From assembly GCF_037042905.1 (NCBI RefSeq), contig NC_087248.1, forward strand, positions 14,446,001 to 14,510,000: 64,000 bases of DNA, in the 5' to 3' direction. Under the pieces are notes generated by a model. It ran no database searches. It was not told the origin of the DNA and saw only the letters and a program-made list of their open reading frames with translations. This DNA is from Lytechinus pictus. Taxonomy: Eukaryota. The position numbers and the translations under genes are program-made. Below, piece after piece: positions 1 to 64,000 of this stretch (position 1 is the first letter of the stretch; each line of letters starts with the position of its first letter).

Positions 1-1781
1 CCATTGCTGTTCTATTGAAAAAGAGCAAATACTGACCTTGAACTTTAGAAGTTGTTGAACTCGGTATTCTAAAACTGGGAAAATGTTTGAAAATATACCC
101 AAAGCAGTTACGCCTTCACAATGTACGTATTCAAGCCATCAATGCGAAATGATGTGTTTGCATTTTTATCTTTTACTTTGGGAATATTGAGACAGTCCTA
201 TCTTATGATATGCCATTCGCGAATTATTATATAATCATTAAAATATCTTTTGGGGGCAGATTTGCCTGTATGTTTGTGGCATAATAATGTGGGCACGATT
301 ATAAAAAAAAGTGCTTCTCTTTTTCCAGATTTATTCTATCGAAATCAGTTTAAGCTTCGCATTTGCGTTTTTGTTTAGTGAGCGACGAATCGTAATAGGT
401 TTAAAAATGGAAATAAATTAAATATGTATACTCAAAAGTTTCAACTCCCATTCTCATTATTTGTGTTTAATGTGATATATTTTTCATGTTAAAATTATAA
501 AAACATTACTGTTAGTTCTTTACTAGTTCAAAGGTCTTTTGATGGGGCAAGGGATGCTGTAACTTTTTATAAGCATATTATCGTCTTCACCAAAAAAATG
601 TTTTTAAAACTGAGTATATGCTAAACTCTTATATATGCCTTGAAAATGCCTTAAAAATGCCTTAGGATTTCGAGGCTTCAAATCCTTGGGGCCATGGCCA
701 AGGCAGACCGAGATATAGACGGAGAGCTGCAGTCTCTTTTCAGTCAGGTTTTCTTTTTTTTTCCACCTGACTAATCCCCCGCGCGCTTACAGCTTGCATA
801 CAGACCAGTCTTTCCACTAAGGAAATTACCCAAATTCCGGTTCAGTAATCCGGATCATCATTCAGGTAAGTTTCGGGTAAGTAAAAAATTCTAGGTAATT
901 CCGTGTAATCCGAAAATTACAATTACACAACAATTAAATGGCGAAACTTTTAATATTTATGTTATCAAAGAATTGTTTACCTCGATACGAAGCCCAAAAT
1001 TTTCCGCTCGCGCTCCGCGCTCGCATTTCGTCGATTTTGTTGAACAATTAATGTTATATCCTTTGATTTTGGTCACTTGGACTGAATATAGGCTGGCTGT
1101 ATTATTGCCCGATTTTTGTTAAAAATCAAACTTGAAACTACCAAAAAATATTTCTGAATTTTTGGGGAATTTGGGATTCAGTTGTGGGGAAAATGTTTTA
1201 GATCTGAGGAGACACTGATGCAGACCATACAGGTGGATTATCCACGTCACCTCAATGACCATTTCAATGCTTTTTAGCCTTTATTCAGATAATATCACAT
1301 TTTTCATACATATTTCATTTCATTTTCATAAATTAAATTTACAAAATGAAGTGAAGTACATGTATACAGCAATAGAACAAATGAAATATTATACATTGTG
1401 ATATACATTTTTAACAAAGATTATCATAACCCATAATACTTACAAAAAAAAGTTCATTTCTCTTGTATTTACTGTATAATAATGCGGTATTGTATGATGA
1501 AAAAATCCAAACAGAAAGACTTTTCAAGTTCTGAGCAGATAATAAAATTGATACCGTATATAAAATAATTTGTTTATAGAGATGTGAATTATATAGGCTA
1601 TCCCATAATAAAATATATATATTTATACCTCTATATTTTGCAAGACAATACAAAAAAATAAGTGCCTACGTTGATACTTGGAAAGTGTACAACAATCTGA
1701 ATAAAGATTTTATACATTAAACATACACAAAAACAGAACAAACATATGATGCAGACCTATGTTGCAGCAAGGCCCTATATA

Positions 1782-2635
1782 TGAAGAGCTCACTTGCATA
1801 AGGGGTTAGGTCAATTTTTCATCAAATTTGATTTTTTTTCCTTTTCTTTTCTTTTTTTTTTTTTTTTGTCTCAATGTATATATAGATTTTTAGTAGCTCT
1901 ATAAGATCATACCAAAGGAAAGTTGAAATTCCCATTAAGAACTGAAATAAAATGGCCAATAAAAATCACCTTTTTTCAAAAGGGGTTAGGTCCATTTTAG
2001 TTTGGTTGCAAAAGGGGTTAGGTCCACAGAGATTTTTTTTGGAAAAAAAAATATTTTTAAAAATGTGAAGACAGGTAGATTTCTTTCATACCCAATTTTA
2101 TGTTCTCATGGTAGGGTATCATGAAATTAAGTTTCGCCGAACAATATTGCAATATGGGAGAATTAAAAAATGATTTTTTAGTTGGAGTGGACCTAACCCC
2201 TTTTGCAACCAAACTTTTCTGAAGAGCTCATTTTTCAAAAGGGGTTAGGTCCATTTTTTTTTTAATATAAATTTTATTATTTTCTGTCTCAAAACCTCTA
2301 AATTTTAAGTCGATCTGATGATACTAAAGAAAATTTGAAATTTAAATAAAAAACGTGAATAAAAAGTGTCAATGCAAAATCACTTTTAATCAAAAGAGAT
2401 TGGATTCATTTCAGTTTGCTTGCAAAAGGGGTTAGGTCCACAATTTTTTTTTTTTTTTAATATATAGAAAAAAAATTGGGGACAGGTAGATTTCTTTTAT
2501 ACCAAATTTTATATTCATATGAAAGGGTAGTACATTATGATAATTTAGTTTCTCATAAGAATATTAAAATAAGTGAGAATAAAAAACTTGTTTTTCTCGG
2601 AATGATCCAAACCTCTTTTGCAACCAAACTCTTCA
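1782..2635. mobile_element. Non-autonomous DNA element with TA TSD, made of two ~430-bp internal units
   Basis: TA|TGAAGAG...TTGCA ... TGCAA...CTCTTCA|TA termini. The motif AAAGGGGTTAGGTCCA recurs in both orientations, and 1782-2220 resembles 2221-2635. Confidence 0.7.
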
Positions 2636-2693
2636 TATCGTATCTCTGTGTGTGTTGCAGTTACACACGCCCTCTATCGTCATTTTTACAATA

Positions 2694-5600
2694 ATGGCTG
2701 AATCTTCAAGCGCTGCTGCTTCCAATTCAGAGGTTTGTTTTTCGTTTTGTCACAATGATAGTGCACTATTTACTATAATCTTTTGCGCATTTATTTATGT
2801 AAGATGTATTTCTATATTTCAGGGTAAAAGTATTTCGTATTGTTACTTTGGGAGGTCGGTAACGGTAATGAAGTTAACAAGTTATATTTTATTGTATGTC
2901 CCGTATGCTGCAAAATTTGTTGGGTTTTGTACTTTTGTTGCCAACAATGTTGGATTTTGTACTAGTCACTAGTAGTAGTACTCACTGTACGATCCATGAT
3001 ATTTCTATATATATTTCAGGATCAAAGTATTTCATATTGTTACTTTGGGAGGTTGGTAACGGTAATGAAGTTAACAATTATACTTTATCGTATGTCCCGT
3101 AGGCTGCAAGGTTTGTTCATTTTGTTGGATTTTGTACGATCCATGCAAATCATGATATTTATAGGCCGATGCAAGTTTTTTTTTATCCAAGTCACTCATT
3201 CAATGAACAAGGTTATGATATAACCTTGTTCTCAGTTATATCTCCATGTGTGGCAAAATAAGGGTGGCAATGTTTGGCTTATTTTCTCTTTTTCTTTGGG
3301 ACAAATGCTTGATTTTTTTACACTGACAGTTTCCATTAGGGCCTACACCTATTCGTCATACAACTTGGTTCTCTTATTAAATTTGATTCTTTAAATTATT
3401 TTTTTCTTAATTAAAAATAGAGATTAAAAAAATAAAATTTTCTTGCCATATTACTTTCTACCAATAGAGGGCGTACACAAAAATATGCCCGAAATTCAAG
3501 TTTTTGAGCGCTCTAGTGAATACAAAAATTATTCCCCAGTTACTAATGAAAAATAAATTGCAACTGTATGGAAATTAGTAATTTTGGTCTCAAAAGTGAT
3601 ATTTTAATGATTTTTTAAAGTACGCGCGACCCACTAGTTAGGAATCCACTGCCAAACGCGGTTCATGGTGCGAGGTTAGTATAACTTCGCAATACATTTG
3701 AGTGAGACTTTCATTGTGTTGACCAAGTGTAAAATGATCAACGATCGTTTTTGATTAAAATGTTGCAACATCCTGAAAGTCTCCTGATGACATTTTTGAT
3801 AATCCTTTTTAGACTCGGGATAATTGCAGACCACTGACTCGACTGAAATAAATACAAATGTCTCAAATTGAGCTCTAAATTTATATGAATGATGATGTAA
3901 ATTATTGTTAAATTATTACGATTTAATAAAATTTTAAGGCCATACTAAAAATATTGGTAATGTCAGCAAAGTTATGTTAAGTTGGAATATGGAAGTACTC
4001 CGGACGTCTCCGAGATAAAGAAGTACATCGCGCATGCGCGATTGATAACATAATTTTTCATTCATGAATAACTTACTCTGCTATGTCATGTAAAATTGTA
4101 TTCTATAATGATATTACGATCGTGAGAAGAGTTTCTGCAACGACGATGTTTGAAAATCAATCCTGACATGATATAATTTTATTTAGACAAGTGCACCCAT
4201 CACTCGTTACGGAATTCGTGATGTCCGTCATTAAAAATGGAAACGTAATACAAATTGAATTGAATTACATCAAACTCTAAATTCATATTAATGATTATCA
4301 TTCGCAAATTATTGTTAAAATATTAAGATTGAATAATGTTCTATGGTCATGATAAGAAATATTGTTAATGAACGCAAGATTTATTTTACGTTGATCCCGG
4401 CGTTGATTTTCCTTTCAGAACAATTTAGATCTGGTTTGATTAAAGCACAATGCGCATGTGCGATCGATGACTATAAATTCCATTCATGAATTCATCGCAC
4501 AAATTATCTCGGCACGAAAAGACGAGTGAGACTCGAATTAGGATCAAAATAAACTTCAAATTAATGGTGAATAGGCATCATAATTATACATGGTTTCATT
4601 TTAGGGAAATAGAAATCGAGTAATAGCTATTAAGGCGCGGCAAAAAGCACATAGCTTGTTTTATCAATCATAACGTCACTGCATCGTATGTAAACTTCGT
4701 GAACGCCCACGCCCCAGGTGGGCCCAAGACAGATTTCATTCATAAAAAACTGTGAGTGAAATTCTAGCGCAAATACAGAACCTCAAGGGTGGGTATGAAA
4801 GTGGAATTTTAGTTATTAATACTTGTGCAGCGTCTGAGAACTTGGAATCAATGTGAGGCTGTCAGCATGGTAATAGAATTGTGTTCAATTAAGTAATTGT
4901 TCACTTGTTTACAACTCCCACGCAAGTTTTATACAGATGTACACGGTGATGGAATTCAGTACACATGCACTGACTTGACCGGGCGTGTACATGTGTACCC
5001 AAAACGGGCCTAATATAGAAGGCAGCACACGGCCTTTTGTTGCTGCCCTCTACGTTCGAAGATGTACAGCACGAAATCAAAATGGCAGATAGGCAAAAGA
5101 TGTTGACTGCTCAGAATGATGTCCAAAAAGCCCCAAATTTATCGATAAAACTTCATCCAACCCTAAAATAATGCAAAAGGTGAGGATGTATTTATGCTAA
5201 ATATGTTTGTGTAAAGATGTTATGTAACCATTTACATCCGATGAACACGGATTTTAAAGCATTCTTGGTACAGTGGCTGTACCTTGGAGAAAGCTATGGC
5301 TGGTCCGAAGTCGTGGTCAATCTTGACCACCGCAATTGCCATCGGCCAGTTTTCATAACAAAGGGAATAACCATCAGTCCTGTTAATATGATATGTATGG
5401 ATTAAAATAGCTTGTGCAAAATAGTTGCAGGGTGGAAAAAAACCCTTAAGCGGCCGCACACTGGTGCAGATACTCTACATATGTATACCAACTCGAGTAA
5501 TGCGCCCGTAATTTGATATGACACATGTGCCTCGAATCGATCTCGATTCAACATGTCAAACTTATTTCACATGCAAGCAGTCAATCCCGACAACACACAC

Positions 5601-8308
5601 TAAAGCTGTACCCTTCTGGACAATAGGCTAAGTCAGTGATAACATCTAATTAATGCCATCAACACATGCGGGAAAGGCGCAAAAATTGACCTTCGTTTTT
5701 GCTGGACAGTGTAGTTCACCAGTAGAGGCGCTGGTCAGAAGATTGGGATCGTCCAAGTTCACAGGGACTGTCTCAGTTTTCAAAGATTTCTCCAAACATG
5801 AAATCTACGATAGTTCATTCACCAGTCAAGTGCCGATACCAATCTTAGACATATCAGGTTTCATAACAAGATTAAATTGGAAGATGGCAAGTCATGAAAA
5901 ATAGACGCTGAACTGGGGGAATCGAGGTCACTAAATCTGTTTTTAGCACACTATATCCCTGTAATTGCTGTCTATATCCCGCAGGGGTAAGTGAAAAGAA
6001 AAAAGCTGTCCCCATAAAGAAGGACAGTCTCTATTTTTCAAGATATTTGTCTTGGTTTATTAGGATGTCCTTGGTTTCTGGGACAATCCCAATTTTTGGA
6101 CCAGCGCCTCTACTGTTCACCGATGAACTGAAATTACAGAGCTAGATCTACATGTACCAGTATGGGATCTTTCCCTCCACATGCATCACACTGTCATTTA
6201 TAGAAAACGTTTTTTGTTTGCATTTTGATTATTCTCTCCTGAAACAGGAAACTGAGGATACCCAGGACTTCGATGGGCAGGAAGTTGATCAAGAAATTCC
6301 TGCTGAGAGTGCCGATAAGAAAAAAAGGTTCTTCAACAAAGAATGTAAGACTTTTTTCAGGCTTTCCATCCTGTTTTAGTTCGCAAGATAACTGAAGAAC
6401 CCAATTTAGCAGATAAACTTAAAGCTTAGGTCATGTATCCACCTTTTTTTTCTAATTTACATGTACATCCTCTAGGGCACATGGCTAACTTGCCCCACCT
6501 GGATATGCTGGATATTCCATACTTTTAAAACATTATATATAGAAATAGTCTGCTTCAGCATATGGAATATATATATATATATATTTGTCTATTTATGTAT
6601 ATATATCAAATTGGAGAGAACTGAATTTTTCAAGATTGAGATAGTATTTGCCAGTCTCTAGGAGGTATCAAAGTATAAATCATATATCCATATATATTTT
6701 TTTATCATATTACAAAAAAGCAATGTTTACATCTCGTTCTTTTTTCTTCTTTAATCTTACTGTGCAGTGAGATGTATGATGTATGGCTTTGGTGATGATC
6801 AGAACCCATATGCTGAAACTGTGGATCTACTAGAAGATTTAGTTCTTGGCTTTATTACAGATATAGTAAGTGTGCTATGCATGTTGCTTTTGAAAATAAA
6901 TAGAAAAGAAAGAAGTGTGGACAGGGGTGTGAGAGTTCAGATTTTTATCTGATTTCCGATTTTTTTTTTTTTTGGTTTTTATTTTCAGCTTAATTTCAGC
7001 TTATTTTTGGCTTTCCTCTGTGCAAAAAGTATGGGAGCTCTTTCTTTTTCAGACTTTTTCAACACTCTTCAGCTTTTTTCAGATCTTTTTATTTGTGACC
7101 ACTCACACCCCTGAGTGTGGATAAAGTGCATATTCCACAAATGTTGAAGGTAGATTTTTACAAGTATATAGGCCTACTAAACGTGATAATGATGGTATTA
7201 ATAGTCATCGTATTTAAAGGTCAAGTCCACCCCAGAAAAATGTTGATTTGAATACATGTAAGTAGAGAAAAATCAAACAAGCATAACGCTAAAAATTTCA
7301 TCAAAATCGGATGTAAAAAAAGAAAGTTGTGCATAATTTCACAAAACAGTTATATGCACATCCTGGTCGGTATGCAAATGAGGAGACTGATGACATCATC
7401 CACTCACTATTTCTTTTGTATTTTATGATACAAAATATGAAATATTCTAATTTTCTCATTGTCAAGGGAAACAACGACCAATTCCTCCCTGAACTTGTGG
7501 AATGAGCATTGTTCAATACTATATGGTTCAGTCAAGTTGGTCCTTATTGTCAAAAACATAAATAATGAAATATTGTATAATTCAAACAATAAAAAACAAA
7601 AGAAATAGATGGACATCATCGACTGGCCCATTTGCATGTCACTGAGTTGTGCATATCACTGTTTTGTGAAAAATAAGCGAAACTTCAAAATGTAACTTTT
7701 TATTATACATGTACATCTGATTTTGATGAAGTTTTCAGCATTATGTTTGGATTTTTCTCTATTTATTCAAATCAACATTTTTCTGGGGTGGACTTGACCT
7801 TTAAATTAGAATGTCTGTAATTTAGATGCAACGGTCTTTGCTTTAATAAGCCAAGAGAGTAATAACTACATGTACTTGAATAAATTTTCAAATTATATTT
7901 ATAAAGATATGCATTACCCAGGAAAGCTTGCCAACTTTTTTCTTTAGTCTGTAAGAACTATACAGATTTATTTTAGTAACTAGACTATGCTTGTCTTTTC
8001 AGAGGTACAATACATGTTTTGCATTATCCGCCCTTAAAATTACTTTAAATTGTTATTGACTTTTGGAAAGTACTGCATGCAGTAGAGTAAATAATAATTC
8101 CATGCAGCATCTCATTCTCTTCCTTCATGTTCTTTTCAATCAGACCCTGAAGTCAACCCAGGTAGGCCGACAAGGCAGAGTTCAAGTAGAGGATATCATC
8201 TTTCTCATCAGGAAAGACCCTCGCAAGTATTCCAGAATCAAACAGCTTCTACTGATGAATGAAGAACTCAAGAAAGCTAGGAAGGCATTTGACGAAGCCA
8301 ATTATTAG
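2694..8308 (+). CDS. TAF13: Transcription initiation factor TFIID subunit 13 (132 aa, 4 exons)
   Basis: Exons 2694-2732, 6248-6344, 6768-6865, 8144-8308; all GT-AG, phases 0/1/0, total 399 nt. Protein MAESSS...KKRFFNKELRCMMYGFGDDQNPYAETVDLLEDLV...GRVQVEDIIFLIRKDPRKYSRIKQLLLMNEELKKARKAFDEANY matches the TAF13 histone-fold signature. The short exon 1 is the least certain. Confidence 0.93.
2807..3145. repeat. ~195-bp tandem duplication in TAF13 intron 1
   Basis: The block tattgttactttgggagg(t/c)ggtaacggtaatgaagttaacaa...gtatgtcccgta occurs twice (~2838 and ~3035). Confidence 0.85.
5720..6115. mobile_element. MITE with CAGTAGAGGCGCTGGTC TIRs and 5-bp TSD (TTCAC)
   Basis: Imperfect ~36-bp TIRs; TTCAC at 5715-5719 and 6116-6120. 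Confidence 0.85.
7218..7800. mobile_element. ~590-bp TTAA-TSD MITE (Kolobok-like AGG termini), copy 1
   Basis: TTAA|AGGTCAAGTCCACCCC...GGGGTGGACTTGACCT|TTAA with ~120-bp TIRs; homologous copies at 26793, 38105 and 53275. Confidence 0.9.
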
Positions 8309-8607
8309 TGAAAATGTCCTGTTGAACTGTCAATCATAGAAGATGATATGGGTACTAGGACGGAAGTTCCGCTACTTTAGGAAACTGAGCAAAGGACCCA
8401 TATCTTAGATAATTTTTCTGGTGATTCGACAGCTGTGAATTGTAAGAACTGAAATACAGCGAGATAGTATTACATGTAGGAGTTTGTTTTATTGGTGTGG
8501 AAACTATATAAAGGTTACGATACAGTGGCTTGCAGTACATATTTATCGCTGCATTTCTTGATGACATCCTTAGATTCGGAACCTTCGAAGGATCAGCCTT
8601 GCCGAGG

Positions 8608-8970
8608 ATGGTGAAAAGATGCAAAGGTGACGCGGGTCACCAGCGAATGAACTACCTGTACCAAGCAGCCCACTGCACCCTGGCACAGAACCCTGGGAAC
8701 ACTCAGCTGGCCAGGTTCTACATCGAGACCATGAAGAATGTAGCAGCAAAGCTCGTGCTAAGACTTGATCCTCATATCAAGCGTACTATATGCAAAAAGT
8801 GCAGTTCCCTTTTGATCCCTGGGGTCACTGCTACTGTCAGGGTCAAAGGTCGTAGGCAGAAGCACGTGGTAGTGACATGCTTAGATTGTAAACAAGTCAA
8901 GAGGTTCAATACGGATGAAAAGCATGTTCTGTGGGCACATAAAACGGAAGCCATTCAAGACAAGAGCTGA
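8608..8970 (+). CDS. RPP21: Ribonuclease P protein subunit p21 (Rpr2/Rpp21 family), intronless, 120 aa
   Basis: First ATG of the ORF is at 8608 in strong context (aggATGg). Motifs QRMNYLYQAAH, LARFY, KRTICKKC...LLIPG and VVTCLDC give the two CxxC zinc-ribbon pairs typical of Rpp21. Confidence 0.93.
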   Translation: MVKRCKGDAGHQRMNYLYQAAHCTLAQNPGNTQLARFYIETMKNVAAKLVLRLDPHIKRTICKKCSSLLIPGVTATVRVKGRRQKHVVVTCLDCKQVKRFNTDEKHVLWAHKTEAIQDKS

Positions 8971-9291
8971 TAAATCGGCTTTTAAGTGTAGATTGCCAAA
9001 AGAAACTCGTGCTAAGAGGATGCGCGCTACTGCGTACTAATCAATAAGATTGTGCACAACATATCATGTGCACGGCGGCATTTCTGCACGACTCTAATTC
9101 ACACTTATTTGAAGTTATTTCTTTGTGACCAACATCCCCCCCCCCCCCCTCCCGGTTATGTAAAGAAAGTCGAAAGTCATAGGTAAAAAGCTGTGACTTG
9201 GAATATTACTTTGTGTAAGCATGAATTATTTTCATCTGATTTCTTTATAGAATGTAAGTTTTGGTCCCAGTTCATAATTTAATTCATTTAA

Positions 9292-9837
9292 AGGGGTACT
9301 CAAGGTTTAACATCATATGATTTGAACAGATAAAGAAAAATCAGACAAAACACTGATCATTCGATCAGAATCAGACAATGAATAACAAAGTTATGGCATT
9401 TTAAAGATTTGCATTATTCTAATGAAACAGTTCTAGGAATGTCTTTATAAATATTCAATGAGCAAACTGATGATGAAATATCTCTCTTGTTCTTTTGTAT
9501 TTTATTGTTTGAAATTAGGTTTATTCTTTTTTTTCCTCTAAGAATTAAAAAACAGTTAAACTGACAACTGATTCAGTGCATTAGATATTCATTGCTGCAA
9601 TTTATTTCATTATAAGGGAGACATATCATTCACACATGAATCAAAATATTGAAACAATTGTGATTTCATGTAATAACATAAGAAAAGGGAAAATGGAGAT
9701 GTCATCAGCCCACCTAATTAATATTCATGACGATCTGTTTTCACAAAATATTGAAAAATTTAAAATTCAATAACTTCATTATTTGATATAACAAAGTTAC
9801 GATGAAATCTGATAAATCTTCAGCCCAGAGCACCCCT
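9292..9837. mobile_element. Diverged TTAA-TSD MITE related to the 7218 family
   Basis: TTAA|AGGGGTACTC...GAGCACCCCT|TTAA; similar internal organisation. Confidence 0.7.
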
Positions 9838-10115
9838 TTAAACTGAGGTTACAAGAGTATCTTGCTATCCTATCCTTGTAGAATTGGGTTCTTAGGATGG
9901 TTTATAGAGCTAAAATCAGTTACACATGACATTACACATGTTGGGAACATGGTAATAAACAAGACTCGGTTATTTTGTTTGAAATTATTGACCAGCATCC
10001 AGATGCTAAGTTCACTTTTAAACATTTCATTAATATTATCATGAATTGATTCCCTTTTTGAAAAATTCAGCCTCAAGGGAGCCATACATGTACCATAAAA
10101 CTGTTAGTTACAAAT

Positions 10116-10221
10116 GGGCATTTTCATGGTAACTGACGTTACACGGCACAATTTTACACCTTTCATTGTGAAAAGGTGTGTAAAATTGTGCCGTGTAACG
10201 TCAGTTACCGTGAAAATGCCC
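10116..10221. repeat. Near-perfect fold-back (~50-bp stem) mini-element
   Basis: gggcattttca(t)ggtaactgacgttacacggcacaattttacacctttca followed by its reverse complement; flanked by a direct repeat AAAT (or CAAATG, depending on boundary). Confidence 0.9.
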
Positions 10222-10539
10222 AAATGCTTTTACGAGTGACTGGTAATCCTTGTGCTCAATGAGTTTTTTCTGTTTTAACCTAATTGGTATAGATCTAACT
10301 TTCTATGACCCATCAATCTGATTTCGCACAAGAGAAGGATAGCAGTCATGCATAACTTATGAGAGCTTTATGAGACACACTGAAGTAATGTTCGGAGTAT
10401 TCATGGTGAGATTTTGATATCCTTGATATTGATTTACACAGAATCACTGCTGGTGGGAGTTTCATAAACCTGTTTGCAGGCTATGACTGACTTTAAGAAC
10501 GATTGGTGATCCTTCCTTGTGGCAAGCGGTCAACACCAG

Positions 10540-10968
10540 GGCCCCCGTATTACAAAGAGTTACGATTGATCCAATCAATCGTAACTCTATGGAAATCCAT
10601 CAGTGTCATAATTTTTCTACAGGACTTTTGCACAATGTCCTTTGAAAAAAAAGAGAAGCATACTGAATTGTCAAGAAAACAGTAAATGTATAAATATACC
10701 AATAACTAGAAAATATTTTGAAGAAACATGTATTTTAGATGTTGGCGTTGCTGGCTTTCCATAGTTGTGATTGATTGGATCAATCGTAACTCTTTGTAAG
10801 ATGGGGCCCAGGGCTCCGTAACACAATGGTTTGTAATCAATCGCTGAATACCAATGACCAATCAAGATCATCGTTGCATGCATACTCTGTTTAACATACT
10901 GACCGGGAGCCAATGAGTGCGGTTCTTTCATATTTGCAGTTCATGGCAAACCTTTGTGTTACGGAGCC
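10540..10968. mobile_element. Two back-to-back PIF/Harbinger-like MITEs (10540-10808 and 10812-10968) with CWG TSDs
   Basis: CAG|GGCCCC.GT.TTACAAAGAGTTACG...GGGGCC|CAG|GGCTCCGTAACACAA...TTGTGTTACGGAGCC|CTG. Related copies at ~11108-11360 (truncated), ~42106-42365 (inverted) and ~35730-35895. Confidence 0.8.
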
Positions 10969-11472
10969 CTGATCTCCATTGGCGCTGGGTTAGTTCCTAA
11001 TTTAGGGTCTTTTGTTTTAAATCACTCAAAACTTACGAACAGCTTTATTAAACACCCACCCGCTGTGGTAACAATCATTAATTACAATTTGTATTAAAAT
11101 GGTCCTGGGCCCCGTCTTACAAAGAGTTACGTTTGATCCAATCAGTCGTGATTCTATGGAAATCCATCAGTGTCATAATTTTTTCTACAGGAAATTTGCA
11201 TCATGAGCTTTGAAAACAAAGAGAAGCACAGTGAATTTTAAAGAAAACAATGAATGCAAGATTATACATCATAGTTAGAAAATATTTTGAACGAACGTGC
11301 GTAATAGATGTTGACGTTGCTGGCCGTCCATAGTTGTGATTGATCGGATCAATTGCAATTCAGGCACCATTGCATCCAATGATTTATCCATGATTGAAGG
11401 CCATCAAAGCCATGGCTGTTGATGAAATTTCCACTGTGCTCAGTTCCCCTCCAATTGACCTTTGGAGTTCTG

Positions 11473-11630
11473 GGGCCCATTTCATATTAAGAGTTACATC
11501 TGTTGTAACTTTGCCATTATGGCAACTACCATGGTAACCTTGATTATGATTGGCTGCTGAGTACTGTTACCATGGTAGTTGCCATAATGGCAAAGTTACA
11601 ATAGTAATAAGATCTTTATGAAACGGGCCT
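11473..11630. mobile_element. Short palindromic Harbinger-like MITE (CTG TSD)
   Basis: CTG|GGGCCCATTTCAT...ATGAAACGGGCCT|CTG with internal inverted TTTGCCATTATGGCAACTACCATGGTAAC; truncated relative at ~30243-30381. Confidence 0.75.
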
Positions 11631-14352
11631 CTGATATGCCCTTTAATTTGAGTTTTCAATTTGTGCTGTATTATAGAAATGACCCGACAGTTGTGCTAAA
11701 ATCTGATCAAAAATTTAAAGCATGCAGCTACCATGGTTGAAACGAAATGGAGCAGGGTCATTATGCATTAAGAATTTATAGTTATGGTAACTTGGCTATT
11801 CGATGTATTATTAACTCCATGTACATGTAACAGGACTCGGCAGCATATCAAACAAGGTTTCCATGCCCCAATAATTAAAAGGCACAGTTTGGTACAGCAA
11901 ACAATTACAAGACATACAATTAATTTCACGGTATAAAGTTGAATTGTTATTGATGTCCCCAATTAAAATGTGCATGAATACCTTTTAAGCAGTGAAGCCC
12001 TAGACTACAAAAGATCTTCCATATTTTTATGTGGTCTCCATTTTCTTGTAGTGCAGGATACTCAGAGTGGCTGTACCTTGAGGATTGTAAATGAAACTGT
12101 AAAGTCTTAATTTTCTGATTCATTTTAAATTCTTAATTGTCTGATTTCATTTGAATTTGTGTGTGTAGATGTACAGAAGTGATTATCATTGTACATATTT
12201 CCATTAATAAACATCACTACAGCAGACATCCATGAAAATGGTTGATTTTGTCATGTCTATTGAGCAAATGCATGAATGAAAGAGGAAATCAATTCACAAA
12301 TCTATATATAATTTTAATTTGATTGACAAAACATATATGTAACATACATTTTTCTTGGAGGTTGGAAGATAAATCAATAATTATAATTGAATAAATATAA
12401 ATGTATAAGAGTTTCACCTCTGATTATGATACAATTGAAAATCCGTTTCAATAATCTAAATCATTCACTTTGGAAGAGATTAGCTACCAAATCCTCTGAA
12501 GTTTGGAAGAGAAAATCTGTCTCCTATCTGATTTTAGAAAACAAAAATTACAATTTGTGAAGACTTGTCTTCACGACATTCGTTAACATCCATTTGACCT
12601 TTTTTAAATCTTAGCTGTAACTTTGTCAGTGACATGTTGTATAAACGAAGCCCTGTGAACAATTGCACCTGAAAATCAGTATTTAGTCATTCAAAAATTG
12701 AAAATTCGCCAAAGGACCAAACATATCATCCCAATTCATTCCATATACTGCATGTGTTTTTACAATTATAACCTCTGGCAGAGAAATTAGACTTTTTCTT
12801 CATAGCTGTTTCATCCAATCCATATGATAAGTACATGACATATACAACACATGACAAAGTTCAGGATTTCGTTCACAAGACCTTTGTCATATCCAATGTT
12901 TTTAACCCAATCAGTGAATAAAAATCCACAACAGTTGACTGTTCCAAAAGTCAATATGGTTGGATCATAAGGTGTGCAGAAGGCTTCATTTTCTTGAACT
13001 GTATTGCTTGACAAAAAATGAAAATCAAGAAAAAATATATTCTGGTACACTTCATGCTCTCAGCAGACTATAAATACTGTACATATGAAATACATTCTTG
13101 AAAAAAAAACAATCTAGAAGATCATTAAATAGCACAAATATTTATGGTGGGTTTAAATAGAAAGAAGACGATTTCAATAACCTGTTCGCTACACATCTGT
13201 GACTAAGTTTCAAGGGCCTTAACATCCCAACTTTATCATTCCAATCATTGAAGTGGCCATTGACTCTTCTTTGGATACAATTAAAAATCCATAGAAAATC
13301 CTTAGTAAAACCATAGTAAAAATTCAATTTTGAATTTTTAAGGTATCTAGCACTCTCTTCTGGAATGTTTTTGTTTTTCTTCAAACATGGCTCATTGAAC
13401 ACTTACTAGACAAATGGTGTCAAAGAGGATATTGCCTGACAAAAATGCATGTATGTTTCAGGATATACCATTACTAAAAAAGTAGCCACGAATCTACTGG
13501 CCTGTGGTGACCTGACTAAAACTAGTACAGGCTAACTACCCAGGGGACGTGGAAGCAGGGCACTTTTTTTGCATGGTCAGCCCCCCACTTTGAAAACTAT
13601 TCCACGGCCCCTGCTACCTATAGGGTTTTCAAAGTTGAATAACATTGACCAAGTCAGTTGAGTTCTGTTATTTATGGTAATTTCTAACTGGGGCTTCAAG
13701 TATGCTTAACAAAAGATAAAGTATGAACTGACATGGCAATGCACTTGGCTCATTGCATGATCAAATGAAGAGGTTTTTATCCCTATTTTATAAAGCTGGG
13801 GTATTGTTCTGAGGTGGAATTCATCCATGAGACTTGATGTTCCCTGGTCGGCTTTAGTCATCTCATGCTGCACCTTCTGGAATGTTCAGGCATACTCTAT
13901 TCCTAACAAGATGGCCAAGAATGGACTGTACATGGTGTGAGGTGTGCTGCCATTGGTTCTACAAAAAGCAGTTCAGAATTCATGAACCACAACAAGATGA
14001 ACTGTTGGAATGATGATAATACAAACAAAAGGCCAAGAATACAGTGTTCTGGAGTCAGTGTGAGGTGTGCTGCTCATTAAAGCTAATACAAGGGACCATG
14101 TTTCCTTGATACAGTCAATGCTCTAGTAAACACATGCTGCATTACGTGGAATGCTGTAAGGATACTCCATAATCCCAAAGATGGCTAAGAATACAGTGTT
14201 CGGAGTCGGTGGGATGTTGCAACAGAAATACATGGAGAATGCATACTGATGATCGAGTTCTCACTGTTCAATTCATCCTTTCAAAACAAATCCTTAGAGA
14301 TGGTCAGTACCTCAGCATCTTGGGACAGGTGACAGCATGTCTCCTGGAACAC

Positions 14353-17300
14353 TCAGAATACACCAGGAAATGGTGCTGACCCTACAGTGTTGATGCTCTT
14401 CCAGATGGCTCTGCAAAGGGAAAATGAGATCATTTGTTTAAAAACATACTGTAAGATAACATTACAAGTGTATGGTAGTAGTAGTAGTAGTAATCCAATG
14501 TCTTGACTCCAGCTTTGTTCCCACGGGCGGAGGTGGCTAAATTTACCTCATGTGGAGTTGCCCTTAGGTAACTTGTCAAAAGTAAAAACTGCATCTTTCA
14601 ACCAACATCATATGTAAATTTCAACCAACATCATAGACAAAAGAATTGGGAATGCAGGAAAGCCAAGATGAAAAGACGTAAAGTGTCTTTATAGTTGGAT
14701 TTCAGCCAAAAGATGCAGCACAGACTTTTTACAAGGTACCTTATCCCCTCCCCTATGACTTTGCCCAATACAAAGTATCCTCCATCCTCATTCCAAGCCT
14801 ATTGCTCTCCTATAATTTCTTTTTAAAATATTGAAATATAGAAAAAGAGAAAATAAGTGTATCGCTAACCAATTTCCACTCAACACCCCCAGAACCAGGA
14901 AACCAAATTGCAGGATACTGCTCTCGAACTTACATATAGTTACAAATCCCAGTTCAAGATCAAGAATTTTTCTACTAGATTATTTTCCAATGATAATATG
15001 TGGAGCATCGTTGCCCAGTGAATTAGTTTCCAGACTTTGAAACAGGGTCGTGGATTTGTATCTCAGCCAAGCATAATTAACTTCAGCAAGAAATTAAACC
15101 ACATGGTGATGCACTCGATCCTGGGGAGGTAAATGTGTACCTTGCAACGCTCAAAGCGCGTAATAGTATGTTGGCTAAGCCTTAAGGCCAGCCGCCAGGG
15201 ATAAAGAAGGATTAGGTGCTATATAAACAAGTATAAACATATTGGTGGCTCAAATAGAAGCAGCACGTTGCCGTTGGCTGTGATAATCCCGTAAATTGAC
15301 CTTTTATGAAATCATCGCAGGTCAGGGTTGGGCTCAATTACTTCAATTACGTTATTGTAATTGAAGAAATGTTCAACTATGATAACTTTTCCATTCAATT
15401 ACATTTTTTTCAATTACAATTGCCAATTACTTTTGTCAATTACATTTACTATTCAATTACTTTCTAAAAAGCCATAAATTAAATCAATCTATACTTTGTA
15501 TGTAGCGCACCCATTTCAACATTATTTCAAGCTAGAGAGAAACTGACAAAAGGAATATTTAGTTTAGAGAGCATTGATCCTGCCTAACCTGCCTATCGCT
15601 CCCTTTAATGCTAAAATTAATTGACATTCTCAAAAATATGTAGATTTGCATGCTTCATTTGTAAAAATCATATCGTACAACATGTAAACTTAAAGCCTGG
15701 CTCACACTATGCGATCTGATTGAACGCAATTTTTCAAGAATCTCATTTTGCATTAAATATGAAAGTTCTAAGAAGTAAATTTATTTTATTTAACTCTTTG
15801 CCCGCCACGGACGACTCGCGGCACATACAGCGGACTGCCAACGACGACTCAAGTCACAGTTCGCACACAATGCATACGGAACGCATTTAATTGTAATTGT
15901 GTGCACACACATACAATAGCGACGCGTGTATTGCATTGTTTACGAATCTAGCTTTCGTGTTATAGCTTTCGCCGACGTTGTTTACATAGAGATTTTTCGC
16001 GTAAAATTGAGTTTTTTTAACTGCTTTAGGATATATTTCGATGAGTTTTCAATAGCTTGCACTGCTTTCCTTGTAATAAAAGAATGATACAAATTGCCAC
16101 CTCCCTATAACAATAAGGGGATCAAAGTATCAATAGATGGGAAGTCTCCCAGGACGGGAAGTCTATTGAGAAGTAGCCAGGGTCAATTTCAATAGAAGAG
16201 TTTAGTTCATTGTCAGTTTACTCTTTTTAAATGCCCCATTTCAATCCTAAACTGCTTAGCTCATAGTGACCATAAAGACATGGATTTGGTATGTAATGAA
16301 AGCTAAAGAACACATCTTTTCAATGGACTAACTTAGAAATTTAACCTTCATTAGGAAGTATTAAATATAAGAGACCTGTACAAAATACCCTCCTAAACGA
16401 AAAATTGGAAACAGAATGTAAAGTTAAAATTCTCAAAATTTATGATTTTATACATAGCAATAATGATACCATTGGCAAGAGTATTAATTTCTCTAAAACT
16501 TTGCTACACAATTTTTTTCAATACGACAAACCAGTAAAAAGTTATTGCGAGTTGAATAAGACAGTGCACGCAAACCCCCTCTGAATGTGGCACCCCAAAA
16601 TTAATGTGGCGCAGGGGGGATAGTGTACGTGGCGTGCAAAGAGTTAAAGTTTGGCATATTAGGAAACTAAAATGATATTTTTACTTTTCGACAAGCCCTA
16701 TGGTTGGAGTATAGTCCAAATCGGCTTCAAGTTGCAGCTAATGATGATGTCATTACGATTTGGAATTGAATTTGTTTTTATTTATTCAGGGAGGCTCTAA
16801 CTGGACTGAATTTCGATTTCAGTAGTCCGACCACTATTCTGAACCCTGATCCGTAATATTTTATTAGTTGGATTATCCATATCAAATGTTATCACAATTA
16901 ATTTGAAATTCGGATCGCAACGAACCGCATAGTGTGAGACGCACTTAAAGGGAAAAGAGAAATAAGCAATCCAGAATAAATTGAGTAATAAAAGTTATGT
17001 ATTGAATGTAATTAAAAGTAATTGACAGTAATTTAAATTAAATTTCAATTACAATTACAATTACTTTCCCTTTAAAAATTTGGAAATGACATAACTGATC
17101 AATTACTTTGTAATTGAGCCCAACCCTGTTGCAGGTTGTTACTTGCAAAAGGTCGGCTCGACCATCTGAGAACATCCCTTAAATTTATACTTTTTTAAAA
17201 TCATTAGACTAATATGTAGGCTAATATTGTCAGTCCTTGTACTCATAAACCCTGACCATTCATGAAAATAACCCCCTTTATTCATAAAATGGTGAACCTA

Positions 17301-20300
17301 TCCTTTTGTGATTCACGGATGTGGTTTATCGTAACCTGAAAGAATGGATGAATGATTTGATAATCATAATAAGCTAATGGTAACTCACCTTATATCTGTA
17401 TCTGGTGCATCATATCTCTCAAGAAGCTTATCGACGTCCACCCCAAGACCCTGCAATGAAAAGATTAATACATTAGTGACCACGTAATAAAATGAAATGC
17501 ATATATCTGAACAAATGCCTATAAAAATAAGTGAGAAGAGAGAAAAAAAATTCACTCATTCTAAAACAGATCTGCGCTTTTCACATAAGATATCTATTAA
17601 ATCTGACTTCTACATATTCACAATTTGTATTTTTGCTTTAATAGATTTGACCCAAATGACTAAAAAAAAAAAGCAATAGATAATTAGGGAGTGTAGTCTT
17701 TTGAATTCCTTCCATATTGACAATGATTTGTCATCTCATACTTCATTCACTAGATTTTAATATATGCTTTGTGATAATATTTACTGAGCTGTTATTTCTT
17801 TAGTTGTGCTTTTCAGCTCGTTTTATACAAATGCTTGATATTTTACCTTAAGGAAACTAATACAGAACGTCATGAAGTACCAAAGAGAAGGCTTGTTATA
17901 AATACTTTCACATACTAGTCAATCGGGGGTAGCGCCAGGGTATTTTGATTAGTGGAGCAAGATCAACCATAGCTGATTATTTTCCCCCTTATGTGGATTA
18001 CAGCCTTTGGGAAATATAGACTTACAAAATCCAGGCCTCTCTTTTGTCCACACTTCTTTCACCCCTTTTCTTTCTCTCTCTCTCTCTCTTTCTTTCTCTT
18101 CAGAATCACAAAAAAATAATCACCTGTATTGTCTTCTCCAAGTACTCATTGGTTGATAGTAGTTTCAACACCTCAGCCTCAGTATCCCTCAAACAGCCTT
18201 CCATGTGATCGCAGATAGACCGAGGAACATGATGCTTGTGGAGGTCCTCGGTCAGCTCCTCTATCTCTTCCTGCAAGGCCAGGATCTCGTTATGGTATTC
18301 CAGGACCTGATCGCCATGGCCCAGGACTATGTGCTCCTCCTTGGAATTAGCACTCTTGGCGTAGGGGTCAGTGTTGACAATGACTTGCGGGAGACGGGCA
18401 ACTGCGTATTGCTCTTGTCGCAGTTTCTCACGTAACCTGATTATGATTAGTAAATTAGTCAAGTTTAAATTTTATATGTAATGTATTGTCCTAAGTACAG
18501 GGATATTTTGCATTTTTTTTCATAAACTGTATAACAAATGGTACAGATAAATACAAATTGAGTTTCAAATACTTATCCACTTCAAGCATATAAACGTAAG
18601 CAATAAAGATCAATTTAAAACATAATTAACACAAGAAAAATATTAAGAGGAATATTTGCAAAGATGTCAACCTTTTTAAATGCATATGTATATGAGCATA
18701 TTTAGGTTATGAAGTGGGTGTACTGGGTTGTAAAACAAAAAGTTTTTACCCTATTTTTTTTTCTTTTTTTTTCAAGCAAATAAGCAAAACATTTGTAAAA
18801 ACATAGTACAATCTTTTTCAAAAAGAGAATTTCACAACTATTATCATAGAGCGATCAGAATTATACGCTGAAACAAAATCATACAGTAATGATTTTAAGT
18901 AATGATTTTATTAAAAACCTATTAAAAGACAGTATCACGATAATCAATGACAAATTCCACTCTACTCAAGTCAAGACCAAAAACCAAACAAGCATGACGT
19001 TTATTCAAAATAATTCAAAATGAAACTGATAGACTGGTGACTTACATTCCACTACAAGTTGGGCAAAATTGTAATGTTTCTATTTGACTTGGATTCCTCT
19101 TCAAATTATATCATCGTTACCTTTCATTCTCTTCAAGCAGATCTTTGGTCTGTTTCTCCATCTTCTTCACCACTTCTTGACCAATGGTCAGCTCACCAGG
19201 CAGGACCACACCACTAGCGGTCAGTCCTCTGACCTGTTGGCTTAGGATCTCACTGTGTTTGTGAGGCTGTGTGTCCAGTAGGGACCCCATGTACAGGTCA
19301 AACTCACTCTACATTGGGGAAAGAACATAGCAAAGAAAAGAATATTGAACTGAAACAGAACTGAAACTGAAAAAATGTGGTCTTAATTGTCATGACTGTT
19401 GAAGCAATACTACATGCACTGTTGTTATTGTTGTAGCAATAATACTATTTTCTAACAAAAATGAAAATTGCTGCCATTGTTGTTGTTGGTGCTGTTGTTG
19501 TTGTTGTTGTTGCAGTTGCTGTTGTTGTTGAAGTTGTTGAAGCAATACTTATATTTTTTTTTTAATGAAGTAAAAATATGTCTCAAATAAATCATTAGAC
19601 AAAATAGCAAAGAGGATATAAGATTTTATTCCTTCCCCGTCTCAGTCAGTCATGCCCATCTATCCAGAACTTTTTTCTGATGGGCAAGTTTTTTCCCCTT
19701 TTTCTTTATCTAAGACTGGACACCCCAATGATTTCAAGACTATGGTTATGGGTTTAAATTTCCACTTCCATACAATTATCCATGCATTTAAAAAAAACAT
19801 TCATAATTTACAGGTTTTAGCAGAACATGTACTACAAAGAAAGAGTATACAAAGCAATACTTTTGCTTGGTTGTAAATTCCTACTCAAGCAAAGTGTCTT
19901 AAGTGACCAATAAGCCTGCTTCCTGTAGCCCTTCATCTATGATAGATCTTACCTTGATGTCTTGGAGAACCCTTGCAAAGGTAGGTGTTTCTTCTATGAG
20001 TTCATCCCAGACATCACTGTAGATCTGCAACCGATGGAAGTTGGGTGCACTGAACCTCGTCTCAACACTCAGCTCCTGCAGTTTCTACAAGTTGGATGTT
20101 CAATCAAAATTTATATTTCAAATCAGATAATCAATGATACTTGCATCAGATAACAAGTACCTATTGGCATATAAAGAAGAAACACTATCCAGAAGATATC
20201 TGATATGAAGCCAAGTGAATCATTTGATAAAATGTTCACTAATTTGAAGGAAATAATAATGCCAAACATTTGACTTCATCTTGATTTTCAAATATCACTT

Positions 20301-22059
20301 CTGAGCAAAGAAGGTAAGAAAACAGATTCTCAATAGTTAAATGCATCTATAAAATAAAATGAGCTACAGTTTGAATAATCATGAAAGTAGTTTCTATCCT
20401 TTTTCAATTGCAAATCCTTTCTGGTGTCCCTCACCTCATATAATTTTCTCTCCAAATGTTCAACTGCCTTTCTTCCTGTTAAGACCCCTTTCTCATACAT
20501 CTCTTCTTTCCTAAGTACATTCTTCTGAAAGTCCAGAAACCTATTCAGCTGATCTTTTTTGGTTATTCCAGCCAGATGACTTTGTACGAATTGTTGCTTA
20601 TGCAAGTCCCTCCCTCCAGCGCTCCTATCCTCCCTCTTCTCGAATGGAGGCAGCCTGTGAGGGGGAGACTGAGTCCGCGAGATCCCCCGGGTTGTTTTTT
20701 GTCGAGAGACTGGGAGCATGATTTCGGGCATGGCCAGCTCTTCAATGCAAACACCATCGTCAATGTACGAAGCTGGGGAATCCACCCTGGCATCTGAATT
20801 GGATGCTCCATGGGATCGGGCTCTGCTAGCAAAGCGAGGACTACTGGAGGATGTTTTTGCCGTTCTCTGGTCCGTTAGCAAGTCCGCTGGGGTGGGGTGG
20901 GGCATGCTCCCTGCTGTCCCAGTGCTGAAGTGATATAAGGCCTGTACCATTTCTTCTTCTTTACTCTGTAAGAGGAAAGGCCAAAATACATTGCTATGTA
21001 GGTAATGAACATGTTGAATGTTTTGTTACAAATATTGCTTTATCAAGGCAAATTTTGTCACTTTCTGGTGTGAGTCATTTTGCATAATGTACATAAAATG
21101 AAATGTTATTTATTTCATAATTATAATCAGGTGCATTCTCTGAAATTTGGTATAAAGCATGCATCTGTGGTAGATGCTGGATTTTGTTTTTCCATGGATG
21201 AAATAAAGACACCTACATGTAATTCCAATTAACATTATGGCCTCACAAGTACTCTGTAAGATTCCCATCCATTTCCAGACCTGCCAACCAGTACGTTTTA
21301 GCCGTATTTAGTACGTTTTTGCAACCAAAATACGGCAGTACGTTTTTTCTTTGAAAAATACGTTTTTTTTTGTTTTTTTTTAACTAAATCGTAATTTATT
21401 GAGAAAAATAATCTCTATATGTCTCTATTTCATAAAACGTGCACAAATATGGTTATTAGATCAATGTAATTTCAGGTAACTTGTTTTTTTTTCAATCATT
21501 TTGTTCAAACCAGGGTGAAGATATACACATGTTTTAATGGGTTTTTTTTCATCTGCAAGAGCAGTGCGCATTTTAGCTTGCATGCAGCTTGAGCGCCGCG
21601 ATGAGCGAGTGCGCCAAGCATTTTATTATGAAATACACTTTTTGGGGGGAAAAATACATTTTTTTTTTATCACAGAATACAGTTTTTCATTCCCAGAGGT
21701 TGGCAGGTCTGCATTTCTCCTCTGACAAAAAGCAATAAGGCTTTATTATATTGAGTTGTAAGGAATAATTGTTTCCTAGTTCATTGATATTACTTCATAT
21801 TTACCTGAGCCCTTCTTGGTGAAGGTAGCTTGCTCGGAGCAAGCAGCAGGGGTACTTCCTTGCCTGAGCTCTCCCAGGGCTTGTGGGTTGCCAGCTCGGG
21901 GGGCTTCGCAAGGCGGTTGTGATTCAGGTGACCCTTGGTTCGAAGTAAGATGTCATACTTCTGCTCCTGAAAGATGCCCTCCATGACATCTCTCAGTGGG
22001 CGGGAACTGACCCCCGCTGGAGGGAGTGGCCCTTCTAGATCCTCTTGCTTTGTTGCCAT
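14353..22059 (-). CDS. C6orf118-like protein with TSNAXIP1 N-terminal-type domain and coiled coil (~512 aa, 7 coding exons)
   Basis: Exons (minus) 22059-21805, 20965-20435, 20084-19953, 19308-19121, 18436-18124, 17450-17389, 14410-14353; GT-AG, phases consistent, total 1539 nt. Motifs GHLNHNRL, LAGITKKDQL..FLDFQKNVL and RLQIYSDVWDELI..F..VL.DIKSEFDLY recall C6orf118. An acceptor 2 nt before the ATG implies an upstream non-coding exon. Confidence 0.8.
14999..15230 (+). mobile_element. Degenerate tRNA-derived SINE copy
   Basis: Shares cagcaagaaatt..ccaca...tgcactcga.cc.gg.gaggtaaatg.gtacc with the SINE at 43618-43857. Confidence 0.6.
15694..16945. mobile_element. Harbinger-like element (TAA TSD) nested in the hAT-like element
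   Basis: TAA|AGCCTGGCTCACACTATGCG ... CGCATAGTGTGAGACGCACT|TAA. Confidence 0.75.
15794..16643. mobile_element. piggyBac-like non-autonomous element (TTAA TSD), innermost of the triple nest
   Basis: TTAA|CTCTTTGCCCGCCACG ... CGTGGCGTGCAAAGAG|TTAA. Confidence 0.8.
19477..19539. repeat. (GTT)n microsatellite
   Basis: Imperfect gtt/gct run. Confidence 0.85.
21276..21711. mobile_element. MITE with CAGACCTGCCAACC TIRs and 6-bp TSD (CATTTC)
   Basis: Perfect 14-bp TIR; CATTTC at 21270-21275 and 21712-21717. Confidence 0.85.
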
Positions 22060-25000
22060 TGCTATTATAAAGACCAATGATAGTCCCGTTGGATGCTCAT
22101 TACAAATGCTCTTTATTTAGGAAGGCCGTAGAATGTTTAGAAGGTTTGATTATGAAATAAAACAGAATTTTTAAATGTATCAAATAGTGAAAAAGACATC
22201 TAAAAACAATGATAAATTATAACGAAGATTGACATCATCATTAATAATATTATCAACATAAATTCATTATGAAATTTGATTTATTCAAAATAATTCATAA
22301 AGTAGAAGTTTTAGTAGTAGTTGTAGTAATAGCATTTATCATAACCATACATAAGTATGACTAAGCCATTGCAACTGGCAGCCTACAGACTTGAGGAGCT
22401 GCATACAAAATGTTGCTAAGAAATCTTCCACAGAACTTTGAAAATCTAAGTCAAAGTCGCATTTAAGTTTAACACCAATGAAATACCCTTCTACAGTCCA
22501 TATTGCTAAAATCTTGTGTACCCTGATTATTTGCAAGCATTCGAAGGAGCAATTATGACCTCTCTTTAGACTAAAAAAAACAGAATTTTGAATTATTAAA
22601 TACACACAAAAACCCATAGGTGAGTACATTGCCGTCCCACATGTGCATTTGTATGTGTGTTGATACTTAGTTTCTTTCGCAGCTGTCTTTTCTAGCCAAA
22701 ATCAAACAGATAATTTCTTTCTTTATTGTTTATTAAATGACTTTTGAACCCACTCTTGAGAAATTAAATACTTTGGGAAGGCATTTCATTGATATGAAAT
22801 GTGGATTTTCCAACATTTTGGCAAATATAGGGAAGGGCTTTTCTCACAATTTTTATTCCAGGTAGGAACTTTTTTGCCATTCCCTTATTGTTATTTTTTC
22901 TCTTTCATTTTTTTTGACAGTGGTTAAGCTCTTTATACCTCTTCCCATTGACTTTGCCTGACTAAAGAATATGTTGCTACTGACAAAAAAAATAATAATA
23001 CAAACTAAAGGATATAAAAAATATAAATGCCCTATTCCAAAAAGGCAAGTAAAAGTTATTTGCTTGGCTTTTAATTGCATTCCAGTCAGAATAGACTTTT
23101 GCCACAGCTGTTAAAAAATATTTGTTATGACTTCTTAATTTTTCCCGCTTCTCTTACCCTTTCCCCCATTTTTTTTATTTTTTTTTTATTCATTTTTCTT
23201 TCATGTTCATTTGTTTTTCTTTTTTCTTTTATTTTTTTATTTTTTCCTGTCTCTTTTTTCTTTCTTCATTTATTTTTTTTGGTCTTATTTCACTTCTTTC
23301 TTTAATTATTTTTGTTTTCTTTTTGTATTATATTTTTTGAAAATTATTTTTGTTTGTTACTTTTATGAATTGTTCTAATTTTGCAGCATATTTATCCATG
23401 ATTTTCTCCTGCTATAATATGCTGCAAGGCAGAGAAAACAAAAATAAACTGGATTTGGGCCCTCCATACGCTAGGTTTTGGGATTCAAAGAGAAAGAAAG
23501 GGAAAATTATTGTTTTGTATCTGAATTTGTTATGCATAATTTATTTACTTTACCATTACGAGTGTGTGTCTAGATATTAAGTTTAGATTTTTTTTTTAAG
23601 TCCACACAACCTGGGAACAATATAATTCATTTATTCTCTTTCAATCATTTCATATTTACAATGATAAAACAAATTATATTACCAAAAATCAATTTGCAAA
23701 ATATAAAAACAGCAAACAAGGTTTACATACAAGATACACATAGACATAGTGAAAGTACAAGTAACTTAGTGGTCGTGGCAGCAGAGTTAGTATTTTAGAA
23801 GTTTGTTTTAAACTTTTATTAATTCATTGATAATGTTTTTCTTTATATTATATTATATGAAGATTTTAAAGTTAATGTTGAGCCTTGATATGCAAAATAT
23901 ATTTTAACTTGTTAACTTAGGACTTCAAAACAATTATAAAACATTCCCAATCAATCGTTCATTACTCTCAAGATGTTCATTACTTCTATTTAGGTGATCT
24001 GTCAATTGACAGATCAACTATTAATTTGGTACAAATTCTCTTTTTCATTATTATTTTTTTTTTTTTATTTATATTAGGTGATTTGTTGATCAACAGATCA
24101 ACCATTTATTTTGTAAGAATTTTCTTGTTTATATATTCAATGTAATTTCATTATGTAATGAACTTTTGAGTGGATTGGGCCCTAAAATTTAACAAACGTA
24201 AACTTGAGATCAGTAATATTAGGGTGTCTGAAGCCACACTGAAAAGTGTCAGCATAAAACAGGCTGATTTAGGGGAAAATATGGCACATTTTTTCAGGGA
24301 AGTTCAGGCTACTAGAAAAATGTGATCTGAATTTATTATTAACTTCTGTTTGGCATGTATGGAAAGAGAAAATTCAGGGGCTTCTTTTGACAGTAAGGAC
24401 AAGTTTATGTGATCATTTTAAATAAGGATTTAGAGATAAATTGCAAACCCTTATTTTTGTGTGTGTTGAGATTGCCATTTCTCCATGCGTTTTCTATGGA
24501 AAAATGAAATTTCTGTTTTGCACAATTTTTTTCACTTTGACGCAATTTTTCATTGTGATCTGGTTTCCAAATCTTTATAAAAATCATACCATCAGATAGA
24601 GCATAAAAAATCCTATTGGACTCTTTATGGACAAGTTTTTGGCATTAATAATAAATTTATAACAGCTCTCGGAAGCTAAAACTTTGGATTTGTGTGTGTC
24701 CATTTCTTAACTAGGCCCCTACATGACTATCTATGGCAGAAAAATGCTGAAAATTGACCTAGCCTAGGGTAGGCCTAATTTCATTTTTCTTTTTTGCAGC
24801 CAATAATTTGATTTTTTTCAAAAATGTTACATTTCTGTCAGTCTGAAGGTCATTTCTCGGCATTTCAAATTCACAGAGAAAATGTGATATTTTATTGAAA
24901 TAAGAAAAATAATTTTTTTCTCCAGACACCCAGGCCTAGTACTAGGCCTAGTATTAGTAGTAATATGTCTAGACTAGTCTACAAACAAATAAATGCACGC

Positions 25001-25171
25001 ACGGGACTGGCATTTCTCAAACTGGAATTTGCACATTTAACGTTAGGCTCCTAGCTCCTTGAATTAATGTTAGATGTCTTTCACACAAGAAGATAATAAC
25101 CGAGAAACAGTTCCACAAAATAACTTTCAAACTATTTCTCCAGGAAAAATTGTAAAACTAATCATACTTAC

Positions 25172-25380
25172 AGTAGAAAAGCAATTTTTAGTTCTTGATT
25201 CTGAATTTGTTTACCCTACTCGAGTTGCTATGCTAGTGAACTGTAGATGGCGCTACACAACGAACTTTACATGCTGTCTCGTCGATGTTAAACTTGAAGA
25301 CGAAGCTTGTTGAAGTCGTTGTAATCTTCTATAAAATTTCTCTTTTCACCTTTGCTTTTCCACGACTTGACACATGCAAA
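25172..25380. promoter_or_regulatory. Putative bidirectional promoter / 5' ends of the C6orf118-like gene (-) and CSTF2 (+)
   Basis: Minus-strand donor GTAAGT at 25171-25166 (likely non-coding exon 1) lies ~210 nt from the CSTF2 ATG (25381). The region is CpG-enriched, with AGATGGCGC (YY1/CTCF-like) near 25245 and an RFX half-site-like GTTGCTATG near 25224. Confidence 0.5.
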
Positions 25381-28300
25381 ATGTCTGCTGCCGATAGATC
25401 CATCCGCTCTGTCTTTGGTAAGGAATTTATGAGCCATTATTTGCACAGAATTAACTAAAATGATGATGTTGAAACTCGCCGCTGACTTTTTTTTTTTTTT
25501 CTATAGCGGGGCCGAGGCGAGGAGTAGACGACTGATACGGGGAATGCGATGCCGCCGGCTCCCCTCGCGGCTCGGCGGCAATTGGACTCGGGGACGGTAG
25601 ACGTAAACGTATGGCAGCGTATCCTATTGCCGGACACCTTTATTTCAGTGCTTTAAAATGACAACTAGAGGAAATACAATCAAGAAAAATTCGCACTTGC
25701 TATTCCAAATATTATGAAAATTATGAATATGATAAAAAATTATTTTAATTAACCAACCATTACCATTTTCTTTGCATCGCACTTGCCGCATACCCCTCCA
25801 CGAAAAAACAATTGAATTATTAATAATTTTCGTGCGCGACAAATTACATGGCTCTCTAATTACATCATGATTCCGGACGCGTGCTGGACGGCTAAAGATA
25901 TTCCTGATTATTAATGATGTAAGAACAAATTTGAGTGATTTTTTTTCTTCTTATATCATATCATGACATGAGTAAATTCTAAGTTTTGTTTGCATTTTTA
26001 TATTGATTCTGAGCAGATGTTGCTAATAAATTCGTGTTTGATAACTTATTTCATTTTTTCTTGTTAGCTACACGTTCCATGGAACTTTCCAATATTATGC
26101 TCGTTCGTATGGTGACACGGTTCATCAAGTTCTATCGATGTGCTGCCCGGCGATCGTCGACGGCTCTACTCACGGTAAACCTCGCGCACGGGTACATTGA
26201 GAACTAGCCGTCGACGATCACCCACAATACACCACACCTCACGATTCGATCGAAGGAGCGGACGAGATTGAAATTCGGCAAATCAGGCCCATATTTCCGT
26301 TAGAAAATATATCAATTGTTAATGCAAAACTATTTTATATGATATTTTAAGCATTTTCTGTCATTTTAGAGATAAATAAGGTAAAAGTTTGATTTTTTCG
26401 CCATGTTTTTGCAATCTTATTCTATGTATTGCTCTGTGAAATTAAATTGCGGAAGTCTTACGGTACGAAATTGTTTTCGAACGCAGTAATATCCGCGTCC
26501 GGAATCATTTAGTGTCCTGTAATACAATACGTGACTATACTTAGACTAGAGGCTTAGACAGCTTGCTACCTTCTGTTTTTAGGAGTCTTAACATTTTTTT
26601 TCTCCATGTACACTGTCACTGCACAGATGGCTCGCCGCTCGCGATCGTTCTACAATCTACAATGTTCTGCAGAAGAGTCTGTAATGATATTGGAATACCT
26701 TTACCATATTGCCAATCGCAATGTTAACACAACTTGCAGTCATTCCAATTCTTTGTCATGTTTGTTTTATGTTATTTCTATACATTTGTTAAAGGTCAAG
26801 TCCACCTCAGAAAAATGTTGATTCGAATAAATATAGAAAAATCAAACTAGTAAAATGCTGAAAATTTCATCAGAATCGGATGTAAAATAAGAAAGTTATG
26901 ACATTTTAAAGTTTTGCTTATTTTTCACATCACAGTTTTATGCACAACTCAAATGAGACAGTCGATGATGTCCCTCACTCACTTTTTTCTTTTGTTTTGT
27001 ATTGTTTGAATTATATAATATTTCATTTTTTATAGATTTGACAATAAGGGCCAACTTCACTGAATCATATAGTATTAAACAATGCTCATTCTACATGTTC
27101 AGGGAGATATTAATCTTTGTTTCACTTGACAATGAGGAGAAAAATAGAATATTGCCTATTTCATATAATAAAATACAAAAGAAATAGTGAGTGGATGACG
27201 TCATCAGTCTCCTAATTTGCATACCCACCAGGATGTGCATATAACTGGTTTGTGAAATAAAGCAAAACTTTAAAATGTCATAACTTTCTTATAATACATC
27301 CGATTTTTTTGAAATTTTCAGTGTACTGCTTGTTGGATTTTTCTCTTTTTATTCAAATCAACTTTTTGTTGGGATGGACTTGTCCTTTAATGATTATCAA
27401 GTTGATGTTATGAGAGAAATGATAGGCAAAGTATGACATTATTTATAATATATTTTTGCACATAATTTTGCCGTTCTATAAACTTAAATCGTTTCATGCT
27501 TTGCTGTAGATCTGTACACAGTGGGAACACTTGCAACAAAATTACTGTTACTATGTCATTTTGATTACAGTGGGTAATATTCCATATGAGATAACGGAAG
27601 AGAAACTGAAAGATATCTTCTCAGAGGTTGGCCCTGTGATTAGCTTCCGTCTGGTCTTTGATCGGGACACCGGCAAACCCAAGGGATATGGGTTCTGCGA
27701 GTACCAGGATCAAGAGACGGCTCTCTCTGCGATGAGGAACCTGAATGGCTATGAGCTCAGTGGGAGGAGTCTTCGGGTGGACAACGCTACCAGTGAGAAA
27801 AACAGGGAGGAGCTAAAGAGTGAGTTTAACAACGTCTGTTTATTCTTTGTGGGAGTATCCTTTTCTTCTGATGCAATCTAAATAGCAAAAGCTCTAAAGG
27901 GTTTATTTCCCAGTCGTCTAATGCTAATTCGTCCAATTGCCAACTCATCTACTATCATTTGGTCTACCATCAATTCATCTACTATCCACATGGTATAATT
28001 GCCAATTCGTCTACTCACCATTTCGTCTAATAACTAGTTTGTCTAATAGCCTTTTAGTCCATATACCATTTGATCTAATTGGACTAAGTGTTAATTGTGT
28101 GAAAAATTCAAAATGAAATGGATATTAGACCAACTGGTTATGAGATGAAATGGTCATGGATGAAATGGTGAATAGACAAAGTGATGATTAGACCAAATGG
28201 TTGTTAGACGAAATGTTGATAGACAGAATGGCTTTAGACCATGTGGCGAGTGGACAACTTTGCAGTAGACAAATTGGCTTTTTAGTATTTACCGCTATAA

Positions 28301-31300
28301 AGTATCAGGGTTGAATAAGAAAAAGGGGATATTCAGGGTTTTGGTGAACTCCTTGGAAAAGTTAATTCCCGAAATAGCAAATTTAACTTAGTGATATCAA
28401 CTTTCAAATATCTTCCATTTTTAATTTTTTTTTGCTTGTCAAAGAAATTAAGAGGCAAATATTGACCCATTCCACCTTTAAGGTCTTTTTTTTTGGGGGG
28501 GAGGCATTGTCAGTGAGATCCACTTTTTATAAAGTGAACCCTTTCCCCTCCTAAAAATGCTTGTCCACGCATCCCTGAACGTCAGTTTAAAATGATTGCA
28601 AATTAATATTTATCAGCTTTTCAAAGGCCTATTAACTGTAATTATTAAAGAAAGGTATCACTGATTAAGTAAAAGAGTTTCAAAATGTTCATCTCAGAGA
28701 CTATTGCTTTACTTGACTAGAAATTATTGCAATTACATAATTATGAATGTATGATGATTCTTTTATTGTCTTCACAAAGATTATCAAATATAAGTACATA
28801 TTAATAATTTTTCTAGGGTCGATTGTGTTCCTATGAAGTTTATGTTTAAAAACTTATTACATTACATAATATATTATCTTGATTTCATTTTATGAAATAC
28901 CTGCAATTTGTCTCACCTGCATAGCAGAGTGAGACTACAGGCGCCGCTTTTCTGACGGCGGCGGCGGCGTCAACACCAAATCTTAACCAAAGGTTAAGTT
29001 TTTGAAATGACAGCATAACTTCCTAGTTCATGAAACTTGGCCATAAGGTTAATCAAGTATTACTGAACATCCTGCCTGAGTTTCATGTCACATGACCAAG
29101 GTCAAAGGTCATTTAGGGTCAATGAACTTAGACCATGTTGGGGGAATCAACATCAAAATCTTAACCTAAGGTTAGGTTTTTGAATTGTCATCATAACTTA
29201 GAAAATATATGGACCTAGTTCATGAAACTTGGACATAAGGTCAATCAAGTATCATTGAACATCCTGCATGAGTTTCACGTCCCATGACCAAGGTCAAAGG
29301 TCATTTAGGTTTAGGGTCAATGAACTTTGGCCGAATTGGGGGTATCTGTTGAATTACCATCATAACTTTGATAGTTTATTGATCTGATTCATGAAACTTG
29401 GACATGATAGTTATCAAGTATTACTTAACATCCTGTGCAAGTTTCAGGTCACATGATGAAGGTCAAAGGTCATTTAGGGTCAATGAACTTTGGCCAAATT
29501 GGGGGTATTTGTTGAATTACCATCATAACTTTGAAAGTATGTTGGTCTAGTTCATAAAACTTGGACATAAGAGTAATCAAGTATCACTGAACATCCTGTG
29601 CGCATTTTAGGTCACATGACCAAGGTCAAAGGTCAATGAACTTTGGCCACAATGGGGGTATCTGTTGAATTACCATCATAACTTTGAAAGTGTATGGATC
29701 TGACTCGTGAAACTTGGACATAAGAGTAATCAAGTATCACTGAACATCCTGTGCGAGTTTCAGGTCACATGATCAAGGTCAAAGGTCATTTAGGGTCAAT
29801 GAACTTTGGCCAAATTGGGGGTATTTGTTGAATTACCATCATAAGTTTGAAAGTATGTTGGTCTAGTTCATAAAACTTGGACATAAGAGTAATCAAGTAT
29901 CACTGAACATCCTGTGCGCATTTTAGGTCACATGACCAAGGTCAAAGGTCAATGAACTTTGGCCACAATGGGGGTATCTGTTGAATTACCATCATAAATT
30001 TGAAAGTGTAATTGGTCTAGTTCATAAAAAGGTGGAAAAAAGAGTAACCAAGTATCACTGAACATCTTGTGCGAGTTATAGTAGTTTTCAAAGTCAGCAC
30101 TGCTGCTATATTGAATCCATGATGCAGGTGAGACCGCCAGAGTCATTCCACTTGTATAATACATGTATATTCTGTTTTTATTTTCTTTTAGCTGCACTGC
30201 AGCAGAGTCAGCCTCCTCCTGAGGTAAGTACTCATTGTCCAGGGGCCTGTTTCATCAAGAATTGCAACTGTTGTAGCTTTTCCATTATGGCAACTACCAT
30301 GGCAACAGGGCTCAGCAGCCAATCAAAATCAAGGTTACCATGGTAGTTGCCATAATGGCAAAGTTAAAACAGTTGCAACTCTAGAAACATAACATTTTTG
30401 ATTATTTTCATGTTATGGTAGATGTAATCAACTGTAAAAAAAAATAATAATAATAATAATAAACAGTTCTATGCTCAGTCATGAAGGTTGTTGGTCTTAT
30501 TCATTCAAAACTCCATTTTACAGAAGTTTCAATACCTCATTTTTATTGACCCTTAGATTTAATAGTCCAAGCTTTTGTCAAAGATGTTATGATTTCACCA
30601 GTAATCTGAATAGTCTTTTAACGCTTTAGATCTATCTACAAGTATAAGCTAGAGAGGTGTAAATAATTAGAGTGCATTCAGCCCTTTATATTTAATGTTT
30701 GAGAAGTCTTTAAATCTCACCACTTGGAAAAAATGGAAAGTGAGGTTACACCACTGCTTTTTTACCACCACCAATAAAAAAAAATTGAAAATGAACCAAA
30801 ACATATGATGTTGGACCTTTTCATTTGTGCCCTTTAAGGACGTTCCACATTTAAAGTGAAATCCATGTCATTTTCACCAAACTTTGCACATAGATAATTA
30901 AGAACCTTAATATTCGAAATATGCAAAAATTAACATAGGTCCATGTGCTTGAATTTTTGCTATAGAGCTTCAAAGTTCACCCAAATTGATGTTCTTTAGA
31001 ATTGCACATTCAAAAGAATTTGGCATTTTTAGACCGCCCAAGTTTACTACAATGAGTTTAAACCTGTATTACTCAGTCAAAATACATGAAAAAGTCATCA
31101 AATTTCGCGAAAGAGTTAATAATTGTATCTTTAGAATAGAGAATCTATTTAAAGTGCTATTTGTTTGCAATTTTAAGTTTAACAGCACTGTCAGTTCTTT
31201 AAAATGGCGTAAAAGATAACAAAATCCCAATCTAAAAAATGTAAAATTTCAGCCACAAACTACAAACGTACAACAAATGCTGCACTTTATTTAAAATCCA

Positions 31301-34300
31301 TGTCATTTTCACCAAAATTTGCAGAGTTGTAGAGGAGGGTATACCTAAGAGGTACAAACATTAAAAAATGGGGTTCATGTGCTTGTTTTTAAACTATCAG
31401 CATTTTTATTAGAGCAAATGTGCTTTTTAAAACACCAAAAATGCGCTGAATGCCTTGTATCTATGTGAAGAAAAAATCAAAACCACTCTACCATTTATTC
31501 AAACTCGGGGTAATATTCGTGATTCTTGGCAGCACTGCAGAGTAAAGTATTTTGAAATTGTAGAGATTTTTTTTTGAATGGTCCATGGAATAATTCAATT
31601 TTTTAGCTTCATGAAATAACGTATCGGATCTGCAGTTAAAGTGCAGAAGATGAGAAAAATCAGCTCATACCCGCAGCTAATTAATCACCTGTTCATCCAT
31701 TGTGACGTCAGCGCGCAGAGTGTAAACTATGCGCAGATCATAATGCGTACAAACATAACTGTGGAACGTCCTTAAGTGCATTTTGAAAACCTTCTTTAAA
31801 CCATTAATTAGCTTAAATGATTATGGGGGTTGGGAATATTTTTAAACATCTGTTAGTGATCTAGGAAACTATAAAACTATAAAAACCACCTTGTTATTGT
31901 TTTCACAATACTTCTTTTTAAAAAAATACTGGTACTTTTTATTTGATTTGCTCAAAATTTGCATCTTTGCTAATTTCATTATGTCTCAAAGCTCTGAAAA
32001 AAAATTCCTGAGTATTAAAAACGGCTAGAGATATTCATGTAGAGATGTAAGTTGATGAAGTGATTTGCACTATCCAAGTACAGCATATTATTACTCTGCA
32101 TTAGAGCATTGACAATATTTCTGCCATATAACCGCAAGTTGTGTCGAGACTCGAGAATGTATAGCTGTCTGATATTGCCAAAGAGAACTCATAATCCTCA
32201 TTTCAATTTTAGTCTCCTTATGGTGATGCTGTAGCGCCCCAGGAAGCCCCTGAAGCAATCTCTAGAGCTGTGGCTAGCCTTCCTCCAGAGCAGATGTACG
32301 AGGTCATGAAACAAATGAAGGTGAAAAAAAAATATTGCTCCGTAGTTTGTTCGTAAAATTAAGTCTTTCAAAACTCCTTACTGTACTTGTAGCTCAACCA
32401 CATATCTATGTTGCCTGGTGCAAGAATTTTCATGTTACAGAAAAAAAATCATCTATTATTGTAACGTTAAGTGTTGTCCAGTACAGATACAGAATGTTCT
32501 TAGTAATCAACCTACTCTCATCATATTCTAAATAGTTACTTTATTTATGGTACATAGTTTGAAAACATTAAAATTTCATGAAATGATGAATGATTATTGC
32601 AAAATTGATATTTAAAAAAAAAACCATTAAAGATAGAAAGTCAGTTTCCTATGTTATTGTATCATGTATTTTTTGTAGATGCTGTTCAAATTGTATACCT
32701 CTTGTAGTAATGAAAGATGTGGGGGCAATGGTCAATAAACCAGTGACTCTGATCAATTAAAGCTTCCAAAGGATATTGTCATGTACTCTAGCAAGTGTTT
32801 TGTCAATGGAGTTCCAAGAGTAAACGACATCATAACTGATGATATTCATTGTTTTCATTTTTCTTTAAATTAAAGATTGTGATTCAGAACAACCCAGTTG
32901 AGGCTCGTAACATGCTCCTTCAGAACCCTCAACTTGCCTATGCTCTGCTTCAGGCCCAGGTCGTCATGCGCATCGTGGACCCAAATGTTGCCATGGTGAG
33001 AGAAGTTCCTTTGTAAATATTTGATCATTTTCAAGAGACACATATGGACTCGTGGCATGAGACAGTGGTACAAGTAACACAAGCCTTCGCACCTTTCTAA
33101 ATTTGGGGGAACGAATCTGAATTATGACAATTTCAAGATCTGACAACTTGTTGGACAAAAATGTTGATGAAACGCTCCCCTGATCTTCCTCTGTTGGGGT
33201 GTTTTGTTTTTTTCATGATTTTGCAACAAATCCAAGGCAGTGATGCTCCTTTCCGTTTTTAATAGCTAGATCACCCTAACTTTTCTGTTTGATCATTTGG
33301 GAGGTCTGAAATTGATCATGATTTTTATTATAAATGTGAGTAAAGTATTCAGTCATGAAAGTTGGTTGGTATTATAATTACAGGGACCTATGAACTTCTG
33401 AGATATTTTGTGATTTTAAGATTTTGGTATTGACAGCTTGCGTTTTTGTTGGAATGATTTCGTCACCAGCTGCAAGTTTCAACACCATAGTACTTGAAAT
33501 GATTTTCGTGCTGGATCTGTCCTTAAAAAATATTTGACTATACATTATGTAATCGGTATCGATTTTGTAAAACTCCATTTAGTGTTTGAATTAAAGTTTG
33601 ACAGACCGTTACAAGCTCACAACACCAACACAGAACAAATTATCCATTAGTTTTACAGATTGTTCATGTCTTCCTTGAATTTTGTTTTTGCTTCAGACCT
33701 TGCTTCACAGACAAACAGATGCACCCCAACCACTGTTCCCTCCTGAATCTAATCAAGGTCCTGGACCTCACCAAGGACCAGGTCCTCAGGGTAACCAGCA
33801 AATGATGGGAGGGAACCAAGGCATGGGTATGGGTGGACCAAGACCAGATCATCAGATGGGTCCAGGTGGGCCGAGAGGAATGAATCCTAATATGGGCCCA
33901 GGAATGAATCAGGGGCCCATGGGACCACGAGGGATGGGTCCGCAAGGGATGGGACACCAAGATATGGGCAGGGGTGGTATGGGCCCACAGGATAGGAACA
34001 TGCAGGGAGGTATGCAGAGGGGTGGCATGGGCCCAGGTGAAATGAATCGGGGCGGAATGGGTCCTGGAGAGATGAACCGTGGTGGCATGGGCCAAGGAGA
34101 GATGAATCGGGGCGGAATGGGCCCGGGGGAAATGAATCGTGGTATGGGCCCGGGAGAAATGAATCGGGGTGGCATGGGCTCGGGAGAGATGAATCGGGGT
34201 GGCATGGGCCCAGGGGAAATGAACAGGGGTGGTATGGGCCCAGGTGAAATGAATAGGGGTGGCATGGGCCCTGGAGAAATGAACAGGGGCGGTATGGGCC

Positions 34301-36979
34301 CGGGTGAAATGAACAGGGGTGGTATGGGCCCTGGAGAAATGAACAGGGGCGGTATGGGCCCTGGAGAAATGAACAGGGGCGGTATGGGCCCTGGAGAAAT
34401 GAACAGGGGTGGTATGGGCCCTGGAGAAATGAATAGAGGCGGTATGGGCCCAGGGGACATGAATCGTGGTGGAATGGGACAAGGAGAGATGGGCCGTGGA
34501 GACATGGGCCATCAAGGCAGGGGTCCAGGCGAAATGAACCGCGGTGGCATGGGTCCGGGTGAAATGAACCGGGGCGGCATGGGTCCTGGCGATATGAATC
34601 GCGGCGGCATGGGCCAACAGGAAATGGGCATGGGAGGTCCTAGGCCAGGGATGGGTATGAATGAGGTCGGTCGAGGCGGTGGGCCGGATATGAACAGGGG
34701 TATGGGTCCTGGACAGGGTCCACAAGGAAGGATGCATGGAGGAATGGAGCAGGGTCGGATGAACATGGGTCCAGGTGGAGGAGGAGGAGGACCTGGAATG
34801 AGCCCAAACATGATAAATCAAGGTAAGTTAAAGATGGATTATTTCTAACTACATGTATCCTTCAGTTAAATCTTCTTGGAGTTGTGAAATACTATACATC
34901 AGACTTTGACGTAAGGAGTAAGTGAGTTCAAAAGCACTTTCAATTTACATCAATCGAAATTTGTATTTTTTTTTTTTTTAAACACATGATGAGAGGTGTC
35001 TTGCTATTTTAGAGATGTTTAGATGTTTGTAGTTCATAATTCTTTGTCACACATCTGTGATATCGACACTATGAGTAGCATGTTGTGCTGTGTTCTTAAG
35101 TGTTTCTTTATGCTGCTGTCTTGAAACTCTTAACGGAAAGGGAAACTGCTTAGCGATACCCCCTTGTACATTTATTGGCGTATATTCAAAGTCTTGTGCC
35201 AATTGGACTTTTCTCTTCAAACAAAGATCATTGACTTAACAAACTTAACTCATAAGTGCAATTTAATTAAAACTTGTACTATCCATTTTTGTAGGCCACC
35301 ATGACTTAAAACCTACTTCTTTTTCTTTTTCTTTTTTTCTATCAGAAATGCAGATGACCCGTGGTGGTATGGGACCAGGCCCAAGAGGTGGACCATCAGA
35401 GGTCCATGATCCCCGGAGACAGGACCCCAGGGGACCAGGAGCACGAGCCGATGGACCGGGCGGAGCAGGGGGCTTTGAGAGGGGTGATACCCATGGCATG
35501 GGGGGCATGAGGCCCGGTGGAATGGCAGCAGGTGGTGGTGGTGGTAGTGGTGGTGGTGGTGGTGACCCACGCATGGCCGACCCAAGAGCAGCTGATCGCT
35601 CAACCCTCAGTGCATCTGTAAGTTCAATCAAAGTTCAAAGCTGAACTAATGTAACAGGTAACATTGCCGGAGTCAAATCTTCTAGGACCACAGATTCGTG
35701 GTTGACTTGTGAAAAATTTGACTTAGGAGAGGTTTATAACACGTTTTGCGTAATCGGGTTTGAGGTTAATCGCCAGTGTGAAAGAGCAATTCTGATTGGT
35801 TCCTCGTCAGTCTACTGAGCTAAATGCGCATGCAACGATGATCTTGATAGGCCTTTTCATTTAGCAATTAATCGCTAACCTTTGTGTTACGGGCCCTGGT
35901 GTGAAAATTGCCTTGAGGTGGGTGAGGATTTGCGTAATGGAAGTTTACCTGTACTTGGAGCAAACAATGATTTCATGAAAAGTCATTCAAATCAAAGTTG
36001 ATTGACTTCACTTCATCAGAGATCTTGACTTGCCACATTTCTTAAAACTTACATTAAGTTTTGAAATCTTATCTGAAAGACAAGCACACTGAAGATTGCC
36101 AACACAAATAAGTACATGTGGTACAGTGTATACTATTGTGTGGGGAAAGACTCTACACCTGGCAGGAATACCATGCTTATTCTAATTTCTCAGCAATGAC
36201 ACATTTTCTACTAGAATTATAGATGTACAGTGAAATCAAAAGTATAATTAAAAGTACACTTTTCCGAAGTCGCATATCTCCACATAACGGAGATATATAA
36301 TTAGTTTTCACTGTATAAATATTCTTGTCGTTTCATTTTTTTTTCCCAGAATCTTTCTCAGCTTGCCCAGAATATCAACCTATCCCAGACACAGCCTACT
36401 CAACAAGATCAAGAAAAGGTATGGATTCTCAATCATGTACTCAATCTATCTATCATATATTTCATTACATCATGAGAGCACAATGAGCATTTCAAAGGCA
36501 AAAGAATACATAAATGAAAAAAAGCACTGGTATGAAAATCGTATGCATTATTTTATCTTACAATAATTATCACTCTTAGCTGTAGAATTTTTAAGCCATT
36601 CACACATGGAGAATGGGAAGTTATTTGTAATATATATTTTTTTTTCTCAAATAATGTGATAGTGCATTATATAGTGAGGTTTGTAAGCTCTTTGAAAGAA
36701 AAGCCATGTGATGAATGCATGGTGTTGAATACTGTTTTGAAAGGAAAGGTTTGAATCAGTATGTACACTTCCCTGCAATTTCTTTTCTAATTCTCCTGAA
36801 TAATTTGGGTGGGAAAGTAATATATCTTAACGTGTATTTGCTTTTCGTAGGCTGCCCTGATCATGCAAGTGTTACAGCTATCACCTGAGCAGATCAACCT
36901 TCTTCCGGCAGAGCAGAGGGCTAGTATCATGGTACTCAAAGAACAGATCTCGCGTAGCCAGGGAGGGTTGCCATCTTAG
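25381..36979 (+). CDS. CSTF2: Cleavage stimulation factor subunit 2 (CstF-64), ~713 aa, 9 exons
   Basis: Exons 25381-25417, 27571-27819, 30192-30223, 32213-32320, 32876-32995, 33697-34822, 35346-35617, 36350-36418, 36851-36979; GT-AG, total 2142 nt. RRM (RSVFVGNIPYE...[10 protein letters not shown]), hinge ([39 protein letters not shown]) and C-terminal domain ([32 protein letters not shown]). Confidence 0.95.
25868..26508. mobile_element. Probable MITE in CSTF2 intron 1
   Basis: 15-bp inverted repeat ATGATTCCGGACGCG/CGCGTCCGGAATCAT and an internal inverted pair GATCGTCGACGGCT/AGCCGTCGACGATC; TSD not resolved. Confidence 0.55.
26793..27386. mobile_element. TTAA-TSD MITE, copy 2 (inverted relative to 7218)
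   Basis: Same TIRs and internal sequence as 7218-7800, reverse orientation. Confidence 0.9.
27899..28294. repeat. Element with arrays of short inverted subrepeats (GTCTA.../...TAGAC)
   Basis: Left half repeats cca.tt(c/g)gtcta; right half repeats tagac.aa.tgg. Confidence 0.6.
28907..30155 (+). mobile_element. Helentron-associated (HINE/DINE-like) non-autonomous element with internal 153-192-bp tandem repeats
   Basis: 5' hairpin GTCTCACCTGC-ATA-GCAGAGTGAGAC, then a (GGC)n tract and 6-7 tandem units (CATGAAACTTGG...AGGTCAAAGGTCA), then a 3' subterminal inverted repeat ATGCAGGTGAGAC at 30122-30134. Superfamily assignment is inferred from architecture. Confidence 0.7.
30838..31771. mobile_element. 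TTAA-TSD non-autonomous element (GGACGTTCCACA TIR)
   Basis: TTAA|GGACGTTCCACA ... TGTGGAACGTCC|TTAA. Confidence 0.8.
34018..34629 (+). repeat. Coding 30-nt tandem repeat (~20 x [10 protein letters not shown]) in CSTF2 exon 6
   Basis: Units such as ggtatgggccctggagaaatgaacaggggc recur with 30-nt period; differences between units are mostly synonymous. Confidence 0.95.
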
Positions 36980-37195
36980 ACCAGACGAACCCACATTCTT
37001 CATCATGATGGCGTAGCCAGGATTTCATCTTCCTGGGGGGGGAAGCAACTCTTCAACAACAACCACTTTATGTGCCACCATTTAATTTCCTGATGATAGT
37101 TGCTTTATTTGTTGAATTCGTTCCATGTTTGCAACTAAGTTACTTGATTATAATCCTAGATTGTGGCTTTGACGTCAATAACATCTAGATTGAAT

Positions 37196-37761
37196 CCCGG
37201 GGGGGCCACTTACATTGACGAGTGGATACCATGCGCGACCCAAAAAACACGTAAAAAGGATGTCCTTTTCACGATAGGGCACGTTACGTACGTAACGTGA
37301 TAAGGGTGTCAAAAACACAAAAATAATGAAAAAAGGGTGTCTATTTCGCTAGGAAAATTACGTGTTTAGGGTCGAATTTGCGGGAATGATAAAACAAAAT
37401 TAAAATGTTTTATAAAGGATGTCCATTTTGCCCCAACACTTCGTGTTTAGAGTCCGATTTGCGCGAGGTGTAGAAGGTGGGGTCGTACTAAACCAAATAA
37501 GGTAAAGCCGACGACCGAAGGACCCGTAACAATAAAACATTCCTGTACTTGTTTAGGGGTTCATTTCAGGGAATATTTGCCAAGAGTATCGTTTTGTTTC
37601 CAATACTTGTTAAGGGTAGGGTTTCACACGCCAATACTTGTTAAGGGGTGCATTTTCAGAATATGGAAATTACGTGTTAAGGGTGCTTTTCGAGACCCTA
37701 TGGTCGCGCATGGTATCCACTCGTGAATGGAAGTGGCCCCCCCCCCCCCCCCCCCCCCGGG
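37196..37761. mobile_element. CCCGGG-terminated MITE with 8-bp TSD (GATTGAAT), downstream of the CSTF2 stop
   Basis: TIR CCCGGG(G)nCCACTT.CATT.ACGAGTGGATACCATGCGCGACC; exact 8-bp TSD. Related element at ~48654-49113. Confidence 0.85.
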
Positions 37762-37973
37762 GATTGAATGTAAGTTACATGTAGTATTCGCACGCTGTTA
37801 TTAGTAACTTATATGATCCTTTTGAAATTACTTCTCTACATTGTACAATGTTCTGAAGGTACATGTATGGTATTACATTTTGTCCGTTGGAAAAATCCTA
37901 ATGGTTATTGGGACCAGCAACACATTACGGTTATATTTCAATAATAATTTCATGAATATTTGATTTTTTTTTT

Positions 37974-38012
37974 GCCTCCGACGAAGATTCTGCTATGATC
38001 GAAAGCTTAGGC
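37974..38012 (+). ncRNA. Variant minimal hammerhead-like motif downstream of the CSTF2 stop
   Basis: GCCU-CCGACGA-A-GAUU(CUGCUAU)GAUC-GAAA-GC-UU-AGGC. Stem I GCCU/AGGC, core CCGANGA (U4C), palindromic AGCU in place of stem III. Confidence 0.4.
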
Positions 38013-38104
38013 CCCTTTTGACTTTCATATTTGTTATTAGATCATACTCAGATGGCTCATTGTGTTGCATTGGTTATGCACACTGTGTGCCTGTTCCAAT
38101 TAAA

Positions 38105-38689
38105 AGGACAAGTCCACCCCAATAAAAAGTTGATTTTAATAAAAAGTGAAAAATCCAACAAGCGTAACACTGAAAATTTCATCAAAATCTTGTTTAAAAT
38201 AAGAAAGTTATCACATTTTTAAGTTTCGCTTGATTTCACAAAACAGTTATATGCACATACTGGTCTGTATGCAAAGGAGGGGACTGATGACGTCACGCAC
38301 TATCTATTTCTTTGGTATTTAATTGTATGAAATATGAAATATTCTAATTTTCTCCTCATTGCCATGTGAAACAAAGTTTTTTTCCTCTCAGAGCATTTGG
38401 TGTTACCATTGTTTTTCCTTTTTATGGTTCGTTCAATTTGATCCATATTGTCAAATTAGTAAAAATTGAAATATTGTATAATTTTAACAATAAAGTGAGG
38501 AACACCATCGACTCCTCCGTTCATATCACTGAGTTTTGCATATAACCGTTTTGTGGAAAATAAGCAAAACTTCAAAACATTGTAACTTTCTTATTTTACC
38601 TCCGATTTTGATGAAAGTTTCAGCGTTATACTTGTTTGATTTTTCTCTTATCGATTCAAATCAACATTTTTCTGGGGTTGACTTTACCT
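38105..38689. mobile_element. TTAA-TSD MITE, copy 3
   Basis: Homologous to 7218-7800. Confidence 0.85.
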
Positions 38690-40099
38690 TTAAGCATAAC
38701 TTAAGTCACACTCGACTGTCAACTGTGAGAAAAAACACTCCCTAGATATGATTGAGTTCCACAGCAATTCTGTCAAAAAATGGCTATAAGATTTGAAATT
38801 TATTATATGGTGTCCTGGGTAAAGATGATTTTCAGTTATCGTGTCTTTTGTTTGAGAGTTTATCATTGAAATGAATTGAAATGAAATGAATACTTGAGGC
38901 ATTTTGGTGGATAGGATGTAAACTAGAAAAAAAAAGGAAGCTGGCCAAGAGATAACTAAGGGTAATAGAGGTTGGACAAAAGATATCTGGATAAGCACGT
39001 TTTCATCAATTAAGAGCACTTTTATACAAAGCTGCTTAGCAGTCAATCACAGAGCAAATTTAGTTTCATTTCTTGGAATTTAAAAAATAACATGAAATCA
39101 GACATTAGACTGTTTGAGTCTTGAAATAAGTTCATCTGAATTTGCATTTTTTTTGTCTTGATTTCATTTATTTTTTCGATGTGGGATATCTGAAATTACC
39201 TTTTCCTGTATACTTTTCCTTTCTTTTTTTGCTATTTTCAACACAAAGATGTATATTGATATATCATCACCTAAATGTTTCATCAATAATTGTATGATTT
39301 GTCATAAATTTTAAAATCTTGTATTGCAAAACAGAAAGTGCTTTCAAACTGTTCATATCTCAATGGATTGACAATAAATCCTATCAGAGAAGTCAATTTA
39401 ATGTGTAGGGATGTGGTGACCAACAATTTTCTTTGCTTTTTTATAGGCCAAGAATCCCAGGTTAGTGACTGTAACAGGTTAATCTCAGTTAATGACGTTT
39501 ATTGTGTACAGCTATCATAAAATGGTCCCATACTGAATTCTCTTGTTTTTATGTCACGTTGCAATTTTCTTAATTATTTGAAAAGAATTGCTTTGGTTTA
39601 TCCTATAGAAGTATAGGATATTTGAACTAAAGTTTACACATTCACATTACCCAATCCTAGAAAAAAAATGATCAGTGATTTTTCTCCCTTTTTTTTGTCT
39701 TCAAACCATATGAAATTTATTGTACTTGTACTAAGACTATTTCCTAATGTGTATTTTACTTTTCTTTGATCAAGAGACATTTTTTGAAAACCTTGGTCAG
39801 TTGGATAAGTTTGTCAGTTATTGTCATTCCATTCAATTTATTTCTGTAATAAATGCATCATATTTTCTTCTCGACATTCAACAACTTTCTGTATCTGCTA
39901 TGTGTTTGCCTGCTTGCTGCAAGAAATTCTTTAGCACTACACTAATTACCAATAAATAAGTTAACTGAGTGTTGACATTCCCTTCAATCACCATAATTGA
40001 AACGTCAAGTCTAGGCCTCCCAACAAAAAGTTAAGTTTAATAAATAGAATGAAAACAAAATAATTATAACACTGAAATTTACAAATCTTTTAAAAATCC

Positions 40100-40310
40100 G
40101 GGGTGTTTCACAAAGATTTAAGTATGACTTAAGAGTCGCACTTAAATGTCAACGCGTACATATGAAACGCACAATCTTATTGATCAATTCGCAGAGGTGC
40201 GCGTCCTCTTTGCATGATCTGGCCAATGCGGTGATGTCTTTTCTTACGCATGCAGCTAGGCATTTCAGTGCGACTCTTGAGTCATACTTAAATCTTTGTG
40301 AAACACCCCC
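40100..40310. mobile_element. Harbinger-like MITE inserted in a remnant of the TTAA family
   Basis: TIR GGGGTGTTTCACAAAGATTTAAGTATGACT; flanks 40020-40445 resemble the TTAA-MITE ends. Confidence 0.75.
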
Positions 40311-42368
40311 CAGATGTGAAATAAAGTCTAAACTTCACACATCCAATTTTCATCCGATTTTGATGAAATTTTCAGTACTCTGTGGTCGTCTGATTTTTCT
40401 GTACTTATTAAAATAAACTTTTTGTTTGTGTGGATTTGGCCTTTAACATTCAGCATCATTGTCCATTCTTCATCACCTTATCAGTAAGATCAACATCACT
40501 TAGAAGATACAGTAGAGTGCATAAACAGACCTGCCATAAGCCAAATAATCGTCAAAGTGAAAGAAAATTTTCATAACAGATCAAGAATGTGTTATTTACC
40601 TCTTCTAAGTCGTAATTTGCCGGACAAATTTATGTCCTTCCAAGAGATTTACCGTAAGTAGAATTCATCTTACATTTTTGTCTTATTTTGTCCAAGTATT
40701 CTGAAATACAATTTAAATAGTCCAACGTGTTTTCACTATGAGGAGCCAAATGTGATGCAAATCTCCATAACTAGATTGATTTATCATCACATTTGGTACT
40801 CCAATCATTACAAATTTTCTTGAAATGATAAATACCATAGTTTACTTCACACGTGTTTTGCATAGTCTGAAATAATGCTTTGAGGTAGACGTGCTCAAGG
40901 GTAGCCGACTATTTGAGCTAGATGGAGGGCAGATTTAGGCAATCTACAATGGTGTGATTGTCCCATGGTGAAAAAAAAAACATGATAATGGTACAACGGA
41001 TGATTAAAATCTAGGCAGATGCCAACGGCAAGTTTGCTCCTGTGGTGTCCGGGTTGTCGGGCAGAATATTGATTGGGAAACCTTTTGAATGACTGATTAA
41101 AACTGTCAATTCTGCATTAGTGAAACAAACTGGAGATAAAACAGTCTTAAAATAAGATATGTTGATAAGACCTGTCTTTAATCACTTTCCATTATGTTTT
41201 CACCTGTATAAATTAATTTAGCCAACTCATCGCCTCATTAGTTCCAATTGATTCAACTTATACAAAGCGAACTATAATAAATATTCACAGAGATAAAAGA
41301 GAGAAAACTGAGAAAGAGGAAAAGAGTGGGGAAAGGATCAAGAGGCATTTGAGTGACTGCTTAAAATGGAAGACTGAGACAAGCTTGTAAGTGTAAAGTA
41401 TATGACAAGGAAAAAAAAGTTAAGTAGATATCTCAAATTTATTTCAGATGCTATAATTTTACAAACATAAAATATATATATCAACTCATCACAATTGGAT
41501 CATACAGCCTTGAAATCTGGGCTCCACTTCATTAAAAAATTGCTCTGATAGCAAGACTGACTGAAATGTCAACTTCATGACAACAGAGAAAATTATGCTT
41601 TTTCATTGGCTCTTGGGTGATATTCCAACAAGAGTTGCTATCATAGCAGCTTTTTTGTGAAATGAGTTCCAGACCTACTGATCTAAAGATTGTTGATTAT
41701 TTTTTTATTTATGCATACAAACGCTTGTATGGTCATTTTACGGATTTTGAATTTTGGGATTTTGTTTCACCTCCAATTGAGACCGCTACCAGAACTGATA
41801 TTGATGTTTAATTAAAAGGAGTTGTTCTGCAGTTTTTTAACAATATTCTTCACAACTGTGAGGTGGATGTTCTTGAAAATACCAATTATGTCTCTTTCAT
41901 TGGCTAATACATTGAGTTTCAAGATAATCATTTGCCACAGCCCAACAGTGCTTCACCATCAGCCAATGGCAATTCTGCAATCTTCATGCTTGGGGCTGTT
42001 AACTTGGCAATCCTGATACTCCAACTGGTGTCCAAGTTGACAGACTAGCTAATAACCACCAGCAGATGACATCTGTACATATTGCATCTCATCTGAATTC
42101 ATCAAGGCCCCGTCTTACAAAGAGTTGCAATTGATCCGATCAATCGCAACTATGGACGCTCAACAACCTCAACATCTATGTTGCAAGTTTGTTCAAAATA
42201 TTTTCTAGCTATGATGTATTCATCGTTTTCTTAAAAATTCACTGTGTTTCTCTTTGGTTACAAAAGACATTGCGCAAATTTCCTGTAGAAAAAATTATGA
42301 CCCTGGTGGATTTCCATAGAGTTACGATTGATTGGATCCATCGTAACTTGTATTAAGGCTGGGCCCTG

Positions 42369-42470
42369 ATTTCCGCCAGAGTGGACCCCTGACTTTCATC
42401 ACAGGCAGGTGTTTACTAGTCCAAAGTGAGCCTTCAGGGGCAGAGTCCATGGAGAGAGTTCTAGTACCAG
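42369..42470 (-). pseudogene. Degenerate tandem copy of the last ~34 codons of the JmjC gene, in its 3' UTR
   Basis: Reads LVLE/(-1 frameshift)/DSAPEGSLWTSKHLPVMKVRGPLWRK versus the true terminus LVLEHLNLDSIPVGSVRTSKHPPVMKIRGLLWRK. Confidence 0.8.
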
Positions 42471-42510
42471 ACAGTACTAATATTGCCTCTCTTAATTAGT
42501 CCATAATCTA

Positions 42511-45500
42511 TCATTTCCGCCAGAGTAGACCCCTAATTTTCATCACTGGCGGGTGCTTACTAGTCCGTACTGAACCTACAGGGATAGAGTCCAAGTTCAG
42601 GTGTTCCAGGACCAGTTTCATTAGTCTATCTAGCTGGTCCTGTGATGGTTTCTCATGCCATGTCTTGAGAAAGAAGCTCCTAAGGCTATCTGTGAGGTTC
42701 TCCAGGACTCGCTGGAAGGACTCAAACGGTCTGTTCTGCTCCACGATGTTGAGGAACCAGTGGGAGAAGGCCTCCCATCTCATGGGCTCCTGAAATCAGA
42801 AAATAAGGGGAAAAAGTCAAAAGTCACAGAAACATTCAACAAATCTCAATCTGTCTCTTCCCATTTTTATTTCATCAGCTGAAGTTAAAATATGATCTTT
42901 ATCATATAGATTTAAATTCTTGTTAATAAGCACCATCATGAAAAGCTTATTGGTTGTCAAAAATGTGATTAGGTTCTTAGGAAATTCATCACCACTTTGT
43001 TGAAAAGATTGGGAAAAGCTGGCGAATCTCATAAGCACAAGAACACTTACAGGTCATAGGCCATGTATAAATGGCTATGTGATACTCTGGAATGCTTGAT
43101 ATATTTTGTGATATCAATACAAAGAGCTGACAGAATGGAGATGTGAGATAACAATATGAGTTAGGAATGACATCTTTAATGAACCTTTTCCTGTGTGTCC
43201 TTGGTTATTTTGAAGGAAGTACAATTATGCAATGGCAATGTCTTTCTCTTATTGCATCTCAAGGCAATAATTTTTGTCTGAAACACGCTGAAAGCTCAAT
43301 CGCAAAAAATATCATGATAGGCGTTATACCATGGACCCAATATTGTTTATCCACAGGAATTTCACATTCACAATAATAATGAAATCATTTTCATATCTTG
43401 CAGCCCTAGCTTTCACATTACCATGGATAGGGAAAAAAATGTATTATCTCACCATAATCTTTGTTAGGTAGATATTGTCTCCAGCATCCCCATAGAAGAA
43501 ATTGATAGAGATGGTCATTTCTAGAGAAGTCACTTGATGCCACCAGAAAGCAGGAATAAATAACCTGAGAAAAAGAAAAATAGTTTGCATTACTTGACAA
43601 AAAAAGGTACCAAATAAATAATACAGGATTTGTATAGCGCACGTATCCACCTTGCTAGGTGCTCAAGGCGCTCCTTTATTAGTCTACCTTTTTTTGAGGA
43701 ATTTACTTCCTGCCGGTACCCATTTACCTCACCTGGGTCGAGTGCAGCAGTGTGGATAAATTTCTTGCTGTAGGAAATCACACCATGGCTAGGATTTGAA
43801 CCCACGACCCTCTGTTTGAAAGGCGAGAGTCAGAACCACTAGACCACGACGCACCCACAAAATTGGGGAAATACAAAATTTCCCCAATATTTTTTATTTT
43901 TATTTCATAGGCGATTTTCTGACTTGACAGCTTGATAACTTTGGAAATGTAATTGGAATATAATGAACATTGATTGCAGCAAGAACTAAAATCATTTCAT
44001 ATATGGAGAAAATGTGAAACTGCAAGAATATATGATCGTTATAAAGCTTAGATTTCATGATGTCACAAATTTCAGTTAACAGAAATGTATAAGATCTAGA
44101 TCTATGAAGGTATAATGACAATTAACCTTGGTTTTACAGACTTTCTCATGAAATTGGAGTTTGTTGCAACTGCTTTCATTTGCTTTCATAACTTTTCATA
44201 TTTCATAAACAATTTATTGGAAATGAGAATACTTACATTTCTCCAGCATTCAGAGTACACTGGTGACACTGCACCCCTTTAAACTTGGGAAAAGCTTCTA
44301 GGTCCGGTGTGTCACAGTTGACCTGTGCCTGAATAGTACGACCTCTTGACCCCAGCGGGTTAGGGTACAAAGGTTGAATGTCACACCCATATAGCTTGAC
44401 CCTCTTAGAACCATTCAAGATGACAAGGAGACCATCGTCTGGATCAAAGTGACAGAATTCTGTAAGGAATAAAAAGGCAAAATCAAACAGTAATAATATT
44501 TCAGTTGATTAAGAAGAGTGCATTTGCTGGTAACATGCCAAAGCAGCAGACTGGCACTTAGTTTGCAGGCAGAGACCCTGATTGAAACTTTTATCATCAA
44601 GTGTGTCTTCACAAAAGACTAGCACATTTAAACTTGCTGTTTCAATTTGGGCCTGAAATACACAAGTCATTGTAACGGAAGTGAAGGTTTGCACAGCAGA
44701 CTAATGGGCTCCAGCCAATGGAGCAGCATATTCTATGGTATGTTAAAAACTTAAAGAGAATCTACTGTTGTGGGAATGGTGAAAACAATGATTAGTTTTG
44801 AAGCTCTTTTTTATTTTCATTGTGGACAAAGATTTTAGTATAAAGGATCCAATGCAAATGACTGCTCTTCCACTGTAAAAACATTCAAATATGACAAACA
44901 TCAGCTCAAAATGTCTGAAACATTTGTGTGTTTTCCATACATGCATTTCTATGCGCAGGAGCCTGTTGCAGAAATTTTCAGATCAAGCATTTGATCAAAT
45001 TCACTGGGTGATAGCCACAAGTGTCTTAAAATTATTCAACTTTCCCAAGCAAGCCTTCAACATTCAATTAGTCACATTGTTTCAAATGGAATGCAAAAAT
45101 GGAGCGGAGATATACATGTATATCATCTGAATGCTAAAATAGTGTGGAGATGTTGTACATTTATATAATTACCATAATGTCCTTTCATGGCAATCCAGAG
45201 ATATGGACCGCCGTGTAACTTTTCAACGTATCCGGGTATGTCGATATCTGCCTGTGGAGAGATCAGTATAAAGAAAACAAAACTTATAAGTATGAAACCA
45301 TTAAATACAGTATGATTTTATTGGTTATAGGCCCCAAGACAGTTTAAATCAGTGGGAAAATAACTTAGATTTGTATTTTCAAGACCAGAGCTCATTTCTA
45401 GTGTAGTAACTGTTCATAAGGATGGTGTAAATTATCATTCCTAAGGTTTGCTTTTGATGTTACTAACTTGTTTTACCTAGTCTTTCATGAGCCAGCATAT

Positions 45501-48234
45501 GAAGACTAGCTGTATCCTGTCACTTTTGCTGTGGTAAAAAAAGCTGTGACTTTTATTAATGGAATTTCAATTTAGTCTGATATATTAATAAGGATCTGTA
45601 TCAGCATTGGTAAACTAATTATGCAACCTTCCCTTGTAGTCCCTCAATTTGCTCTAGAAATATCTTAATTACCTACGAACATGAAATATTCTTATTCTTC
45701 AATGTAATCCCTGCCCAAACCACAACAAATATAATTCAAGTATGGATCCAAGTGATTAATTTCCCTATAAACTTTTAAATGGAGTAAATAGCAAATGAAT
45801 CAAGTATCCTCCACCAATACCACCTTTACATTAGCAAAAACACCAAAAGGCAAAGAAACTATCAGAATATATTCATTGTATACCTCTAACTCAGGAAACG
45901 TGCTGCGAATATTCTGCACCGCCAGGTAAGAACTCCTCGCTCTGCTGTTTTCAGCTCTGATGTCATCAATGTATTCCCTCAAGGGACTTTCCCTTATGCT
46001 GTATGATTTACCAACCTGTAATAGAAAGTATACGTAAGAAAAGAGAAGTAGTTAGTACTACTGTTTTCACTTTGTTTCTTATAAATAATCGTAATTTCTG
46101 TTATCTGCATTGAATTAACTTAAACCAACTCCAGACTGACCAGTGTCCTCTTACATAATGACTTGTTATAATAACAGAAAACAATTTCTAACAAATCAGC
46201 CAACCAGATTATATTATTTCAGTAGCTTTTAACTGTTATTATAAATTTGTTGTTAAAACAAGTTTTATGAAACAGACCCCTGAGCTATGACATTGTTTTC
46301 CAATGGCATGCCATTGATCAAATTGGAGTCGGTTACATTAGTATGACTGAGGCATTGTTTTGTAAGGTGGACCCCTTTTAGATTTGGAGGATCTGACAGT
46401 GGGGACATCTTCAAGCATCAATCACAATATCTGAGATATCTTCCAAACATGTGCCTAGACAGGTTACACTTCCAAAGCAAAAAAAAGTATTTAGATTATT
46501 ACAAATCACTAGCAATAAACTTATGACAGGCAATAATATATTACTTAGTATAAATAATCAAAATTTATTTAATTCTATATGTTGAAAATGTGGAAAATAA
46601 TTAGGAATGAAATGAATAAGCTGAAATAAATCAACCCGTAGTTAGCACAAAAAGTACAAAGCTGAATCCTAGTAAATTTACCAACCAGATATAGGACCCC
46701 CAGGGCAGGCCAGCAAGCCATCTTATATCTTAGTTCAATTTTCATATAGTGGTCAGAAATGAGCGATGCAATTGGCTTGATAGGATTGCAAACTTATTTA
46801 AATTAGGCGTGCATATCAGTCTGTTGCCTAAATAGCATTGCCTTCAGCATGCCAAGTAGGATGTCATTTGTTGTTAAATATGTTTGCCAAATCTACCCCC
46901 TCAACGCATACCTTATATGATTCCTTGTCAGTTTGTTGCCTAATAAATGCCTTGTTATGTCCCGCCTTTCTTGAAAGCTCATCTAGAGTCCATTGTGATG
47001 CAGGCCATTTGTCTGCTACATCTGTTATAACAACTGGAACACCTATACAACATTGGATACAAGGGTATAGTGCTTTAGTGGTGCTTATCCAATACCTTGC
47101 AGGTTCTTTTGCAACCAGGTATATGTCTACCCATCTGTCTCATAGACATATAGTTGTTATTGTTTCTTACTTTTTGTTTGTGTGTTAATGTTGTAAAGAA
47201 AAGTGACATATTTATTTAAATTGCAATGCTAAATCTTATATTACTTGTTCTGTCAAATTCTTTACTCTTTGAAAGTCCTACACTTTTGGACAGAAATTGA
47301 TTTGACAACATTGGAATGTGAACCGTTTGAAAAGACAGAGAATGTGGGCAAAGTGAACATTCCAAGGCTCCAAGCACTGGGTCGACATCCTAGTGCTGTT
47401 GGTAGTAGGACTGTAGGAGAAGAATCTCCAATTTGTGTTACTGAAAATATCAGCATTTTCATTGGCAAGCAATAATTTTGATCACAAACTGACAAAGAGC
47501 AAAGGTGAAAGATGCAAATACACACTCTCACCTCACTCTAACTCTCATAAAAACATTTGTTGTAGAGACATGAAATAAAGTAGAATAACTCTAGTTTTAG
47601 TTGCTCAGCCTCAGTTGACCAATCATTTTTTTGGGGGGTAAATTTTGTATATTTTCACTGAAATTGGTATTTATTCTTCATAAATAGCTTAGATTGCCCC
47701 AAATTCCAGATTCCACTCAATGGATATATATGCTGAGAAAAAAATAAACTTAATTTAAAGTTTAGGTTAAATAGCAAAGTCAACGTCAAAGAAACTTTGC
47801 CTGGAAATTCATTCAGTTCATGAATTTGGAAGAAATCAATCAAGATTCAACTCAAGATTCAACTTCAATCAAGACATCAAGTGCAACTGCAACTGCAAAG
47901 TGCAAGCGCAGTTTCGACTTGGTCTTGGATTATTTTTACTACCATTACTATAATAAAGGTAATAAAGTAATAAGATGTGCTCAGCTCAGCACTCAAAGAG
48001 TATTTACGTTAGACCCAACAGGATTGCGTATATGTGGGTCTGTACAAAAAGTATGCACACTGACTCAACACGAATATATATGACTGGGACTGTATTGGAG
48101 AATGGAACTTAATACCGACTAATTTAGAACTTAACATACATCGAAAATAACAAACCTTTTCGCAGGTAGTTTGCTCTGAAGTCCTGGTCAGATGGAGCTG
48201 ATATTCGTGGAATATCAAAAGTTTCCACATTCAT
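42511..48234 (-). CDS. JmjC/cupin-like 2-oxoglutarate-Fe(II) oxygenase (TYW5/KDM8/FIH-like fold), 344 aa, 7 exons
   Basis: Exons (minus) 48234-48156, 47042-46912, 46015-45884, 45251-45173, 44459-44237, 43564-43453, 42789-42511; GT-AG, total 1035 nt. Motifs GVPVVITD...WPA..WT, YLAVQN, PYLWI, HxD (CHFDPDD), GSKRVKLY and LNAGEMLFIPAFWWHQV..ISINFF. Confidence 0.9.
43618..43857 (-). mobile_element. tRNA-derived SINE in a JmjC gene intron
   Basis: Minus-strand head with Pol III A box TGGTCTAGTGG and B box GGTTCAAATCC, a body shared with the 14999 copy, and a LINE-like tail ending in (TAT)n. Confidence 0.85.
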
Positions 48235-48452
48235 GATTCAGCCGTGGCGTTTCTAATAATACAGACTTACCACTAAGTCTTAATCTCTTTTTCGGCAGGG
48301 GCCGCGGAACGGTTTACAAAGGGGGGGGGGATGAGCCATAAATGGGGGGCTGACCACACTTTTTGTAGCTATGACTCAGATCAAACTCAAAGCTCAGATT
48401 TATTAGAGCTAGAGATAGGTCTATTACAAATATTTATAATCTGTATTATTAG

Positions 48453-48628
48453 CAGGGGCTGCGGAACGGTTTTCAAAGTGGGGGGGGGGGGTTGATAACG
48501 TGCATGCCATATGGGGCTGACCATGCAAAACATATCACAATCATATGGTCATTTTTACGTTTTTGAACACAGTTTTTGTAAAAATTGGGGACTGCAGCCC
48601 CCCCCCCCCCCCGCTTCCGCAGCCCCTG
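48453..48628. mobile_element. Short CAGGGG-TIR MITE with 5-bp TSD (ATTAG)
   Basis: CAGGGGCTGCGGAA...TTCCGCAGCCCCTG. Family copies at 13541-13613 (TSD CTACC), 50131-50296 (TATCG/TATTG) and a partial copy at ~48296. Confidence 0.8.
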
Positions 48629-49419
48629 ATTAGTATCAGTCAGTATCTCTCTCCCCGGGGGGGGGGGCGGGCCGGGGCAGTCAAATATGCATATGCATGG
48701 CTGCGTGACCAAAAAAACACGTTTATAAAGGGTTTTTTTTTTCAGTTTTGGACACGGGCCGCACGTGCACTCGTTAAGGGTATCAAAAACACTGATTTAA
48801 AAAAAAGAGATAGTTTTGAAAGACTGGTCAATGGTCAACAATCCCAGGGTGAAAAACGTATTGTATGGTTTTTTTTTCCAAAGCTTTTTTTTTAAGACTA
48901 GCCAAACGTTTTTCCCCAAGCTTTTTCCCCCGGGGTCATATTCTGGCGAAAACTTGTTTAGGGGCCAAAATGTGTAAATAAAGCTCGCGAAAAACTTGTT
49001 TAGGGGGGGATTTTGCACACACAGAAAAACTCGTTTAGGGGGTGTTTGGAAATAATTTGGCCACTTGTGTGTACAGCAATACATTTGACTGCCCCCCCCC
49101 CCCCACCCCCCGGGTCTCGCTTAGATCAATGACAATTATGATCTAGACCAAATTAATATAATATCGTTATCGAGATGACCAATTTTTTTCACATGTCCCC
49201 AATTTATCTATGTGACCCCATATGAACTAATGAGAAGGATGAAGGACTTGAACTGGAAGCACGACTGCTGGGATCATCAGCACTCTTCCAGAATCTCGGA
49301 TAAAGGTAAAGGATGGAATATACCCCGGCCCTTTACCAAAATATCTTTATGTCACCCCCTCTATCAAAAAACCAAAAAAAAATGAATAACAATAAAAAAA
49401 TAAAATAATGATTATAACA

Positions 49420-49493
49420 TGATTATTATTATCATTATTATTATTATCATCATTATCGTTATTATTATTATTATTATAATAATAATGATAATA
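49420..49493. repeat. (ATT)n/(AAT)n microsatellite
   Basis: Imperfect att run switching to aat. Confidence 0.85.
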
Positions 49494-49785
49494 AAAAAGA
49501 ATAGAACAAAAGTTAGGATATCATATCGATCATTGAGTGATCAAGTTAGATATCTAATGAATAATTAGCCAATTAAAGCATATGCCCCCCCCCCCATGAA
49601 TAAATGAAAAAATAATAAATAGTTGGAAAAAAAAAGATGAATAAAAATGAATTAATAACTACATAAATTTGTAAACTAATCTATTTATTTATTAGAATTA
49701 ATGAGCAAAAATAAAAGAAAAGAAAGAAAGGTGAAATAAGAAACAATATGAAAAATAAAAAGAGGGAGAAAATAAGGGATCTATA

Positions 49786-51870
49786 CACAACAAAAAAAGT
49801 AAGTCCCCCCTAGATCAAATTGCTGTAACTTTTGAACCGAGTTATTTTGAGATATGATATTTCGTAGGTGGTTTTCTACACTCATTAAGCAACTCCCGGA
49901 GAACAATGAGATTGATCGATTGAGTCATGCATGAGTAATTAAAGATTGAATTAAAAATGACCATTTTCGAAAGTCACAAGAGTCGTTTTTCAGATTGTGC
50001 AAATACAAAGTTGGGCAAAAGTTGTTTTTAGGTGAATTTTATGGTGTTATGCTGTTTTACTATCCATCATTTAGCCACTCCACACACAATTTTGATATCG
50101 TATGTTCATGGTTGAGTGAGCACAATATCGCAGGGGCCGCGGAAGCGGGGTGGGGGCCCACTTTTTTCCAAAAGCATGTACAAAAGTGTAAAAATTACCA
50201 TACGATTGTAATTTTTTGCATGGTCAGTCCCACCCCCCCCCCCCACTTTTGTCTCAGCCCCTCCCCCACACTTTGAAAACCGTTCCGCGGCCCCTGTATT
50301 GTGACGTATCATCATAGGGGTTTTTGGTAGTATCCTCTACAACTTGTTAGGTCATATTAAAATTTGAAAATGTTGGTGGCTCACCCGATTATAAGCCCCT
50401 CCCCCATTTTTAAATTCTGGATCCACCACTGATTTGTCCATAAATTAAACTGATCATGAGAAATTGTTAGGAAAAGAATACAGTTATGCAGTATAAAGAG
50501 TATTCATTCCTAAGTTTTCGAATGTGCTCGGTCAACCATGAAAATGTTAAAAGTTCGGAAAGTGTGTGGTGATAGAAATGATGGATGATAAAAACAACAG
50601 CAATTAAAGTCACATTTGAAACCGAATTTGCCCCCAATATTCACCTTATTACCCTTTAAAATGAGTCTGTGACATTGAAAATACCCATTTTTCCACTTTG
50701 ATGCGTGCTCACTCATCCATAAATAAACAAATCGATTTCATTTTTGCACAGAATTCTGCCCATAGGTTGATAAACATTACTGCCAAGTGACATTGCTAAA
50801 GACAGCCTTGAAAAAAAGTTCCACCATATTGAATAAAGGGTTACTTATTCTTAAACATATGCACCCATAATGTACACAAGTCTATGAGAGAGGAAGTCAA
50901 ACTTTTAACAAATATGAAATAAGGGGTTTGTTTCATGGACGGTTTTTGTTACTTCTGCTAACAGTTATTTCATGAAACTTCGCACATGGCTTCAGAGTAA
51001 CACTATCCAAAAGGTGCGCACACCAAAATAACAATTCGATAGGCACAGAGTGGGGCCAAGGCCTTGAACTTTCTTCTCATTTGCATAATTTTCGAATATT
51101 GTGTGCTCACTGATGCATTAAACATCGGGATTTTCATAAAAATCAAATCATATGAACCATGCAAGGAGGTTTGTGACAGATATCCATAGTTACAAATTGC
51201 ATTTTTTTCCAATAACGTAAAAAGGAGCTAATCACATTCCACATGTTCATTCAAGCGTGAATGCTTAATTAAACGCCTTTGAATCATTGAAGCGTGTTAA
51301 CTGGTCATGAAAATAACGAAAAAGTTGATAAAAGATCAGTTTCAGTTACCAAAATGAAACAATACTTGCCTATGATATTTGAAAACCGTATTTCTTGTTT
51401 CCAATAAATGTTCATTGAACCGTGAAACGATGAATATTGTTGAAGATACTCTTCCCCAAAATAACTGTCATCATATTCTATCATTTTTATTGATGAAAAA
51501 GTGTAAAAAATCCAATTATAGCAAATTTGGACTTGTGTTTATTCAACCGTGAAATTTAGCCAAAAAAATGTATCGTCTTTTAGAAAGTACCTTTTACAAG
51601 CCTTCTGACTATTTTTCATGATGAGAATGTGGATTCAGTTCCAATAAAATGGAATCAAAGTCATGATTTTTGGCTTGTGACTTTTGAAAAGTGACATTTT
51701 TGCCTTCTGACGGTGCTCACTGAAGCATGACGTAAAATACATCCATAACATTTACTCAGAGGGTAGCTCATAAAATTACCTACACGCTCATGTAAAAATA
51801 TATCAAAAACTCGTATTGGTTCGGAAATTATTGATGTTTGTTCAAGGGGGGACTTACTTTTTTTGTTGTG
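49786..51870. mobile_element. ~2.1-kb Tc1/mariner-like non-autonomous element (TA TSD)
   Basis: TA|CACAACAAAAAAAGTAAGTCCCCCCT ... AGGGGGGACTTACTTTTTTTGTTGTG|TA with further imperfect subterminal inversion; no transposase ORF seen. Confidence 0.8.
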
Positions 51871-53274
51871 TATTATACCCTGCCACACTAATATCTATCT
51901 ACGTGAAGATGGAAGTGTGGCACTTCAAGGTATGTTCAAGGTAACAATAAATATTGCCGAAGGTTTGCAAAAAACCCATCAAAGAATGAAAAAAAAAGAG
52001 TTATTAGAATATTGAAATTGATTGTCAGGCTGATGTCATATCGTATAGTAAAAAAAAAAAAAAATTCACGGAAAATTGAAAATGGTTCGTTTGCCGCACC
52101 TTCAGTGTATCAATAAACAAATCATGTCACATCCGTTCCCAAAAAGAAAACAAAAATAAGTCATCGCAAACAATTGAAAAATTGAAATTTATGCATTATA
52201 TATTACAAACATATGGGACAGCTGCTCTTTGGCATCACAAATCCCAAACTTAAATTTTTTATAATATTTTCTCTCAAACCCCAATATCTTTATTTTTTTT
52301 TCTATTTTTACAATTTCTTCAGACGGTGAACTTCCCCTTTAACTTTCCACTGTTGCTATATTTTTCATTTTTTTTCGCAATGGAACCATATTGGAGCACT
52401 GGGAGGAGAAAAATCGAGCCCGCCCCCACTGCCCCTGCCCCTGTCTCTCTCTGTCTCTCCTCATCAGTCTCCCCCCCCCCCCCCTCTCTCTCTCTCTCTC
52501 TTCTTCTTACCCAAAAAAAATAAGATGTCTTTACAACATATGCCATGAGAGCTGCATAACGTCGAGTGCTCTTGGTCATCATAATTTAATCAATTGCCAT
52601 TTTCCGCAGCTAGCATACACCAGTTTGCACAAACACTCGCGTTCACTCAGCAAAACTGCTCTGAGGCATGGAGAAATTGACTGCTGTTTGAATTTCCAGC
52701 AAAGCAGCAAATTACGGACTACAAAAAAAAACGAGTTCGATTTCAGACAGGCTCCCAAATCCCTTTTTCAAATTCTCTATTATATATCTCATATCCTTGT
52801 TGTGTTATCGAAAGATCGAGGCTTTTATTTGGAAATGGGAAACCTCCTTGCTTTGGGGGTCATGACTCAAACCAGGTCCATGCTCAAACTAATTTTGTTT
52901 GTAGCCGGGGGATTATTTATTTTATTTTTTTTTTTTTATTCTCTTTTTTTTTTTTGGGGGGGGGGCTTTTTGGTATTTACCCATTCGCAAGCTAGCTTAT
53001 ACTTTCACATTGTATGACTGAGATACGATAAAAAATATGATAGACTTATGTATGTGTATATGTAGATTATTTTGTCAAATTCGTTCAATATGTATTTTGT
53101 CTTCACTCCCATGCAGCTTTCTTATGAATATATTATTGTTCCATCATTAGCTTCTTTCATTCCTGTACTAATTTTGCGCCTTTTGATTTATCCATTCATT
53201 ATTTATAATTTTCCCTCAGTAGTAATTCATTCATTAAACCAACCCGTCCATCATTCTTTTTGATATATGCTTAA

Positions 53275-53855
53275 AGGACAAGTTTACCCCAACAAATGTT
53301 GATTTGAATAAAAATAGAAAAATCCAACAAGCATAACACTGAAAATTTCATTAAAATCTGATGTAAAATAAGAAAGTTATGAGATTTCAAAGTTTCGCTT
53401 AATTTCGCAAAACAGTTATATGCACATCCTGGCTGGTATGCAATGAGGAGCCTATGACGTCATCCACTCACTATTTCTTTTGTATTTTATTATATGAAAT
53501 ATTCTAATTTTCTCCTCATTGTTAAGTGATACAACGATTAATTCCTCCCTGAACATGTGGAATTAGCATTGTTTAATACTATATTGTTCAGTAAAGTTGG
53601 TCCTTATTGTCAAATCTATAAAAAATGAAATATTGTATAATTCAAACAATAAAAACAAAAGAAATAGTGAGTGATGGACATCATCGACTGACTCACCTAG
53701 TTGTGCATACCACTGTTTTGTGAAAAATGAGCGAAACTTTGAAATGTCATAACTTTCTTATTTTACATCCGATTTTGATGAAATTTTCAGCACTATGCTA
53801 GTTTGATTTTTCTCTATTTATTCAAGCCAGCATTTTCCTGGGGTGGACTTGACCT
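53275..53855. mobile_element. TTAA-TSD MITE, copy 4
   Basis: Homologous to 7218-7800. Confidence 0.9.
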
Positions 53856-56800
53856 TTAATATATTAAGTCCATTCATTTATTTTTTATTTCAGTAATTTA
53901 TTTCGCCTGAATAGCTGCATTTCTTCCTTTATTCACTACTTTTTTTTATTTACTTATCCATTAACATATTTGTTCATTTATTCAAGTTCATATAGGGTTC
54001 AGGGCCGGGGTAGAAGAAATGTGTCATGCCCAAGACTGCTCGCATTTCGTACATTGTATCAATGACTAATCATGTAAGGATCATGCTTTAAAACCAAATA
54101 TGGACTTTATCTCTTTGTGATAAGAAATATAGGCCTATATACAACCATTGTTTCAGGAATATGGTGTTCTTAATTACCTTCTCACGTGCATATTTTGCAT
54201 ACTGATGAATATAGGCCAACATATTGTGTATCTAGTCATACTGAAAAGAATTTCAATATCGTCCTCTCTATACTTCAGAAATCAGTTGTGAGGAGGAAGG
54301 GAGCCTCCTTTTCTATGGGAGGATTCACTTTCAAAGAAATACATCCACCCCCCCCCCCGTCCCCATCTTCTTTCTCATTTTTTTCCCTTGCCCCCCTCCG
54401 TCCTTTCTCTCCCCCTCTCTTTCTTTCTCTATCTCTTTTATTTTGTCTTTCATTCTTTCTCTCCCCCTCCCTCCCCCCCCCTCTCTCCCTCCCCTCTTCT
54501 CTCTCTATCTCTCTCACACACACTGATTCCATCTCACTGGCATTCAATCGTGTCTAAAAGAAGAAAAAAAGACAGGATCAATTTACAAACATTTGGTTTA
54601 GCTCACAATTTACTTTGACATTATCATATATACTGCACATCAAGATGTAAATATAACTGTACATGATTATATAAGTTGCAGTGACAGGGCAAAAAACCTA
54701 ATGTAAGGGAACAAGGCATAAATAATACGCCCATAACACCAACAAAAAGTAGCAATTAAAAACAAAAACATGTTATTCATGTTCACATGCAGACCATTAT
54801 AAAATAATTAATAAATTACAAAATGTGATCAGAGTAAATTGCATTTCTTGAAATCAAAATGTTTTTTTAAACAATCATGAATTCAAGCAAATAAACTAGC
54901 CCATGAAATATCCATACAGCAAATATGTCCACATTTTTTTAGTAATATACAAATATTCATGCAAGTAGAGAGCCTTCCAAATTTATTCAATACACACCCT
55001 AATTGTTGCTGCTTTTGAAACAAACCATGTTTTGGGCTTGAGATGTATAAAGATTCTTTGTCGAGTTTTCACACTTGATTTTTATTTGCAATTGTAACCT
55101 TTAACAATATTTCCCTGCCTACATTTACAGATAAAGCATCACCAGTAATTAATGTAAGTAAAGCAGCAACATTTTTTTTTAATGTGATCATCTCTAATAT
55201 TTCTCTTCAACAAAGTGTGTGGTACAGGGAATTAAAGGAATGAGGATCATTATAAACATGGAATTCCTTGTGCATGGGGCTTTTAGGGGCCGTTTCACAA
55301 AGTAACATATCAAATGGTGAGTTATTAGCTACTGTGATAAACTACTGAAATGATTCCCTCTGATTGGCCAAGGACAAATTCCTCACAGATCATTTGTCAC
55401 TGATATTCTTAAACTGTATTTTTAAATACTGGTAGGGCCCTGGGTCACATAACACAATTCTTAGCAACTGTCCATATTTGATTACTATAGTCATTACACA
55501 CACAGTTGTAAAAATCAGTTCAATGAAGTCTTGTGTCACAGTCCCCTTATTATACACTGCAGCTTATTATTTCTGTACAGGATATTAGGTTGACACATCA
55601 ATATGTAAAGTAAATCTGGAATTCATGCTCCAATTGACAGAGAAAAAAGAGCTAAACTTAAAGGGAACACTAGCAACATTCTCCTTCTATGGGGTATGGG
55701 TGCATCTTCATCTTAACAATGATTCACATATAGTCTATGGTTACATATTAGCAATGATCACTTTGTAAAAACTCGGTATTTTGATTGAAAATATCTATAT
55801 TCAGCTCAAGAGCAGTGATTTCTATCATTGGGGCAAGCGGAAAGTGGGGGGAAATGATAGGAAGAATTGGATTACCACACAAGTCCAGACAACAATATAC
55901 CATTACCTCAAAAATATCACACAAAACCTTTTAACTTTTACATGATATTAGTAATATTGAACTGCACTTAAAACCACCTATGCAAAAGTGGTACCAAATT
56001 AAAAAAAAATACCACTTTATCATATTTTTCTGAAATATGATACAATTAGATTAAAATGTGTCATCTGTTTTTAAAAAATATCTTATTTACATCCAGGAAA
56101 GTGACGAAAACAATATTATATCAAAGGGATCAAACATTAAAAATCTGTAAATTGACACATGTCCCATTCTAGATCTCCCAATGCAATCATTCCCCACACA
56201 CAGAAAATGCTGCCTTGAGATCCCTTGCAAGTGTAAAGTTCCAAGTAAATGAAATAAAAAATGACAAGCAATAAGCAGCAAATCATATTTACTAGCTTTA
56301 AATGAAATTATGAAGAGTAGTTGAAAAATCTTTAATAAAAAAATCGAATGGGGAATCACATACTTACAGTTGCAAATGCATAGTTGCCGATTCAAAATGA
56401 CAATCAATATTTAACCAGTTTAAGCATAAATCCATGCATCATATCATTTGTCTTTATTTCAGAGGAGATGAAAACAAATAAAACTATACAATCATAGTAT
56501 GCGTATTTATTTTTGCTTCAGATTGGCAAATATAATGCATAATAAAAGTATAAAAACTTAAGTCATTTTGCAATAATTTCTGACCTGAACTATTAATCAC
56601 TGTAATTTTTATTTTCGGGGGGGGGGGTCAACTTCAAAATTTATTCAAACCCTTCACTTCTCTGTGTTCTTGAGTTGTTGGCTTGCAATGGGCAGATGGA
56701 GGGAATGAAATTCAATAAATAGGCTTGAAATGCTCTACAAAAACAATGTTTTGTACATGAATAATAGCAACACCTTTCAAAATCTAGGAAACAATATGCT

Positions 56801-59800
56801 TCATAGAGGTACATGTACATGTACATCTGGTTTGTTGACATCATGTACATGTAGTATTATAGACAATCTAGTATTTGAACTCAGAAGTAAACACACACTA
56901 TGTGGGTATATGTACATGTAGCTCTAATACAGGATAGGCAAGGATTGTACTTTTCTTTTAGTTTTTCTTTGTATCAAATAGAATTTACACATATCATGTG
57001 CCAGTAATAAAATCAGTATGATCATCAAATGCAATTCAAATTTCAATAAACTATTGAATTTAAAATTAAACATTCTCAACACTATATTTCAGCCTCAGTT
57101 TAATGAAAATGGAGCATTCTTAATAACTTTGACTTTCGTTCACAACTTTTATAAGAGAATCAATATAGTAATCTACATGTACATGGGGGGGAAAGTAAAC
57201 CAAAAAATTGAAAATGCATTCTTGTCCTACTTAAATGTAAGTCCTAAACACCTTCTAACAAATGAAATACTGCAGCAGGATATCATAAATAATTTGTCAA
57301 GAAAGACAACAAAAAGAATAAAGTGAAATAGATCACATCTAAAAAAATTACTTTCAGAGTTTGATGCATGCATTTTTTAACAGATAACAAGCAGCAGGTG
57401 AGGTAGAGAAAATAATAGTTTCAAAGGTATTTTAAAATAGAACAAATGCAAAGAATTCTTATCACTACTTTGTACATTTGTGTACATTTAAGCTGAAAGT
57501 AAAACTGACTGTAGGATGAGAAGCTGTTTATGAACTACATACAGTGCCTGTGACTCCACAAAACAAACTTCAATGCAAGCATTTTATAAGTTTCAATTGA
57601 CAATGTGCAGTACAGTATGAAAATACTGACTTTTTTTAAGACTGTCTAGAGACTTCTCTTTCTTTCTGTTCTGAGCAATGTAGCCTGTGTGACCATGAGC
57701 AGGGGGGGGGCAAAGGAAAAAACTAATTAAATTGGTAAAGTTAATGAGCTAGGTGTACTAATATATATTTGCCTTAGTTAGGAAGTGCACCCCCCCCCCC
57801 TTAGATGGCATAAAATATGTCAATACACAACTCCTCCTAGAATTTACCATTTAGATTAAAAATCATTGTGGGTATTAATTTGAATTAAGGAAGCAATTAG
57901 TATTTGTACATAATTGCTCTAAAACATAAGGCATATAAAATATATTTTAACCTTTACTAGAAATATTACACAATAATGAGTAATCCATCCTCATTTTAAT
58001 TTCAGGCAGAATGCCAAGACGTGATCACTGCTTTTGGATTACTACTTTGCAAAAGAGTGTAATCATACGTGTACCGTACTTGGTATTTTACCTCACATGA
58101 TTGTCTTCCTACAAGAGCTATATCTCTACGACATACATGTACGGATGTGATTTTTAAAATGAAATATAAGCATCCCATTTATATCAAGAGTTAAAATTAT
58201 CAAATTAGAAATTATCCTTAATATTCCTTATCATAGCAACATTTAAATCTACTTATTATTCACAATTACAACTCTAATACACATGGGGTTAAGATGGTTT
58301 CACATTTAGTTACACAGGTAGGCATTCCAATGAAATATACATCAAATTTATGAAAGGTTTAGGAAATTCAAAAAATTTCTGAACAGCCCAATTTCAGTAC
58401 CAGTTGAAAACAGAATTGCTGCAATACTGATTTTTATCATTCTGCATTTTGGTACATTACTACAAGTGCAATTTACATTCATGAGTATACTATTTTTTTT
58501 TTATCAATGTGAAAATTCCCATACCTTTTGTCCAGGGACCATCTGGTTCCAGTCGGCAATGGGTTAACACAGTCTACCTTGCATTGCTCAGCTACATGTA
58601 CTCACACAAGTTTGATTCATCAAAAATATCAAGTGGCATTTACATCTTTCCTGCTCTGTACATGACAAATTTTGAATAAATTTTTAAATATGAACCTACG
58701 TACATTATACAGTTATGCCCACATACGTTAACCTAAAAGGCAATAAGGTACATGCGAGAAGGTAGATATTGACGACTAAGGTATAAATACATACTTTTTA
58801 AGCACAAATACAGATCAACTATCCTATGGATGGTTCACGTTCAGTTGGAGCCAAAAGTGAAGACCTGGAATATTCCATGAAAATGCTCACTTTAAACAAG
58901 AAAATATGTTATATTTTGAGAAATTATTTAAGTAACCAGGGCAACATGAATAATGATCAAACAATCATTGATATCTTGCCAATAGGACCACTGATACATG
59001 TTTATTCAGGTGAAAAATGTGCTTCATAAAAACACTTGTTTAAATGCTAAAACACTAAAAGGTACATGTACATGTAAAACATTCAAAATTATTATATTTT
59101 TGCTCATCATTTCTCACCACAAACATTGAATATGAACTTTTCTAGATGTACATTGTACATTATGTGTAAAGCATTCAGTTTTTAATTTAAACTCAACTCC
59201 ACAAAACATCACCGGTCACGGTTGCACATTTGTTTAATTTCTTCAAAATATTACTGTCAAGAGTTCAAAGTTCTTGGCAAGTGATCATTTACAGGGAATA
59301 AACCGTTTGTACATTACTTTTTGCTCCAACTGTATGTATTGCACAATTTTCATAAATCATTGTATAATACCAATATCATTTATTTCAATTCATATAACAG
59401 CAAACATTCCCATTGTTAAATCCAAACTGAACACTTTCATCTTTAATTATAAGCATTACACCACTCTAATAACTGACATTAAAAATAACACTACTTGCAC
59501 ATGTACGTGCAATACAGGTTTATGACATAAAATACTAACACACAATATGCATTGTAATCATCATTAATAAGTACACGTACAATGCAAAAACCTATATGCA
59601 TCAAAAATTAAATTAATCTTTTCATCTTTTTACAAGGCTTTTAAAACATAATCATCAGACCTTTAATAAAAGACATGTACCAAGAATATGCCTGGCAAAG
59701 TGACATACACATACTCCTGGCTTCAATTAAAAAAGGATATGAATATAGAATATACATGGAAGAAGCTCAGTCACGGGTAACCATGGCATCTGGTTGGGCT

Positions 59801-61475
59801 AACTCACGACGCATATGCAAATATGCATACAGTGTATGAATGACATGTACATCCATTTTAAAATATAATTGATGGAGAATGCCTTTCTACTGAAGTTGAT
59901 GATAAAATTAAAATGGAAATAATAAGAATGCACATGTACACCAGGAGAACAATCGTGATGCATTTCAAAATGTAAATGAAAGGGTACATGTACATTAGAA
60001 TAATTCGGCAAGTTATTGCATGCACTGGATGGATACGTACACACTATACAGTACATCTGAAATGTGACTGGGTATAAATACTTCAAATTTACTCAACAGA
60101 ACATGTATAGTTTCAGAATGCAAATTGATAGCACAGGTGTCATGAACATTTCAAACTGTATTATGGTTTCTTCCATCTTACTGTTAAACACCACGAAGCA
60201 CTACTTTCCTTCATACCGCTGTACAGACTTAAATGGATGAATCGCTGTTTTTCTTTTTTTTTTAATACATCACAAATTGGACTACGCTTTTGACTGCGTT
60301 TACATGGATGACAAGTGAGCTGGAAAGTCTGGAATATCCACAAATCTACACACACATATTACATGTTTCTTTTGAAGAAACGTGTCAGCTCAATGGCAAA
60401 ATTTGCTGAAGGAAATTAAGATAGGTGTAACTAAATCAGAAAGCCACTTAATACTAGAGTATTCATTTCATGGTGTCAGGTGTGTAAATCTGGAATTTGG
60501 TTCGAGATGGATTTAGAAACCAAAATATGTACCAGTAGGCCTACATGTATATGGGGTTTTTTTTTATTTAAAAAAAAAACTTTAGATTATTTGGAACAGT
60601 TTTGAATCAAGAATTTGAATACAAAATGATCAAACCATCCATGGAATGTTTTAGTTGTCCATACAGTGTATATCTATTAAATTTTGGGGGCCATACACAA
60701 TTGTAAGTGTACATGTATAACCCCTGGTATTCATTTCCTGTGATTTAACAAAAATCCTCTTTTATAATTATATTCTTTTTCTGCATACAAACGTCAAACA
60801 TATTACAGTGTGTAAGTACTCACACTACCTGTACAGCAATGAGCAGGGTACCATTTCCTTCAAGTGGTTATTTTCATTAGCAATTATTTATCTAGGCGAA
60901 GCTATGACTGGGTAGATAAAAAGACGTACAGTTACTACATGTATAAGCCACTACATTGATTGTGGACCTACACACCAAAATAAATGTGTAGAAAAAAACC
61001 CCTAATACAGGTACAGTATGTACAAAACATAGCAAAATTATACTTCAATAGTAAATAAATGCAGTGTTAACCATTTGTATAACTTCAATTTATGAACTGC
61101 TAAATTTCCTGAATTTTCTCTTCCAAATCATATTTAAACATGTCTTCCAGTATAAATACATATAGGCCTACAGGTAATAGGAAAGATTCATAAAAAGGAT
61201 TTTGCATCATCATCACACACACTGTCTAAGTTTCTATTAACTATCATTTCATTATATGAAAGTATTCATAGAACATTCTTGACAAAATTACTACAGATTT
61301 TTCAATTAAGAAAAAATATATATACCGGTATACATTTTGTTTGATTTTATTTGCTTTATTTAGGGGAGGGGATATATATATATGTATTTAATGCCAGCAT
61401 ATAGTGCCTTATCAATTCACTCCATTGTTCATGAAATATTATTCTTAATCTTCTATTAAGCATTACAATAAAGAA

Positions 61476-61604
61476 TGCAATTTTGATGATTTTGCTACAA
61501 ATGGTTAAGACTGCTTGTTCATGTTGGTACTCCAATGAATGCAATTTGAGGATTTTTCTACAAATGGTTAACACTGCTTGCTCATGTTGGTACTACAATG
61601 AATG
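61476..61604. repeat. ~63-bp tandem duplication in the Rab39 3' UTR
   Basis: atgcaattt.ga.gatttt.ctacaaatggttaa.actgcttg.tcatgttggtact.caatgaatg occurs twice. Confidence 0.85.
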
Positions 61605-61680
61605 ATTGTATGCACACAAGTATAATTTCAAAACAAATTATTGATTTTTATCGTAAATAACATAAAACATAAACATATTC

Positions 61681-62113
61681 TTAGCAGCATATCCTGGGTT
61701 TTTCCGTAGGTTCTTCTAGCCGCAACGTTTCCCGTGGCATTGCGAATCCACCCTTGATGCCGTCCCATCCCTCCCTGATGCACAGGTCGCCTGCTTCCAA
61801 TTTGGAATAGATCTCTTTTGCCATCACCGAGAACGCTGCTTCGACGTTAGTGCAAGCCTTGGCCGAGGTTTCTATAAATTTCATCCCGTTGGCGAAGGCA
61901 AAGCGTTCGCCTTCTTCTCTGTGTACCTCTCTCATATCCTCTCCCAAGTCCGTTTTGTGACCCACCACCATGTATGTTGTGTTGTGGGGGTAGATAACGT
62001 TCTCCTGAGCTTCCAGCAGCCACTCCTGCAGATTCTCAAAACTTTGTCTGTTTGAAATGTCATAGACAAGCATCACACCTACCGAATTCCTGTAATAGGA
62101 TGTAGTTATTGAT
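61681..62113 (-). CDS. RAB39: Rab39 small GTPase, last coding exon (upstream exon lies beyond the window end)
   Basis: Acceptor tttcag at 62115-62114, phase 2. SIT.SYYRNSVGV.LVYDI, VGHKTDL (HKxD variant), ETSAK, the Rab39-typical EGWDGIK and a terminal CC prenylation motif. Confidence 0.9.
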
Positions 62114-63512
62114 CTGAAAAAAATGGAAAGAAAGAACAAATTATTTAAAGAAATTAAAATATTTGAATTAAGACCAGACATTTCAGATTTCACTTTTTTT
62201 CTCAAGAGTTCATAAATTAAAGTTTCTGGCACCAGGCATTGGCATTAATAAGGCATGGCTTAATTAAAGTTTACTAACAAAAAAAATACTTGAAATTACA
62301 ATCCATCACAGTTCACACTAATTTTTAACTACTATTAATAGGGATCCCAAAACGAAAATCTAATTTTTTAAATCTATGTTTAAAAGCATTGAAAAGTACC
62401 TCACCTGAATCAGCATATTAAAAAAACCCAAGTGAATGACTTTTAGTGTTCCAAAGAGATCTAATTATCTGTTAATCTGAGGCTAAAGTGGGTCCGAATT
62501 GTGACAGATTTGTGTACAAATTTCATTTTGAAATTTCGTCGACACGTATGCACAGAGCTCGGCACTGAACGAGGGATTGTGGGCGTGTCCTTTCTCGCCT
62601 CGGCCTATTGTTACCCAAATACACAACTCGAACGAAAGTGCGTTCACCGTCCCAGTTAGTCTCGGATCCGAGCTTATCCAAATAAACAATGATTAAATAA
62701 CAACAAAAAATAGAAAGAAGAGAAAAGAGAAAAAAAAAATGGCTCAAATGCAGTCGTTTGGTGACGGATAGTATGCTCTGACCTCTTGCTGATATAAGGA
62801 TTAGATATGACATAAGTTTTATGCCATGATAACTAAAGCATGGGGGGCGGGGGCACTGACTTTCAAAATAATAAATTCTTTAAACATCTATATCTAGGCA
62901 AGGGAGGGTCCAGGATTTTCCAAAGGGGGGAGGGCACTATTAGCGGCGGCAATCAAAAAAATTTAGGGGGGGCACCAAAATTTTTGACAAAAAAAGGTTA
63001 TCAAAGGGGGGGACCGAAAAAAAAAATTTAGCCCCCAAAAAAGGTAACAACGTCCCCCCATAGGCAGCGGGGGGGGGTCGTGTCTCCCCTAAATTTGAGG
63101 TGGGGGACAATCGCCCCCCCCCCTCCTAATTTTTTTGTCGATAACCTTTTCTTTTTGCTTGTCAATTTTTTTTCCTGCGTGCCCCCTAAATTTCAGTGGA
63201 CCCCCCTAAAAATTTCATGGGGTCTCCCCTAAAATTTGGTTGATAAACCTTTTTTTTTTTGGGGGGGGGGGGGCTTGTCACAAAATTTTGGTGGTCCCCC
63301 TCCCCTAAATTTTTTCTTTCCGTTGCCAATGGTCCCAACCTCAGATTTAGGGGGGACAGGGCCTATGGAGGGCACATTTTCCCGTTGCAAGTTTGATAAG
63401 CATTACAAAATGTTTTTACCAAAAATTCAAAGTCATTTCGTCCCTAAAAATTGACAAGCAAAAAAAATAGGGCCTATATAATATATATATAAATATATAT
63501 ATATATAAATAA

Positions 63513-64000
63513 TTTATTGGTTGGATTGCTTAACTAAGCTAGTCGTACAGACTGTTTCACCCTAAGGCTCATCAGCGACTGATTAGTATGAAGAACACAA
63601 TTTTGGGACAGAATAAAGTATACAGAGCATGTGCATTAGGGTATAACATTGGGTTGACAGAGATGAAAGGGGTTACTGAAGGGGTACATGTGTATTGTTT
63701 ATTACATCAGGGGTACTTAGGGGTCATTACTACATGTGAGGGGGGGGGGGGCTGGTGGGGCTATCCATATCCAGCAAGGAGGAACTTTTTCTTATGTCTA
63801 CAGGTAGATATGAGTTCAGTTCGAGAGTTCAAATTGTTGTTTCTGTTTGCTGTGATGATGAAGTATTTCTCCCATAGGCAGAGGTTGCAGCGTTTTGTGA
63901 GTGGAGAGTAGGGTTGTGCATGGCGTACGATTCTCCATGTTATCTTGTGGGGTGTGCCCTCATCTTTCAGTTTCCAGATATGCTTACTGAGCTCGGTGCT
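63513..64000 (-). mobile_element. Penelope-like retroelement, 3' end (GIY-YIG endonuclease C-terminus, 3' UTR, hammerhead, poly(A) signal)
   Basis: Minus frame 64000-63761 reads [49 protein letters not shown]...[23 protein letters not shown], typical of PLE endonuclease C-termini. A hammerhead, AATAAA (63518-63513) and a (TA)n-rich tract follow. Confidence 0.85.
63541..63580 (-). ncRNA. Minimal type I hammerhead ribozyme
   Basis: Minus strand AGUCG-CUGAUGA-GCC(UUAG)GGU-GAAA-CAGUCUG-UA^CGACU. Stem I AGUCG/CGACU (extendable by ACUAA/UUAGU), intact CUGAUGA and GAAA core, short stem II, quasi-palindromic stem III, GUA cleavage triplet. Confidence 0.88.

Follow-up and report, generated by a model that had tools for sequence, protein, structure and literature searches.

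In the sea urchin Lytechinus pictus, RPP21, a gene for an RNase P subunit, is transcribed for the most part as the 3' portion of the spliced TAF13 mRNA. The best explanation of our observations, to which we assign a probability of about 0.72, is a TAF13-RPP21 dicistronic unit in which RPP21 is an orphaned retrogene. This unit appears to be an animal dicistronic mRNA unreported so far, as our literature search found no paper on TAF13 and RPP21 together, nor one on echinoderm dicistronic genes. Positions refer to the window, which is the whole stretch of DNA that was analysed, 64,000 nucleotides of contig NC_087248.1.

Results

Gene models of TAF13 and RPP21

The locus was resolved using stranded 151-nt RNA reads from two runs of one study (X19 and X20), together with contigs from two further studies (X1 and X15), and consists of the following features.

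5171–5179, + strand: putative start codon and end of TAF13 exon 1 (ATG CAA AAG, then gtgagg; from sequence)
6248–6344, + strand: TAF13 exon 2 (spliced reads and contigs; the TAF13 frame continues in translation)
6768–6865, + strand: TAF13 exon 3 (Pfam TFIID-18kDa, 8.3e-12; spliced reads)
8144–8308, + strand: coding part of the last TAF13 exon, exon 4 (Pfam TFIID-18kDa, 2e-15; RNA depth 57/73)
8309–8607, + strand: intercistronic spacer of 299 nt, transcribed and kept in mature RNA
8608–8970, + strand: RPP21, RNase P/MRP protein subunit, intronless ORF of 120 aa (Pfam Rpr2, 3.7e-27; RNA depth 45–66)
8971–9975, + strand: 3' UTR (depth bins, point depths and hexamers)

Together, TAF13 exons 3 and 4 span positions 8–93 of the TFIID-18kDa (PF02269) histone-fold model, with exon 4, which is preceded by ...tcag and closes with the stop codon TAG at 8306–8308, accounting for model positions 42–93. 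The only read-supported joints at the locus are those of two TAF13 introns, both GT..AG: 6344>6768, found in 12 and 5 reads of the two runs and also in X1 and X15 contigs, and 6865>8144, found in 36 and 52 reads and in two contigs. The low depth of exons 2 and 3 and the low 6344>6768 count arise mostly because 151-nt reads must cross two joints here, the exons being 97 and 98 nt long and exon 1 lying outside the mapped stretch. Inspection of the sequence places a strong donor after the putative exon 1, in phase 0, which agrees with exon 2. An X15 contig runs 33 nt beyond exon 2 on the upstream side, and its match extends past the exon-2 acceptor by the two letters 'AG', which fits an exon 1 with AG at its end. 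The TAF13 ORF has 122 codons.

An intact, intronless RPP21 lies 299 nt past the TAF13 stop on the same strand, just as had been originally predicted, running from an ATG at 8608 in a strong context (A at -3, G at +4) to a TGA at 8968–8970. Its product matches the full Rpr2 (PF04032) model (positions 1–90 of 90) with 94.8 bits against a gathering cut-off of 29.3, and the zinc-ribbon cysteines C62, C65, C91 and C94 are invariant in an alignment of 10 metazoan RPP21 proteins. The dN/dS of 0.04–0.16, with dS saturated, indicates strong purifying selection. A genome search of the 812-Mb assembly returned a single match, the copy at 8608–8970 behind TAF13 (E = 3e-78), and a parental RPP21 elsewhere in this assembly is rejected. 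Since the gene is single-copy and under strong purifying selection, RPP21 protein must come from the TAF13-linked locus. As the sole copy, constrained and transcribed, RPP21 is a functional gene and not a decaying retrocopy.

RNA evidence for a shared transcript

Read depth in X19/X20 is 57/73 over TAF13 exon 4 and 45–66 over RPP21, and coverage continues through the spacer, with bin depths of 38–41 (X19) and 51–54 (X20) and point depths of 28–47 and 41–55. Unique intron bins have a depth of 0 in both stranded runs, and every read has its first mate on the - strand, placing the RNA on the + strand; with introns empty and coverage strictly one-stranded, DNA or pre-mRNA contamination is ruled out as the source of the spacer coverage. 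The number of reads over the exon 3–4 joint (36/52) is in line with exon-4 depth. RPP21 reaches 0.98 and 0.79 of the TAF13 depth in the two runs, and because this ratio shows no excess, there is no sign of a separate RPP21 RNA population.

Spliced contigs of X1 and X15 run from TAF13 exon 2 through exons 3 and 4 and the spacer into RPP21, although a contig that spans two genes does not in itself prove a single transcript. Likewise, TAF13 exons, spacer and RPP21 are joined in a transcript contig of 2,039 nt (L002) that comes from a distant urchin (dS >2). The proposal that one transcription unit holds both ORFs thus gains support from strand-specific mature RNA at similar depth, from introns at 0 and from bridging contigs.

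Depth does dip in the spacer, by 25–40% in X19 and 15–30% in X20. Point depth in X19 drops from 47 at 8293 to 28–31 at 8454, and rises from 35 at 8487 to 47–53 at 8562–8606; at 8454–8487 the two runs hold 28–35 (X19) and 41–52 (X20) against flanks of 47–53 and 59–62, that is, 60–88% of the flanks. No pile-up of read starts or ends in the spacer was reported for the two stranded runs. The dip could mean that some TAF13 mRNAs end at ~8350–8470 and some RPP21 mRNAs start at ~8500–8590, near TATATAAA at 8505, and it could equally mean mapping loss at the 8454/8455 indel. With a dip of 15–40%, a minority of transcripts may start at an internal promoter or end at an early TAF13 poly(A) site, and other stages or tissues may differ from the two sampled runs.

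Downstream of RPP21, depth is still 58/67 at 9029 but only 14/20 at 9117, and the major 3' end is likely at ~9050–9110, past the AATAAG at 9043. A minor longer form extends to the AATAAA at 9954, with depth down to ~0.4–1 by 10250–10399. The poly(A) hexamers past RPP21 are AATAAG at 9043, ATTAAA at 9544 and AATAAA at 9954 and 12206. A polymorphic poly-C tract at 9135–9150 also reduces mapping in this 3' UTR.

Sequence of the intercistronic spacer

Neither AATAAA nor ATTAAA occurs within 8309–8607, and the next AATAAA hexamers are those at 9954 and 12206, in agreement with the original prediction. Both hexamers are absent from 3/3 readable echinoid spacers, that of L. pictus included. On a rough estimate, a canonical poly(A) signal would be missing from ~300 nt by chance with P ~0.6, which is not improbable alone; it is the RNA evidence and the conservation across echinoids that make the TAF13-RPP21 arrangement exceed chance. 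All of the motifs previously pointed out in the spacer are present, namely AATACA at 8453, CGGAAGT at 8361, ATTGG at 8491, TATATAAA at 8505–8512 and an AG at 8534–8535 in frame with RPP21, and TATAAA is found at 8507. Five AUGs open short uORFs, the last of which (8561–8614) overlaps the RPP21 AUG. The spacer carries an indel polymorphism at 8454/8455.

We found no conserved promoter, IRES or structural element in the spacer, as the three echinoid spacers do not align, and identity between the L. pictus and L002 spacers is 43%. TATAAA is present in the L002 spacer, and the spacer of Diadema has neither TATAAA nor AATACA. The predicted fold is nothing unusual (z = -0.52) and a search of the spacer against Rfam gave no match, so that neither conserved sequence nor a stable fold points to an IRES.

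Conservation among echinoids and origin of the RPP21 copy

In Diadema antillarum, TAF13 and RPP21 have the same order and strand as in L. pictus, with a spacer of 474 nt, and the gene calls of that assembly list them as two separate genes. Diadema and camarodont urchins separated roughly 200 My ago or earlier. A further echinoid-like organism has a TAF13-RPP21 spacer of ~1.9 kb, and the RPP21 ORF is uninterrupted in L. pictus, L002 and Diadema. On four short contigs (L005–L008), no TAF13 end was found upstream of RPP21 within their 225–464 nt.

Starfish, brittle stars and acorn worms do not have the TAF13-RPP21 arrangement. Their RPP21 gene, as read in Asterias, Amphiura, Ptychodera and Saccoglossus, has several exons and is neighboured by UbiA and/or zf-CCCH genes, in these arrangements.

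Asterias and Ptychodera: UbiA / RPP21 / zf-CCCH
Saccoglossus: UbiA / RPP21
Amphiura: RPP21 / GCD14 / zf-CCCH

Linkage of TAF13 and RPP21 extends to Diadema and L002 and is not seen in starfish, brittle star and acorn worms, where the multi-exon RPP21 lies elsewhere. Introns after ...NFLYQ and ...LVLRI are common to Ptychodera, Amphiura and Asterias RPP21 and are missing in echinoids. In L. pictus, Pfam UbiA and zf-CCCH_3 matches lie on separate contigs (C14/C10/C5 versus C9) and are uninformative on the ancestral RPP21 locus.

Retroposition of RPP21 into the TAF13 3' UTR, as first suggested from the sequence, is supported because the shared introns are all missing, the UbiA/zf-CCCH neighbourhood has been left and the copy is the sole one in the genome. 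At this age, neither a poly(A) remnant nor target-site duplications would be expected to persist, flanks being ~43% identical between urchins. Judged from these sequence comparisons, the most plausible reading of echinoid RPP21 is that of an orphaned retrogene which the TAF13 transcription unit has captured.

Discussion

A model for the TAF13-RPP21 unit

In the model that we propose, a processed, intronless RPP21 copy would have replaced the ancestral multi-exon gene in echinoids and would now sit within the 3' portion of the TAF13 transcription unit. A spliced mRNA of ~1.2 kb, with a minor form of ~2.1 kb, would be driven by the TAF13 promoter and be made up of the TAF13 ORF, the 299-nt spacer and the RPP21 ORF; for lack of an efficient poly(A) signal in the spacer, polyadenylation would take place solely past RPP21. 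A single molecule would thus begin at the TAF13 cap and end in a poly(A) tail past RPP21, and this dicistronic RNA would be the main, possibly the only, RPP21-containing RNA in the sampled tissues; a low-level internal promoter may contribute. RPP21 protein would be made from the dicistronic RNA by an unconventional route, for which we favour termination-reinitiation via the short uORFs of the spacer over leaky scanning or an IRES. Judging by the 122-codon upstream ORF and the five spacer AUGs, reinitiation or leaky scanning looks inefficient. We propose only tentatively, considering the odds to lie somewhat against it, that essential, single-copy RPP21 has been solely the second cistron of a cap-dependent TAF13 mRNA, reached by reinitiation or internal entry, since before the Diadema/camarodont split.

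Competing explanations

The same coverage could be produced by two tightly packed units, in which TAF13 ends in the spacer (at the weak signal AATACA 8453 with its GU-rich tract) and RPP21 has a compact promoter of its own (ETS-like CGGAAGT, CCAAT-like ATTGG and TATATAAA) with a TSS at ~8535, the bridging coverage then being overlapping ends or low-level read-through. The promoter and poly(A)-like motifs are indeed in place, TATAAA recurs in the L002 spacer, X19 depth falls (to 28–31 at 8454) and recovers (to 47–53 at 8562–8606), and short reads are unable to phase both ORFs. We nevertheless regard this arrangement as unlikely, given that depth persists at 28–35 / 41–52 over 8454–8487 and is almost flat in X20, that no pile-up of starts or ends is reported, that RPP21 depth never exceeds that of TAF13 exon 4, and that contigs from three studies and from a second species traverse the spacer; moreover, Diadema lacks both TATAAA and AATACA, and the spacers are otherwise unalignable. 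The earlier idea of TAF13 ending at ~8475 ahead of a compact RPP21 promoter could accordingly apply to a minority of transcripts at most, with depth at 60–88% of the flanks, no pile-up and no TATA motif in Diadema. A different possibility accepts the dicistronic RNA as real but treats it as TAF13 mRNA with a long 3' UTR, RPP21 protein coming from a rare monocistronic RNA or from an internal promoter limited to certain stages or tissues, which the libraries would scarcely sample. A second long ORF is seldom reached by eukaryotic ribosomes, and RNase P proteins are required in small amounts, both of which favour such a source, as does the strong Kozak context of the RPP21 AUG, to which a TSS at ~8535 would give a short leader with one weak uAUG; the X19 data permit up to ~1/3 of RPP21 coverage to start within the spacer. 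This too we consider improbable: no separate RPP21 RNA is visible (depth ratio <=1), the spacers share no conserved promoter motif, and the tight same-strand linkage, held over saturated synonymous divergence, is easier explained by dependence on the TAF13 unit.

Alternative splicing of TAF13 exons to acceptors at 8535 or 8573 was also part of the original prediction. It would either fuse the TAF13 N-terminus to RPP21 or provide RPP21 mRNA with a leader from TAF13, and here the AG at 8534–8535 is in the RPP21 frame while TAF13 exons 1 and 3 end in phase 0. Yet no joint from 6344 or 6865 to 8536 or 8574 is listed, though contig-only joints were, all read support falls on the two canonical joints, and X20 has no depth step at 8536, making this explanation very improbable; splicing from TAF13 exons 2 and 3 into 8536/8574 is thereby largely refuted. 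For an SL acceptor at 8535/8573, there is no joint and no loose end among those listed, and again no depth step in X20; we know of no SL trans-splicing in echinoderms.

Relation to known dicistronic genes and retrogenes

The closest parallel to the dicistronic unit that we favour is the human RPP14/HsHTD2 bicistronic mRNA, whose translation mechanism is not established, leaky scanning or reinitiation being presumed (PMC4705651). As proposed for the urchin unit, an RNase P subunit and an unrelated, full-length conserved protein share one mature mRNA, and the second ORF lies in a region that would be annotated as 3' UTR. Unlike in human, where the RNase P subunit comes first, the urchin subunit is the second cistron, its partner is a TFIID subunit, it is RPP21 rather than RPP14, and its origin can be traced to retroposition within echinoderms. 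Mammalian dicistronic mRNAs without trans-splicing also include GDF1/CERS1 and SNURF/SNRPN (PMC4705651). With these, the urchin unit would share two non-overlapping conserved ORFs on one capped, polyadenylated Pol II transcript, with a short spacer that has no poly(A) signal. Drosophila likewise has dicistronic genes, and neither these nor the two mammalian pairs are known to involve TAF13 or RPP21.

Orphan retrogenes arise when retroposition relocates a gene and the parent is then lost, and echinoid RPP21 resembles them in being an intronless copy at a new locus, under purifying selection, whose intron-containing ancestor is gone. Retrogenes mostly gain a promoter of their own or exploit an intron or 5' exon of the host, whereas urchin RPP21 appears to depend, as a downstream cistron, on read-through from the last exon of its host. 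In the human TRIM39-RPP21 read-through, RPP21 is similarly co-transcribed with its upstream neighbour; there, splicing creates a fusion ORF, and RPP21 retains its own promoter and introns, whereas no splicing links the urchin ORFs.

Dicistronic mRNAs encoding two full-length, conserved and unrelated proteins are rare in deuterostomes, and their origin is mostly obscure. In this case the origin can be read: RPP21 would have lost its introns, left the neighbourhood that it occupies from hemichordates to starfish and landed behind TAF13, after which the parent vanished; with the parent copy lost, an essential gene would have become dependent on a host transcript. If RPP21 is indeed made solely from a second cistron, the output of a TFIID subunit and that of a tRNA-processing subunit would be coupled. 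Annotations of echinoid genomes in which the TAF13 model stops at the stop codon and RPP21 has a separate promoter are probably wrong. The natural spacer variants make the translation of a downstream cistron by metazoan ribosomes testable in a tractable embryo; their lengths are 299, 345, 474 and ~1,900 nt.

Gene structure of TAF13 and RPP21

Both genes lie on the + strand, the 120-codon RPP21 open reading frame (ORF) beginning 299 nt past the stop codon of the 122-codon TAF13 ORF, which is divided among four exons:

up to 5179, +, TAF13 exon 1 (most likely end, ATG CAA AAG/gtgagg)
6248-6344, +, TAF13 exon 2
6768-6865, +, TAF13 exon 3 (Pfam TFIID-18kDa, 8.3e-12)
8144-8308, +, TAF13 exon 4, the last, with stop TAG at 8306-8308 (Pfam TFIID-18kDa, 2e-15)
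8309-8607, +, spacer
8608-8970, +, RPP21 ORF, ATG at 8608, TGA at 8968-8970

The RPP21 ORF matches the whole Rpr2/Rpp21 Pfam domain (3.7e-27, 94.8 bits against a cut-off of 29.3), and alignment shows that it keeps the four zinc-ribbon cysteines invariant in metazoan RPP21. Searched in all six frames, the whole 812-Mb assembly yielded no further RPP21; because this ORF was the sole match, it is the organism's RPP21 gene and not a spare retrocopy.

Upstream of the putative TAF13 start, a 29-codon ORF (5083-5173, ATG at 5083, MADRQKM...) ends in a TAA sharing one base with that start codon (TAATG, 5169-5173); were transcription to begin upstream of it, TAF13 itself would lie behind a stop/start-overlapping upstream ORF (uORF). 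A second TFIID-18kDa (PF02269) match (6.5e-8) lies about 1.5 Mb downstream on the same chromosome (G000:C4:15983302-15983496, whole-assembly coordinates) and is possibly an SPT3-type paralogue, not a second TAF13.

Mature spliced RNA spans both reading frames

We mapped RNA from two stranded, rRNA-depleted L. pictus runs (X19 and X20), together with transcript contigs from two further studies (X1 and X15), on 6200-10699. All exon coverage in X19 and X20 had the first mate on the - strand, corresponding to RNA from the + strand, and depth was 0 in the unique intron bins 6350-6649 and 7850-7999, so that the signal derives from neither genomic DNA nor nascent RNA.

Read depth from TAF13 exon 4 to RPP21 (X19 / X20)
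8150-8299, TAF13 exon 4: 56.9 / 73.1
8300-8449, spacer: 38 / 54
8450-8599, spacer: 40.7 / 50.9
8600-9049, RPP21, three bins: 52-58 / 45-66
8293, point: 47 / 59
8356, point: 38 / 55
8454, point: 31 / 45
8487, point: 35 / 52
8562, point: 47 / 53
8606, point: 53 / 62

Mature RNA therefore includes the spacer in both runs, at 60-90% of the depth seen on the two ORFs. The joint between exons 3 and 4 was crossed by 36 and 52 reads, matching exon-4 depth, and therefore the RNA entering exon 4 is spliced TAF13 RNA; exons 2 and 3 look shallow mainly through a mapping artefact, since reads there cross two joints in exons of 97 and 98 nt, with exon 1 outside the mapped stretch. Contigs from both studies cover the spacer: X1 record 1 (1,197 nt) joins exons 2, 3 and 4 and continues unbroken to 9134, and X15 record 7 (1,429 nt), which carries 33 extra bases from an upstream exon, does the same to 9342; the 151-nt reads are shorter than the 299-nt spacer, and such contigs can merge overlapping transcripts. 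Taken together, the TAF13 unit apparently runs on through RPP21, for the most part without earlier termination, and mature spliced RNA spans both ORFs, supporting the single transcription unit proposed in the original prediction, in which one capped, polyadenylated molecule would carry TAF13 and RPP21.

Two other routes to RPP21 RNA had been proposed. Splicing from TAF13 exons 2 or 3 into acceptor-like AGs at 8535 or 8573 is rejected, as 6344>6768 and 6865>8144 were the only read-supported joints on 6200-10699 and none into either AG was listed. A separate RPP21 promoter is disfavoured as the main source: the ratio of RPP21 to exon-4 depth was 0.98 and 0.79, RPP21 being never deeper than exon 4, and therefore no RPP21-only population is visible; no pile-ups of molecule starts or ends were listed on 6200-10699 in X19 or X20. 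As a minority or undetected component such a promoter still stands, and at a low level it is possibly the real source of translated RPP21 RNA. The dip in the spacer, stronger in X19 than in X20, could arise if a minority of TAF13 mRNAs ended at about 8350-8470 and a matching RPP21 minority started at about 8500-8590; it could equally arise from mapping loss around a heterozygous insertion at 8454/8455 and SNPs close to it. This 1-nt insertion distinguishes the RNA samples from the assembly and lowers local read mapping.

Proposed translation of the downstream cistron

Because separate RPP21 RNA is not visible, RPP21 protein would be made from the shared molecule. Five AUGs in the spacer each begin a uORF of 1-21 codons. 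The last uORF (8561-8614) closes with AUGGUGA and overlaps the RPP21 AUG, whose context is optimal (A at -3, G at +4) in the window, in L002 (a transcript contig of another, distant urchin) and in Diadema. The 122-codon upstream ORF, the spacer uORFs and the overlap and context of the RPP21 AUG favour repeated termination-reinitiation over leaky scanning, and ribosomes may reach RPP21 in this manner. An internal ribosome entry site is unsupported, the spacer showing no conservation, no unusual stability (z = -0.52) and no Rfam match.

Linkage in other echinoids

In the 2,039-nt L002, from a public run, TAF13 exons 2-4 are spliced together and followed by a 345-nt spacer, an RPP21 79% identical to that of the window and about 1 kb of 3' UTR; synonymous sites between the two are saturated (dS 2-3.5), with dN/dS of 0.03-0.04 in both genes. 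In Diadema antillarum RPP21 is likewise intronless and begins 474 nt past the TAF13 stop in the same orientation; the gene calls for its assembly give TAF13 and RPP21 as two separate genes. An 82-kb metagenome-assembly contig from an echinoid-like organism carries the RPP21 nearest to the echinoid ones (65-72% identity); about 1.9 kb before it, in the same orientation, lies an ORF corresponding to the last exon of TAF13. The three readable spacers (window, L002, Diadema) are unalignable, the 43% identity between window and L002 being about the level of unrelated sequence; AATAAA and ATTAAA are absent from all three, and TATAAA occurs in only two. In the L002 spacer (480-700) about 90 nt are duplicated in tandem (tttcaaagaaaacaggatta(t/c)aaaggagcgtagatc...ttctcacaat), showing that large changes are tolerated between the two cistrons.

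Probable origin by retroposition

We compared RPP21 loci in outgroups:

Asterias rubens (two assemblies): UbiA(-), multi-exon RPP21(+), zf-CCCH(-)
Ptychodera flava: UbiA(-), multi-exon RPP21(+), zf-CCCH(-)
Saccoglossus kowalevskii: UbiA, multi-exon RPP21
Amphiura filiformis: 12-kb multi-exon RPP21, GCD14, zf-CCCH gene (the same one as in Asterias and Ptychodera)

Introns after ...NFLYQ and ...LVLRI are common to Ptychodera, Amphiura and Asterias RPP21. Given these loci and common introns, the ancestral ambulacrarian RPP21 therefore contained introns and lay in a UbiA/zf-CCCH neighbourhood. The echinoid gene shed all of its introns at once and relocated, which is the signature of retroposition, and no parent copy is left. 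The predicted retroposition of RPP21 into the TAF13 3' UTR is thus supported by intron loss, new location and the missing parent copy. In Amphiura, another tRNA-processing gene sits tight behind RPP21: an apparently intronless GCD14/TRM61-type methyltransferase ORF (374 aa; 22032-23156 of locus record L009) starts on the same strand only about 115 nt beyond the RPP21 gene end.

TAF13-RPP21 is probably an animal dicistronic mRNA and an orphan retrogene, both known kinds. The closest case is human RPP14/HsHTD2, in which an RNase P subunit likewise shares its mRNA with an unrelated protein, an enzyme encoded in its 3' UTR (PMC4705651); in the urchin the second cistron encodes the RNase P subunit, which is a different one with a different partner, and the retroposition origin is traceable. 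GDF1/CERS1 and SNURF/SNRPN belong to this general class as well (PMC4705651). Our literature searches found no paper mentioning TAF13 together with RPP21 and nothing relevant on dicistronic genes in echinoderms. The interest of the unit lies in its traceable origin, an essential single-copy downstream cistron and a tractable host organism.

3' end and neighbouring repeats

Depth was 58/67 at 9029 (X19/X20) but only 14/20 at 9117, stayed at about 10-20 up to 9350 and about 8 up to 9950, and was 2-4 past the AATAAA at 9954 and below 1 by 10250-10399. These steps point to a major 3' end some 80-140 nt beyond the RPP21 stop, for which AAUAAG at 9043 may serve as the signal, and to a minor one near 9975; both positions are approximate because mapping is also lowered by a polymorphic poly-C tract at 9135-9150. 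All motifs and coordinates of the original prediction are present in the window; it had missed ATTAAA at 9544 and AATAAG at 9043. The poly-C tract, within the 3' UTR, varies in length and is accompanied by several fixed differences between RNA samples and assembly. Foldback, MITE-like repeats occupy 7220-7800, 9270-9830, 10100-10230, 10530-10830, 11100-11370 and 11488-11617, one in TAF13 intron 3, another within the 3' UTR of the longer form and several further downstream. On both strands they draw very deep multi-copy coverage by reads and contigs, and their sub-threshold Rfam miRNA-precursor matches reflect merely perfect hairpins.
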